NCBI GenBank assembly: GCA_963514005.1
Contig: OY740811.1
Location: forward strand, 27,094,001 to 27,158,000
Length of the DNA: 64,000 nt
Reading direction: 5' to 3'
From: Raja brachyura
Lineage: Eukaryota
Shown: piece after piece, positions 1 through 64,000 of the stretch
Numbering within the stretch: the stretch's first letter is position 1
Layout of the letters: each line of letters starts with the position of its first letter
Translations under genes and position numbers: made by a program
Notes under the pieces: model-generated
What the model was told of the DNA's origin: nothing
The model's database searches: none
Seen by the model: the letters and a program-made list of their open reading frames with translations, nothing else

Positions 1-39
1 TGCCACATGCCAAAGGAGACCAAGTCATTGCACCAACAC
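1..39 (-). CDS. KCNAB2: KCNAB2 exon, truncated by window edge: (G)VGAMTWSPLACG
   Basis: ttgaag|GTGTTGGTGCAATGACTTGGTCTCCT...; conserved WSPLA NADP-binding motif. Confidence 0.95.
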
Positions 40-413
40 CTTCAAGAAGGAATGTGGCAAGAACAAAAGGGTTAGATACACTAAAACTCACATTTTCCCA
101 GTAATACACCAAAGATAATGTTACTGCTAAGGATAGTAGCCATCCAATAATCTTAGGCAGATTCAAAACAAGGGCATCAGTGAGGCTTTCACTCTTGCCA
201 TTTCCACTCGATAAACTATTCAGAAAGTATTAAAATTCAAACTAGCCATCAAAACATATTCTTTGGTGTCCCGAGTAGTCGAACGAGGTGCCTCAAATCG
301 TTTACTACAGCTGGACGTATGCCATATAGGAATGGATGCAAAACTGGGCAAGGGAAAGGCACAATTGGAAGCAAGAATTTGTTGCGAAAATGTATCTGCC
401 AAAAAATATTTAC

Positions 414-534
414 CGATCTTATGGAAGAGCTCTGGAAGCTGCACTTCAACTTTCTCTCTTTGGAAGAGGTGATATTCAGCTTGTTCACATATTGGGGGGA
501 TGAGGTTGAATTGACGAGCCACTGAGTAAGCCTC
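414..534 (-). CDS. KCNAB2: KCNAB2 exon (121 nt): [40 protein letters not shown](G)
   Basis: ctgcag|GAGGCT...ATCG|gtaaat; lies inside track ORF 220..558. Confidence 0.97.
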
Positions 535-1252
535 CTGCAGGACAGAGACAGTGAACATATGACAGAGTAATAAAAGAGATAACTCTGGAACTCATCTTGG
601 AAGAGGGTCCTTCATGAAAAATACTTTCAAAGGTATTCTCTTTGTTGCATTTGCCATGTTATTTCTCAGCAGTTTCTGTTCACTGCTTTCATGAGCATTC
701 ACTTAAAGTAAACCCAGACTACTGCTATAAAATACAAGGACATGTGAAAACTGTTTACATTCAAATATCACCTACATTTAAAATTGTTTTTAAATGTCAT
801 CAAATCTCAAGAACATTTAAAATATTTTAAACTTTATGACCGGTTTCACAGCTTCTCACCAGTGAGGGCACACAGAGGACTGGAGGATTAGGGGCCATAA
901 GAGACTTTCCGCACCTAGACAAGGCAAGTGCAGATAAGGGGGCCATCAGTGATGATTCCACACAGAGGCACCGAGCCAGCAAGATCTGGTCCAATAATAT
1001 TTATATTTTCAGCAGGATTTGGAAAAGATTATAATATACTGATTGGTTGTGAGATGGTTCATGGTGCAAATCTCAGCAGTCAGCAATGTGCTGTGGTCAC
1101 TTATTTATTACAGCAAGATGAAACGGATTGCACACTCAGTGCTGTTTCAGGGAATCAATAAACTGAATGTTTTAATCTGTGTTGATGGAATATCAAATTT
1201 ACACCATGGTCTGGATTCACACTGAAGTACAAATGTGACTTTATGCTTCAGC

Positions 1253-1505
1253 AGACAATAGACAATAGGTGCAGGAGTAGGCCATTCGGCCCTTCGAGCC
1301 TGCAGCGCCATTCAATGTGATCATGGCTGATCATCCTCAATCAGTACCCCGTTCCTGCCTTTTCCCCATGTCCCCTGACTCCGCTGTCTTTAAGAGCCCT
1401 ATGCAGCTCTCTCTTGAAAGTATCCAGAGAACTTGCCTCCACCACCCTCTGAGGGAGAGAATTCCACAGACTCACAACTCTCTGTGAGAAAAAGTGTTTC
1501 CTCAC
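1253..1505 (-). mobile_element. CR1 LINE 3' fragment
   Basis: ORF2 C-terminus RKHFFSQRVVSLWNSLP..VVEA..L..FK..L; 3'UTR ending in (CTATTGT)n. Confidence 0.9.
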
Positions 1506-1679
1506 TTTTTCCTGCTTCAGTACCAAAAGAGGCTGAATGTATGGTTAGGGCCCGAGAGCTGGAGATGAAATTGAAGTCTCCAGATTCCTAATCAGACTTC
1601 TCATTCCCTGCTAATGACGTTTCAGAGGAAGAAGTTGGCTGGAGGAGAGGGAATGAACACAGTAATAGAGTTGTAAGTC

Positions 1680-1975
1680 ATAAGGGCTCTCAAGCCTGAT
1701 TCATGATTCAATAAGATCATGACTGTTCCTCGACCTAAACTCCACTTTCCTGCTCAATTCCCTGACTTCCTAAGTCCCCCAGTATTCAATCATTGCTTTG
1801 AATGCAGTCAATGACCAAACCTCTGGAGAAGAGAATTCCAAAGATTTACAACCTTCTGAGCAAAGACATTTATCCTCATCTCACTCTTGATTGACTGTGT
1901 GCTTATTCTGCCATTCAGACCTAAAGATCATGACCTTCCAGCTGCAGGGAATAGCTTCTTAACATCCATTCACGT
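1680..1975 (-). mobile_element. Degenerate CR1 LINE 3' fragment
   Basis: agagaattccaaagatttacaacc, homologous to the CR1 copies at 1253 and 29460. Confidence 0.6.
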
Positions 1976-2195
1976 AAAGCATTGTGTCCAAATATAAAAC
2001 TGTATAGATGAGTTCAGAATAAAGAAGCACCCTGATGAGACAATTTCAGAACTGAATTCCAGGTGAAGGGCTGGATCTTACAATACAGGAAACTATTAAA
2101 ACCCGAAGAAGGGAGGTCAGAAGCGGAGGTCATAATGAACAGGCGGCATAATTGCTTCTGAAAAACGTCTGAAGTGTTCTGAAGCTTAAACCTAC

Positions 2196-2281
2196 CATGA
2201 TTTCCATCGCACTCCACCGCGAGGTCCCCCAGTACATGGCCATTCCTTGGTTAATCACATGCGTCATTGCTCTCACTGTTT
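2196..2281 (-). CDS. KCNAB2: KCNAB2 exon (86 nt): (E)[28 protein letters not shown]
   Basis: taacag|AAACAGTG...ATCATG|gtaggt; lies inside track ORF 2130..2321. Confidence 0.97.
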
Positions 2282-5200
2282 CTGTTAGGAGAGAAAACGC
2301 GATTTCTTTATTTTTGGACAAAATGGCATAACCATGGCTGTGCCATACTAAGGGTGTGTATTGCTACTGGCTTCACAACAGGGATTTGGCCGCAAGACAT
2401 CTTGCAAGCAGTGTACATCTGTCCTGCAACAGTGGAATGGTGAGGCATTCTGACCTTTTATTTTCCCTCAGAATTCCTTTGTATTGCTGGATTAATAAAG
2501 TAAATGGGAGATGGGTGTGTGTGATGAAAGTGACCCCTTGGATAAATGTATGGGTGGAAGAAATGGGGGGGGAAAAAATAAAAGAAAGAATGAGCCAATT
2601 ATTCTGACTTTCCTGCATCAGGCAAAAGAAACATGGTGAAAGCATGTACGATATTGAATAGAGGTGATAAGCATTGCCACTAAGTATTGGTAAAACTAAA
2701 AACAATGGGTTATCTGAGGATTGGCATGAACCAGGAGACAACATCCCTTTTTTGAAGGCCTACCTACAATAGATTGAATATCCAAATACCCAGTAAACCT
2801 CAAATCACATCAATCTCTTTGACCAGTGCAGATTTTAGATCTTGAAGAAGCAATCTTTTCTGAAATAGGCCGTGGTACAGACACCGACCGGTCTTTCACT
2901 TCTGGAACTTGGATTAGTGTTCTGTCCAGCTTTTTGTTTTGGGCGTAGATTCACAGCACAAAACTAACAATACATTGCTGAGCTCAATTAAGCTATTGAA
3001 TGGTCAGTGTAACACATTTGAAAGTGCCTTGTTGGTTCAGTATGAAATGCCCTTTTGAGCTTAAGCCCGAGGCAATGTTCATGGCCGAGTATCTCTTAAC
3101 AATAACTGACCTAAAAACATTGTTTATTAACCGTGGTGACTTAAAGAGAAAATGCTTGACTGGTATCATTTACTTAGAGTAGAAGTAATCTAAACTTTGC
3201 AAGAGCAAATTTTTAAAAAATCTAACACGCACTTTTTAACTACATTTTGGAGTCTTCAAAAGTCAGCTCAGCAGGCTTATTTTTTTTGTTGATAAATGGG
3301 ACATGGACGTCTCTTGTACCCCTTGAACTAAGTCTCAAAAAGAGAAAGAAAATAGTAATTAAAAAAGCTTCTCCTTTATGTGTAATGACCGTAAAACTGT
3401 AAGCAGCAAATACTGGGTTATATTCTCCCCACTTTGCATTGCCAACTGAAAGGACAGGATTTCAGAATAAAACGTTGACGGAAATTCACTGCGGGCTGCA
3501 ACTTTTAGATGACACTTTAAACTGAAGCTGATCTGCCATGTCAGAGGGAAGTGAAAAAGACATTGCACTATTTGGACTGAAATGTATTCGGCCAGTGCCT
3601 TGGACAAAATTTATCCCAGCTCCACCAGAAAACAGACCATTTGGTCAATAAAATCTTGCCGTGTACATTTTGGCCACCGTGTTTGCTTCATACCAACATC
3701 AAAGCTTTAAAAATGATTAGAACAACTTTTGGACAACCGAAGATAATGTATTTGTATTGTCTGTCAACATGTTGCTCACAGACAATAGGAATGCTTCCAC
3801 AAAGGATGATTGACTGCAGGTCTAAACAGGAAAAACAAAACTTGTCCTATAAATGTTGGAATAATCTAATTATTTAGCTGAAATACACTTCCTGGAGTAC
3901 TGCCTTCCTGATAGTATTCCTTACTTGAATTTACTTATCATTTTTCTTGGGAGGGAAGAAAAACAGGGAAAATCAGTGAATTGCTGTTATGTTTATGCTC
4001 TGGAGATGAGAAAGCCACAAACTGAAGAACGGGGACAATAAACGCAGAACAATTGATTTGAAATGAAGGGGAGCAAGGCTACATATAGTTCCTAGTATTA
4101 CTGTTCTACAATGCAATCCCATTGCACAAACGCAACTTGCAACATCTAACTTTAAATCTGATTAAAACATCTTGAAGGAACCGGAATTTGTAACTTAATT
4201 ACATTCATCCACCTATCTGCATGTTTTATTTTATTGACTACTTATAGCAGTCGAAACAACATAAATGCCAGATTACTGGCTCAAACCTATATAATATTCT
4301 GTAACAACTATATTTGTGACATGATGTGTTAACATAAACTCTCCATTTGCTGCAAGTTGGATTTTCATACATGGTAACATCGTTAGCTTCCCTCCTCCCA
4401 TGCTAGACTCACGTGCCTTAGGAACAGCAATCATTTCCCCTTTACCCTCTGTCTCTGTCAATGATTCAAGCTTTGATGCTACAAAGTTTCACCAGCACTA
4501 TCTTTCTGTCTTGTTCAATTTGTACCCAAGCAGTGAAGACCAACAGGATCATGATAATTCAAAGCAAAGTGCAATCCAGTCATCCCTGCACTCCATACAT
4601 TCACACTATCTACCAGGGATCAATAAACAGCAATCAGTGAAGGGCTCTTTGGTTGAGTGCTTGCCTTATTAGTCCAGTACTGCTAAAATCAAAACAGTGT
4701 CCCAAATGCCCATTTAGCTTAGGCAACCAACACAATACAGAGGGGGGGGGGGGCCAACTTAGTTATTTTGCGGTCTAAATTATATAATTTTATTTTAGTG
4801 CTCCCTTTACCAAGGCTGCATTCCATATTTATAAAAACATCCTCATGCAAAATGATTAAGAATTGCAATTAACAGCCTTTTTGTAAAAGTGATACTTGAC
4901 TAGTACTTCTTTCACATTTTCTACTCAAGAAGCCACTTTGTCCAATTGTGCAGAGGTGGATTGGATGATGCAATTGACCACATACTGGCCCTTCACCTAT
5001 AGGAATTGCACCACATCACTACATTGAATGTCTCTTTAGCTGCTAGCTTTAAGAGCAAGTGAAGTGAACTTGGAAATGTTCAATTCCATTTTAGGCACAT
5101 TGTCGCTTTGTATTAAAATTATTAAGGCAGATTTTCTGCCCAGACACCAGTGAAAATACCACAAAAGACTTGGGTATTTAAGAAAAAATGAGTTGTTCTT

Positions 5201-8200
5201 AATTAATGTTAAAGTTAGTTTTAATGATTTTAGTTGGTTCTTATGAAAGTGTTTTTAGATGTTAAATTTAAGAAACTTTGAATTTTGTTCAAAAAGCTAT
5301 GCTGCTTCTACATGTCCTGAATATTACTGAAGGCATATGAATGTCAATGATGTTCACAGACACTCAATGTCCCATATCATATTGATAGCTTTGGTAGACT
5401 CAATGTTTAAGGAGTAGAGGCAGGCCATTAACCTTGATTCCCAACTAAGTACAAAGTATTACTTTTGTTGAGAAGGTTCCTATAAGTGAAGCTGTTCAGC
5501 AATTTTGGAACAATATGTCCTGCTAATTTGCACCTAGTTAACAATCTCAGCACAAAATAACTCATAATAGAAAGCCATATTTAATACCGTTTGATCAATC
5601 TGTGCCCAATTTGATCAGTTCTTTTGTTTCTGAATTTTCATATTCATGTCTTTATAATCTTTTTTCAACTCTTCTGTTAAAATCAGCACAATTTACAATA
5701 AGCAAAGGACTATTTCTTTTTAAGAATGTGAGATAACAAGATCGATCGCTTCTTCTAAATAAACAAAATGGTTTTGCGCAGGGCAAGTACAACTAAGTGG
5801 CAGTTATTTCCACAGCTGTTGATGATGTCTTTTCATGTCAGCTGACAAAATTAGCTTTGGTCGACTGCACTTGGAAAACTCTTATGAGGTGCTCGGACTA
5901 TCTGACAGGGCTAACGTGTCCAATGCCCTTAATGGAACGGGTCATAATGAATGGGCCTCTGAACTTTGGTCAAAGTCGCCGTTGATTTTCGTGGATCAGA
6001 AAAAGTAATATCCATTTTTATCCAAAAATTGAGCACAAAGCTGTTACCAATATCACTGCTCCAAGCAATAGTAGGAGCACCATTCAGATGAGTAAGCTAG
6101 CAATGGCCACATAAAACTTCCTTATTTTGGAAGAGTAAGGATAATACTTGATGTCCCAATCAAAATGTATCTCTTCGCACACACCACCAGAGGAGATTGA
6201 CTGTTACTTTCTTTTACTGCAGATGGCAGGATCTTGGTGCAAAGTGGCTACCAAGTTTGCCCATATGCCATTAGTCAATTAATTTTAAAAATGAGTCTGG
6301 AAACAGTTTGCAGCATATAGAGGGGTTTAAAAGTGCATTACAAATTTGATTATCTCATCATTCTCTCCAGCCCAGTAAAATATTTATGTTCACTCCCTGT
6401 TTTCACAAATAAGCTACTCGCTGTATATCCATTTGTCTGAGATAACTGTCAACGGTTCTGATTTAACATGATCTTTCTTTTTTTATTTGCTGCATGTGGG
6501 GAAAATATTCTCGCAGGCTCTTATTTTTGGATTTCTTTACCAACTGCTACAGAGGAGACAAGTAACAAACACAAAGCCAAAAGCTTCCATTACTGGTATC
6601 AATGCTCTTTTTTTGAGTATCACTGGGCAAGATGGCTGTAGAAAAATCCAGGCTCTCCCTAATAGTGAGTGGTTCATGTTGTCTGGATGAAAGCCAATAA
6701 CAAAGGAATAAAGTTCAAGCTACTCCTATACTGCACAAAGGCTGCCATGTTAATGTGTGAAAATAAACTGTGAAAGAGCTCTTATGTGAACGAAGCTGGG
6801 TGAGAAATCAATGGGAAAATTATTAATGATGAAAATGCATTGAGCAAAAATAAATTACAGACATAAATAATAACATATGCATTGACAAATTAAGTGAGAC
6901 GAAACACGTATACATTTTGAGAAAATCTGAATGTTAGGTCTATTATGGATAAGCATGTATTTATTCCTGTGGGTGAATTGGTGTTGCTTTGGTGTGAATG
7001 GTCAGACAAGTTGTACACAATTTCTGTTAGATGGGTTATGACTGGGCTACAAAAAGATTTAGTCGAACGCACTAAACATTCAGATCAAAGTACCACTTCA
7101 AATCCTGTACCTAATATTCTTTCTTTCATAAGGCATTTTACGTCTTGCAAGAATTCAGATTCAAAATTCTGGATGACATCTGGTATTTTTGCCAGAGTGG
7201 TTGTTTTCATGCATGAGCACTGTGTATCAGCAAACTGATATTCTGCAAAAACTAATGCTATTGATCTTGGCCTGGTCAGCAGCAAGGGCTGCTGGTGACC
7301 ATGGGCAGGATCTGCGGCTGGCCGATTCTTCATTTTCGCTGTAATGGGCTCACATGTAATGAGACCACATTTTCAGTACCTGAATGAGCACTTCACAAAT
7401 GTCTTTGAATTGGTGCAATTTTTTAAATATTAGGGCAGAAACATTTCAGCATTCTCAAGTTACCTAGCTTTATTTCTAACAATATTCCAATTGTAGTTCA
7501 ATGGTAATTTTTCTCCAGAAAGTATTAATTCAAATTATAACCTAACATACATTTTTTCTTTGTTTAAATAGAAATATTGTGGTATTAATTGACTCCATTC
7601 CTTTCTTAACATATTTAAGGCTGAATTATTTTGCAACTCTCACAATGCGTTTTCCTTCAAAGGAAATTTCAGGAAAATTGATTGTTATTGTCCATTTCAA
7701 AAAAAGTATACTTACTGAGTTGTCTCATAACCTTTAGTTTATAATAATTTGTTTGTAGATTCACTGGTATCACTCAGTTCTGCACTGCTAGTATTCTATG
7801 CTGTATGGCTAGCTGACACAAGCTGCGGCCAAGTAATGTCTGCAGATATCTTCCTCATGCAACATCATGATATTCCATTGCAGTGAGATCACAAACAGAA
7901 GCAGAAATCTTAACGCACTGCTCTTGAGGCAGAGCTTTGTGAGCTGATTGTTTTCCCTGCTAAAACCAGCAGTTTAATCTGGTTATGAATACATTAGCAC
8001 ATACAAATATTTTATGACTATTCCTGGAATTTGGGTTTATTATATTCAATTTATTTATATCCCTGTAATATTTTGCTGACAAGATTGCTAATATAGTCCT
8101 CAAAAAGGTTCTATTGTCTCATGTAGGCCAACAATAAAGGACGAAGCTGCTCTAACCAAGGAGGTCCTTTAGAATTTAGTGAACTTGTACGGTGGGATGA

Positions 8201-10239
8201 TTTATATTTTTAAAAAATCAATAAAATGGTACAAAAGTAAATGTTTAGGCCTGAATCGGGCAGACAGTCAGTAGGGCTGAGAGTAGATTGCAGCATTAAA
8301 CATTGATATTTAAAAATAAATTATTTTATTAATGAATTACAAAATACAGGTGGTTCATTTTCTCCCTCTTTTCCTCCCACCCTCCACCCCGTCTGGCTCT
8401 GTTACATGAATACATTGCTTGCAAGGCATATCTTAATTTTTACTGCCAGACTTGTGGAATAAAATATTTTTAGAAACAACCCCAAAAAGCATTCAATAAA
8501 CCCGCCACGGCTTCTCAGCCCAATCTGTTATCATGCAGGCTTTTTCATAAAATTATGCACAGGCACATGTAGGCCAAATATAAAAGAAAAGGACAATGAT
8601 TGAAATGCATAACATGCACAAAGCACAAATAATTCAGCAATAATTCTGCCAGAATTGCCACTTTACTGATGATGCATTAAATGATTTAGCAGACTCTTAA
8701 TTAATCAAATGGAAAGGAAAACATAGACAGGATTTTAAAACAAAACATGGAGGCTTGGACTAAGTAGTTAGTGATGGACTGGTACAATAGTTAGAGGCGG
8801 TGTGTATTACATGACTACAGATTTGCTGCTACCAGGATTGCAATGGCTTGATCTCTCAATTCATCTCAGTACTACATCATCCCTGAACAGGTTTAATAAC
8901 AAAGGATCTTACATAGACTAAAGGGAACTGGATATTATTTTTGAAAAGGAAATGCTCGCAGGATAAGTAAAGGGGGGGGGGGGGGGGGGGGAGACAGATT
9001 TGACGACAATAGACTGAATAGGCAGCTTCTGGATTTGGCCTTGTTTACTGTGCCCGGGTTAATGATGGGAACTGTCAGAAACTTGTTTGCAATCATTTTT
9101 AAATTAACAAAATCTATTTTCTGACTCCTACTGTGGAAACAGTCCTTTCTCAATTCACTCCATTAAAGGTATTATTTAATTTTGAAAGCATCAATTCTGA
9201 ACATACACTGGTAAAGTGGAAACATTATAAAATCTTTAATATCTCCTTGTGATCAGAATTTAATCTGGAAAACAAGTGATAACCTCTCCTCATTGTTTTA
9301 ATGTCCTTCCATTCACAACATGCCCAAAATCTAACTCCATTCTACACCCACAATACTTGCATTACCTTGGTATTAATTAATCAAAATGTACTTCATTTGT
9401 TTCTGGGGCATCCTGAAGTTTGAAACAGTACTAGGTTTTTCTAACAAATCTTTTATTCAACTCAAGATTACAACTTTACTTTAGTACATCATAGAAAATA
9501 CAATATATTATTTGTTATCATTGCTTATTTATTTTTTCAAAATGGATCACCCTCTTAAATGATCATTAAATCACATCTACTGCTTTTTGAAAATTCTGTG
9601 GATTTCACTGATTAAAAGTCTCCTATGTTGTGAGCAGCAAACTTTGAGACTTCGATCCACCATGCAAGTCTAAATCAGCCATATATACCAAAAACTAAAG
9701 TGTTTCTAGCAGTAACTCCAGAATTTGTACTCTAACTTTTTGCTATTTTTAGTCTGATGCCAAATGTCTGGAATTTTCAAACACACTTCCGGTGACACTC
9801 TATCAACCAACTTTGGCATCACAAGCACTGCCTCAAGATGGGCCTTTAACAAATCTGCTACTGAACTTGAATTCCCCTTTAGATTTTTAATTTCCCCTTT
9901 CCCCTACGAAAGGGTTCTTCATGATTATCATGGACTGGCCTAACAAAGGCCTCATTTTAAGCCTTAGTTTAGGTTCGATGTATTTACTAAAGTAGCTCAA
10001 ATCTTTGGTGCAGCTTTTTTATATCTGTTGGGAGCTGTGTACCTGATCAATCTTATATGAAGATTTTCCACTGCTGACCTGTTTGCTGACATACTGTCAG
10101 TTAATTGACACTAGATATCCTCTTGCCCAAAAAAACTTTGTCTTAGTTGATTACAGTATCATTAGCTTCGATTCTTTATTCTATTGTGTTCTTACGTCAA
10201 ACTTAACTATAACTGCTGTGTCCTAATTGTTCTCCTTTA

Positions 10240-10715
10240 AACAAAGGTTACAAAATTCTTCAGTGAATGATTAATGGTAAAAAATAAATAGATGGACTGT
10301 ATTAATATTATTTTCATCGACGTTAGTGTACTTGAGGGTCCTGACATTTCCGAATATTTAATTTATCCCAGGCAATATTAGAATAAAGCTAATGTGAACA
10401 TATTATTTTGTTCTAATCTTGCCAGGGATAAAATCACACAATACTATCCACATTCTGTCTTAATGCAACTTTCAAAATATACTTAACATGGTGATTACAT
10501 AATTTACTACAACACTAACCATAACTCTGAATTTAAATGGTAGACAATATTTCAATGGATGACTATTTCTCTCAACATTAATTTTTCTGTTGCACTTTTA
10601 GTTTCAATGTTCTGAAATGTCAGATCCCCAAAGTACACTAATGCAGATGAATATAATATTAAAGTCCATCTATTTATTACTAGTCATTCACTGCAGCATT
10701 CTATAACTGTCACTG
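10240..10715. repeat. Imperfect long inverted repeat with an internal ~71-nt hairpin (old MITE-like palindrome)
   Basis: 10258-10358 pairs with the reverse complement of 10605-10697; inner stem 10362-10387 pairs with 10406-10432. Confidence 0.75.
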
Positions 10716-13356
10716 CTACATGATCAGGGTTGTGAACAGAATCAAGCAGTTGCAAGTTAGCTGAACAACTCCTTACAATAAATCTTGCAGCAAATTTGCA
10801 TGGATTGTTTGCATGAAGAGTGAATATTGTGAAGTTAGTTGTTCAGCAGTGGCGATTTCAGTTAGCAAAATTTATCCCAGACCCACTGTGCTGAAAACAG
10901 TACCAGTCTATCACCAAAATAACCTATAGCAGTGATTGCAATAATTACTAATTTACAGTGAAACCTGCACTACATGGTCACTTTCACCAATGCAAACAAC
11001 TGGCCACAGATGGTTGAATAGGCATTAAAATGTCATGTCCTGAATTGAATGCTAATGGCAACTTTAGGCTGTAATTGTAACATTTAATTTGGCAAGCCCC
11101 AATTTGCCATAATTCTTCTTGGCAACAATGAATAGAGAGTAATTTTGGTTATTCAACAGTGGAAAGCATCACAACTGTACATTTGCTTTTGAGGGTTACT
11201 GGACAGCAGGCAGGATAGAACCGTGGCAGTGCTCCCCTTTCCCAAGCACTCATCAGTCAGAGGTGCTGCCTATGATGAGGGTGCCTAAAGCAGATTCAGA
11301 ATTGAACATGGTAGCTTCTTGAATTGCCAGAATTGAATATGGCAGGTCTGAGCGGCTCACACACTCATGCATAAATTCTATTCACCTGCAGCACTACAAT
11401 GCGTAATTCCCTTAAATAAACATAGCCCAGTGTTTCAGGCAAAACCTTTAACAAGTTTAAAACACTTAATTGCCAAAAATATGTTTGCAGTTTTCAGAAA
11501 TTTTACTTAGGGTGGAGCTAATATATAACAGTTTTGAATAGCATTCAAATAACTTCATAAAATATGTTAGGAAATTATTTCTATTCTAATCTATCCAGAA
11601 AATAGAATTAAATCCTACTTATTTTAAACACTTAAATTTCAATCTGTTTTTCTAATTTAATTCATTTTGCCCAGCCTTATTTACTTGTACAAGGATTTGA
11701 TCATGACTATAAAACATATACATTTCATATTCTATTGCTACTGAAGTTGGAAAGATTGTTTAGTGACACTAAATGTCTTTAGGATATAGTTAACATTTCA
11801 AGTGGGAAACAGGGAAATAGTTATCTGGTTCAAATAGATGATAATTAGTGCCGATGGAACATTTTTGTATTCACCTTAATGAGTCTCATTTCACACATCT
11901 GACAATTGCTCTTAATAATATAATTATAATAATATTAATTCATAATAATATAATAATAATTAATATATTCTTAATTGATATTCCACTGCTTATTAGTTTA
12001 TCGTATTGTTGATTATTATATATTTTCTGTTGTTGCCTTACGCTAAGTTGCAGCAAGTAAGAATTTAATTGTTACGTCGTCAGTATTTATGATAAAAATA
12101 CTCCACTCTTGCTTACATCACATATCTTACACCTGCAGATGACTGCAGGTTGATGAGGGGGTCAATCTGATTACAGGTTTCATATTTGCTAGCTGCTTTG
12201 GGTAAACTTGCAGTCCCTATTACTCAAGGTGGGCTCTCTTTAATGTAAACCATTGGCAAAAACGTCACAAAAATCACTGAGATTTCCTGAAGAACTTGGC
12301 ATGGTGAATTGGGAGTCTGGCTGGGAACCGTGCTCATCGCACGCATTCATATTTAATTGACTTTTGAATCAGTGTGCTAGCACTATCTAACAGTGACATA
12401 TTGGTAATGCACAACTCATTTGAGGCAAGTAGTTTACAGGGTAGTGTTAGCAAGAGCAAGAACATGAGGTAATAAATTACTTAGATAAACTAAACCTCCT
12501 GCTGCTTAATCAAAGTGACCAGAAGAACAGGTTTCATTTGAGTAGTTTCATACTTACCCAAGTTTAGAAACAACTGCAACAGCTTCCTTCATCCCCTTTC
12601 TACTCAGCAGACGTGTGCCATTTAGCAATGGGAAATGGCAAGGCTGCCTACTGCCTTTCACGGGGATTCAGTTTTTACAATGTATTGTTATAGACTAAAC
12701 GTTGTCACAGCCTACATGTTACACATTGCTCATAATTATAAAAAACTTAAGGCGCATGTTAATGAGGGGAAACAAAATCACAATGTTAAGAAAAAATAAA
12801 ATGAATTTTAACATCTGGCAAACATTTAATTAAAAAATATCAGCCAAAGCAAACACTTATAGAAGGAGCCATGAGACTTTCAATTTAATTTCCACAAAAT
12901 CAGAAACAAGACTTGTGCAAAACAAATGAAGCGCATAAATTTCTAAGAGTACGGTAATTCTATCTACATAACATTACTATACACAGCACTACTGTTCACA
13001 GAATGAGAGGAATTCAAAATGAAATGCTGGCAAACCTGAAAGCACGTAAACAGAAAGTCAATTAAAGTGCTAAACCCTAATGGATTGGCATTTGTACAAC
13101 ATGCATGGTTTGGGAATATGAAGGAGGCGTTCAAAACGTAAGAAACATGTTCAAAAATAAGAAGCAAAAAGGGTAGGACAGAATCATTTTATTTACTTGC
13201 AAGATGTTGTTAAGAATTCAGGTAAGTTGCATTTTATGGGGAGGTTACTTCTCTGGGTGAAAGGGAGGAAGTGGGAGCAGAGTGAACGAACAATCTGCCC
13301 CATAAAATGCCTTGGAACAGCTAAGTATTAATACTCATTTCTTGGGTACTGTGTAC

Positions 13357-13401
13357 CTTCAATGATGAATGTTCTTGACTTTGAAGAACTAAATGGATCC
13401 C
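13357..13401 (-). CDS. KCNAB2: KCNAB2 frame-preserving cassette exon (45 nt): (G)DPFSSSKSRTFIIE
   Basis: U-rich tract + taccag|GGGATCCA...ATTGAAG|gtacac; phase 1-1; peptide matches the insert I recall from the long human KCNAB2 isoform. Confidence 0.88.
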
Positions 13402-14434
13402 CTGGTAATAAAAAAAGATTTAAAAAAAAACCAGAGTTTATAGCTGAAGGCACATTACATTGTAGAATTTAGGGCATGGGAGAGGCAAGATTAAATTCTA
13501 CATATACATACATACACATATGACTTCCCAGCTCAGAAAACAGTAGTCCCGTGCAATGATCACCTTCATTGGAAACACGTTATAAAACACATTCAACATG
13601 TAAAAGTTCAAATATAGTATGAGTAAAAATAAAAACAGAGCACTATCAATTAAGGTACAAAATACTGTTTAAAAGACAGTATCCCTTTTGTTTACCTACA
13701 CAGATTACATTTTAAATGTAGTACCAATCAACATACTTGACAAAGTTAACTGGAAGGGCAAATGTACCATGAAATAGATGATTAATATGACAGGAGTGGC
13801 AGTGAGGAAAACATCACTTACAATCTTAGGTTGTCAAAGTCTCAGAAACAATTAAATATCAGCAAAATAACCCAACATCTTAATCTATGCCCTTCATCCT
13901 TGAGTCGTTGTGCCTTCCTCTTCATCAATCAGAAACCTGCACTAGAAACCTCTGTCTAAGGATCGCAACTCTCCATTTCTTTCTCTTTAAAAGATCTCCT
14001 TAAATCTACATCTTTAGACACATCTTTGAACCTATGCTTGGTGTTGATTTCCCCCAACGTCTGTGAAAAGCACCACATTTCCAAACTTTGTACAGGAGGG
14101 TCCTGGTGCAAAAAAATAAATACAGGAGTGGAGACAGGAATTACGTTTGTTGTTTCATCCAGTGCAGTACAGAGGAAATAGCATCCAAAGAGATACTTTG
14201 GTTAGCTCCCTGATGATTCAATAAGTTTACTGAGTGAGCGGGTTATCAATTATCTCCTTCAGTTCAAGGTGCCTACTCCTGATTTAATTCCTGTGGAATG
14301 AGAATGGATACATTTAGTTGTCGCTTCTATAATTTAATTTGCTGATGATTGTTGTTATGATTTCTTAATGGTAATTCAACATTAGGTAGCTCGGTATAGA
14401 ATAGGATTTGAGTATTTATAACTCAATACTCGAA

Positions 14435-14575
14435 AGACGGTTAATTGGGTTGGTATAAGTGTAAATTGTCCAAAGTGTGTGTAGGATAGTGTTAATGTGC
14501 GGGGATTGCTGGTCGGTGCGGACTCGGTGGGCCGAAGGGCCTGTTTCCGTGCCGTATCTCTAAAACTAAAACTAC
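14435..14575 (+). mobile_element. V-SINE 3' portion with CR1-like tail
   Basis: ggttaattgg...gtaaattgtc...gggccgaagggcctgtttccgtgccgtatctctaaaactaaaact, shared with the copies at 62910 and 63254. Confidence 0.7.
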
Positions 14576-14754
14576 AAACTAATTTTCCCCCCAAACAGGA
14601 GTTCTTAATGATTTGTTTTCAAGGGAGTCATGCATCTCAAAAGACAGTTGTGATACATGCGTGTTTCACAGCTGTCACTAAATGCCCAGAAAATGCTTTT
14701 GCAAGGATTGTACAATTGTGGGAACTGGAATTATGAAAAACATCTAACCAGGTC

Positions 14755-15125
14755 ATAGAATAATAAAACAAGTTGCGTATCCAAGCTAGCCCCACTGGCC
14801 AATGCCTGGCCCATATCCCTCCAAACCTTTTGTCTTCATGTACCTGTCCAAGTGTCTTTTAAATGTTGTAATTGACCCACCTCCATCAGTTCTTCCGGTT
14901 ACTCATTCCATGTATGCTGAACCCCCGATATGAAAAAGTTACCCAACAGGTCCCTTTATTTATTTCTTTTCCTCTCGCATCGTAAATCTATGCGCTCTAT
15001 TTTTTTACTCCCCCAACTTGGAAAGAGACTCTGTTTTTTTTACTTTATCTATGCCATGTTTTTTTTACCTCTGTAAGGTCATCCCTCAGCCTCCTTCACT
15101 CCAGTGAAAAAATACCCAGCCTATC
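14755..15125 (-). mobile_element. CR1 LINE 3' fragment
   Basis: Reverse-complement similarity to the CR1 copy at 16653-16950. Confidence 0.75.
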
Positions 15126-16299
15126 AGCCAGGCAAAACCAAGTCTCCGTTTTTCAAAGATTTGTCTCTTTAAACTGACTACATGTATATCTCAGACATTC
15201 TGAGTTGTGATCAGTTCTAGGTATTTGACAAGGAACTTTTAAGTACAAAAATGTTTAAGCTGGTCGATATCACAGAACAGCTAAATCACAATCAATTTTC
15301 AGGAAACAATGGTTTTTGTAAACAAACATAGTACCTCTGAATCGGAGGAAAAAGATTTAAACCTAGCTCTCAATGATCCATGATTGCAGCTTCCGCCCCA
15401 AAACCCTGATTCACAACCTTGTAAAATACTTGTGTTGGTGCTCCTTGCCAATGATCAGGTGATCCCCTCTCTAGTAAAGAGAAAACCCCAATCTTATCAC
15501 CATCAACCAGCATTCAGAGAATTATGATCACTTGAAATATGTTCAGACTGTTACTTGGTCTGTGAATACTTGTATTACTTCCATATTATGTGCTTAAATT
15601 ACATTCACCCAGATCTATGAAAACAGCAAACAAATGAACGGACATGAAACACACACCCAGCCGATTCTCACTGTACAATGTACAAAGCATCTCACAAATG
15701 AACTGCTTGCATTCTTGTGCAAAATCATGTGCACTGTGGCATACAATCAAGATTCCACACCAAACTGCATATTTTCACCCATTAATTTGTCTGCCCATGA
15801 TCAAATGTACAGTTGTAATTCCATTCCAAGTTTTACATGTTAGGGAAGTCAAGATTTTAGCCTGAAAGTCTGATTTTTAGACAGGCATGTGTTGAAAGTT
15901 AGTCGAATCCATCCAACCGGACACACACACAATTCATGTAGGACTACAAAAGGGACATTGTTTTATAAACCTCTTGTTGTCGACTTATGGTGATGGCACA
16001 ATAGTAGTACCAGCAGTCAGCATAACCTTCATTAGATTGATTTGAATTAAGAGCATTTCTGTACTGAACTCTGAAGGACTTTCGCCACAATATTTCTCCA
16101 AATGACGGACAATTTAAAAGTATATTTGCAGTTTGCTAACATGCTGCAATACATTATTACAAAAGTCATCCAATAGAACATAATTCATATACATATTCAG
16201 TATTTGATTATATGAAGAAATAGAAGAACAAACGCATTTCAGCAGAAATTGAGTTACTTTGAATAGAATGGCTGGAAATCGGGAATAATGACAGGGAGA

Positions 16300-17030
16300 T
16301 GGATCCTCCCAAGTGGGTAACAGTTAACGAGGGATGGGACCACTGGTGTGATTCTCTTTACACAAGGTTCAGAGTGGCATCCTGCCCTCTTTGTATACAG
16401 TATGAGATGGGGCAGAGGGCAATGTGGAAGACGGGGATGGAATGAAAACATAGAATGGAGATAAGGAGGGATTTATTTTGCCAGAGGGTGGTGAATCTGT
16501 AGAATTCATTGCCACAGATGGCTGTGGAGGCCAGTACATTGGGTCTTTGTAAAGTGGAGATTGATAGGTTCTCGATTAGTATGGGCGTCAAAGGTTAAGG
16601 GTAGAAGTCAGGTAAATGGGGTTGAGAGGGAAAAAATAGATCAGCCATGATTCGAGAACCAGAGGGCATAGGTTTAAGGTGAGGGGGAAAGATTTAGTAA
16701 GAGCCGGAGGGGTAACTTTTTCACACAAAGGGTGGTAGGGGTATGAAAGGAGCTGTTGGGGGAGATAGTTGAGACAGGTACTATCGCAACATTTAAGAAA
16801 CATTTAGACAGGTACATGGATAGGGCAGATTTAGAGGGATATGGGCCAAATGCAGGCAGGTGGGACTAGTGTGGATGGGACATGTTGGCCGATGTGGGGA
16901 AGTTGGGCCGAAGGGCCTGTTTCCACGCTGTAAGACCCTATGACTCTATAATTCAACCTATGATTGAATTGCATAGTAGCCCAGATTGGCTGAATGACCT
17001 AATTCTGCTCCTATGCCTTATGGTCTCATA
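16300..17030 (+). mobile_element. CR1 LINE 3' fragment interrupted by a second CR1 subfamily copy (about 16653-16950)
   Basis: The first copy (cagagggtggtgaatctg, RVVNL) breaks at tcagccatgatt and resumes at tcaacctatgatt; the inner copy ends in (ctatga)n. Confidence 0.8.
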
Positions 17031-17959
17031 GGAAAAATAAAAGTAATGGTTCAAAGGTTCAATTAAACTGGCATTTATGTGGAACTGCAGAGCTGGTATA
17101 AATATTCAAAGACAATTTATCCCAGCCACCCCAATTTTCTTCTTTTATTTTCCTTAAGTTGCAACAATGTTGACTCCATCCTGGGGTACAGTCCCACAGT
17201 TGTTAACTCTCTGCTTCCATGTTCAAAAACCCAATATCTATTCAATGATTTACCATTCAACTCTAAGGTATTATTACCAAGTCAGAATGTCATCATTTAC
17301 AGCTTGTGTCACCAGGAATGGGGATGTTAGTTCTATCCCTTATCAACTACAGTTGAACTACTAACCCAGCTGAGATCAGCAAAGCTTTTTTTTGGATTAA
17401 CATCTCAGTAAAGGGAAACAAGATCTAAATTCAAAAATCAGACCTGCAATAAGTAAACATTGCAGGATGCAGTAAAGCTTTAATAGGAACTTTTCTTAAA
17501 GAGCAGTTACTGTTAGAAAGAAAAGAAAAATGACCCTGTCATTTTATCCTGTGATGATGTTGGCACTATCATAGGTTTTGCTTTGTCAAATTGAACAAAG
17601 AGCACATCAAACAAAAATAATGGTTCTTTCAAATACCATTGCATTAAGAGCGCATTGAAAAAACAATTCAATAACTTATAATGGTAAAATCATAATGGAC
17701 TTTTGAGATAATATTTATCATTTTGTTTCCTACATTCTGTGCTCAAATTGTATTGATTCTGGCAAGTAAAATATTTTCCTCTCTGGCCCTAATGACAAAC
17801 ATTCCTTTGGTCAAGAATAATGTGGAAGGCGCATGTCAGATTTAGACCAATAATCTTTTAATTCATCAATCTGAATAATATTCCGAATAATAACTATTCT
17901 GAAGCTCTTTGAACAAAGATGCAATTAGAAGCCAATTAGTTTCACCACCTACAAGGCAC

Positions 17960-18360
17960 GAGTTAGGAATGCGATGCAAGACTCTCCACTTGCTTGCATG
18001 AGTGCAGCTCCATCAATATTCAAGCTGTTCAATACCGTCTAAGAAACAACACCCCTGTTGACTGGCACCCTGTCTGCCGATCTATAATGTGGCTGCAGTG
18101 TGCACTGCCTACAAAATGCACAGCAGTTATTGCCCAAAGCTACTCCAACAGCACCTCCCAGTATGCAATCACCAGGACGACTAGTTCCATCTCTCGGAAG
18201 GTGTTTCCCCAGTCCCACATTACCCTGACACATCAGCATTCCTTCAGCGGTGTCGAGTCTTATTCTTAGAACACTCTAGCCATACCACTGTGGGTTTACT
18301 TTCACATGAAGGACAGGAGGTAACTCACCTTTTCAAGGCAAATACAAAAGGAAATAACTG
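17960..18360 (+). mobile_element. Old CR1/L2-group LINE fragment
   Basis: ccacttgcttgcatgagtgcagctcca (degenerate SPLAWMSAAP); related copies at about 20010-20220 (+), 36330-36865 (+) and 57900-58600 (-). Confidence 0.6.
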
Positions 18361-19741
18361 GGTTAGCCACCCTCAAACTGCTACTCCTCCCAATATACCA
18401 TCCTCCCCTGTTCCACTCTGTTCTTCCAAGCATCTCCTCATGTAAATTATATCATTTTTATTCCCAACATTTCAATCCTTAAATTACCTGACATTAAAAA
18501 AAATCTGAAATAAAACCATCTACCTGCTTTATCTAAGAATATGCATGTGAGAACTGCACCACGGATGGTAAAACATATGGGCCTTTCCCAAGTTACATCT
18601 GTTGTATTTAAAAATAAACCTTCATGTTCATTTTGCCTCAAACGCCCGAAGGTGTAGGCTGAAACAAGCGTTGCTCAGTACTTATCTTCGTTGCATCCAT
18701 TACAAATACTTGGATAGTATAAAAGAAGAAAAATCACTGGGTGCTTAAATCAGGATCATATAATAGTCTGGTGTTGTGCTTGCCCCTCTCATGGTGCAAA
18801 GCATCAGACAAAGCACAACCAGGCTTAGATCTCAAATTTAAAATATTTTCCAACGAGAATAAATACCGATACCATGATAATTAATCTTTAAAAATCTGTC
18901 AAAAGAGAACCAAAAAATAATTCAGATAGCAAAATGCTCTCAATTTGTTGTTGTTGTTGTTGTTCCCAAAACAAATTTATTGGAGCTTAGAATTTACGCA
19001 TGCACATTTACGACATTTGGAATTCCAGTGAATTATTTGGTCTAATGTGCGAGTCATGTAGATGAACAGCATAGACACAGACCCTTTGGCCCACCACAGC
19101 TATGCAGACAGTTAAATGAAACATGCACTTTTAACTTCACACTGCTCGCAACAAATGTACTATATCAAAGGTTTTGAATCTAGAATAATCAATAAACTAT
19201 TGTTGGTTCAAATGCTACTTCCCAAGATACTGTAGCTGATCTCAGATAGGCCAGTAGTTGTGTGTTGCCATTAGGCCCAGCCACATTAGGGTTGTGCACA
19301 GGGAATAGTACAAGTACTACTCAGTTGTCCCCTCAAACAAAAAGAGTATGAACTAGATATTTGGCAGCCCTCTGTGGTACTGTAATATTACACGAATTTA
19401 TTCTTTAAGAGATTGGGGATAAAACAAAACTTGGAAAGAGGCATTGCAAATCAATCCCATGTAAAACAGATAAAGTCCACTAATGAATGATCCTTAACAT
19501 TTGCACTTCTCTACTAAATGATCAGAGGTCCTATGGATATTCTGCTAATATAATGGTGACCTTAGCTTAATTATCAGTAAAGTCTGTCATTGTTGTAAAG
19601 ATGCCGATCTACATTTCTTAAACCTTTGCTGTAGAAGTTACTTATTGAAGCAGGATGTAAGAAGGAAGAGGAGGTGAGTGCTTTTTCACAATTTACAGAT
19701 TAAAATCGGTGTTACATTTTCACTTGTGTAATGAAACTCAC

Positions 19742-19828
19742 CTTCCATGGGTGTGTTTGGGTCTGGCCTATTAGCAAATACCACATCCACATACTCCAAC
19801 TGTAACCGCTCAAGTGAAGCTTTCAGTC
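19742..19828 (-). CDS. KCNAB2: KCNAB2 exon (87 nt): (G)[28 protein letters not shown]
   Basis: tggcag|GACTGAAA...ATGGAAG|gtgagt; matches the recalled human Kv-beta2 segment; catalytic Asn (FANRPD). Confidence 0.97.
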
Positions 19829-20436
19829 CTGCCAATGCAGAATACAAATATTCATTAAAAACGGAAGGACGGGATGCACAAGGTCACAATTGATCAGAAG
19901 CTTAATTTGATCAGCTAGATAAGTGTTGCAACTACAAGATCAGATCAGAGGCTGAAGATCCTGTGGAGAGTGATTCCCTATTTGATCCCCCAGAGCCTTG
20001 CCATCATCTACACAGGAAAGATCAAGAATGTATGGAATGTTAGATGAATACAACTCCAACACTAAAAGTTCAACACCGGTCAGAGCAAAGCAGTCTATTT
20101 GATTGGCTCTCTATCGACCACTTCACTCCTTTCATTACTGGTTGCAGTGTACACCATCCACAAAATACACTGCAGTTATTAAACACGACTATTTTGACAG
20201 CATCGGCTTCTCAAGAGCAATTAGATATGAGCCATGAATGTTGATTTTGAAAACGATGACCATCCTTTGTCTTTTTTTTTACTTCTTCCTGCTTTGGAAC
20301 GCAAGATTTCTGCTTAAATCAGATCCCAGTTTCTATCTGCCACTCTTGACGTTAATAAGACCCCTGAACTATTTCATAACGAATTCACTGACCAATTATT
20401 ATCAGCAGCAACTTCTCCACCAGCATGATGCCCTAC

Positions 20437-20480
20437 CTTCTATAATGTGCTTTCGGGAGAGTCCTCTCTCCGTCTCCGCT
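20437..20480 (-). CDS. KCNAB2: KCNAB2 exon (44 nt): (K)AETERGLSRKHIIE(G)
   Basis: ttgcag|AGCGGAG...GAAG|gtaggg. Confidence 0.97.
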
Positions 20481-21466
20481 CTGCAATAAGAAATGACAAA
20501 CACAGGTTTTAAAGGCTACTCTGCAGTGAAGTGATTTAGTCATCCTGGCTAATTCAGATTAGAGCACATTTCCAAATAATAGAATTCAAGCCACTACATT
20601 GATATAGACAAGATCATACAAAAGCTGGACAATGGAGCAGTGGACCAAAGTTCACAACATTTTTTTATTAGAAATCTAAAAATATTAGTGGTATTAAACC
20701 ACAAACATTGGCAATTTACATGTTTCATCCCGTGTCCGTGCTGAGGTTACTGATCAATAGTAGGGATCCTACGGTCCCAATATCCCAGAATAGAATGAAT
20801 AATGGAATGAAGATGGTTTACACTCCTGATCACCATCATGTATCTCCTGCTGGTGACTACATGTAGAGGTTTATACCTTATGTTTATACCTTCTACCCTA
20901 CCTTCACACATAGATTTCAGCAGTTCAAGAAGGCAACTAATCAGTTTCTCTAGTGCTATCATGGATGGCTTAGCTTGTAAAGTTCACGTCTAGCTTAAAG
21001 ATAAAAATGCTAAAATCGCCTTATGAGACTCCCCTAAACACACACCTAAACAGTGCTGATTTAAAGGTTAATAATATTGACAAGCTCTCAGGTGGAATAA
21101 AAATATAGCCTCCTCAGTAAAATCAATAATAATTAACACAACATTAGTGATCAAAATGTAGAAATGTCAAGTTTTTCCTGATTACCTTCTGCCAAAAGAT
21201 ATGTATTACAGATGCACCAGCACTGCTACATCAAAATGTGCCGAGCCCTGTACTGACAGACATTCTGTATCCATCTTTGTTTTACCAGACTCAAAAATCC
21301 CAAATTAAAGTTTCACGGCCATGTTTCATGATTCAATACTGAAAATCAAATCCTAAACTTCCCAGTCTGAATGGCTCTGCTGTAAATTGCCTTCAAATAA
21401 ATACTGAATAACTTATCAATTACATGTATTCAACAGTTTTAATCATTAAAATATCTGGTTACATAC

Positions 21467-21511
21467 TTTCCACCCCAGAAGATTTTGGTTGTGATGACAA
21501 GGCTGGAACGT
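21467..21511 (-). CDS. KCNAB2: KCNAB2 exon (45 nt): (R)RSSLVITTKIFWGG(K)
   Basis: ttgcag|ACGTTCC...GGAAA|gtatgt; catalytic Lys; TTKIFW is Kv-beta2-type (beta1 TTKLYW). Confidence 0.97.
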
Positions 21512-22321
21512 CTGCAAAGAGGAAAAGAAATGTTGAGAAATGGTTTTGTCTATTTCTGCATTTGAAGTTTTATGTATAATGTTGCAAAGCTAATACAAAG
21601 GAAATGGTCATACTCACAACACAGAACAGAACATTTCTGACAATCTTAGATATTATTTGACATTGTATTGTGCCACATCTATTTAACAAAAAAGGGCTAG
21701 TTGCACGCATTCCTTGGCTTGTTCCGAATCTCTAATCTGCTGGACATGCAGTACAACCATCAGCAGAATTATGGAAAGTGCTGTCAGTTTTACTATCAGG
21801 TGATCCTTACTTAGTAAAATGCTAAACCCAGTTTGTGTTTCCCCAAAAACATTTCAACTTATGACTTCATTAAGTCTTGGACTAAAAATATGAATTCCAG
21901 AGGTGGGATGAGCTCTTCTGATTTATCCACCTTAATGTGAATCCTCCTTCTTCTTGATCTCAAACTGCCCTTGCATATTAGTGTGGTGAGAAAGGTGATC
22001 CACCAAAGGGAGATGCTTCCACTTCTCTGTTCAGATTCAGTGACAGTTTTTCCATTTTAATGAAATGCAGTTAACTTTGTTATGGAATTGATGATATATT
22101 TATTCACTAAATACGTGAAATACATAGCACTGCTGAGGAAGCATTTTTTAGCTTGCTTTTCCTGTTCCAATTTTTCCGCAAATAAAAATGGTCATAAACA
22201 CTCAACTAAGAAAAATATTACATTAGTGACACAAGTCTTATATGTTAAATTGTACAGTAATGTCATGGATTTGTGAATAATTCCTCATAATTCTCAAAAC
22301 ATCTAAGAATAATAAGATTAC

Positions 22322-22366
22322 CTCCATCCTTTCTTCTTGATAATGTTCCCCAATACAATTTCTGCC
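22322..22366 (-). CDS. KCNAB2: KCNAB2 exon (45 nt): (K)AEIVLGNIIKKKGW(R)
   Basis: ccacag|GGCAGAA...TGGAG|gtaatc; frame is continuous with neighbouring exons. Confidence 0.97.
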
Positions 22367-22666
22367 CTGTGGAGAAAAAAGAAAGTGGGGTTTAATATAT
22401 TTTACAAGTTACTTGGATAAGGATGTTATTTTTTGTTTTAAAGATTTTTTTTTCAATCAGCCATCGAAATGCTTTCATTTTCATTTCCCCTCCCTGATTC
22501 TCCTCATACCCAAGATTTTCTGAACATAAAAGTACTTAAGATTAATTATTTTAAATACAAAATATTATTTATTTTAAGAGTGAAACATAGTGATAATCAT
22601 CCCCAGGTTATTTTGTACCACTGGATGATCAGACCGAGCATTTCCTGCTCGTCAGCCACCCTTGTG

Positions 22667-22801
22667 GGGTGGAAGATTGTAACCTTCACGTGGTCCACCC
22701 TGTTTCGACGAATGCAATCAACCCGGCGTGCACAATCAAATAGAACAAGTTGTCCTGCTGTGCACTTTAGGCTGTGCACGCCATACGCAAGAAGAAGAAG
22801 T
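22667..22801 (+). mobile_element. Short (GAA)n-tailed retroposon, copy 1
   Basis: Starts (G)GGGTGGAAG and ends gcaagaagaagaag; TSD cacccttgtg (22657-22666 / 22802-22811). Confidence 0.85.
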
Positions 22802-23253
22802 CACCCTTGTGAATCGAAACAATTTCTGTATTCTGTATAGGATACTTCATTTCCAACCAACACATTTTGTGAGCATTGCAAGGGCATTTGGATATATTTG
22901 CCCTAGGGAGTCCTGTACAATGCATAACAGGGCAATATGGGCTTGCTATCACAGAAACAAACTGGAAGGCCTACCAGGTACTAATGAAGTAAGTACAGTA
23001 AGTTTGAATTAAGTTTCCCATAACAGCTGTCCACTGGCAATCTCACACCTATTTAGTAACAATTACACTGTACCTTGCTGACATTATATTTTTGTAAAAC
23101 AATTTCTAGCTTGATGACTCATGTACTTTTGAAATTTGAGTTGACAGCAACATTTCTCTCTGGCAAGTAGCCCAATGAGAATCATGCCATTTATTGCTCT
23201 ATAAATACATCAATTTACAGAAATCTCAGTACTTAAAATGCTGCATCAATAAT

Positions 23254-24204
23254 TAGCGTTGTTACAAAACCCTACCACCAGTGGCGCTCCAGATCTGCCC
23301 GCTGCCTCTGTGTGCGATTCTGTTGGGGGGGGGGGGGGGGGGGGTGGCGGGATTAAAATGCAGGTTTGCACTGGTTGTCGGAAAGGAATTTGCTCGGACT
23401 TCAAGCTGATGAAGAAAAATTGATCTGCGATCCCGCTCCCGTTTAAAAAAAAAAAAGTTGCTGGTCGATTACATCGCTGGATTGAAGTTAAACGCGACTT
23501 CTAACGCGTTCAACATCACGGATCGCAAGTGCAGGACAAAACAAAAGGTATGTCATTTATTTAACATATTATCTTGCGTTTTGGTGTGGCTTTATTTTAA
23601 TCTGATGACGAGAAAAATGTTATTTAGGCCTCGATACGATATCGGCCGTGTCTTGCCTGCCGATAGCGGTTTGCATCATGGCAGCAGCCACATTCCATTC
23701 AATCACAATCCAGAAACAGCCACTCTCAATTTCATTATTTATTTTGCACAATCATGTCATAAGAACATCTAAATCATTTATATTTTGTGTTATTGTCTAA
23801 CCATGGTCAATATTTTCATACTAAATATCTGAAAACTTCCACAGTAAAGTTTTAGTGAAATGTTTAGTATGAAAATATTGATCATGGATAGACATTAACA
23901 CAAAATATAGATAATTTAGATGTTCGTATGACATGATTGTGCAACAAATAATGATTTTGATTATCTTAAGAGTTGATGGCCTTTTATGTCAATTGACTGT
24001 CCTTGATCACAGCTTTTGTGTTAAGTTAATGGAAAAGCAATAGGGAACAAGATGCTAATTTCCAAGTATGAAAATGACCATAATGTTTTTAATACTGAAG
24101 ATATGAAAGTGAATTAGGTATTAAATTAGTTATTTTTAAGCTTTATCTGATGCGATAAATTATAGGCTTGATTTTTTAAATCTCAAAATGTTGTAACATT
24201 CCTA
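23254..24204. mobile_element. Non-autonomous TIR DNA transposon, copy 1
   Basis: Termini TAGCGTTGTTACAAAA / TGTTGTAACATTCCTA; flanks caataat / caataac; right ~220 bp closely similar to 49800-50016. Confidence 0.8.
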
Positions 24205-24489
24205 CAATAACTGGAGCTTAGCAGGACAAATATTTAGGAAGTGTTCGCTGTCCATGGTCTAATTTTAATCACGTCATGTTATGCAATGCTGCTTACTTCT
24301 TTTTGTAAAGATTCTTGTAGGTCTATTGCCTTGAACTGTTGCAGTCCTTCAGCTGAAGATGCTCAACAATACTGCCTGATCAAGAAGTCCGAAAACGAGA
24401 ACCAAGAATGATGATGGCACAGTGATACCTTGCGCTGCTACACTTATTCATTGTCTTTTGGATTCTAATATCCTATTTTGTAACGGATT

Positions 24490-24940
24490 AGGAATAGGAG
24501 TAAGCCATTTGGCCCTGCCATTCAATGTGCTCAAGCCTAATGCACCAAGGCCTCATCTCCTCTTCCACGTCAATTCCTCATAGTCCCAATTCTCTGATAT
24601 TTCAGAATGCATTTACTTTCTCTTTAAATTCACCCAATGAACTAGCCTCCACAGCTAGCTTGGGAATAATTACTGACATTCATCACCCTTGTGAGAAACT
24701 GCACCCAAGCACTTTTAAATGGTCATTCATAGTCTTGTAACTATATCCCCCACCTTTGGTATTCTCCCACAAGTCAAAACATCTTGACATCCATTGTTGT
24801 ACCTACTCAAGATCATGCATGTTTCAACAAGATCATCCCTCATTATTCTAAACTCCAAGGAAGATATAATCTATTTAGCTGCTCAGGATAGACAAACCCT
24901 TTTATTCCAGGAATTATCACAATGAGTCTCACAGAGAGTT
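24490..24940 (-). mobile_element. Degenerate CR1 LINE 3' fragment
   Basis: ggagtaagccatttggccc 3'UTR motif and cattattctaaactcca shared with the other CR1 copies. Confidence 0.6.
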
Positions 24941-25009
24941 GCCATTTGGCTACTTGAAAAGTCAGTGAGAAAACGACAGATCAAAGGGGACGACGACGAA
25001 GGAATAATG

Positions 25010-25330
25010 ATTTCTCTAACTTCAATGTACCCTTGCTTTCCCTCTCTCACTGTCCCTCCCCATCCTAAATCTTTGACTAATTTCACTATCACTGTTTCGC
25101 AGGTGTGATTATATTTTACTAATTATATACCTCGTTGTCACTTCCCCATAGCTCACAATGAACCATTCTACATTTTTCTTGATCATCGCCCCCTTTGATT
25201 TGTCGTTTTCACGCCTTACCCTTCCATATCTCTATGTCTCCATCTCCCCTGACTCTCAGTCTGAAGAAGGGTCTCAACCCGAAACATCACCCATGCTTGT
25301 CCCACTGAGTTACTCCAGCATTTTGTGTCT
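25010..25330 (+). mobile_element. Penelope-like element pLTR/3' fragment with hammerhead-like motif
   Basis: ctgaagaagggtctcaacccgaaacatc at 25261-25288; homologous to 60310-60585. Confidence 0.7.
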
Positions 25331-25334
25331 AAAT

Positions 25335-25770
25335 AGATGGCTTTGTGATAATATACAGTTCTGGTTGCCCTACCAGAGGAAGGGTATCAATAAATTGGAA
25401 AGGGTGTAATGGAGATTTACCAGGATGTCGCTGGGTCTGCAAAGTTTGAGTAATGAAGAGAGCTGGTCCTTTTTAAGCTCACTCCATCGGTGTAAGAGGT
25501 TAAGGAGTGACCTTACAGAGCATATCAGAGTCATGAAGTGCATAGATGAGGTGAATAGTCATAGTCTTTTCTCCAGGATAGTGGACGATAGCCCTACAAC
25601 TAGAGGACTTAGATTTAAAGTGAGGGGAGAAACATTTTTTAAAAGGACCAAGGGACAACTTTTTTATCATACAGAGGGTAATGCATTTATGGAAAGAGAG
25701 AAAGTGGCAGAGGCGGGTACAATTACAACATTTAAAAGACACTTGGATAGCTACGTGGATAGGAAAGCTT
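25335..25770 (+). mobile_element. CR1 LINE ORF2 3' fragment
   Basis: QFWLPY..KGINKLERV; TRG..FKV.G; TFKRHLD. Confidence 0.85.
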
Positions 25771-28413
25771 TATCACCTTTTCTGACTGGCGAGTGGATGA
25801 TCCATCTTAGCTTCCTCCCAAGTACCCTTTCATTATAGAAAGCAACCAAAGTAATTCATTCCATGCGATCATAAGAACTAGTTCTGATCAATGGATGCTG
25901 CAAAAGCCACAAAAATCTTCAATGGAGACACTGAAGGACTTTACGAAGCTGCATTGCTTATGACCTTTGGCTCAGAAGCAACAGTTTCAATAAGGTTGTA
26001 ATATTGTAGACTACCTACCAATGTGGAATATTGGCCAGTGAACAAAAATCAGATCATATCAAATCTTGGTATTTCATGATGTAAAAAATAAACAATGCTG
26101 TTTCTACCTTTGCTTTTAAGTGACACCAACAACCAAAAATCTGCTCAGTTTGGAGTTTCTTGCCAAGCCGTTCCGTTGTTAAAACCATGGATCAAAGAGC
26201 TGACGGCATTGACGGCAAGGCTTGATTGTTGAAGGGCAATTGTCTCATCATAGCAACTATTTTTTGATCAATTTTACCCAAGAAAATCCCCTATAACGTG
26301 TTCCCACCTAATAAAAATCAGTGGATTTATCCTGATTAAAATCTTAATTTGTAATGTCATACTTGGTGCAGTACCAATAATTATGGGATTTTCGTTTTCT
26401 GGCTGGCTGATTTGCAGCAAGATGCTACAATTATTTTCATTGCCAGCTTTAATAGATGTATTCAAGGTGCTCAACTGTGAAACAAACAGATCAACCAGAC
26501 CTAGTGCAGGCTAATGAGCAATCCTATTGGGTAATTAGCATTCTCAAATCCATGGGAATGGTATCTACAAGCTCAATTATTTACTATCCGCAATCTTAAT
26601 GTTGGTAGCTTAACTGCGCTTATATGCATTTGCCTGTGCATGTGTGAAAGCGTGCATAAGAGTGCATGTGAATTACTAATCCTTTAATTTTCAAAATGAA
26701 CTCCAGATTGTTAATTTATAATTGGTAGGTATGACTACTGAAACATTACATTAGTGTACACGAAAGATTTTTAAAGACAAAATAGTCCATGTAACTTTCT
26801 TCCTCTGGAATTTTAGCAAGTGCATGTTGTGCATGATGGGAACAACTATTTAATTATTTCTGTGACCATCATGGCTCTGATCATATTTTATATATATATA
26901 TATAAAATATTTTAAATTTATTTTGATTAGAAGCAATTGTACAAGGATAAGATGATTGGCATAACAATTATACAATTATTGTACAACTTCATTTTTAACC
27001 TTATAACCTAAATTTAAAAAAAATAGAAAAACGAAAAAGAAAGGAAAACAAGGAAAGAAAAACAAAAATAGAATGAAGAGATCAAATAGAAAAGAACAGG
27101 AAAAAGACCCCTAAGCTACCAAAGCAGTGCAGAAGAGAGAAAAGGAAATAGGAAAATAAAAGATGGAGATATATCTCCCCCCCCCCCCCCCCCCCCATCC
27201 ACCCATCATGGCATAGGATTTAAATTTAAATTTGTGTTTAACCATTCTGTTGTTGTAAAAATTCAGTAAATGGTATCCATGTCTTAAGAAATTGATCTTG
27301 TTTTTCCGCCAAGACAAGCCTGATGTTTTCCAAATGTAATGTCTCGGACATATCTGTAATCCACATCTTCACTGTGGGGACAGTTGTCTGTTTCCAAAAT
27401 TTAAGTATTAATTTTTTCACCATTATTAGGCCGTAATTGAGGAAACGTCTTTGAAATATCGTTAGCTAAGAGCAGGCCTCTGACATACCTAATATGATCA
27501 GTTTTATATCTGGGTCCTATATTTTTTTTATGACAATTGTGATCGATCATTTGGCACAGTGAGCAACTCCATCAATCCCATTCCCCATATATTTCCATGT
27601 AACTTATTCTCTCTCGCATGATTATTAATTCCACCAGATTCTCTTGCCACCCACTTGTAAATTGAGTAATTTATTGCTTACTACCCTGTCAAACAGCAAG
27701 TCCTTCGGGTGTCATCATGTTTTCACACAAGTCAAACCTACTGCAAGAGAAATGTATCATTTGAAAATACCATGATGGAATAAGATTCCAGCATCTGCAG
27801 ATTGTTGTGTCACTATTGTGATAGTCCATTTTTAAAATGCTTTGTGATCACCTCCAAAATTGCACAAGTAGAGAAATAATGTATTATGTATAGTTCCTCA
27901 ATCATTTTTCAATGCTTCAGTGATTTACAATCAAAATTACAACAGACATACGGTTTAGGTTCTACAAGGGTCCATTGATTGAAACATATTCTTTCTATGC
28001 CAATGTAATTCAGGTGATGGTCAGCACAAAGCATTTTAATTTGGCAAGACATAATTTAAAGGTAGATTTGAAGTATTTCTTCAATTCATTATAATATCTG
28101 CTAAAAAGATTGAGATATTCATAACATTAACAGTTAGAAATACTTCCAAAGATCGGCTGAATGGTCTATGAGTACTTCTATTTACCTGCAAATATACTTC
28201 AATTAAGAATAACCCAGAGAACAAAAGATAAAAATGGGAGCAATTTGAAAGATGACTGGTAACATTTTCATAATCCTCTGACAGTTTCTGAATATTTCTC
28301 TTTGTTTGTTTATCCTCAAATCTCAATCTCAACAGCAATCCAGATATGTAGTTGCAAAACAGCAAGCTATCAATTATGCAGAAGGTTACCTCATTTCTTG
28401 GCTAATGATTTAA

Positions 28414-28611
28414 GACAAAGTGCTGGAGTAAGTCGGCGGGTCAGGCAGCATTGCTGGAGAACACGGATAGTCAACATTTTGGGTTGGAACCCTTCTTCAG
28501 TCCCAACCTGAAACTTCGAATATCTATATTCTCCAGATATGCTGACCTGCTGTGTTACTCCAGCACTTTATATATTTTTTTCATAAACCAGCCTCTGCAG
28601 TTCCTTTTGTC
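28414..28611. mobile_element. Palindromic Penelope-pLTR-derived element
   Basis: aaagtgctggagtaa...ttactccagcacttt inverted arms with two opposed degenerate ctgaagaaggg/gaaac motifs. Confidence 0.6.
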
Positions 28612-29454
28612 TGGATAATGATTTAGATGGCCAAGTTTACCAACCATACAGTGATAAATGGCGGTAAACATTGAAGGTGAAAATATAAATTATAATGAGA
28701 TAATGGGGATGATCAGCCATGATCATATTGAATGGCGGTGCTGGCTCGAAGGGCCAAATGGCCGACTCGTGTACCTATTGTCTATTGTTGAGATTTAACA
28801 ACTCTGTGATAGATCGATTTTGATGCAGATAAATGTGAGTCCAGTCACTTTGCATTCAGCAAGGACGGGATGGACTCATTTGAAATGACAAAATCAAGAA
28901 TTAATGTCCAAACAAATTTAAGAGGTGCACCTAAATAGATAATGGATACATACAGATAATAATCAATAGAAGTTAGTTGTGTGAATTTACTTGCTTCACA
29001 AATTAGCTGTGACCCCAGTGAACTGCAGAAAGACACAAGGGGCTATAGAGATTATTCCTGTTCCCAACCTCTTACGCCTTGCAAAACGTTAAACTTAATG
29101 TTTAAAAAAAAATTAAAAGTGTGGTGCACATGGCTTCAAAACATCACAATTGATCAAGAGACAACATTTGATGAATTAGCAATGTAATAGTAATTAAATA
29201 TATTTTGCTTTTAAACACAACTATTTTGTGCATTTATTTTCTGTTTTACTACAATTCTCAGCAATTCTTTACATAGATACATGGACAATAGGCGCAGGAG
29301 TAGGCCATTCGGCCCTTCGAGCCAGCACCGCCATTCAATATGATCATGACTGATCATCCCCATTATCTCATTATAATTTATATTTTCACCTTCAATGCTT
29401 ACCGCCATTTATCACTGTATGGTTGGTAAACTTGGCCATCTAAATCATTATCCA
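28612..29454. repeat. 171-bp inverted duplication (28612-28782 vs 29284-29454), ~500-bp spacer
   Basis: Direct comparison: 7 mismatches in 171 nt, only 1 of them in the ~93-nt non-repeat part. Confidence 0.95.
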
Positions 29455-29998
29455 TTCAATGTGATCATGGCTGATCATCCACAATCAGTACCCCGTTCCT
29501 GCCTTCTCCCTATACCCCTTGATTCCGCAAGCCCTTATTCTTCTTCTTTCGTGTGGCGTGCACAGCCTAAAGTTGTAGGACAACTTGTTCTATTTGATCT
29601 TCTGTTTGTACACGTCGAGTTAATTGCATTAGTCGAAACAGGGCGGACCACGTGGAGGTTGCAAGCTTCCACCCCCTGCAAGCCCTAAGAGCTCTATATA
29701 AGTCTTTTTTGAATGCATCCAGTGAATCAGCCTCGACAGCCTTCTGCGGCAGAGAATTCCACAAATTCACAACTCTCCGTGTGAAAAGGTTTTTCCTGAT
29801 CTCAGTTCTAAATGGCCTACCTCTTATTCTTAAATTATGGCCCCTGGTTCTGGACTCCCCCAACATCGGGAACATGTTTCCTGCATCTAGCATCTCCAAT
29901 CCCTTATTAATTTTATGTTTCTATAAGATTCCCTCTCATCCTTCTAAATTCCAGTGAATACAAGCCCAGTCGCTCCATTCTTTCATCATATGACAGTC
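29275..29998 (-). mobile_element. CR1 LINE 3' fragment (rearranged, carrying a nested short retroposon)
   Basis: MFP..GESRTRGHNLRIRGRPFRTEIRKNLFTRRVVNLWNSLPQKAVEA..L..FKK. Confidence 0.92.
29536..29677 (-). mobile_element. Short (GAA)n-tailed retroposon, copy 2, nested in CR1
   Basis: TSD gcaagccct (29527-29535 / 29678-29686). Confidence 0.85.
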
Positions 29999-30399
29999 TA
30001 CATGATTAAACAGGAAGATATCAAAGCACCATTAATTGGTCAACGTGATTTATATTATGATAGCGCTAAATAACACAATTTCATGATATTTGTTAAGAAA
30101 CACAGTACAATATTTGAAGTAACCAGCAATAGTTCTCATAGTCCAGAGCTAAATACCAATTGTAAGAAGTGCAACTATAGAAAATGAATCAACTGTTAGG
30201 ATGTCCCAGCACTGCAGACGAGGAATAGGACAATTATTGTCATGAAAATTCCAGGCTGGATGCAACAAAGTTGGGCAATCCTTGATTATTAAGTTATTAG
30301 GCTGAGAAATTATTCAAATTCAAAAATAAAACAGAACAATCTGCTTGACTCGTGCATCATGCTGTACTCCGCAACGATCATAAAGGTTAGATGACCTAC

Positions 30400-30479
30400 T
30401 TGCCAGCTGCATAAACCTCTGCTGTGTCAAAGAGGTTTATTCCATTCTCATAGGCCAGTGTCATCAGCTGTTCAGCCAT
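30400..30479 (-). CDS. KCNAB2: KCNAB2 exon (80 nt): [26 protein letters not shown](K)
   Basis: tttcag|ATGGCT...GGCAA|gtaggt; contains the AKR catalytic Asp and Tyr (FDTAEVY). Confidence 0.97.
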
Positions 30480-30529
30480 CTGAAATGAGGGAGACAATAA
30501 AAATTTTTTGAACCCATTCAAGCAGCTCA

Positions 30530-31307
30530 TAAACACAATCACAATAACACTTTATTAGCCAAGTATGTTTTGCAACATACGAGGAATTTCATTTGCCAAG
30601 TCAGTCATACAAATAAAAAGCAACGGAACACACAAAACACATTTTAACATAAGCATCCACCACAGTGACTCCTCCCCATTCCTCACTGTGATGGAAGGTG
30701 AAAAAAAGTTCAAATCTCTTCCCTTTGCTCTCCCGTGGTCAGGGGACCCGAGCCCTCCGTTGATGGGACAATCTTGACTCCCACAGCCAGTTTTGGCCCT
30801 CCGCATCGAGGCGATCAGCTCCTGCATCAGGGGGATGTCAGCTGCCCCGCGCCGGCGGTCGGACCCCGGGTCGGGGCTGGTCGAGCCTCTGCATCGTTGG
30901 AGCTCCCGACGAGCCTCTCCCGAGACTGCGAGCCCTTGATGGTAAGTTCGCAGGCCGCGGTTCGAGTGATGTCAGGCAAGGGATCGGCTCCAATGTTAAG
31001 TCCAAAGTTTTCCCCGATCCCCACCCCCTCCCCTCGCATCACATAAAACAAGCCGGACCCAGTGTTGGGGGGGGGCACTCTAGATTTAGAATCCTCTGCC
31101 CAGGGGATAAGCCTGCGTTCATTTGTTTGTTCGTTAGTTCCGGTTAAGGCGCTGTGCACACCAGCCAGCCAACAGTCGCTTGTCTTTTTCTTTTTGTTCT
31201 CACTTTCAATTTCAAGTTTTCATGTACCATATTGTGTGTTGAGACTGTTGGCAAACGAATTTCCTTCCGTGGATGAATAAAGTTTTATCGTATCATATTG
31301 TATCGTA
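30530..31307. mobile_element. GC/CpG-rich composite retroposon-like repeat with two outward-facing AATAAA + microsatellite tails
   Basis: Left minus-strand tail (tttatt at ~30551) homologous to 50637-50830; right plus-strand tail aataaagttttatcgtatcatattgtatcgta; GC-rich core at 30730-31030. Confidence 0.6.
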
Positions 31308-31541
31308 GGCTGCTAACTGACCAAATACAGCTCTGAGATTTATAGCATGGGCGAGGTTTCAGACCATTGTTTTTGATGGCATTACAATGGTGCCTTACAC
31401 AAATACCAAACTACTTGCAAATAGGATTTAGTTAATTGCCGCAAAACTTTGATTGCTCCATGTTGTTGACCATTTCTCATTCAAGCTACCCATAGTAACA
31501 TGGCACTTATGCTGTTTCAGACTTGTAGACTAGACACATAC

Positions 31542-31579
31542 CTCATCGGTGATCTGTCCTCCAAAGGTAACCCATGTTC
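31542..31579 (-). CDS. KCNAB2: KCNAB2 exon (38 nt): (G)TWVTFGGQITDE
   Basis: ctacag|GAACATGG...GATGAG|gtatgt; QITDE is Kv-beta2-type (beta1 has QISDE). Confidence 0.97.
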
Positions 31580-32919
31580 CTGTAGAATAATAAACGTTGA
31601 AGAATTATTTTCAGCTTATAAGAAAATGGCAAAATAAAACATGTGTAGTGGCCATTTGGCCTGTTTTGCATGTCATTGTTGATGGCATGTGCCGTTAAAT
31701 TTTAGACCACCCGTTATATTGTGGGTGGGACTTATGACGTATTTTTGGGCGTGTTTTGGGCTATGTAGCCTGCGCAGAAGTTTAGTTTTGAGTGTAGTTT
31801 GGAGCGAGTGGGGAGAAGGTTAACCCTCCGACCATGCGAGCCATAAAGGAGATCATGCGAAGTGTAAAGGAGACACGAGGAGTTTTTTAATGTTTGAAGT
31901 AATGCACTGGACTTCGATGAAGATTGTAGTAATGAGTTGGAAGAAATTTGGATGTATCTTACTGTTTTTTATCATCAAAAGACGTGTTTTTAAGACTTAT
32001 CTGTGAAGAAGCTCTGAAGGTCTCTGTGAGTAAGTTTGCATGCGTTTCGAAGACACCCCCCTTAACCATGCTCATCCATTTAGCGGCTAGAGTTAATTTC
32101 TCGAAAGATATGAAAATCTGCCGCTACAACATGTACTAAAGTGAATGTTATTTACTTAAGTTTTATTAGTTTATATGTCAGCTGTAGATTCAATAAATTA
32201 TATCAATCTGGAAGCAAAGATCTTTTCTATTCGACAACCATTATTTTCAAGCAAAATACTGAAGATGCTGCAAGTCTGAAACTGGACAAAGTGCTGGAAT
32301 TAATCAATTGGCCAGGCAACATCTATGGAGATAGAACAGATTCAAGTTTTTCCAACTCAATGAACTTTTCATCTGAAATATTAATTTTGCTCCTCCCACC
32401 AGAAATGCTTCTTGATGAGCTAAATATTGTTTTATTCCATTATTTTACGTTCACTGGTATTTCCAGAGTCGTGTGAGTTAATATATTAACAAAATGTCCC
32501 ATTCTACCCAATGCCTACAGATCCAAAAAGAAGAATCTTTATGTCTCAGCAGCATATTGGGCCAAGAAACAAATCAATCTGCTACCTACCAATTTGATCA
32601 AAGTCTATTAAATATTAAATAGTCATCCTTTTCTTCTTCTATATGACCCACTTGCAACAATTATAAATCCAGTTAAAGGTTATGTAACCTGTCTCATGCT
32701 CTTGGGGGAGTGTAACCCTTTAGCATCAGTTTATCAGAATACTACTATGTGGTCCATAGTTTGATCAGGGTTGCCATATTTACATTCTGCAGAACTATAT
32801 ATCACTTGTGACCACGGAGATAAACTCAAATTATAATTTCACAGAACGATAACAAATCGCGTGACCATAGGCCTGATGGAAATTAGAGACGAGCAGATTC
32901 CACAACCTTTTGAGAAATT

Positions 32920-33265
32920 ATTGGCAGCAGAGTGATTCAGTGGGTAGTGCTGCTGTCTCACCTCCAATTGGTTTGGTCCCAATCTCAGGTGCCATCTACA
33001 CTGAATTTGCACATTCACCCTGTGATTAGGTGGGTTTCTCCTGACTGCTGAGATAACTTGCCAGCTCCCAAAGATGTACTGGTAGGTTAAATGGTTACTG
33101 TGAATTGTCCCTACAGTGAGTGGGTGGCAGGAGTATCACAGGGGAGTTGATTGGTTATGAGAGGGAATAGGTGCAGTGAGTGGGGCAACAAGACTGATGG
33201 GTATGCTGTTAAGAGTCTGTATAGACTTAAGGTCAAATGGATCCCTCTGTGTTCCATGAATAAAA
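32920..33265 (+). mobile_element. Degenerate V-SINE (tRNA-derived)
   Basis: A-box-like tgattcagtgg, V-domain-like gaatttgcacattcaccctgtg, CR1-like 3' end. Confidence 0.6.
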
Positions 33266-33592
33266 ATTGAGAAGTAAAACTCCAGCTGAGAAAAATATAA
33301 CCTGGCATAATCTCTTCATAAAAAGTAAAAGAAAGCAAACTGTGGAATTATTCAAAATGCCTGATGCTACTATACAACATTTCAATGAAACATTTAACTA
33401 TAGTAGAGGTTTAATCTTCAATGAACCAAGAGAAATCTTCACAGTCCTGACATCTTTAATGAATCACTATATTTTTGTATTGTATAGGTTCCTAATCTAA
33501 AATGTCACCGGCTCAAATTAAAAATAGGCAAGATATCAACCTATATCAATAAGGCTGTTATTAGTTTGTGCATGACAATAATTATTGCTTAC

Positions 33593-33636
33593 CTAGGCCA
33601 AGACAGGATACCCTTAGTCCTGATTTTCCAAGGTTT
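33593..33636 (-). CDS. KCNAB2: KCNAB2 exon (44 nt): (R)NLGKSGLRVSCLGL(G)
   Basis: gatag|AAACCTTGGA...GGCCTAG|gtaagc; invariant start of the Kv-beta core. Confidence 0.97.
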
Positions 33637-36329
33637 CTATCACAAAATAAAAATATATGATGCAATTACAATAAATGAAACAATATTTTGTCAACATTAT
33701 CATGATATTTTATTGAAGTTCTTGTTCCAATTTGTTCCATCATGTTAGATCTTATCGTTCGCTCAATCCTAAATGTTTATCAAATATTTATATCACTTCA
33801 CCATCACCATTAATAATGGACTTTGAACATTGTCACGTTCAACACTGCCTGAGTGAATGTGGAGGCAGATTGTCTCATGACACTAGGACATATCCAGAAG
33901 AGTACATCAGTTGCCACGGAATATTAAGAGATGGACCATGTGTTGATAAATGGGATTAGTATCGATGGGCATTGCTGGTTGACACGAACATGGTGAATGG
34001 AAGGGCCTGGTTTTGTGATGCTCGACTCTCAGACCTGCAACATTAATTCAGTTTTTCGCTCATTGTGGATAGTGCCCGATCTACAGGGTATTTCCAGTAT
34101 TCTTCTTTGTATCATGTCTCTGCCAACTACTGTAATCTGCAGTAGCAAGTCTACCACATTCTTTTGTTTTTTTTCACTTTCTCTATCTGCCCTTATTCAT
34201 CTGTTAACTAGGTGGCACCAATAGCATTGTGGTCTCCACCCTATCATAAACATTCTTTATTCTCTCTGTTCCTTTCATCTGCTGCTTAATACATTTACGT
34301 TTTCCACTTCCCCAATTCTAACGAAGGATCATTGCTCTGAAACATTAACTCTCATCTTTCTCCATAATACTGCCCAACCTGCAGACTAGACCCAACACTT
34401 TATCTTTTAATGAAAAGGAAATTGAGTTCATCAATTTTTTTGGAGATCCCAGGTGTGTCAGGCAGTCCATATAAAGTACTGAGAAAGGAAATGCAAAAGC
34501 AGGCACGTGATTAAAGTGGCATATAAAAGGCTACTGCACAAGGGCTCAGGGTATTTGGTATATTGACATGCGAAGACAACTGGTTAACTGACAGAAAACA
34601 GTGTGGATAAAGGATCAATTTGTTTTATTTCTTACAGACTGCTGCACCACTGATGGTCATGCCTTATGTTGTCTATGCTATATGCTCCAGAATTCTTTCC
34701 TTTCAGATCTCTATCTCACTCTCTTCCTTGTTAAGGTACTCCTTAAAAAATTATAGAACTTTTGGTCACCTGTAGTTTTCTTGTGAGGCTTAACATCAAA
34801 TCCTTGTCATAATAATGTGCAGCAAAGTGTGATGGTTTATAATTTAAATATATTATTCTGACTTAGCAATGACAGAGTTTGGGAAAAGATGACCAGTTGT
34901 CAATGTAGTAGATGTTGTTGGTGCCTGAGGATATCAGATAGATTCTGGATTAAACATGAGAGATATATTAAGACATCAGTGTGTGGATTCACCATTAGAA
35001 TCAATCATTAGATTAAATGGCCTTCTACTATTACCAGAAAAATCTTACATTCTGTGCTTAAATAATAAATAACTACATTATTAACTTGTGCGTTTAACTA
35101 TGGAAGAATTTTTATATTATGTTGCGTATCTAAAAATGTAATGGAAATGTGATATCACACATGACCTTTAAATTATATTTCTAGGCTACTAATGAGAAAC
35201 CAAGATTACAGATTTCCAATATGATTTACTGGAAGCACAGAATGGTCAGGACTAATCTTCCTCGAGCTCAAACTAATATAAAGCAGAGCAACAGAATTGA
35301 TAAGAGAGAAACAAATCTGATTAAAAGAATGGATGTATGAAAGACTTGGAATAAACAAACCAAAAGCATCAACAATTCAAGATTGGAAGTGCTGGAAATT
35401 AATCAAACTAGATTTCAGAGGATTTTCAGAATTACCAGTGAACCTTTATGTTTGAAATACAACACTAAAAATCTATTTTTACAAGACCAGGATTATCTTC
35501 ATTTAACTTGTGCAACACGTCCACTAAGCTTTTAGAGCGCTGATATACCCAGTTTCAAAAACATTTCGATATATTTAAAAAACAACTTTTCCCAATGGTT
35601 GAGTTTAGGAATCATAAATCGGATAGGAGTTTGCTGGAAGTTGGGCAAAATGAATGATGTGATATCTATCCCTGCGAGTGAAGGTCTGATTAAATGAAGA
35701 CAAATGACAGTGCGCATGTCGGTGCTCAATGCCATTTCAACCATGAATAATGGGGGGACTGATTGTTGTGAAGACAGGATGTTGACCACAAAATGCACCA
35801 GAAATAGCGTACAGCACATCAACATGCAATACTTGATCAACTGCATGCAAAAATGATGTCGGTTCAGCAAGCAGTTCAGAAGCGAATCTAAAAATTGCAC
35901 TGTCAAATTAATATGAACTATTGTATTCCCAAATCTCATTTTGCAGTTTATTTTTAGAACATAAACCATTTTAAAGGTTAATTTTGAAGATAGTTGTTCA
36001 CAAGAAACAGGATAAATTCAATTACTGCCGTTTGATTACTCTTAAGTATCAGTAAAATAATCAACAATGCCATCAACTTCCAACAGAAGTGTGGATGCAC
36101 GCTGATGGCTGCGTAACTCCTCAGCAAACAAGGCAGTGCTTGTGTGCACGCAGCAGGATCCAGACCAGCACCTTAACTTGATCAGGATAAACAGAAAGTA
36201 ACATGCACCCAACAAAAGTGCCAGGTAATGACAATTTCCAACAAAAAAGAGTCTAATCACCCACCCTAGACATTCAATTGCATAATTATCACTGAGCACC
36301 CCTTCCCCTCCGCCCTCCCACTATCAACA

Positions 36330-36865
36330 TTCGGGAGATCACCATTGACTAAAACCTCAACTGGACAAGCCACCTAATTACATTGGCTACAAGAGCAGGT
36401 CAGAGACGGAGTACCCTGCAATAAATGTGTACCTCCCTGACTCTAGAAATCCTTTCTGGCATCTGTAAAATATGTCAGGATCATGGTGGAATATTTAATT
36501 TGCCTGGATAAGTGCAGCTCCAACATCTTTCAAAATGCAATCCATGACAAGTAATTAGCTTGACCAGCACCTCAACCATCCTAAGCATTCATGACCTTCA
36601 ACATCGGCTGCTGTGTGTACCATATATAAAATTGAACCACAGTTCCTTTCCTTGGCCTCTCTGAAAGCACGTCCAAACCTGCGACCTTTACAAACAAGGA
36701 GGTCCACGGTAGTTAGGAATCCAACACCTGCGACTTCTCCTCCATGATGCATATAGTCTTGATGTGGAAATATTGTAGTTGCATCTAAACCCTGGAATCC
36801 CCTGCCCAACAGCATCATGGGAACACCTTCACCTGAAGTATTGCAGCAGTTTAACAAAGTCACTC
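36330..36865 (+). mobile_element. Old CR1/L2-group LINE fragment
   Basis: ttgcctggataagtgcagctccaaca and cctggaatcccctgccc (WN.LP); followed by a short minus-strand CR1 tail at 36876-36985. Confidence 0.65.
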
Positions 36866-39800
36866 ATCATCAAACCATAAGACAGGAGCAGAATTAGGCC
36901 ATTCTGTCCATTGAGTCATTTGACCATGGCTGATCTACTTTTCCCCTCTCAACCCCATTTTCCTGCCTTCTCCCCGTAACCGCTGATGCACACCACCTCT
37001 TGGCGGTAATTTGGGATGGACAATAAATGCTGGTGATTAAGGATGGGCAATATATGTCCAGATTCTGAAAAAATTAAATAGATTAAAAACAACTCAACTT
37101 ACAGTAGATGCTGACTACTGCTCTAGAATTTTCCATTTGTGTTTACATTTTGAGAAGCTGCAGCATTTGCTTGCTTCTGAGAACAATAGCCTCACACTAT
37201 TGGAAAGATATATTTGCAACAATAAACAGATTTTAAAATATAAAACATTCAAAATGGAAATTGGGAAAATTAAGTGCCCGCATCATATTTATACAACAGA
37301 TTTATTTCTTCCTCTAAAAATATATTTTGACACTTCATGATTAATGAATATTTTAACAAGTAGATATCCAATTCATAAAAAAGCCACTGGGCTTAATTGA
37401 TAATGAATAATGGATTTCACTTTCCAAGGACCTGAGATATGTTTACCATGTTTATGTGCATTGGTAATATTGAGAAATTTGTAGAGATTCATGGAGATTA
37501 ATAACTTCCATTGGCAGCCAGTACACAATACCAAATGTTGAAAGGGAAGATGATTTCCCGGCAAATATTAGCAGATCTTAAAGGAGCAATATCCTTTTAG
37601 GTTTTCTGCTCGGTCATGCAAATTTCATTTGGACACTTGACATATCTATATTGGATATTTTAGAGTATTGGTTTCTAAGATTGCTATAAGAAAGATTTAT
37701 TGATGTAAATCCTTCTTGAAATAAGCATATTTCTCATTTCTGCGGGAAAATTTAATGTTTGAAAACGCAATTAAACATTATTTGAGATAAAGTAATTTTT
37801 TCACCATCTTTTCAAACTTTATCTGTAAACAACAGAACGAGCTCTAAAGTTGTGCCATGATAAAATAAACAATTTCAAGTCTGCAGAGCCTCCTTGGATA
37901 GAGAATTTCAACAATCTAAGAGCTCTTTCATAAAAAAATCTATCTTAGTCCTAAATAGCCAACTCATTTTTCCTGAGATGACAGCCCTAAATTCTAAATT
38001 CGATAGTCAGTTGAAGCAACTTCACAGTCTTTATCCTTTCAATCCAATTCAAAAACTTGCTTCAGTAAGAAAATACAGGGCAGTCGTACGCAAATGTTCC
38101 CAAAATGATAGACCTCTCAATCAAAAGATCAATCAAGTGCATCAATGATACACCACATCTAAGTATGTCCCTCATTGGATAAGACCAACAAGACCATGTA
38201 CTATTTCAACAATGCTTCTTTATTTTGAGACATCAACATTCTTGCAATGAATGCATTACACTATATACCTTCCAACTCTTATGTGCTTAACTAGTCCAAT
38301 ATACTACCATTTAGTGGTTTCTTACCATTGAACAAAATCTCTCTTCCTCCCAAAGTGTATATATTTTTTCCACTTTATATACTATTACCACCTTTTCATC
38401 TTATTACTTCAGTTGTTTGCATCACTTTTCATGCTCTTTGCTGTCTACTTTCCTAAGGAGTTTGTATCATCACTGTCTTTTCATCCGTCCATTAGCATGG
38501 ATTGTAAATAGCTCAGTAAATAGCCAATACAATTATTAAAAGAATGTGAAAATGAACATTTTCACTCATTTATTTTTAGTTTTCTGTCCTTTAACCTGAT
38601 CCCCTCAGTGTCAATATATTAACTCCAACCCCCAATTGTGCCTTATTATATGTAACAGATCCTTTAGGTGTCATTTGAAATGTTCATCAGCTCCATCCTA
38701 TTTATTATTGCTAGTTACATCCTCAAAACATTTATTCGATTTGTCAAACTCAATTTCTCTTTCATTAAACCATGTTGCCTCTCCCTTATCATATAATTTG
38801 CTAAGTGCTCATTAGCACATCCTTAATAATGGCTTTCAGCACTTTTCTGACAGCTGATATTAGGTTTACTGCTCTTCTGTTCCCTATATTCCCCCTCCCC
38901 AGTACTGTTATATATTTAACCTATTCTCAAATCTAGAGTATTGTGCGTCTGCAGCCACCTCCATGTACCCTCGAATTTCCACCATCAGTATGCTGTACTT
39001 ATTAACTTTTAGTTCACTTAATACCCCTCCCCCCATATGTACTCTTCATTATTCACTTGAGGTTATTCTCTACTACTACACCCCTGGGTCCCCATTATTG
39101 TTTATTGTGCCATCTACTGTGAAGACACATACAAAATATTTGTTTAATACTTCAGCCAATTCTGTTGTGTTAATTGATTCTACACCACAGACCAAGATTT
39201 AATTTATTAGTTTCTTCCGTTTTATTTGGTTGCCGAAATTATCCTTTTTGTAAACTTTTGTTGCTTGTTCATTTTTATATTCCACTTTCTATCAACTTCT
39301 TCAACTGCTCATTCCTAAAACTTCACCAATCTCAGGATTGCTACTCTGTTTGGGAATAATATGCCTCATTAGCCTCAGATGTTTCATTCTATGGAATGCA
39401 GATGCATTCATATCCCTTAAATTATTTTTCAATCAATCTCAATTCTTCCTTCAAACTTGCATAATTAGCATTATTCAAATGAATTTCAGCTGAATTAAGT
39501 CCCTCCTGAATTAAACAGACCCAAAGAGAGTTCAGATGCAACAAGATTAAAACACAGTTAAAAATTAGATGAAGGATTGTAAATGTAATTTGTTCATTTT
39601 AAATATCAAATTGTCATTTTTATATTTCCTTTATAAATTCCAATACACCTATTTATAATGAAAACCTTTGCCATTCTGTCATTTCATTTCCTCTGTGTAG
39701 ATATTTCAATCTTTTCAATGCTACGATGATATAATTACAAATCTGTCAAGGTTACATTGATGAGTTTATAACTCAGATTTAAACACTGGATTTCAATCTT

Positions 39801-40184
39801 TGAAAAAATGTTGAGAGAAAGAATACGATATTATATATTTAATTTATTAAAACAGACATTTTAAACATCCTACTTTGTAAACAATGGGAAATAACTTTGA
39901 TAAAGCACCTTTTAATTAAATATTGAGCGTTTCTATCTTCGAAAAAATGCCACTGAGCAGTTTAAAATTTGCTAAATTCCCTGACCAAACAACAATTAAA
40001 CTCTGGATAACCCTTACTGGTGTTATTAAAGTAATTAGATTGTGACTCCTTAAATGGACAATTGCATACCCGCAGGATACAACCAATCAATAAGCATTTA
40101 ATTCCTGTCTTTCTAAAACGATACATCAACTTAATAACCATAAAGATCTACCAATATTTTTATATTTCAGGTGATTTTGGCATT

Positions 40185-40872
40185 ACATGATCATAAGATA
40201 TTGGAGGAGAATAAGGCCATTTGGCTGATTCTGTTCCACCATTCGATCATGACTGATCTATTTTTCCTGCTCAACCTTGTTCTACTGTCTTCTCCCCATA
40301 ACCTTTGATGCCCTTACTAATCAAGAACCTATCCATCTCAGTTTTGAAAATACTCAATGTTGGCCTCCTTGACTTGGCCTCCAACCCTCAACGAATTCCA
40401 CAGATTCACCACCCTCCGGCTAAAGAAATTCCTCCTCATCGCCAATCTAAAATGATATCCTTTTATTCTGAGGCTGTGTCCTCTGGTCCTAGACTCTCCC
40501 ACTACTGGCAACATCCTCTCCACATCCACTCTTCAGTAGATTTCAAGGAGATAGCCCCCCCACCCCCCTCATCCTACTAAACGCCAGCGATTACATGCCC
40601 AGTGCTGTCAAACCCATATCATACTTGAACCCAATCATCCCCGGGATCATGCTCGTAAAACCTCCTCTGAACCCTCACCAATGCCTTCCTCAGATATGGG
40701 GGCCAAAGTTGCTCACAATATACTAAATATGGTCTGATCAGTGCCTTATAAGCCTCAATATTACAGCCCTGCTTTCATATGCTGGTCCTCTTGAAATTAA
40801 TGCTAACATTGTGTTTGCCTTCCTTACTATCAACTCAACCTGCAAATTAACCTTTTGGGAATCTTGCACAAA
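40185..40872 (-). mobile_element. CR1 LINE ORF2 3' fragment
   Basis: GESRTRGHSLRIKG..FR..MRRNFFSRRVVNLWNSL; VRKANTMLA.ISRG. Confidence 0.9.
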
Positions 40873-41347
40873 GGTCAGTATAGGAATGGGTAAGGGAGGT
40901 AAGATTGTGAGCAACTGGGAGATCCAACAGGTGTGGAAAGTATACCCATACAAAAACGCGTTAATTCTGCTGTTTCTTTAATTTTGATGATGCAAAAATT
41001 ATTAGAAACATTTAATTTTTATGATTGACATTAAATTGAGTGATGGAAATCCTTTTAGCTGTTATTTCTTTCCTCTGATAACAAGAATTGCCATAACTCA
41101 GTTTTCTGGATATCAGCAGCTTTCCATAGGCACAGAAAATCGAGTGCTTTGTGTAGGATTTTAAACATTAACATGTTATTTAACCTTGGACGACACACTA
41201 GATACTGATCAAAAGTCAGGTTGCAACTGATATTTTTTCTCCCTTTTCGCAACTATCATGCTCCAGCTGAGATCACTTAACTTGTACACCATTACATCAG
41301 TCAACTCGTATTGTGGGATCTTCTAATCAAAAGGCGTGAATACTCAA

Positions 41348-41411
41348 GCAGGTACCCATTTCAGGCCACTGAAATACTTGGAGGATTTCAGTGGCCGAAA
41401 TAGGTACCTGC
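41348..41411. repeat. 64-nt near-perfect hairpin (MITE-like or pre-miRNA-sized)
   Basis: gcaggtacccatttcaggccactgaaat / atttcagtggccgaaataggtacctgc; 9-nt loop. Confidence 0.85.
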
Positions 41412-42911
41412 ATGCAGGATTTCAGTCATGCACAGATCTATATTAAAGCATCCAAATTTCATTAGAGAATCTCAGAAATCCTTGCAAATGTATAAAATAA
41501 ACACAACAGTCGGACTGGTTTGGTGATTTTCTGCATGTAATCATAAAAGCACTATTAGCTATACAAGTGTGATGGTTTGGCAGGACAGTCAATAATGATA
41601 AGTGGCGAATCTGCAGCATCGTGTTCTCCATTTGTCACTTCCCAGCTTCTGTGTCTATGTCTATCCTTCTCTCCCACATCCGCTGATTAACCCCTCCTCA
41701 CCTGGTTACTTTCCCTCTACTCTTAGATGAAGGGTCTTGACTCTCCACCTATGCTATATGATCTGCTGGGTTCTTCTTAAAAAAGATGTCGCTAATACAT
41801 TTAATGTTAATTGTAAGCATGCGGTCAAAGAATAAGGTGTGGAAAGCATGGAAGAAGATCGGTTGGATGTTGGAGGTGTTTGAATTGGAGAAAGTGTTGT
41901 GATTGGCAGAGCAAGCTTGTTGGGAAACATTGTTGGTCTTTCTTACCAATGAGCAGTGTTATAAAAGCACTTGCATCTGGTCGGCCACAAGCCATCTGTT
42001 TGCTGAGAGAATGTGTACTAGGAAAGTACTGAATTCCCCAAAATTAAAAATAACCCCCGCCCCTCCAAGGAAAGTAGGATATATCCAATCTAGCAATTGT
42101 CTCCAGCCTGTTTACTTCCAAAAAACAAAGGAAGATGTTATCCTCAGTGCTGGCAATCAACACTTACTCTCTAAAAGCCTGCTCACCAAAGCCCAGTTTG
42201 GATTTAGGTAGGACCACCAATAGCCTTGGGCCAAAGATCTGAATTTCAGAGGCGAGGTGAAACCAATTACTCTAAATATGAAGGTAGCAACTGACCTCAC
42301 ATAATCAAGGAACTTTGGTAAAACAATGAGCATCAAGGGAAAAACATTCCAATAGTTGGTGGCATGGAGAAATGCAACCTCCTTAGAATTATTTCCTTCC
42401 AAGAGCCAAATGGATACCTACTCTATTAAAACATGGAATTAAAAATGGCACTATCCTGTGACCCAAATTTAGCAATTATTTCTGGAATTAAAGTCATGCC
42501 CTATATTTCATGAAGCAATTAATGCACACACCAGTCTCCCCCCAGCTCATCAAATACAAAGAACACTTTGTTAATTCTGATTATATTCTATTGCCAAATT
42601 ACTGAACACAAATATTACACTACAAAGAAACAACCTAATGAAACTGTGTTTTTCTCACTCTCTCTTTTCAAAGATTCAATTGTCAAATGTAGATTGTATG
42701 ATAGACTTGTATTTTAGATTAGGATATAGAAAAACATTCACAACAAGTTTTTACCGACAGTTAATACAGAGGGAGATATTTTCCAGGAATAAATGGACCA
42801 GAAAACTATAATTCTGAAAATTACTATGTACTTCATTTAGATAATATTGATCGCAAAACAAGTACTCCCATTTTACAAAATTATAATGCTCAGATGAGTT
42901 TTTTTCCATAC

Positions 42912-43123
42912 CTAAACTTCATCCCTGGGTAATTTGATCTTAAATCACATGAAGATGTCATGTTTTGCACCGACAGCTGTCCTAAACTTCGGGCAACCAT
43001 GGCCACTGTTCTGAACTTGCTCTTACTTCCTAGGTTGGGGCTACTTGCATTGTGCCGATTGAGTCTCTCATCTGTGCCTCTGTTCTTCAGATTATGATCG
43101 GTGCACATAAACGACACCTGCAT
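42912..43123 (-). CDS. KCNAB2: KCNAB2 first coding exon (212 nt): MQVSFMCTDHNLKNRGTDERLNRHNASSPNLGSKSKFRTVAMVARSLGQLSVQNMTSSCDLRSNYPGMKF(R)
   Basis: ATG at 43123. Donor AG|gtatgg at 42912/42911 is phase 2 and joins the 33636 exon to give ...GMKFR-NLGKSG. Strongly resembles the Kv-beta1.1 N-terminus MQVSIACTEHNLK...KFRTVAIIARSLG...TGMKYR (recalled). Confidence 0.9.
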
Positions 43124-43666
43124 AATTGCTCTGAAAATCTCTATTGCAGAATTATGTCTTACAGAAAGGATGATCATAGAGTGTCCTCTTGGTGTTGAAT
43201 GTGTGGTAGCAGATGAAGCTCTCAGGATAAGATGGGTAGACTTGCAGCGATTGAATACAGTCTTCAAAATCCAACACTAAGCTTTTAACCAAGAAAAATA
43301 GAAAGATCAAACATCGATCGTAAAAAAAAGCAGCATATTTCCTTTTCCTTGGAATTGGCGCATTTGCTCCTTCTTCATGGTCATGTATCCTACCTATGCT
43401 TAGTCCTTATAGGTGAATAAAGCTGCTGAATCTCCAAAGGGTTTATTTATTTTTTTCAACGCCAGCAGTATCTCAAGTGTCAGCAATGTTCTTTCGCTCT
43501 CCCCTTATCGTGCTGCAAATTGAAGACAGAATTCTTTCAAATCGGAAGACAGTTTTCAGCACTCGAGCATACTTCCGATAATCGTTTCCTGTTAATCTTC
43601 TTTTTCAAAGTCGTTCCGGAGTGTCATAGTCCATAAACTACCAAAGCTAAGTAAGGAAATACTTAC

Positions 43667-43704
43667 CGAAAAGTCCTACGATGATCCCAAAATCTGCAGC
43701 ACAT
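43667..43704 (-). CDS. Candidate alternative short first exon MCCRFWDHRRTF(R), or a 5'UTR exon
   Basis: ATG at 43704 immediately after TAA; consensus donor CG|gtaagt in phase 2, compatible with the 33636 exon; CpG-richer context ~550 bp upstream of the MQVS exon. No homology recognised. Confidence 0.3.
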
Positions 43705-46700
43705 TTAACAAAGAAAACTATTATATTTTGTTAATGCTAACCAGACCGCACCATTTGCATGTATCAATGCAAAGCTAAAGCTTTCATCAGCCAGTACGGA
43801 GGCTTGGCAGCATTACAGTGTGTATAAAAACAATTAAGGGCTCACTGGGCTGCATCTAACAAGCTGCATAGAAGTCATGAATAAAATAAAAATTGGTTTG
43901 CCGGGGGAATGGGAGAGGTGAAATAGTCCAGGAGCAGGTGGGTAACTGACTCACTACATCAAGTCTTCACCTGTAGAATATTAGTCACATACAAAACCGT
44001 GCTTAAAAGAGCACATCTTTTGTGAGATACAAAGGTCTACACAGAATAATAAATGTAATTTATAACTTTCATTGAACATGTAACACAAAACCTACCACAC
44101 ATTCATTAAAAAAACATATTCATTATTTATTTTTTTCAAAACTGATGGACATCAGTTTTTATTACTGCAAGTAAATAATCAAACAAAGTATCTGTTAGGC
44201 CAAAATTATTTTAAAAATAGTTTAGTAACATCACTCAGACATTATTAAATTATATCATTACTATTTTTGAAGTGAAAAATTACTCTTTAATTCGACCAAT
44301 TATCTTAAATCTGTGATTCTTAGCTATTGGCTTCTCTGATAATTAGAAAAAAATTGCCAAGCTGTTGATTTTACAATTTTTTACACTTTGATCAGATCTG
44401 TCCTCAACCTCCCTTCTTTCAAGTAAAAAACACAAACTCAGCTACTCTTCCCTCATAACTAAAGTTCCCAAGCAACGCATGTTTGGGCAACTTCTCACTT
44501 CAGCTTCCAGTATTGACAAGCCCAAATTTAGATTTTTCTGTCTTAAGTATTTATTCAATTCACATCTGAAAGTTGCAGCTGAATGTATTTCCATCACCGT
44601 TCTTCCTAGATTGTGCTTTCTAGATTGTGATAAGATGCTCATCTTCAGTTTTGGTACATGCCAATTACCAAAAATTTGTTGCACTGTTTCTGACCAGTTT
44701 TATCACATCTACTCTATCAAAAAACTGTAATCAATTTGAATATTCCACTTAATTTTAGCCGTTGATCTTCTGTGCTCTAAATGTGAGAGTGTGAAGGAAA
44801 CAATTCTGGTTTTTCTAGTTTCTTCGTATTACTGAGATTGTTTATATCTAGCCCCATTGGGAAAAAATCTCTTCCAAGGTGTTGTGCATAAAATTAATCT
44901 ATTCTCCAGAATGGCATATCTTCCTTACTAATATCAATAAACTAAAAGAGCCTGTGAAAAAAAATTAAGAGCCTTATCAACACATCCTGCCACCTTCAAC
45001 AATTCATATATACAAATCCACAGATCTCCATCCCTTTTGAATCACTTTAATAATTGTATTGAGATTCCCCTCCTCATTCTTCCTTCAAAACTGCCTTACT
45101 TCACTGCATTAAATTTCACCTGCCTTGTGCCAATTCACTGGTATTCAAATTGCCCCCCAAGTTCAATACGTCCTCACTACATCCATCTCTGTATAATCTT
45201 TTTTTATATAGGCAACTTCCTTCCCTGGCAACTCTGTATTGTGTGCTGTCAATCTCTCACAATGAAAACTCTGCATTATTTATTTCTGTGTTAAACTGTA
45301 ACATTTTCCAGTAATGCATGAAAGATTAATGAGAGTTTCCAGCTGTCATTCAGTGCAAGATCAAATCTACCATAGTTGTGGGGGGCAACTAAAGAGATTG
45401 CACTCCAGCCAAGCATAACTAGGAAATGAGATTCTTTTCACTGGGCTGTCAATCATATTTTGATCGGATCTACACTTCCCAAAACCTGTTGAATTATTCA
45501 TTGTCACTACATAGCAGGTAGCAACAATAAAATCTGCAATCACTACCTGATTGCATTTTAATGAGACAATTTTGGGAGTAAACATTATGATAAGGCCAAT
45601 GGGCCCCATCAGTGATGTGTGTTCCACATTAGTTTATTTAACCCCCATTTATTGATATTCCAGTACATTCTCAGAATGTAGCCAAAATTCTGCTGAGAAA
45701 ATTTCTTATTTCTTGCTGATCAACAAAAAACATAACTGATTAGCACTTAAAATCTTCTTCGTATGTCATGTAATGCTGCAAATAGTGGAAAGACTGGCAT
45801 GGACTTTACCACGGCTCTCAGTGATGTTGCAGAGTCCTTTCAGATACAATGACTATCCCATGGCTAGGTGTTTGTTGCACATGAATATAACAACATATTC
45901 TATTTGCAAAAACTCTCAAACAGGAATATCATTATGCAATTAAATAGTTTTGGCATTCTTGGTTGATTAACTCAAACATAGACTTACTCTGTTACTACAT
46001 TCAATCCTTAGATTAATCCATCAATGATACTAAATTTGATTAGCTATAGCTCATATAACAAAGATGACTATGTTCAAATATTGACAGTTACTACCATTAT
46101 ATTCTCCCAATACTATTACGGTAACAAACATTAACTATGACATAGGTAATACCAGATCTAAAGCTCAATTATTTCCTTACTCCCAACATATATTTCTTTA
46201 ACTTTTCTCAGAACTTGCAAATTTGTCCAGGCATCGTTTACCATGAAGGATGCTATATTTGCTAGTCACCCAACTTGCATCTCCTTCTTATCCAATCCTG
46301 CCTCTAGACAACACACATGAACTTCCCTTAACCATATCTTTATTATTTCTGAGCTTGATGGTTCCAATGTAATCCAAGCCTTTTATTTTCAACAGTCTAG
46401 AAATTTGAAGTCATCCAAATCATTTGCGGCCTGCATCCTAACTCTCACCACCCACTTCATTCATCATTACTGTGGTATTGAATCACAACTAAAACTGAGG
46501 AATCAGTTATCTGGGATTAACATTTGATCGTGGTTTTCAAAATCTCCTTCCACTACCTTATCGCTAATCTCTACCAGTCATGCAAATCAATGACATATCC
46601 AAGTTCTTCAAATTCTCTCCCCATAAGACAATTTTAAACACTGTTCCTTGCATTTATAAATAAACACAAAGTCCTTATGATTTTAAAAGCTTCGTCAACT

Positions 46701-46789
46701 TGACCTGTTACCTCCTTTATAATTATGTCATGCAGTTAAATCACTGACAGTGGAAATTAAAATTAAATATTAAGTTTAAGTGTAAATGT

Positions 46790-47520
46790 TATTCCAAAAC
46801 ATTCAGTTAACTATAAATGACCACACAGCACTGATGTACAGAGGAATGTTGGTGACCAAATAGGCTGAAAGTGGCAACACAAATAGATAGTGGTAAAGAA
46901 GGCATATGGTATGCTTGCTTTCATAGATCGGGGCATTGAGAATAAAAGTCAGGAAATCATGATGCAGCTGAATAGGACTTTGGTTAGGCCGTATTTAGGA
47001 GCATTTTGTGCAGTTCTGGCCGCCCCATTGCAGAAAGGATGTGGAAACTTTGGAAAGGGTGCAGATGAGGTTTACCAGAATGATGCCTGGATTATTCGCT
47101 ACAAGGAGAGGTTGGACAGACTTGGATTGTTATCTGTGGAATGCCAGAAGTTGCAGGGAGGCCTGATGGATGTACATAAAATCATAAGAGGTATAGATAG
47201 GGTAGACAGTCATAAATATATTCTCAGGTTGGATGAATCAAATACTAGAGGGCATAGCTTTAAGACGAGATGGGCAACGTTTAAAGGAGATGTGTGTGGC
47301 AATTTCTTTTTCCAGGTAAGTGCCTGGAATGTGCTGGGCGGGCTGATGGTTGACACAGATATGATAGTGGCATTTAAGAGACTTCTGGATAGGCATATGG
47401 ATAGGCTGGGATTGGAAGGATGTGGATCATGTGCAGGTAGATAAGAGATGGTCTTAGCATCATGTTTAGCACAGACATTGTGGGCCATGGGGGCTGTTCT
47501 TGCACCGTACTGATCTATGT
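46790..47520 (+). mobile_element. CR1 LINE ORF2 3' fragment (frameshifted)
   Basis: VKKAYGMLAFI.RGIE.KS.E.M.QL..TLVRP.L...YKERLDRLGL.S...TRGHSFK. Confidence 0.92.
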
Positions 47521-47929
47521 ATTTAATGTTTTAAAAAAGAACTGCTAGTCACAATGTGTTTCAAAGGAGCTTCATCAAACAAAGATTAAATCAAACCATA
47601 ATGAAAATAGTGGGGCAGTTAGTTAAAAGCCTGGTAAAAAGTCTGGTTTGAAAGTGGGTTTTAATGGTGACCAGAGAGGTTTCCTGGGTAATTCCAGATC
47701 TCAGTCTTCCCCCTTTAGCTATGTAATTGTCGTCTGCTATTAAGGACTAATTCATTCTTAATCTTAAAATTAGATTTTAAATCGTACTATTAGGGTTTAT
47801 GTAATCTTTGAATGCAATGTAGTTTTCGTATTTATTCCTTTATTATGTACACACAAAACATATTTCTGGATACACTCCTGGAACCACTAGTTCAAATGGT
47901 ATAACATCCTTGCTGTACCCTCGTATTGG

Positions 47930-48186
47930 TAGAGTCATAGAGTGATACAGCATGGAAACAGGCCCTTCGACCTAATTTGCCCACACCACCCAACATGTCC
48001 CAGTTACACTAGTCCAAACTTCCCGCGTTTGGTCCTTATCCCTCCAAACCTGTCCTACCCATGTACCCGTCTAACTGTTTCTTAAAGGTTGGGATAGTCC
48101 CTGCCTCAACTACCACCTCTGGCAGCTTGTTCTATATCCCCACTACCCTTTATGTGAAAAAGGTACCCCCCAGATTTCTATTAAAT
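47930..48186 (-). mobile_element. CR1 3' end; the element resumes at 50615-51000 after nested insertions
   Basis: ...ttaaat | ctttcctcttcaccttaaacc reconstitutes the contiguous CR1 sequence seen at 16670-16700. Confidence 0.85.
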
Positions 48187-48985
48187 ACTTGTCTAAGTGG
48201 GACCCGTTGGGTGCCAGCATCACACGGGAGGGCTGGTCCCCCAATCCAATATTCCACCTCTCCACCAATTCCAATATTGGTGGCCAGTGGGGGGGGGGGG
48301 GGGGGGGGGGGCTTTCTGGATCGCTAGTATGGGTGTTGTGCGCTGAAGGGACTGGTTTCCAGAGGGCTAGTATGGACATTGTGTGCCGAATGGATTCTTG
48401 GGCTGGCGGCTCAGTCACTCATGCCTGTTGTGCTGGCAGCTCACTCACTTATGGCTGGTGGGTTCACAGTTGACTCACGGCTATTCCTTGAAATAGTGCA
48501 AGGGCATCAAATTCAAGTGCAGTTCATACCATTTCAAGCAGGGTGCAAGGCCACTAAAGACAGCGAGTCATGTAGAGATTGAGCCACGCCCACACTTCCG
48601 GGTTTTATAGTCCCCCCCCCTCCCATCAGAAGGGGCGTGGCCTTCATGGCATGATTGACAGGAGAGAGAATCTCAACATTTTTTAAACACTAATAATTCT
48701 TTTATTTTTCATCGATGGGAAAAATCCTCGGCACCTGATGAGCGGAGGGGCTCTGAGTAAGATGGCCACAAATCACAGTCGTACGTGGTAGCATTTTTAC
48801 TAAAATCAATATAAAGCGTAAACAGGAAGTGGTCAAGATTAGACTTTTAATTATATAGAAGGCAGCTCTAATTAGGCAAGGCAGCTCTAATGAGGCAGGG
48901 CAGCTTGCTTTAGCACTTTCAAAACCTAAGGCAACACAGCTTGCTTTAGCACTTTCAAAACCAATGGCAACACAGCTTGCTTTAG

Positions 48986-50016
48986 TAGGTATGTTACAAA
49001 ACTTACCTTTACCGGCGCTGCACTTCTGCCGCTCCCCGTGTGCGCGACTTTCGCGCCTTGCAGACGGGGGCGGGCTTAAAGTGCCGTTTTTCCACAGGCC
49101 TGGATAATCGATGAATGTCGGGCGATTTGGTTGCTGAAGAAAAATCGCTCCGACATTTAATGAATGGTGGTATTTTTAAATTACTCTAGATTATTTATTA
49201 ACTAGAGTAATTTAAAAATCACCTTCAAAAGCCGTGACCGCAGACAACCGGAAGCATTTTGCGTAGGGAAGAAAAAAAGGTAAATACTTTATTTTTATAT
49301 TAAAAGTTGGTTTTTCGGGAGGCATTAATAATATTTTTATGTTGCGAAATGGGGTCCCCAAAAAATGTATGAACCCCCAGTATTTTTCCCCCCGACTTCA
49401 CTGCTAACCGCAACGTTCCAATCCACCGCATTCCACTAAAACCCACTCGCTAGTTGATTTAAATGGCCATTAATTTACAGCATAAAACACTAAATTCCTT
49501 CCATTTGGCCCAGAAATTCATGAAAATGAGATTTAAAAATTATGTTATATTGTGGATTATTGTGTGAATGTTATTTGGACACTTAGGCAATTTTAAAAAA
49601 GTTTATCTTTTCTTAAGAAATTGATAGATGTTTAGATCTAATTGAATTTTGTAATTAGCTACAATTAGATAACTAACTAATTATATGCTTTAATTTCAGG
49701 TCATCCAAGTAAGATTGTTTAATATTTGTTTCAGAATGCTTCAATCTATAATAACTGAAAATTTCATTGAGTTCTCTTAATTTTTAAGAATGTTATGGAC
49801 ATTTAACTTTTCCAGATCACAGCTTTTGAGTTAAGTCAATTGAAAGGCAATGGGAAGCAAGATGCTCATTTCCGAGTATGAAAATGGCCATAACTTTCTT
49901 AATACTGAAGATATGAAAGTAAATTAGGTGTCAAATTAAATTTCTTTTTATGCTTTATCTGATGGGATAAATTGCAGACTTGATTTTTAAAATCTCAAAA
50001 TTTTGTAACATTGCTA
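48986..50016. mobile_element. Non-autonomous TIR DNA transposon, copy 2
   Basis: TAGGTATGTTACAAAA / TTTTGTAACATTGCTA; TSD gctttag on both sides. Confidence 0.85.
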
Positions 50017-50215
50017 GCTTTAGCACTTTCAAAACCAAAGGCAACACAGCTTGCTTTAGCACTTTCAAAACCAAATGCAATACAGCTTGCTTCAGCACTT
50101 TCAAAACCAAAGGCAACACAGCTTGCTTTAACACTTTCAAAACCAAAGACAACACAGCTTACTTTAGCACTTTCAAAACCAAAGGCAACACAGCTTTAGC
50201 ACTTTCAAACCAAAA
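50017..50215. repeat. 36-bp minisatellite (gcaacacagcttgctttagcactttcaaaaccaaag), ~5.5 units; ~2.3 further units at 48901-48985
   Basis: Direct tandem units without spacers; the array is split by the TIR element. Confidence 0.92.
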
Positions 50216-50636
50216 CACACTTTTGCATTTTCAAACTACATTTTCAAACCACATTAAGGGCACTGACAGGTCAGTAAAACCACTCACAGTTTAGCAGACA
50301 TATGTTCAGTGTTATTCACAGCTCAGACTGAGAATTGCGACCTCTCGCTCCCCCATCTTGCAGAGAACTGAGACACCTCCACACTTCCGGGTTTTATAGT
50401 CCATCCGGAAGGGGCGTGGCCTTCAGGAGAGAGAATCTCAACATTTTTAAACACTAGTAACTCTTTTATTTTTCATCGATGGTAAAAATCCTCTAGTCCT
50501 CTAGGGACTCTGAGTAAGATGGCCAAAAATCACAGCCGAAGTGGCAGTGTTTTTTCTAAAATCAATATATAGAACAACAGGAAGTGATGAAGATCAGATT
50601 TTTAGTAATATAGACTTTCCTCTTCACCTTAAACCT

Positions 50637-50830
50637 AAATAAAGATAAAGAGGAAGAAGTTTAGACTTTATTGCCTTCCATCACAGTGAGGAATGTGGGG
50701 AATCCGCTGTGGTGGGTGTTATGTTAACTTTTATGTAGTTGTGTGTCTTGTTGATTTTTTTTTAGTATTGCTGTATGGTAATTCGAATTTCAATATACCT
50801 TAATTGGTACATGCAACAATAAACTGACAT
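50637..50830 (+). mobile_element. Retroposon 3' fragment inserted in CR1
   Basis: TSD ttaaacct (50629-50636 / 50831-50838); ccttccatcacagtgaggaatg shared with 30677-30699 (reverse strand); AATAAA near the end. Confidence 0.75.
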
Positions 50831-51852
50831 TTAAACCTTGTCCTCATGTCCTTGATTCGCCTACTCTGAGACTCTGTGCATCTATCCGATCTATTCCTCA
50901 CATGATTTTATAATCTCTATAAGATCACCCCTCATCCTCCTCAGCTCCAAGGAATAGAGTCCCAGACTACTCAACCTCCCCATATAGCTCACTCTCTAGT
51001 ATTACCAATATTTTGTGTAATGTCCTCTTCCATGTACATGCCCACCTGTGCTGCAGTGTAAATAAATCAACTAACAGACTTACATGACATATAAAATAAA
51101 ATGTACTCCCCAAAATGTTAAGTATTTTAAATGTTGCATTGGCTGCACGAGGAGTTAATGGGGCTGGAGTTGAGTAGGTGTTGGAGGCGAGGAAGATTCT
51201 TCTTATCATATAACACAAGGTTCTAACACTTGAAGGTAAGGGGGGGACAAGACTAGCATCAAATTAGTGTTACAGAATGCTTGACATTTATGATTCACTA
51301 GAAACGAGTACATAAAAACTCCTTTACAAATAAGCCACCTTTGTATCTATTGTTAAGTTTGTGCTTATGCATTGTGGACTTTATGCATCTCTGAACTTTA
51401 ATTGATATTCTAACATTAAAAAAATTGTTGTGATTCTTTGCTATTTCGAAGTTTGTCAATTAATCTTTAGATTGCTCCTTTTACAGGATCTATGACTTTT
51501 TTAAAAATCGAGTTTCTGAAATGCACACATGGATTAAATAAAGACTTGTAGTTAAGTACCAGGGTTACTATCACATGTGTTAATTATCCACCGTAGTTTA
51601 CAGATTTACATACTATACCACTCAGGGAATGCGGCATCCACTGCCCTAGAATATTCATCCAGGGAATCACTTTAAACCCACCTGAGCAACTGTCTCTACT
51701 GATTGAATAGGTCTTATCACATCGCTGAAGAATTTGCCATTTCTTGAATTACGCTCTTCTACCTGTTCCTCATAGAAATGTTTGTGTATAAAATATTCAT
51801 GACCCTAAATCAATAAAGCAATTGTCTGCACAGAATATTCAATAAAGGAAAG

Positions 51853-51935
51853 GTCTGAAAAAGGGACTCGACCCGAAACGTCACACATTCCTTCTCTCCA
51901 GAGATGCTGCCTGTCCCGCTGAGTTACTCCAGCTT
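51853..51935 (+). mobile_element. Penelope pLTR fragment with hammerhead-like motif
   Basis: ctgaaaaagggactcgacccgaaacgtc. Confidence 0.7.
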
Positions 51936-51989
51936 GGAGTGGAGATATTGGATTCTGTTTGATGGTGGTCCTAACTAACTACAAAACGT

Positions 51990-52400
51990 ATTTGCCAGAA
52001 TGCGTCACCACTGAGTCTTTCAAACAAGTACCAAGATCTTGCTCTCTCTCTCAGATCCTTTACGTGCAGCTGGAGTCTCGCGTGCTGCCCGCAAGGTGGC
52101 TATGTTGGGGACGAGTCAGTTATCCATCTCCTTTGCTAACAACAGTTTTGGCATGGTTCATCTGAACAGTAGACTTGTATTCCTGGTATCACCCTGAGAC
52201 AAATACCAACTGCATCCAGAAGATTATCAACGTGGTCGAGGATGCCCTCTGTCTGTCCAAAATGTAATGGTCTTTCAATGCAAGGGCTATCCATGAATAC
52301 ATGTTGCTAACTTGCACGCTCCAAGATCCATGGCAACGTGCCAAAGGATGCACTGATACTTGATGCAACTGCTGCAGAGACCCCACAATGAAAGACCACA
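51990..52400 (+). mobile_element. Tx1/L1-clade LINE ORF2 C-terminal (zinc-finger region) remnant
   Basis: Disrupted peptides QNAS....SNKYQDLA, GDESVIHLL, HPETNTNC..KIIN.V.DAL resemble Tx1-type C-termini (recalled). Confidence 0.55.
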
Positions 52401-53869
52401 GTTTAAGGTTCTGCCATTGTTGCAACTCAGAGGCTGGAACTCATGAAAATAAAACCCTCAGTCTGTTTTCTATATTTGTGTACTTAATGCAAATCTTGTA
52501 AGAGAATGACGTAATAGTCATTGTACCAAGGTTAATGACATATGAATGCAATATAGAATATACTAGTATGTTCAATGAATAACGTATATTTTGGAGGAAA
52601 GAATCTATAAGATTATTCACAGCACTGTAATATTTTCTGCCTCACATACACATACAATTTTTGTCATGTGTTAATGAGGGAAGAATAAACTCAATTGTCG
52701 TAGAGCAGTGGAGCATTTGGTTTGTGTATTTTAAATTAACACAAATCCAAGCAGAAGCAAAACAAATAAAAAAGCTTAAGACTCTCTAGATCAGGAAGAT
52801 TCCCAAGGAGCGCTGCTTTTACTCATCTTAAAAGACATGGGATTATCAAAGCTAGAATTGTCTTAGATTCCCTTCGATGGGGCGAGAAGGGAATGGTGAA
52901 AACCAAACTAGCAATAATAGAAAAATCAGCCAGGGCTCTTGCTATAGATTTTGTTTAGCAATTCCTGATATAAAAGTGTTAATTATTAGCCATTAAGGCA
53001 TATTTCATGAAAACAACATCATATCTTCAGTGCATTAACGTTCATAGGTTGGCTGATTACATTATTGGGTTTATAAAAGACAAAATCTCCCTCTACACTT
53101 CTTGCAAAAGCATTAAGTACTTGCTCTGGGTATCATGTCACAGGTGCAGATTACACCTGCATTGTCCAAGATGTCTAAATAAAGGATCGGGTTCAAATGT
53201 AACATACTCATCAACACTAAAGTCTAACATCTTGGATGAGACAAAGTAATGAGCATCCATGACACGATACGTCTAGCAAATGATAGGGGAAGGAGGAAAA
53301 TTGCCAAAAAGCTATAACATTATTGACAACCTTTAAAATATTCAGCTAATGTTTAAATATTAATGCAATACAGATAATGATGTTATCTCCAAGTTACAAT
53401 ATTCCTCAAAGATTATACTGATTACATCATCACTAAAATAAAGCATGATTAATGACATATTTCATGTATATTTCAAAACATGTATGTGAAATTCGAGCAT
53501 GAATATAGACTAAAAATATTACGTTATGCATACTCTAGATCAAAGTATTTCCCACATATAAATATATACAAGCTGTGATCATTACATGCACAGTATAAAT
53601 TCCAAAATGCATCAGGTAATGGCTACAAAAAGGACTGACGGCAAATAATAGAGTAAAATAAGCAACTACGGACCAAAAATTATTTTGTGTAATTAGCAGT
53701 TACTACAAGTTTTTTTTTCATTGCTTGATTCAATAGTAATTCATTTAGACCCAAAGGTTGAATGTTGCAGCTTATACTGCGAGCAAACAATAATTAATAT
53801 ACACCTGCATCCGAGGCAGGTGAACATGGGTTCAAACCCTAATCCTGATGTTTCTGCATATAATCCAAG

Positions 53870-54965
53870 ATGACAGAGTCAAAGATTCATACAGCACAGA
53901 AACAGGCCTTTTGGCCCAACCTGTCCATGACAACCAATGTGCTTACCCAAACTAGACCCATTTGCCTGCATTTAATTTGTATCCTTCTGAGCGTTTCCCA
54001 TCCACATACTCATCCAATTTCTTTTAAACATTGTAATTGTACCCACCTCTTCAGCTTCCCAGGCAGTTTGTTCTATATGCATACCCGTGTGAAAACCTTA
54101 AGTCCGAGGTCCATTTTAAAGCTTTCTCTCTCACTTTAAACATATGTCCTCTAGTTTTGGACTTCCTACCTTGTGAAAAAGACTATGACTATCTACGTTA
54201 TCTATGTCCCTGATCATTTTATGTATCTCTATAAGATCACCCTACAGTCTCTGTCACTCCAAGGAGAATGATGCCCGTCTAGTCTTTCCCTGTAACTCAA
54301 GCCTTCCAGTTCCAGCAAGATCTTCGCAAATATTTTCTTCACCCTCTGCAGCTAAATCACATCCTTCCTCTCATACGGTGACCTGAACTGCACACACTAA
54401 CCCCAGTGCAGTCTCACTAATATCGTTCACAGCTGTAACATAATTCCCAACTCTTGTAACCAATGCTAAGTCTGATGAATGACCTTCATCACCCAGTCCA
54501 ACTGTGTTATTACTTTCAGGTAAATATGTAATTGTACCCCTTGTGTAGGAAGAAACTGCAGATGCTAGTTTGTACCGAAGATAGACACAGTTTGCTGGAA
54601 TAACTCAGCTGGTCTGGCAGCATCTCTGGAGAAAAAGGATGGGTGACGTTTCAGGTCGGAATCTTTCTTCATATGAAAAAGAGTTTTCAGTCCACTTTAT
54701 CTCTCTGTTCTACAACACTCATAAGTTACTGCATTCCCTGTACATATCATGCCTTGGCCTAACATCAAAATGCATCACTTCATATGTATCCCATTTAAAT
54801 TCCATCAATCATTGCCCACTTTCCCAGATTCTGTTATAACCTGGGAAAACCTTCCCCGCGGTCCACTGTACCACCAATTTTACATCCACAAACTTACTAA
54901 TTGAGCCTCCGACATTCTCATCCAAATCATTAATATAAAGGGTACCCAGCACTTGTTTCTGTGGC
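53870..54965 (-). mobile_element. CR1 LINE fragment with a nested Penelope pLTR fragment (about 54543-54672)
   Basis: YINDLDENVGG.ISKF.D (RT catalytic region) at 54809-55009(-); CR1 3'UTR at the left end. Confidence 0.85.
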
Positions 54966-55059
54966 ACGCACACCACACTGTCCAATCGCACCCTATGACA
55001 TGTAGACAAGGGGGTTGGTATGTGGAAATGGGCAGATGGAACCAGGTGGGGGAAAGTAA

Positions 55060-55254
55060 TGGGTCTGTCCCACAGGCGATTTTTTGGGCGACTGCTGCAA
55101 AATTTTCAACATGTTGACAAATATTCGGCGACAGTGGCGACCATTTTTGCTGTCGTAGGTGTTGTGATAGGTTGTCGCCAGGTGTCGCAGATGAAATCCA
55201 TTAAAACTAGTCCCTGGCAGTTGCCTAAAGAGTCGCCTAAGTGGGACAGGCCTA
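55060..55254. mobile_element. PIF/Harbinger-like MITE
   Basis: TIRs gggtctgtcccac / gtgggacaggcc, TAA/TTA(A) flanks, internal ggcgac/gtcgcc subterminal repeats. Confidence 0.7.
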
Positions 55255-56829
55255 TTAAGAGTCTAGGGACTGCGGGGGATGGTAAAAGTGAACAAAGGGA
55301 GAGAACCCATGTGGACTATTGGGAGTGGAAAAGCAACATAGGATGTTAGTCACCTGAAATTGGAGAATTCTAAGTTCATACCATTGGGATTATAGGTGAC
55401 ATAAGTGGAATATAAGGTGTTAATCCTTTCTTTTAACCTCTTATTTTCCAGTTAATATACAATCTCTCCTCAAAATAATTATTTGGATCCCTAGGATTCT
55501 CCTTCCATGTTTAATACATCCAGACCAATGTCCGCTGCCTAGAACTGTATTGTATGTTTCCGAGGTGAATTAAGCATTGTTTCATAAAGTTAAATAGGTA
55601 AGAATGCTGAGCAGGTAGAGAAGCCAATTCAAAGAATGCCAGTTACAAAATAATCTAACAAAGATTGTTTCATACGCTATACAACAAAGAAGAGCTGTTC
55701 CAAAACTGTAGGGTGACATAACTTGCCATAATGGCAGCAGAATCATTCAGAAGTAGGGATAATATCCATTTAGGATATTAATTGTGTCTTTTGTTTGAAC
55801 TGCTTTGCATGCAATGTACTATCATAAGAAATATCTGCATTAAGCCTCTGCACTAGAGGATGCATTGAAATAAATGTAGAATAACAAAATCAAAATTAGT
55901 TCAGCTGACGTGTTTCAGTATCTGATGCCCTCTACTGGAATAGGAATAGGCAACAATATCAGTCTGCCGAGTATATTTAATGAACATTTCAAGAAAAGTA
56001 AAATTTATCTTAAACAAATGAAAAAATTACAGATAAGAACATTTTCCAATTCTACATTATATTGTCCCCTTCCAAGCATACAAGCAATAAATTGAAAAGT
56101 TCAAATATTTTTAATATATCATGTGGAATCATAACATTCTACCATGTTAATACTTATTTGAGACCTCATCCCACGTGAACACAGGAGGAACATAGAATAC
56201 AATTTGATCTTTTTCTTTATCTACAATAGTTACACAATATAGTACAAGTGTACGAATCATTGCAACTGAAAAATATTCTATTTTCGCAATAAAATAATCA
56301 ATATTGAATAAATCTTGATCTTTATTGATAGCAGCCAAAATGATTGACATTTATATCTCCTCAAATAAAAGGGGGGAAAACCAGTGTTGCTGTCTTTCTC
56401 CAGAAAATACTGTTTAAAATATATATAAAAGACCTGTTGGATAAGATCCAAGCTTGTTTATTATTTATTCTATTGCTAATCTCATTGCTAAATGTAGGAC
56501 TGCATACCAAGCACTGACTATCTCAGAAGAGAAATAAGCCAAAAGGTAGTGAAAAACTAAGAAAAGTAAAGATTCTCTAACGTAAATACATCCCCAAATT
56601 GGAGCAAACTCCAGATGCTAGAAATTCAGAGCAAAAAACGGAATGCAGTTTCAACCAAATTATAAAGACTAATTTAAGAATAAATTGAATCAAAAGATGC
56701 AATTGCAACTTTGAAAAAAAAGTTAACATAAAATTCTTATATTTGGTAATAAATTGTTTAGATAGTATCGTACTAATGAGAAGGTAATATTGAGCATCAA
56801 AGGTACAGATCAAACGCAGAGATCAGAAT

Positions 56830-57110
56830 GGGAATGGAACAATCTAATAATGACAGTGATTAGAAACTCAGAGTCACCTTTTTGATTGAATCGAGGTTTT
56901 GTACAAAGTGAGCACCCAATCTGCTTTAGGGTATTATGATGTAGAGAAGCACATCAGGAGCACAGAATACAATTCACATTATTGGAAGAAGTGCAGTGAT
57001 TCACGGGAACAATTGTAAGGATCCTTAGAAGGTGGGAAGGGAGGAGGTAAAAGGACAAGTGTTGCATCTGCAGAAGTTGCAAGGGGAAGTGCTGTTACAT
57101 GAAAATTCCT
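56830..57110 (-). mobile_element. Penelope-like element GIY-YIG region remnant
   Basis: PCNFCRCNTCPFTSSL...CTSSN.V.CI.C Cys-rich motif typical of the segment preceding the PLE GIY-YIG endonuclease. Confidence 0.7.
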
Positions 57111-57436
57111 CTGAGTGTAGCGCAGTGACAAAGGAATCAAAGAACAGTCGTTGGGTATATGAGGGAGAATAAGTTGCAGATGTGCAAGGAAATAAGAGAG
57201 GGTGTTGGAATGGTGGGACTCTGTTTAGAACGGCCATGGTCCTACTTAGCCACATGGCTTTCTTCTGTTACATAGTGACCAAAGAAGTGAGAAAAGGAGT
57301 GGTTGTACAGAAACTAGTATTGCAGCTCCACTGGAACAGCTTGGCTTGCAATACAGGATGTTCTGAAGTGCAGCTGGATGTTGTACTGTATAGTCGCATA
57401 GCCTTTCTATATACCCAGTGCTCTCAGTCTCTCAAT

Positions 57437-57584
57437 CTTCTTCTTCTTCTTCTTCTTCTTGCATATAGGGGGGGGGGAACGCCCTAAAGTTGTAGGACAA
57501 CTTGTTCTATTTGATCTTATTTGAATGTGCACATCAGGTTGATTGCATTCGTCGAAACAGGTGATGGTTGCAATCTTCCACCCC
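57437..57584 (-). mobile_element. Short (GAA)n-tailed retroposon, copy 3
   Basis: TSD cagtctctcaat (57425-57436 / 57585-57596); (CTT)8 tail. Confidence 0.85.
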
Positions 57585-59655
57585 CAGTCTCTCAATAATT
57601 TCTTGGTATTACAGGTGTTAAATTAGGTGAAAAAAAACTAAACCTCTAGAGGAATTCCATGGATCACACAGCACCGGGTGCACGATAAAGTGATATGCCA
57701 ACAAATATCATGCTACCCAATCTGCGAGTTACTCTAGCAGTTTATTTCTTATTCAAGACACTAGCATCTGCAGTGCTCTTTGTCGCTCTTAAATTAGATG
57801 AAAACTGTTTTCTGTGATGTTGGAATCTCTGGAGGAAGCAGGAATAGATCACTCACTCAGTGTTTCTGGCTAAATTTGATTTAGCTCTGTCTTTAGCATC
57901 ACTGTGATGATGTCCATCACCATTTCTCTAGATAGTGATGTTCTTTGGATCCTCCATAATTTACGACTAGATATGGTATATCTGCAGAGTCCTGATCTGA
58001 TCTTTTGGGTGTGGAATTGCTTAGCTCTGTTTTTGCTGTTTAGTGTGCACTTGGTCCTATGCTGCAGGTTCACCAAGTTAGCACATCATGTTTTAGTACA
58101 TCAGGTGCTGCTCCTAAATGTCCTTTTGAACTCCTCATTGAACCAGAGTGGATCCATTAGCTTTAACTGTCAGTGTAGAATGAGGCCACATAAGTCATTT
58201 TTTGCAGTTGCTGATACCCCACGGTGCCCTGTGGAAGTCCATCTGAGGGTTGCCAGATCATTGTTGAATACATGCCATTCGGCGCAATTGTAGTGCAGTG
58301 GAGAGCGGCCTCAGTGATGGAAGACAGGACTTTGTCTCCACATGAACTGTGTGGTCATTTCTACTCCTGTTTCATGGATGTGAATTTGACACAGATTGAT
58401 TGGTGAGGGCAAAGTCAAGTAGGTTGATCAATTGCATTGGTTTGCCTTCCACCAGCTGTAGACCTAATTCAACATCTATGTCCTACCAGGCTTGGCCAAT
58501 TCAGCACCGAAGCAGTGCTACCAGGAAACATTTGGTGTTGTCTACTTAAACTCACCACCCAGAGTACATTCTGTGCCCTTGCATTTTCTTCGCTACTTCC
58601 AGGTTCACTGTTTCTGGACTTATGTAGAAGCACTGACATATCAGTCAAGGGAAGTTGGTGGTTAGAAATCAGAATTCCTTGCCCATGTTTGACCTGATGT
58701 TGGGTTGATTTGCATCATTCACGGTTATTGCTTTTAAATGGTATAACTTCTGTATATAGGTTAGACCTAAACAGAAGGTGAAGTACAAACTGTAGCCCTT
58801 CAATAATCCCGGCTCAACTGAATCATATTTCTGCTTATTTCTTATCATGTTTAGTAGGCCCAGGTTTGGAAAGCCTATTTTAAGTACCATCTTCACATTG
58901 TTAGATAAATATATCATAATATCAGGATAGGTTAATTTAACCAATTTTAAATTATTGCAAATGAATTGCAATGCTCAAGAAAACTTATTTGAATTCTATC
59001 ATGGTGGTTCAAAACATACCGCTTAAATACAAATCTTGATTAGTCCTATAAAAGATCATTTTGGTTCCAGATCCAGCCTAAACAGTAATCCCAACTCTAT
59101 ATAATATTTGGATTATAAATGATGGAAATATATTTTTGTTGAGATATGTATCAGAGAACCAGAATCAATACTTTTGATTTTGAAATACTTTTATTTCAGA
59201 TTTCTAACAAAGGGTCACTAACCTGAAAATCAGACTTATTTTTATTTTGTACTGCTTTTTGTCTAATTGCAACCAATTCAATTTTGCATGCACCATTTGC
59301 CAAACTTACTAAAGGAGATTTTTTTCCAGAGTTATAGTGTTCATTACGACATCCATCAGCACCGCAAAATAGCTATTAAATTGTTTAATTGAATTTCTCA
59401 TCCAACATCTTAAAAGCTGTGGGAATAGGTCATCTCATAAGAAATTTATGAAAGTGCAATTTCTGAGAGGAACAGTTGTTATGCTTAGTTATGCAGAAAC
59501 AAGTTTAGAGGAAGTACAAAAGCTTTAAAAGTTGCTGGCACTGCTTCAACCAGAGCATGTGAGCCAATTCTGAGCATTATGGAGATGTTGCAGGAGAGAC
59601 TTGCGAGAAAAGTGTTAAAAATAAAGATTTGCAGAATATACTCAGATTATTATTT

Positions 59656-59820
59656 NNNNNNNNNNNNNNNNNNNNNNNNNNNNNNNNNNNNNNNNNNNNN
59701 NNNNNNNNNNNNNNNNNNNNNNNNNNNNNNNNNNNNNNNNNNNNNNNNNNNNNNNNNNNNNNNNNNNNNNNNNNNNNNNNNNNNNNNNNNNNNNNNNNNN
59801 NNNNNNNNNNNNNNNNNNNN
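59656..59820. other. Assembly gap (165 N)
   Basis: Run of N. Confidence 1.
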
Positions 59821-60039
59821 TCATTTATAATATTGTTTTACAGAGACTATGTTTACATATTTTGTTGTGCTGCTGCAAGTAAGAGTTTCATTGATCTGTC
59901 TGGGACATATGACAAAACAACATGCTTGAATTAATCATTAAAGGTGGTGGACGGTATGTGAAAAACTGAGCGTTTTGTGAATTGTTGGAACTACATGCCA
60001 GCAGGAATAGGTTTGTTTAAATGAAATGTACAGATGAAG

Positions 60040-60585
60040 TGGAGCTGGACCTCCCGGTGGCTCAGCACTTCAACTCCCCCTCCCACTGCGTATCCGACCT
60101 CTCGGTCCTGGGCCTCCTCCACGGCCAGAGTGATCAACACCGCAAGTTGGAAGAACAGCACCTCATATTCCGCTTGGGGAGTCTGCATCCTCTGGGCTTA
60201 AACATTGAATTTTCTCAATTCTGTTAACCCAGACTGCCTCCCCCCCACCTCTCCCTCAGCCCTCTGGCCCTGACATTCCTTCTCCATCTCCCCCCCCCCC
60301 CCCCCCCCCCAGTCGCACTAGCTTCTCATTTTCACACCACAAACAGCTTACAATGGCCTGCTTCCTTTATCACCAATACTTTTTTGCATATCTTTCACTC
60401 ATTGTTCCTTATCTCTCCACATCACTGTTTATATCTCTCGTTTCCCTGATCCCTGACCAGTCTGAAGAAGGGTCTCGACCCGAAACGTCGCCTATCTCCT
60501 TCGCTCCTTAGATGCTGCTGCACCCACTGAGTTTCTCCAGCTTTTTGTGTAACCCTCGATTCTCCAGCATCTGCAGTTCCTTCTT
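60040..60585 (+). mobile_element. Penelope-like element: GIY-YIG C-terminus plus pLTR
   Basis: LPVAQHFNSPSH..SDLSVLGLLH.QS...RKLEEQHLIFRLGSL.P.GLNIEF* followed by a pyrimidine-rich UTR and hammerhead motif. Confidence 0.88.
60458..60493 (+). ncRNA. Minimal hammerhead ribozyme-like motif of a Penelope pLTR
   Basis: CTGAAGA-a-GGGT-ctcg-ACCC-GAAAC-GTC: core boxes, 4-bp stem II, minimal stem III; stem I is weak. Confidence 0.55.
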
Positions 60586-61894
60586 TAACAAGTGGAGCTG
60601 GAGTTAAGCAGAGCAAAGGGAAACAACAACTATTTTTAGAGTCTATTTTTTTTTAATGATTGCACCAAACATGTTAGAAATGCATTCACCTATATTTGCC
60701 TTATTTTCCTGTGTTAACAATGATTACCTGATATCAAGCTTTCTAAAAGCAGAGCATTAGATTCATTTTTGTCCAGGCAGCTGAAATAAATCATACACTT
60801 AACATAGTGAACTTTGGAATATGATGCAGCCTTAGTTAACAGTGGGAGTGCGGCTTTCAGAAAGTCATGAGGTTTGCTCAGAATTCAACGCACGTGGCTG
60901 ATTGCTAAGTTCTACACTTAGTGAGTTTTTTTCCCCCAATTGTATTGTCCGTCATTCAGATTGATTACGTTTAATTGACATCTATTTGAATAATCATTTG
61001 AATAATATAGGACAATGCACAACAGAACACACATCAGGAGGAGCTAAAATGTAACTTCCAGCAGGTTTTTCAATTCCTCATCTTTAACATTCGATCCCAT
61101 TGGCATTAGCGGGCATGCAGAAAATAGGCTGTTGCGTTTTACGCAATGTTGCGGCCAGAATGATATATGGTGCCTCCCCTCCAACCCCACCCCCCCAAAA
61201 AAAAATGTACTGGTGGCAACCTCCCACCATGCATAAAAAAAGTGTAAAAATAGTGATCAAAAGAGGAGAATTGCATTTATACAATATATGGATCACTCAT
61301 TGAACCCAATAATTATGCTCTGTAAAGGCCTCTCACAGTCCACTTTATCCAACCCTAGTCTAACCCCAATATGGTATCAAATAATATCATGGCATGATTA
61401 TTGAGTAATAATGCACATAATATCTTTGTTTCTACAATGTCCTTTGTTTCCCCATTATCTTTGTGCGCTGTGGAGAGTAATCCATGATTGAGACACGGGG
61501 ACAAGGATTATAGTGCAACAGATTCTATATTCCATTCAACATTTTAAAGAGGTAGCCTTGGTTGTATTGCATGTACAGGTCATGTGTCTACAAAAAGTTA
61601 AAGCAACTTTAATGCTAATCGCAGGATAGTTCTTGAACCAAACTAGCATCTGGCTTCCCTATTGAATTTTTGGCATTGGGAAGCTGAATAACTGCCAATG
61701 AATGCTGAATCTAAATGCAGTTTTGTTCTGTGAGATTAAATCTATGGGGAGATGATTTTAGATTAAGTGGCCCTGCCCTCTGAAGCACAGCCATAAAAAC
61801 CATTATAGAGCTGTGACTTTATTCCATCTGTCTGAGCTGGATCAGAACCTTGATCCTGAGGGGAAAAGGGGTAATGTGAAAAAGTCTAATAGCA

Positions 61895-62185
61895 TTGTGG
61901 CACTGCTAGTAGAGATGCTGCTTCTCAGCAGCAGAGACCTGGGTTGAATTCTGTCCTCCGCTGCTGTCTGTGTGGAGTTCGCACATTTTCCCTGTGGATG
62001 TGTGGATTTCCTCTGTTGCTCTAATTTAATGCCATTTCTCAAAGATCGACATATTGGTAAATTCATTGGCCAATGTAAATATAATTAATGGGATGTGAAG
62101 ATTGAAATGGGATTAATATAAGATTTGTGTAAATGGGTGGTTGATGGTCAGAGAGGACTCCGCTTTGTACTGTATCTGTCTATAA
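61895..62185 (+). mobile_element. V-SINE (tRNA-derived)
   Basis: A box tggcactgctagtag, B box ggttgaattc, V-domain gtctgtgtggagttcgcaca. Confidence 0.75.
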
Positions 62186-62909
62186 CATTGTAACGTACTC
62201 TCTAATGTGTTTAGCATGGTGATCTATTCTCAACACTAAATACAATGTCCTTTGTTTATTTATTAATGCGCTAAGTATCATGTAACTGAATATTATTAAT
62301 TTATCCAGTTGAGCATTAGATCCAAATTAAATAGCAACGTCATTATTTGAGTGAATAAACTTTAAACGTGACAATTATGATGTGGTAATTTTGATTTCCA
62401 GTAATCCAATTCAATCTTTTTTCAGACTCAATTAACATGTGTTAAACATGATTGTGGAACATATTTATCTGGCAAGTAGCTGAGGTATACAGGCAGGGAA
62501 CTACGAGATTCAATCCCGACACATGTGGCTGTCAATTTAAGATATTAAACTCAATTGTGAAGTCTCTATAATCAAATAATATATTAGTACACCCCGTGAA
62601 AACTCTCATGAACAACCTCCATTTAGTCAAGCAAATGAGAGAAACCAAACTCAGGATCCCAGTAACCACACGAAAGGAACGGAGGAAAATATCAGTAGAA
62701 AGAGAATATGTGAAAACTTATTTAGTTTATACATTAGTGGATTAGTTCAACATGCTGTCCTCAGGACAATACATTCAAACCCACAGTTTGAAGTGGATTC
62801 CTACAGTGGGCTCGGTAGGGCCTCTGGTTGAGAGATATCTAAAGGTGGAATAGTTGTGATTAATCAACTATGAAACTGATCTAAAATTTACAGGAGATGT
62901 TGTTGCATG

Positions 62910-63210
62910 TGGCACAGTGGCACAGCTGATAGAGCCGCTTGCTGCCTCACAGTGCCAGAAACGGGCTTGATACTGACCTGGGGTGTTGTCCATGTGTATG
63001 TGCTTCCTACGACCACTGGCTGCTCCGGTATCCCACATCTCAAAGATGTGCGGGTTTGAAGGTTAATTGGCCTCCACATAAAAAAGGCTCCTGATGTGCA
63101 AGAAGTGGTTGAGAAAGTGGGATAACACAGAACTAATGTGAACGGATGATCAAAGGTCGGCGTGGACTAGGTGGGTCGAAGGGCCTGTTTCAAGCTGCAT
63201 CTCTAAACTT
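62910..63210 (+). mobile_element. V-SINE (tRNA-derived)
   Basis: ggcacagtggcacagctgatagagccgct...gggtcgaagggcctgtttc..gctgcatctctaaa. Confidence 0.75.
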
Positions 63211-63253
63211 TTAACTAAATTACGCATAATAACGTGAAGTGATATGATGTAAC

Positions 63254-63690
63254 AGGCAGCACAGTGGCGCAGTGGTAGAGTTGGTGTCTTACACCACCAG
63301 TGACTAGGGTTCGATCCTGATTACATGTCTGAACGGAGTTTGTACTCCCCGTGACCGCGTGGGTTTTCCCCGGGTGCTCCAGTTTCAATAGACAATAGGT
63401 GCAGGAGTAGGCCATTCGGCCCTTCGAGCCAGCACCACCATTCAATGTGATCATGGCTGATCATCCCCAATAAGTACCCCGTTCCTGACTTCTCCCCATA
63501 TCTCCTGACTCTGCTATTTTTAAGAGCCCTATTTCCTCCCACGCACCAAAGAAGTATAGGTTTGTAGGTTAATTGGCTTCGGTAAAAATTGTAAATCGTC
63601 CCTAGAGTGTAGGATAGTACTAGTGTGAGGTAATCGCTGGTCGGCGTGGATTCAGTGGACCGTTACGGCGCCGTAACTTAACTAAAAAAA
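63254..63690 (+). mobile_element. V-SINE interrupted by an antisense CR1 3' fragment (63387-63531)
   Basis: A box tggcgcagtgg, B box ggttcgatcc; inserted aatagacaataggtgcaggag...agagcccta closely matches 1257-1400. Confidence 0.85.
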
Positions 63691-64000
63691 AATTTTGAGA
63701 TACTACAATTAATAATCTGGTGTAACATGTCCCAGTATTAAATTACATTTAATTAGGTTTCAAGCAATTATATTACAAATTAAAATCAGGATAACCATTA
63801 AATAGAATGAAAATATGAAAGTAAATTTGCAAAGGAAATAGAATTAGATATTAAGCTTCTGCACATAAATAGAAAGGAAGAAATTAGATCAAATTCATGA
63901 GATGCCAAATAATAATGGGGAATAAGGAAATTACAAAAATATTAAACAAATATTTTATCAGTCTTTATGTAAATAATGTTCCCCAAATAATTCAGATAAT

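Follow-up and report, generated by a model that had tools for sequence, protein, structure and literature searches.

A Kv-beta1.1-type alternative first exon in ray KCNAB2 and the ball-bearing Kv-beta2 isoform that it predicts

The window analysed here, the whole stretch of 64,000 nucleotides of Raja brachyura DNA, carries an alternative first coding exon of KCNAB2 that probably gives a Kv-beta2 isoform of about 398 aa with fast N-type inactivation. It is an old first exon of the beta1.1 type, and its conservation extends from rays to rodents. We infer that the isoform resembles Kv-beta1.1 in its working, yet is not a product of KCNAB1. According to the usual division of Kv-beta subunits, inactivation of Kv1 channels is a property of beta1 and beta3 that beta2 lacks (PMC9317154, PMC7239824, bioRxiv 10.1101/274449). 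A 2022 review describes the beta2 variants as having no inactivation peptide (PMC9317154).

The exon (212 nt, minus strand) has a stop-free translation, and the resulting 70-residue peptide has Cys at position 7. The exon has a phase-2 GT donor (AG/gtatgg) at its end and joins in frame to an AG acceptor at 33636; this junction (42912->33636) is predicted from the sequence. The donor matches the U1 consensus at 6/9 positions, and the other donors of the KCNAB2 model at 6-9. The 11-exon model without the cassette encodes 280 aa with 0 stops. With the 45-nt cassette, the 12-exon model encodes 295 aa with 0 stops, and GT-AG ends were found at 11/11 introns. The gene model exceeds the window at base 1. 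An earlier note on this DNA had described the exon peptide with its Cys7 and the in-phase join to the core. Our translation and stop-free model agree with it, and the five motifs that it named are all present in the window. The features are as follows; the core exons come from the spliced model.

42912..43123, minus strand: alternative first coding exon of KCNAB2, 70 codons plus 2 nt, placed as a homologue of the Kv-beta1.1 N-terminus
43094..43123, minus strand: predicted 'ball' tip, codons 1-10, with V3, C7 (43103-43105) and H10 and the CxxH motif, placed by conservation
42974..43024, minus strand: basic/hydrophobic chain motif K34-L50, equivalent of beta1.1 R37-F53, placed by residue mapping
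33593..33636, minus strand: first common core exon, 44 nt
31542..31579, minus strand: core exon, 38 nt, QITDE
30400..30479, minus strand: core exon, 80 nt, with D116 and Y121
22322..22366, minus strand: core exon, 45 nt
21467..21511, minus strand: core exon, 45 nt, TTKIFW, with K149
20437..20480, minus strand: core exon, 44 nt
19742..19828, minus strand: core exon, 87 nt, LKASLERL, with N189
13357..13401, minus strand: frame-preserving cassette exon, 45 nt, 15-residue insert, the same as in the duck beta2-core protein P0014
2196..2281, minus strand: core exon, 86 nt, ETVRAM
414..534, minus strand: core exon, 121 nt, ELFHKI, with E262, the equivalent of beta1.1 E265
1..39, minus strand: core exon truncated at the window edge

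The insert encoded by the cassette exon (13357-13401) is identical in ray and duck, and of the named beta2 proteins that cover this junction only 3/61 have it. The inserts that 5/81 beta1 proteins carry there are unrelated in appearance.

Other first exons were also searched for. The scan for phase-2 donors gave 7 candidates, and only the one at 42912 was Kv-beta-like. The canonical KCNAB2 first exons were not found in 33640-64000, which covers 20.9 kb upstream of the exon and the intron below it, and they probably lie beyond the window. Neither motif scans of the window nor tblastn of 18 named proteins against it revealed another first exon (best new match, E 0.12). A skate 5' primer had 0 matches in the window at 3 mismatches, a weak result since the primer comes from another species. 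No CpG island was detected at the exon (o/e <=0.64, GC <=0.40), and the Rfam search gave 0 matches. The reading of the exon as an internal one, with the AG 7 nt 5' of the ATG as an in-frame acceptor, was not adopted: 10/20 pyrimidines precede this AG versus 12-18 at the 11 modelled acceptors.

The relation of the exon to Kv-beta1.1 was detected with an HMM whose only input was 15 named beta1.1 N-termini. Run on the 2150 stop-to-stop segments that the window contains, it found the exon frame with E 8e-20 and the runner-up segment with E 0.18, so the likeness is not due to chance. The peptide is identical to that of stingray beta-2 X4 at 64/70 positions, to Mus pahari P0079 at 41/70, and to three elasmobranch beta-1a proteins at 36-37/70. 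Pfam and NCBIfam hold no model for the exon, and searching PDB sequences with just the exon returned only chance matches (best E 0.14). The exon and the Kv-beta1.1 N-terminus are truly homologous. Like this splice variant of KCNAB1, the predicted isoform has an N-terminus of about 70 residues, V3, C7xxH10, the FRTVA..ARSLG motif, the same core junction and the equivalents of E265/E349. Unlike it, the isoform belongs to another gene and has F5 and M/V6 for I5 and A6 of the mammalian beta1.1 ball, and L50 for F53 (F5 also occurs in three teleost beta1), and residues 49-66 of the window peptide are largely different. As the earlier note states, the N-terminus of Kv-beta3.1 begins like that of beta1.1. 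The KCNAB3 product is described as having an inactivating, hemin-sensitive N-terminus with cysteines (PMC7239824); its calmodulin site is predicted to be absent (PMC4614385), whereas the window exon keeps most of the beta1.1 site.

The core joined to this exon was assigned by identity, diagnostic residues and a tree. Over 209 residues the window core is identical to that of Hemitrygon akajei beta-2 isoform X4 (P0002, RefSeq) at 209/209 positions, to gar KCAB2 at 206/209, and to manta and skate beta-1a at 190-191/209. Compared by eye, via the identical stingray protein, with the crystallised Kv-beta2 chain 3lut_A, it showed 5/209 differences, that is 204/209 identities. The stingray protein P0002 was recognised by TIGR01293 (626 bits, cut-off 365) and by PF00248. 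The core also has D116, Y121, K149 and N189, which we take to be the catalytic Asp, Tyr, Lys and Asn positions.

The cores of ray beta2 and ray beta1 differ at 44 positions. Thirteen of these differences are kept by 80% or more of 13 beta2-labelled and 16 beta1 proteins and were used as a beta2-diagnostic set. The window covers 11 of these sites, with the beta2 state at 11/11 and the beta1 state at 0/11. The set was defined with stingray P0002 and is partly circular, and the independent anchor is 3lut_A, which has the beta2 state at 13/13 sites (by eye). Quick, unrooted IQ-TREE trees were built from 37 cores: the window, 20 of 78 exon-carrying named matches and 16 of 118 named matches. The named matches of the protein searches included no beta3. 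Beta1 and beta2 were split in the trees with SH-aLRT 100, and the grouping of the ray beta2 core with elasmobranch beta1 was rejected (p-AU 0.004). Placing the rays with all beta1 against 8 bony-vertebrate beta2 was not rejected (AU test, p 0.92), a comparison which is ill-posed in an unrooted tree: that split is the expected species branching, and without a root the tree alone does not fix the placement of rays. No neighbouring genes were identified within the 64-kb window. The core is KCNAB2 and not KCNAB1. The beta2 assignment of the earlier note is borne out by these identities and sites, and the core phylogeny that it proposed as a check came out in favour of beta2 in the beta1 versus beta2 part.

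The same exon was found in many public proteins. A search with the exon returned 84 longer proteins, 78 of them named. Unnamed matches (6/84 here, and 2/120 in the protein search for the core tree) were excluded from the counts. A cluster-representative search gave 57 unnamed matches, which were used only where another search named them; from this search and one further protein search, only rows with a non-human name were taken. The 78 named proteins come from stingray, gar, bichir, teleosts, caecilian, turtles, tuatara, skink, birds and mammals. The mammals comprise 8 rows from 7 species (wombat, horse, bison, gray whale, Damaraland mole-rat, Mus pahari and Chinese hamster). The named rows included 0 primates, an absence that is uninformative in a database clustered at 90% identity.

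Beta2-state cores were present in 78/78 named matches. The MQVS start with C7 and H10 was found in 77/78, and 73/78, including the stingray model, begin there. RefSeq 'isoform X' models, which are usually based on RNA-seq introns, make up 17 of the 78. At least 29/78 are labelled beta-1/KCAB1 despite their beta2 cores (e.g. P0007, P0032, P0041, P0059, P0064, P0071), probably from the best full-length match being Kv-beta1.1, and this is a trap for annotation. The isoform sequence is not new: automated annotation already contains it, just as the earlier note had cautioned. Hemitrygon akajei beta-2 X4 (P0002) and Mus pahari beta-2 X1/X2 (P0079, P0078) have the same first exon on the same core. 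Such RefSeq/UniRef predictions of KCNAB2 isoforms are automated models, and the window species differs from them by C59. This Cys59 (42947-42949, minus strand) is in 0/77 named copies and could pair with Cys7. Residues 59-65 of the exon peptide are diverged in rays.

In the 77 named copies, M1-F5, C7, H10, R15, R20, R23, F37 and V43-L50 (including R45) are invariant. The mean frequency of the top residue was 0.91 for residues 1-10, 0.78 for 11-35, 0.96 for 36-53 and 0.64 for 54-66; the figure for 36-53 is inflated, as its conservation is partly an ascertainment effect of the shared-word search. The net charge of the linker (residues 8-34) is +2 in 19/21 beta2-core sequences (range +1 to +3; window +2), and +1 or +2 in 15/15 beta1.1 linkers. 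The hydropathy of the tip is 1.27-1.61 in beta2-core sequences and 1.27-1.51 in beta1.1, with 1.29 for window residues 1-7. With its hydrophobic, V3-bearing tip and net-positive linker, the window peptide is within or equal to the beta1.1 ranges.

The residues that papers have tied to inactivation and regulation of beta1.1 can be compared one by one. The beta1.1 ball is described as extending to residue 34 (PMC4614385), and its V3 as coupling to a valine lining the pore (PMC12460158). The C7xxH10 motif is reported as a heme site of beta1.1 (PMC7239824), and this redox/heme motif is present in the window. For beta1.1, R37 and R48 are reported to dock on E265 and E349 of the core once the bound NADPH is oxidised, the calmodulin site spans F40-I59, with R37, R41, R48, F40 and F53, and the F40S+F53S change abolishes Ca2+ regulation (PMC4614385). 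The window is identical to beta1.1 at V3, C7, H10, F40, R41, R48 and E265, and R37 is replaced by K. The docking equivalents in the window are K34, R45 and E262; the equivalent of E349 (E346) was seen in the stingray model only and lies outside the window. At the calmodulin site the equivalents K34, F37, R38 and R45 are present, and F53 is replaced by L50, which is L in 77/77 copies. On this residue mapping, the exon retains the residues tied by those papers to inactivation and regulation. A conserved hydrophobic N-terminal tip, a positive linker and the regulatory motifs together are what is expected of a working ball-and-chain. AlphaFold2 on the stingray isoform (26-row alignment) gave a mean pLDDT of 45.7, with residues 1-95 below 50, which is too poor to use, and the helix that it shows at 33-45 carries no weight here.

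A mechanism can be proposed on this basis. A separate promoter would make the ball isoform in some tissues, and its beta2 core would dock on the Kv1 T1 domain as usual. Once the channel is open, residues 1-7, the hydrophobic tip, would enter the inner pore with the help of the net-positive linker and cause fast N-type inactivation. The plug would be disabled when Cys7 is oxidised or heme binds at C7xxH10. Through the chain motif K34-L50, the core in the NADP+ state, and probably Ca2+/calmodulin as well, would be able to restrain it. The choice of first exon would switch KCNAB2 between non-inactivating and inactivating subunits. Given fast inactivation, redox and heme sensitivity are highly probable; we are less sure of calmodulin control. 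The engineered 'beta12', with the beta1 N-terminus on the beta2 core, reportedly inactivates, the beta2 core being reported to tolerate the beta1 ball. 'Beta12' has the architecture predicted here, a beta1.1-type ball on a beta2 core; it is artificial with beta1 sequence, whereas the window isoform would be natural with its own diverged ball. The inactivation particle of beta12 is named, and left undefined, in a passage of PMC12460158.

We consider it unlikely that the isoform is expressed but that its N-terminus, retained for trafficking, targeting or the binding of calmodulin or heme, causes little or no fast inactivation. That reading would fit the chain motif 36-53, which is conserved at least as much as the tip, and the variation of beta3 inactivation with the cell system (dependence on the expression system is stated in bioRxiv 10.1101/274449, citing Leicher et al.). 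It would also fit the descriptions of beta2 inactivation as absent (PMC9317154, PMC7239824, bioRxiv 10.1101/274449), but these statements refer to the short beta2.1 form. Kv-beta2.1 (367 aa; 3lut_A, 7ej1_A) and its 353-aa variant share the core (204/209 within the window part); their canonical short N-terminus is described as having no inactivation peptide (PMC9317154, PMC7239824), in contrast to the 70-residue beta1.1-like exon. Further arguments against it are the extreme N-terminal position of the tip, the invariance of M1-F5, C7 and H10 there, and a hydrophobicity equal to that of beta1.1. Fast N-type inactivation by the predicted isoform is preferred here.

Some observations weigh against the proposed isoform: the changes I5F and A6M/V in the ball relative to mammalian beta1.1, L in place of F53, and a report on skate. 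In skate electroreceptor RNA-seq, 4/4 Kcnab2 assemblies are given as ball-less 353/367-aa forms (bioRxiv 10.1101/274449); thus batoids make canonical beta2, and the ball isoform is absent from these electroreceptor assemblies. A zebrafish study recorded Kv1.1a with Kv-beta2b, the isoform being unstated, and the word 'inactivation' is absent from its main text (PMC5659376). In the open-access literature we found no description or functional test of a ball-bearing Kv-beta2, and the names 'Kvbeta2.2' and 'Kvbeta2.3' were not found in open-access Kv-beta literature listings; much of the classic Kv-beta work is in subscription journals and may include an earlier description.

The age of the exon was examined with an unrooted tree of 36 sequences, 21 on beta2 cores and 15 on beta1 cores. 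Exons on beta1 cores and on beta2 cores separated at SH-aLRT 100. Because each side of the tree holds both cartilaginous and bony vertebrates, the exon was in KCNAB1 and KCNAB2 before chondrichthyans and osteichthyans diverged. Its transfer from beta1 in rays alone was rejected (p-AU 0.004). In KCNAB1 and KCNAB2 the exon joins the core at an identical residue. Catfish beta2 P0056 and gar beta1 P0231 have a further upstream N-terminal segment in common (25/89 identical, pairwise E 3e-7), in the same order; both are rough fused gene predictions. This suggests that the array of alternative first exons would itself be ancestral, and KCNAB2 may have a second ball-like isoform. In the fish models P0056 and P0050, compared with P0231, the extra upstream segment ends in a GMKY-like motif; it is outside this window.

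Most likely, the gene ancestral to KCNAB1 and KCNAB2 already had the exon and passed it on to both. It is quite improbable that it was instead copied between the two genes by conversion or shuffling soon after the duplication. An unrooted exon tree holding no beta3, jawless-fish or amphioxus sequences leaves room for such copying, which concerns the origin only; the shared junction residue, the second upstream segment common to both genes in the same order and the rejection of lineage-specific transfer all speak against it. The earlier claim that the exon predates the duplications of KCNAB1/2/3 stands in part: presence in KCNAB1 and KCNAB2 before the split of sharks and bony fishes is supported by the trees, which cover beta1 and beta2.

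The translation start is the next point. An in-frame ATG lies upstream at 43175..43177 (minus strand), 18 codons before the MQVS ATG. From 43177 the reading continues without a stop through the exon; on the upstream side, an in-frame stop first occurs at 43279. If translation in this species started there, 18 extra residues would mask or alter the ball. We hold this to be very unlikely, since the upstream ATG is in a weak context with T at -3, versus A at -3 for the MQVS ATG, and 73/78 named homologues, the stingray model among them, start at MQVS. MQVS is the more probable start. A further in-frame ATG (43106-43108, minus strand) is codon 6, also in weak context; this codon is Met in the window and stingray and Val in most others.

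It can hardly be credited that we are dealing with a relic exon that is not expressed, or that the locus is really KCNAB1 or KCNAB3: the beta-1/KCAB1 labels of at least 29/78 named homologues and a gene model drawn from sequence are set against an intact frame conserved from ray to mammals, beta2 states in every one of the 78 cores and the 204/209 match to crystallised Kv-beta2.

KCNAB2 is described as the most abundant Kv-beta of the brain and as non-inactivating. We suggest tentatively, as a possibility short of even chances, that KCNAB2 of jawed vertebrates, rodents included, also makes a redox-, heme- and Ca2+/calmodulin-sensing ball subunit that has never been recorded from. This subunit would contribute a physiologically relevant part of the Kv1 A-type current now ascribed to KCNAB1, and the ball-less Kv-beta2.1 would be the derived state, the ball exon having been present in the ancestral gene. 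If the isoform works, gene-level Kcnab2 expression, knockouts and core-directed antibodies could not be read as reporting a 'non-inactivating subunit', and it would be a candidate source for the residual A-type current in Kcnab1-null cells. Should the exon persist in humans, its variants could then be of clinical importance. That public predictions already contain the sequence makes the finding less surprising.

Some other features of the window were noted. Four short ORFs, at 46911-47444 (+), 25425-25838 (+), 29567-29893 (-) and 60021-60227 (+), had no Pfam match at E 0.01 and resemble decayed retroelement fragments. An assembly gap of 165 N is at 59656-59820. The GC skew is strong (-0.30) at 38001-40000, within the first intron, where no tandem repeat was reported. 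Upstream of the exon, a 36-bp tandem unit forms two arrays about 1 kb apart, at 48901-48985 (2.4 copies) and 50013-50255 (5.8 copies).
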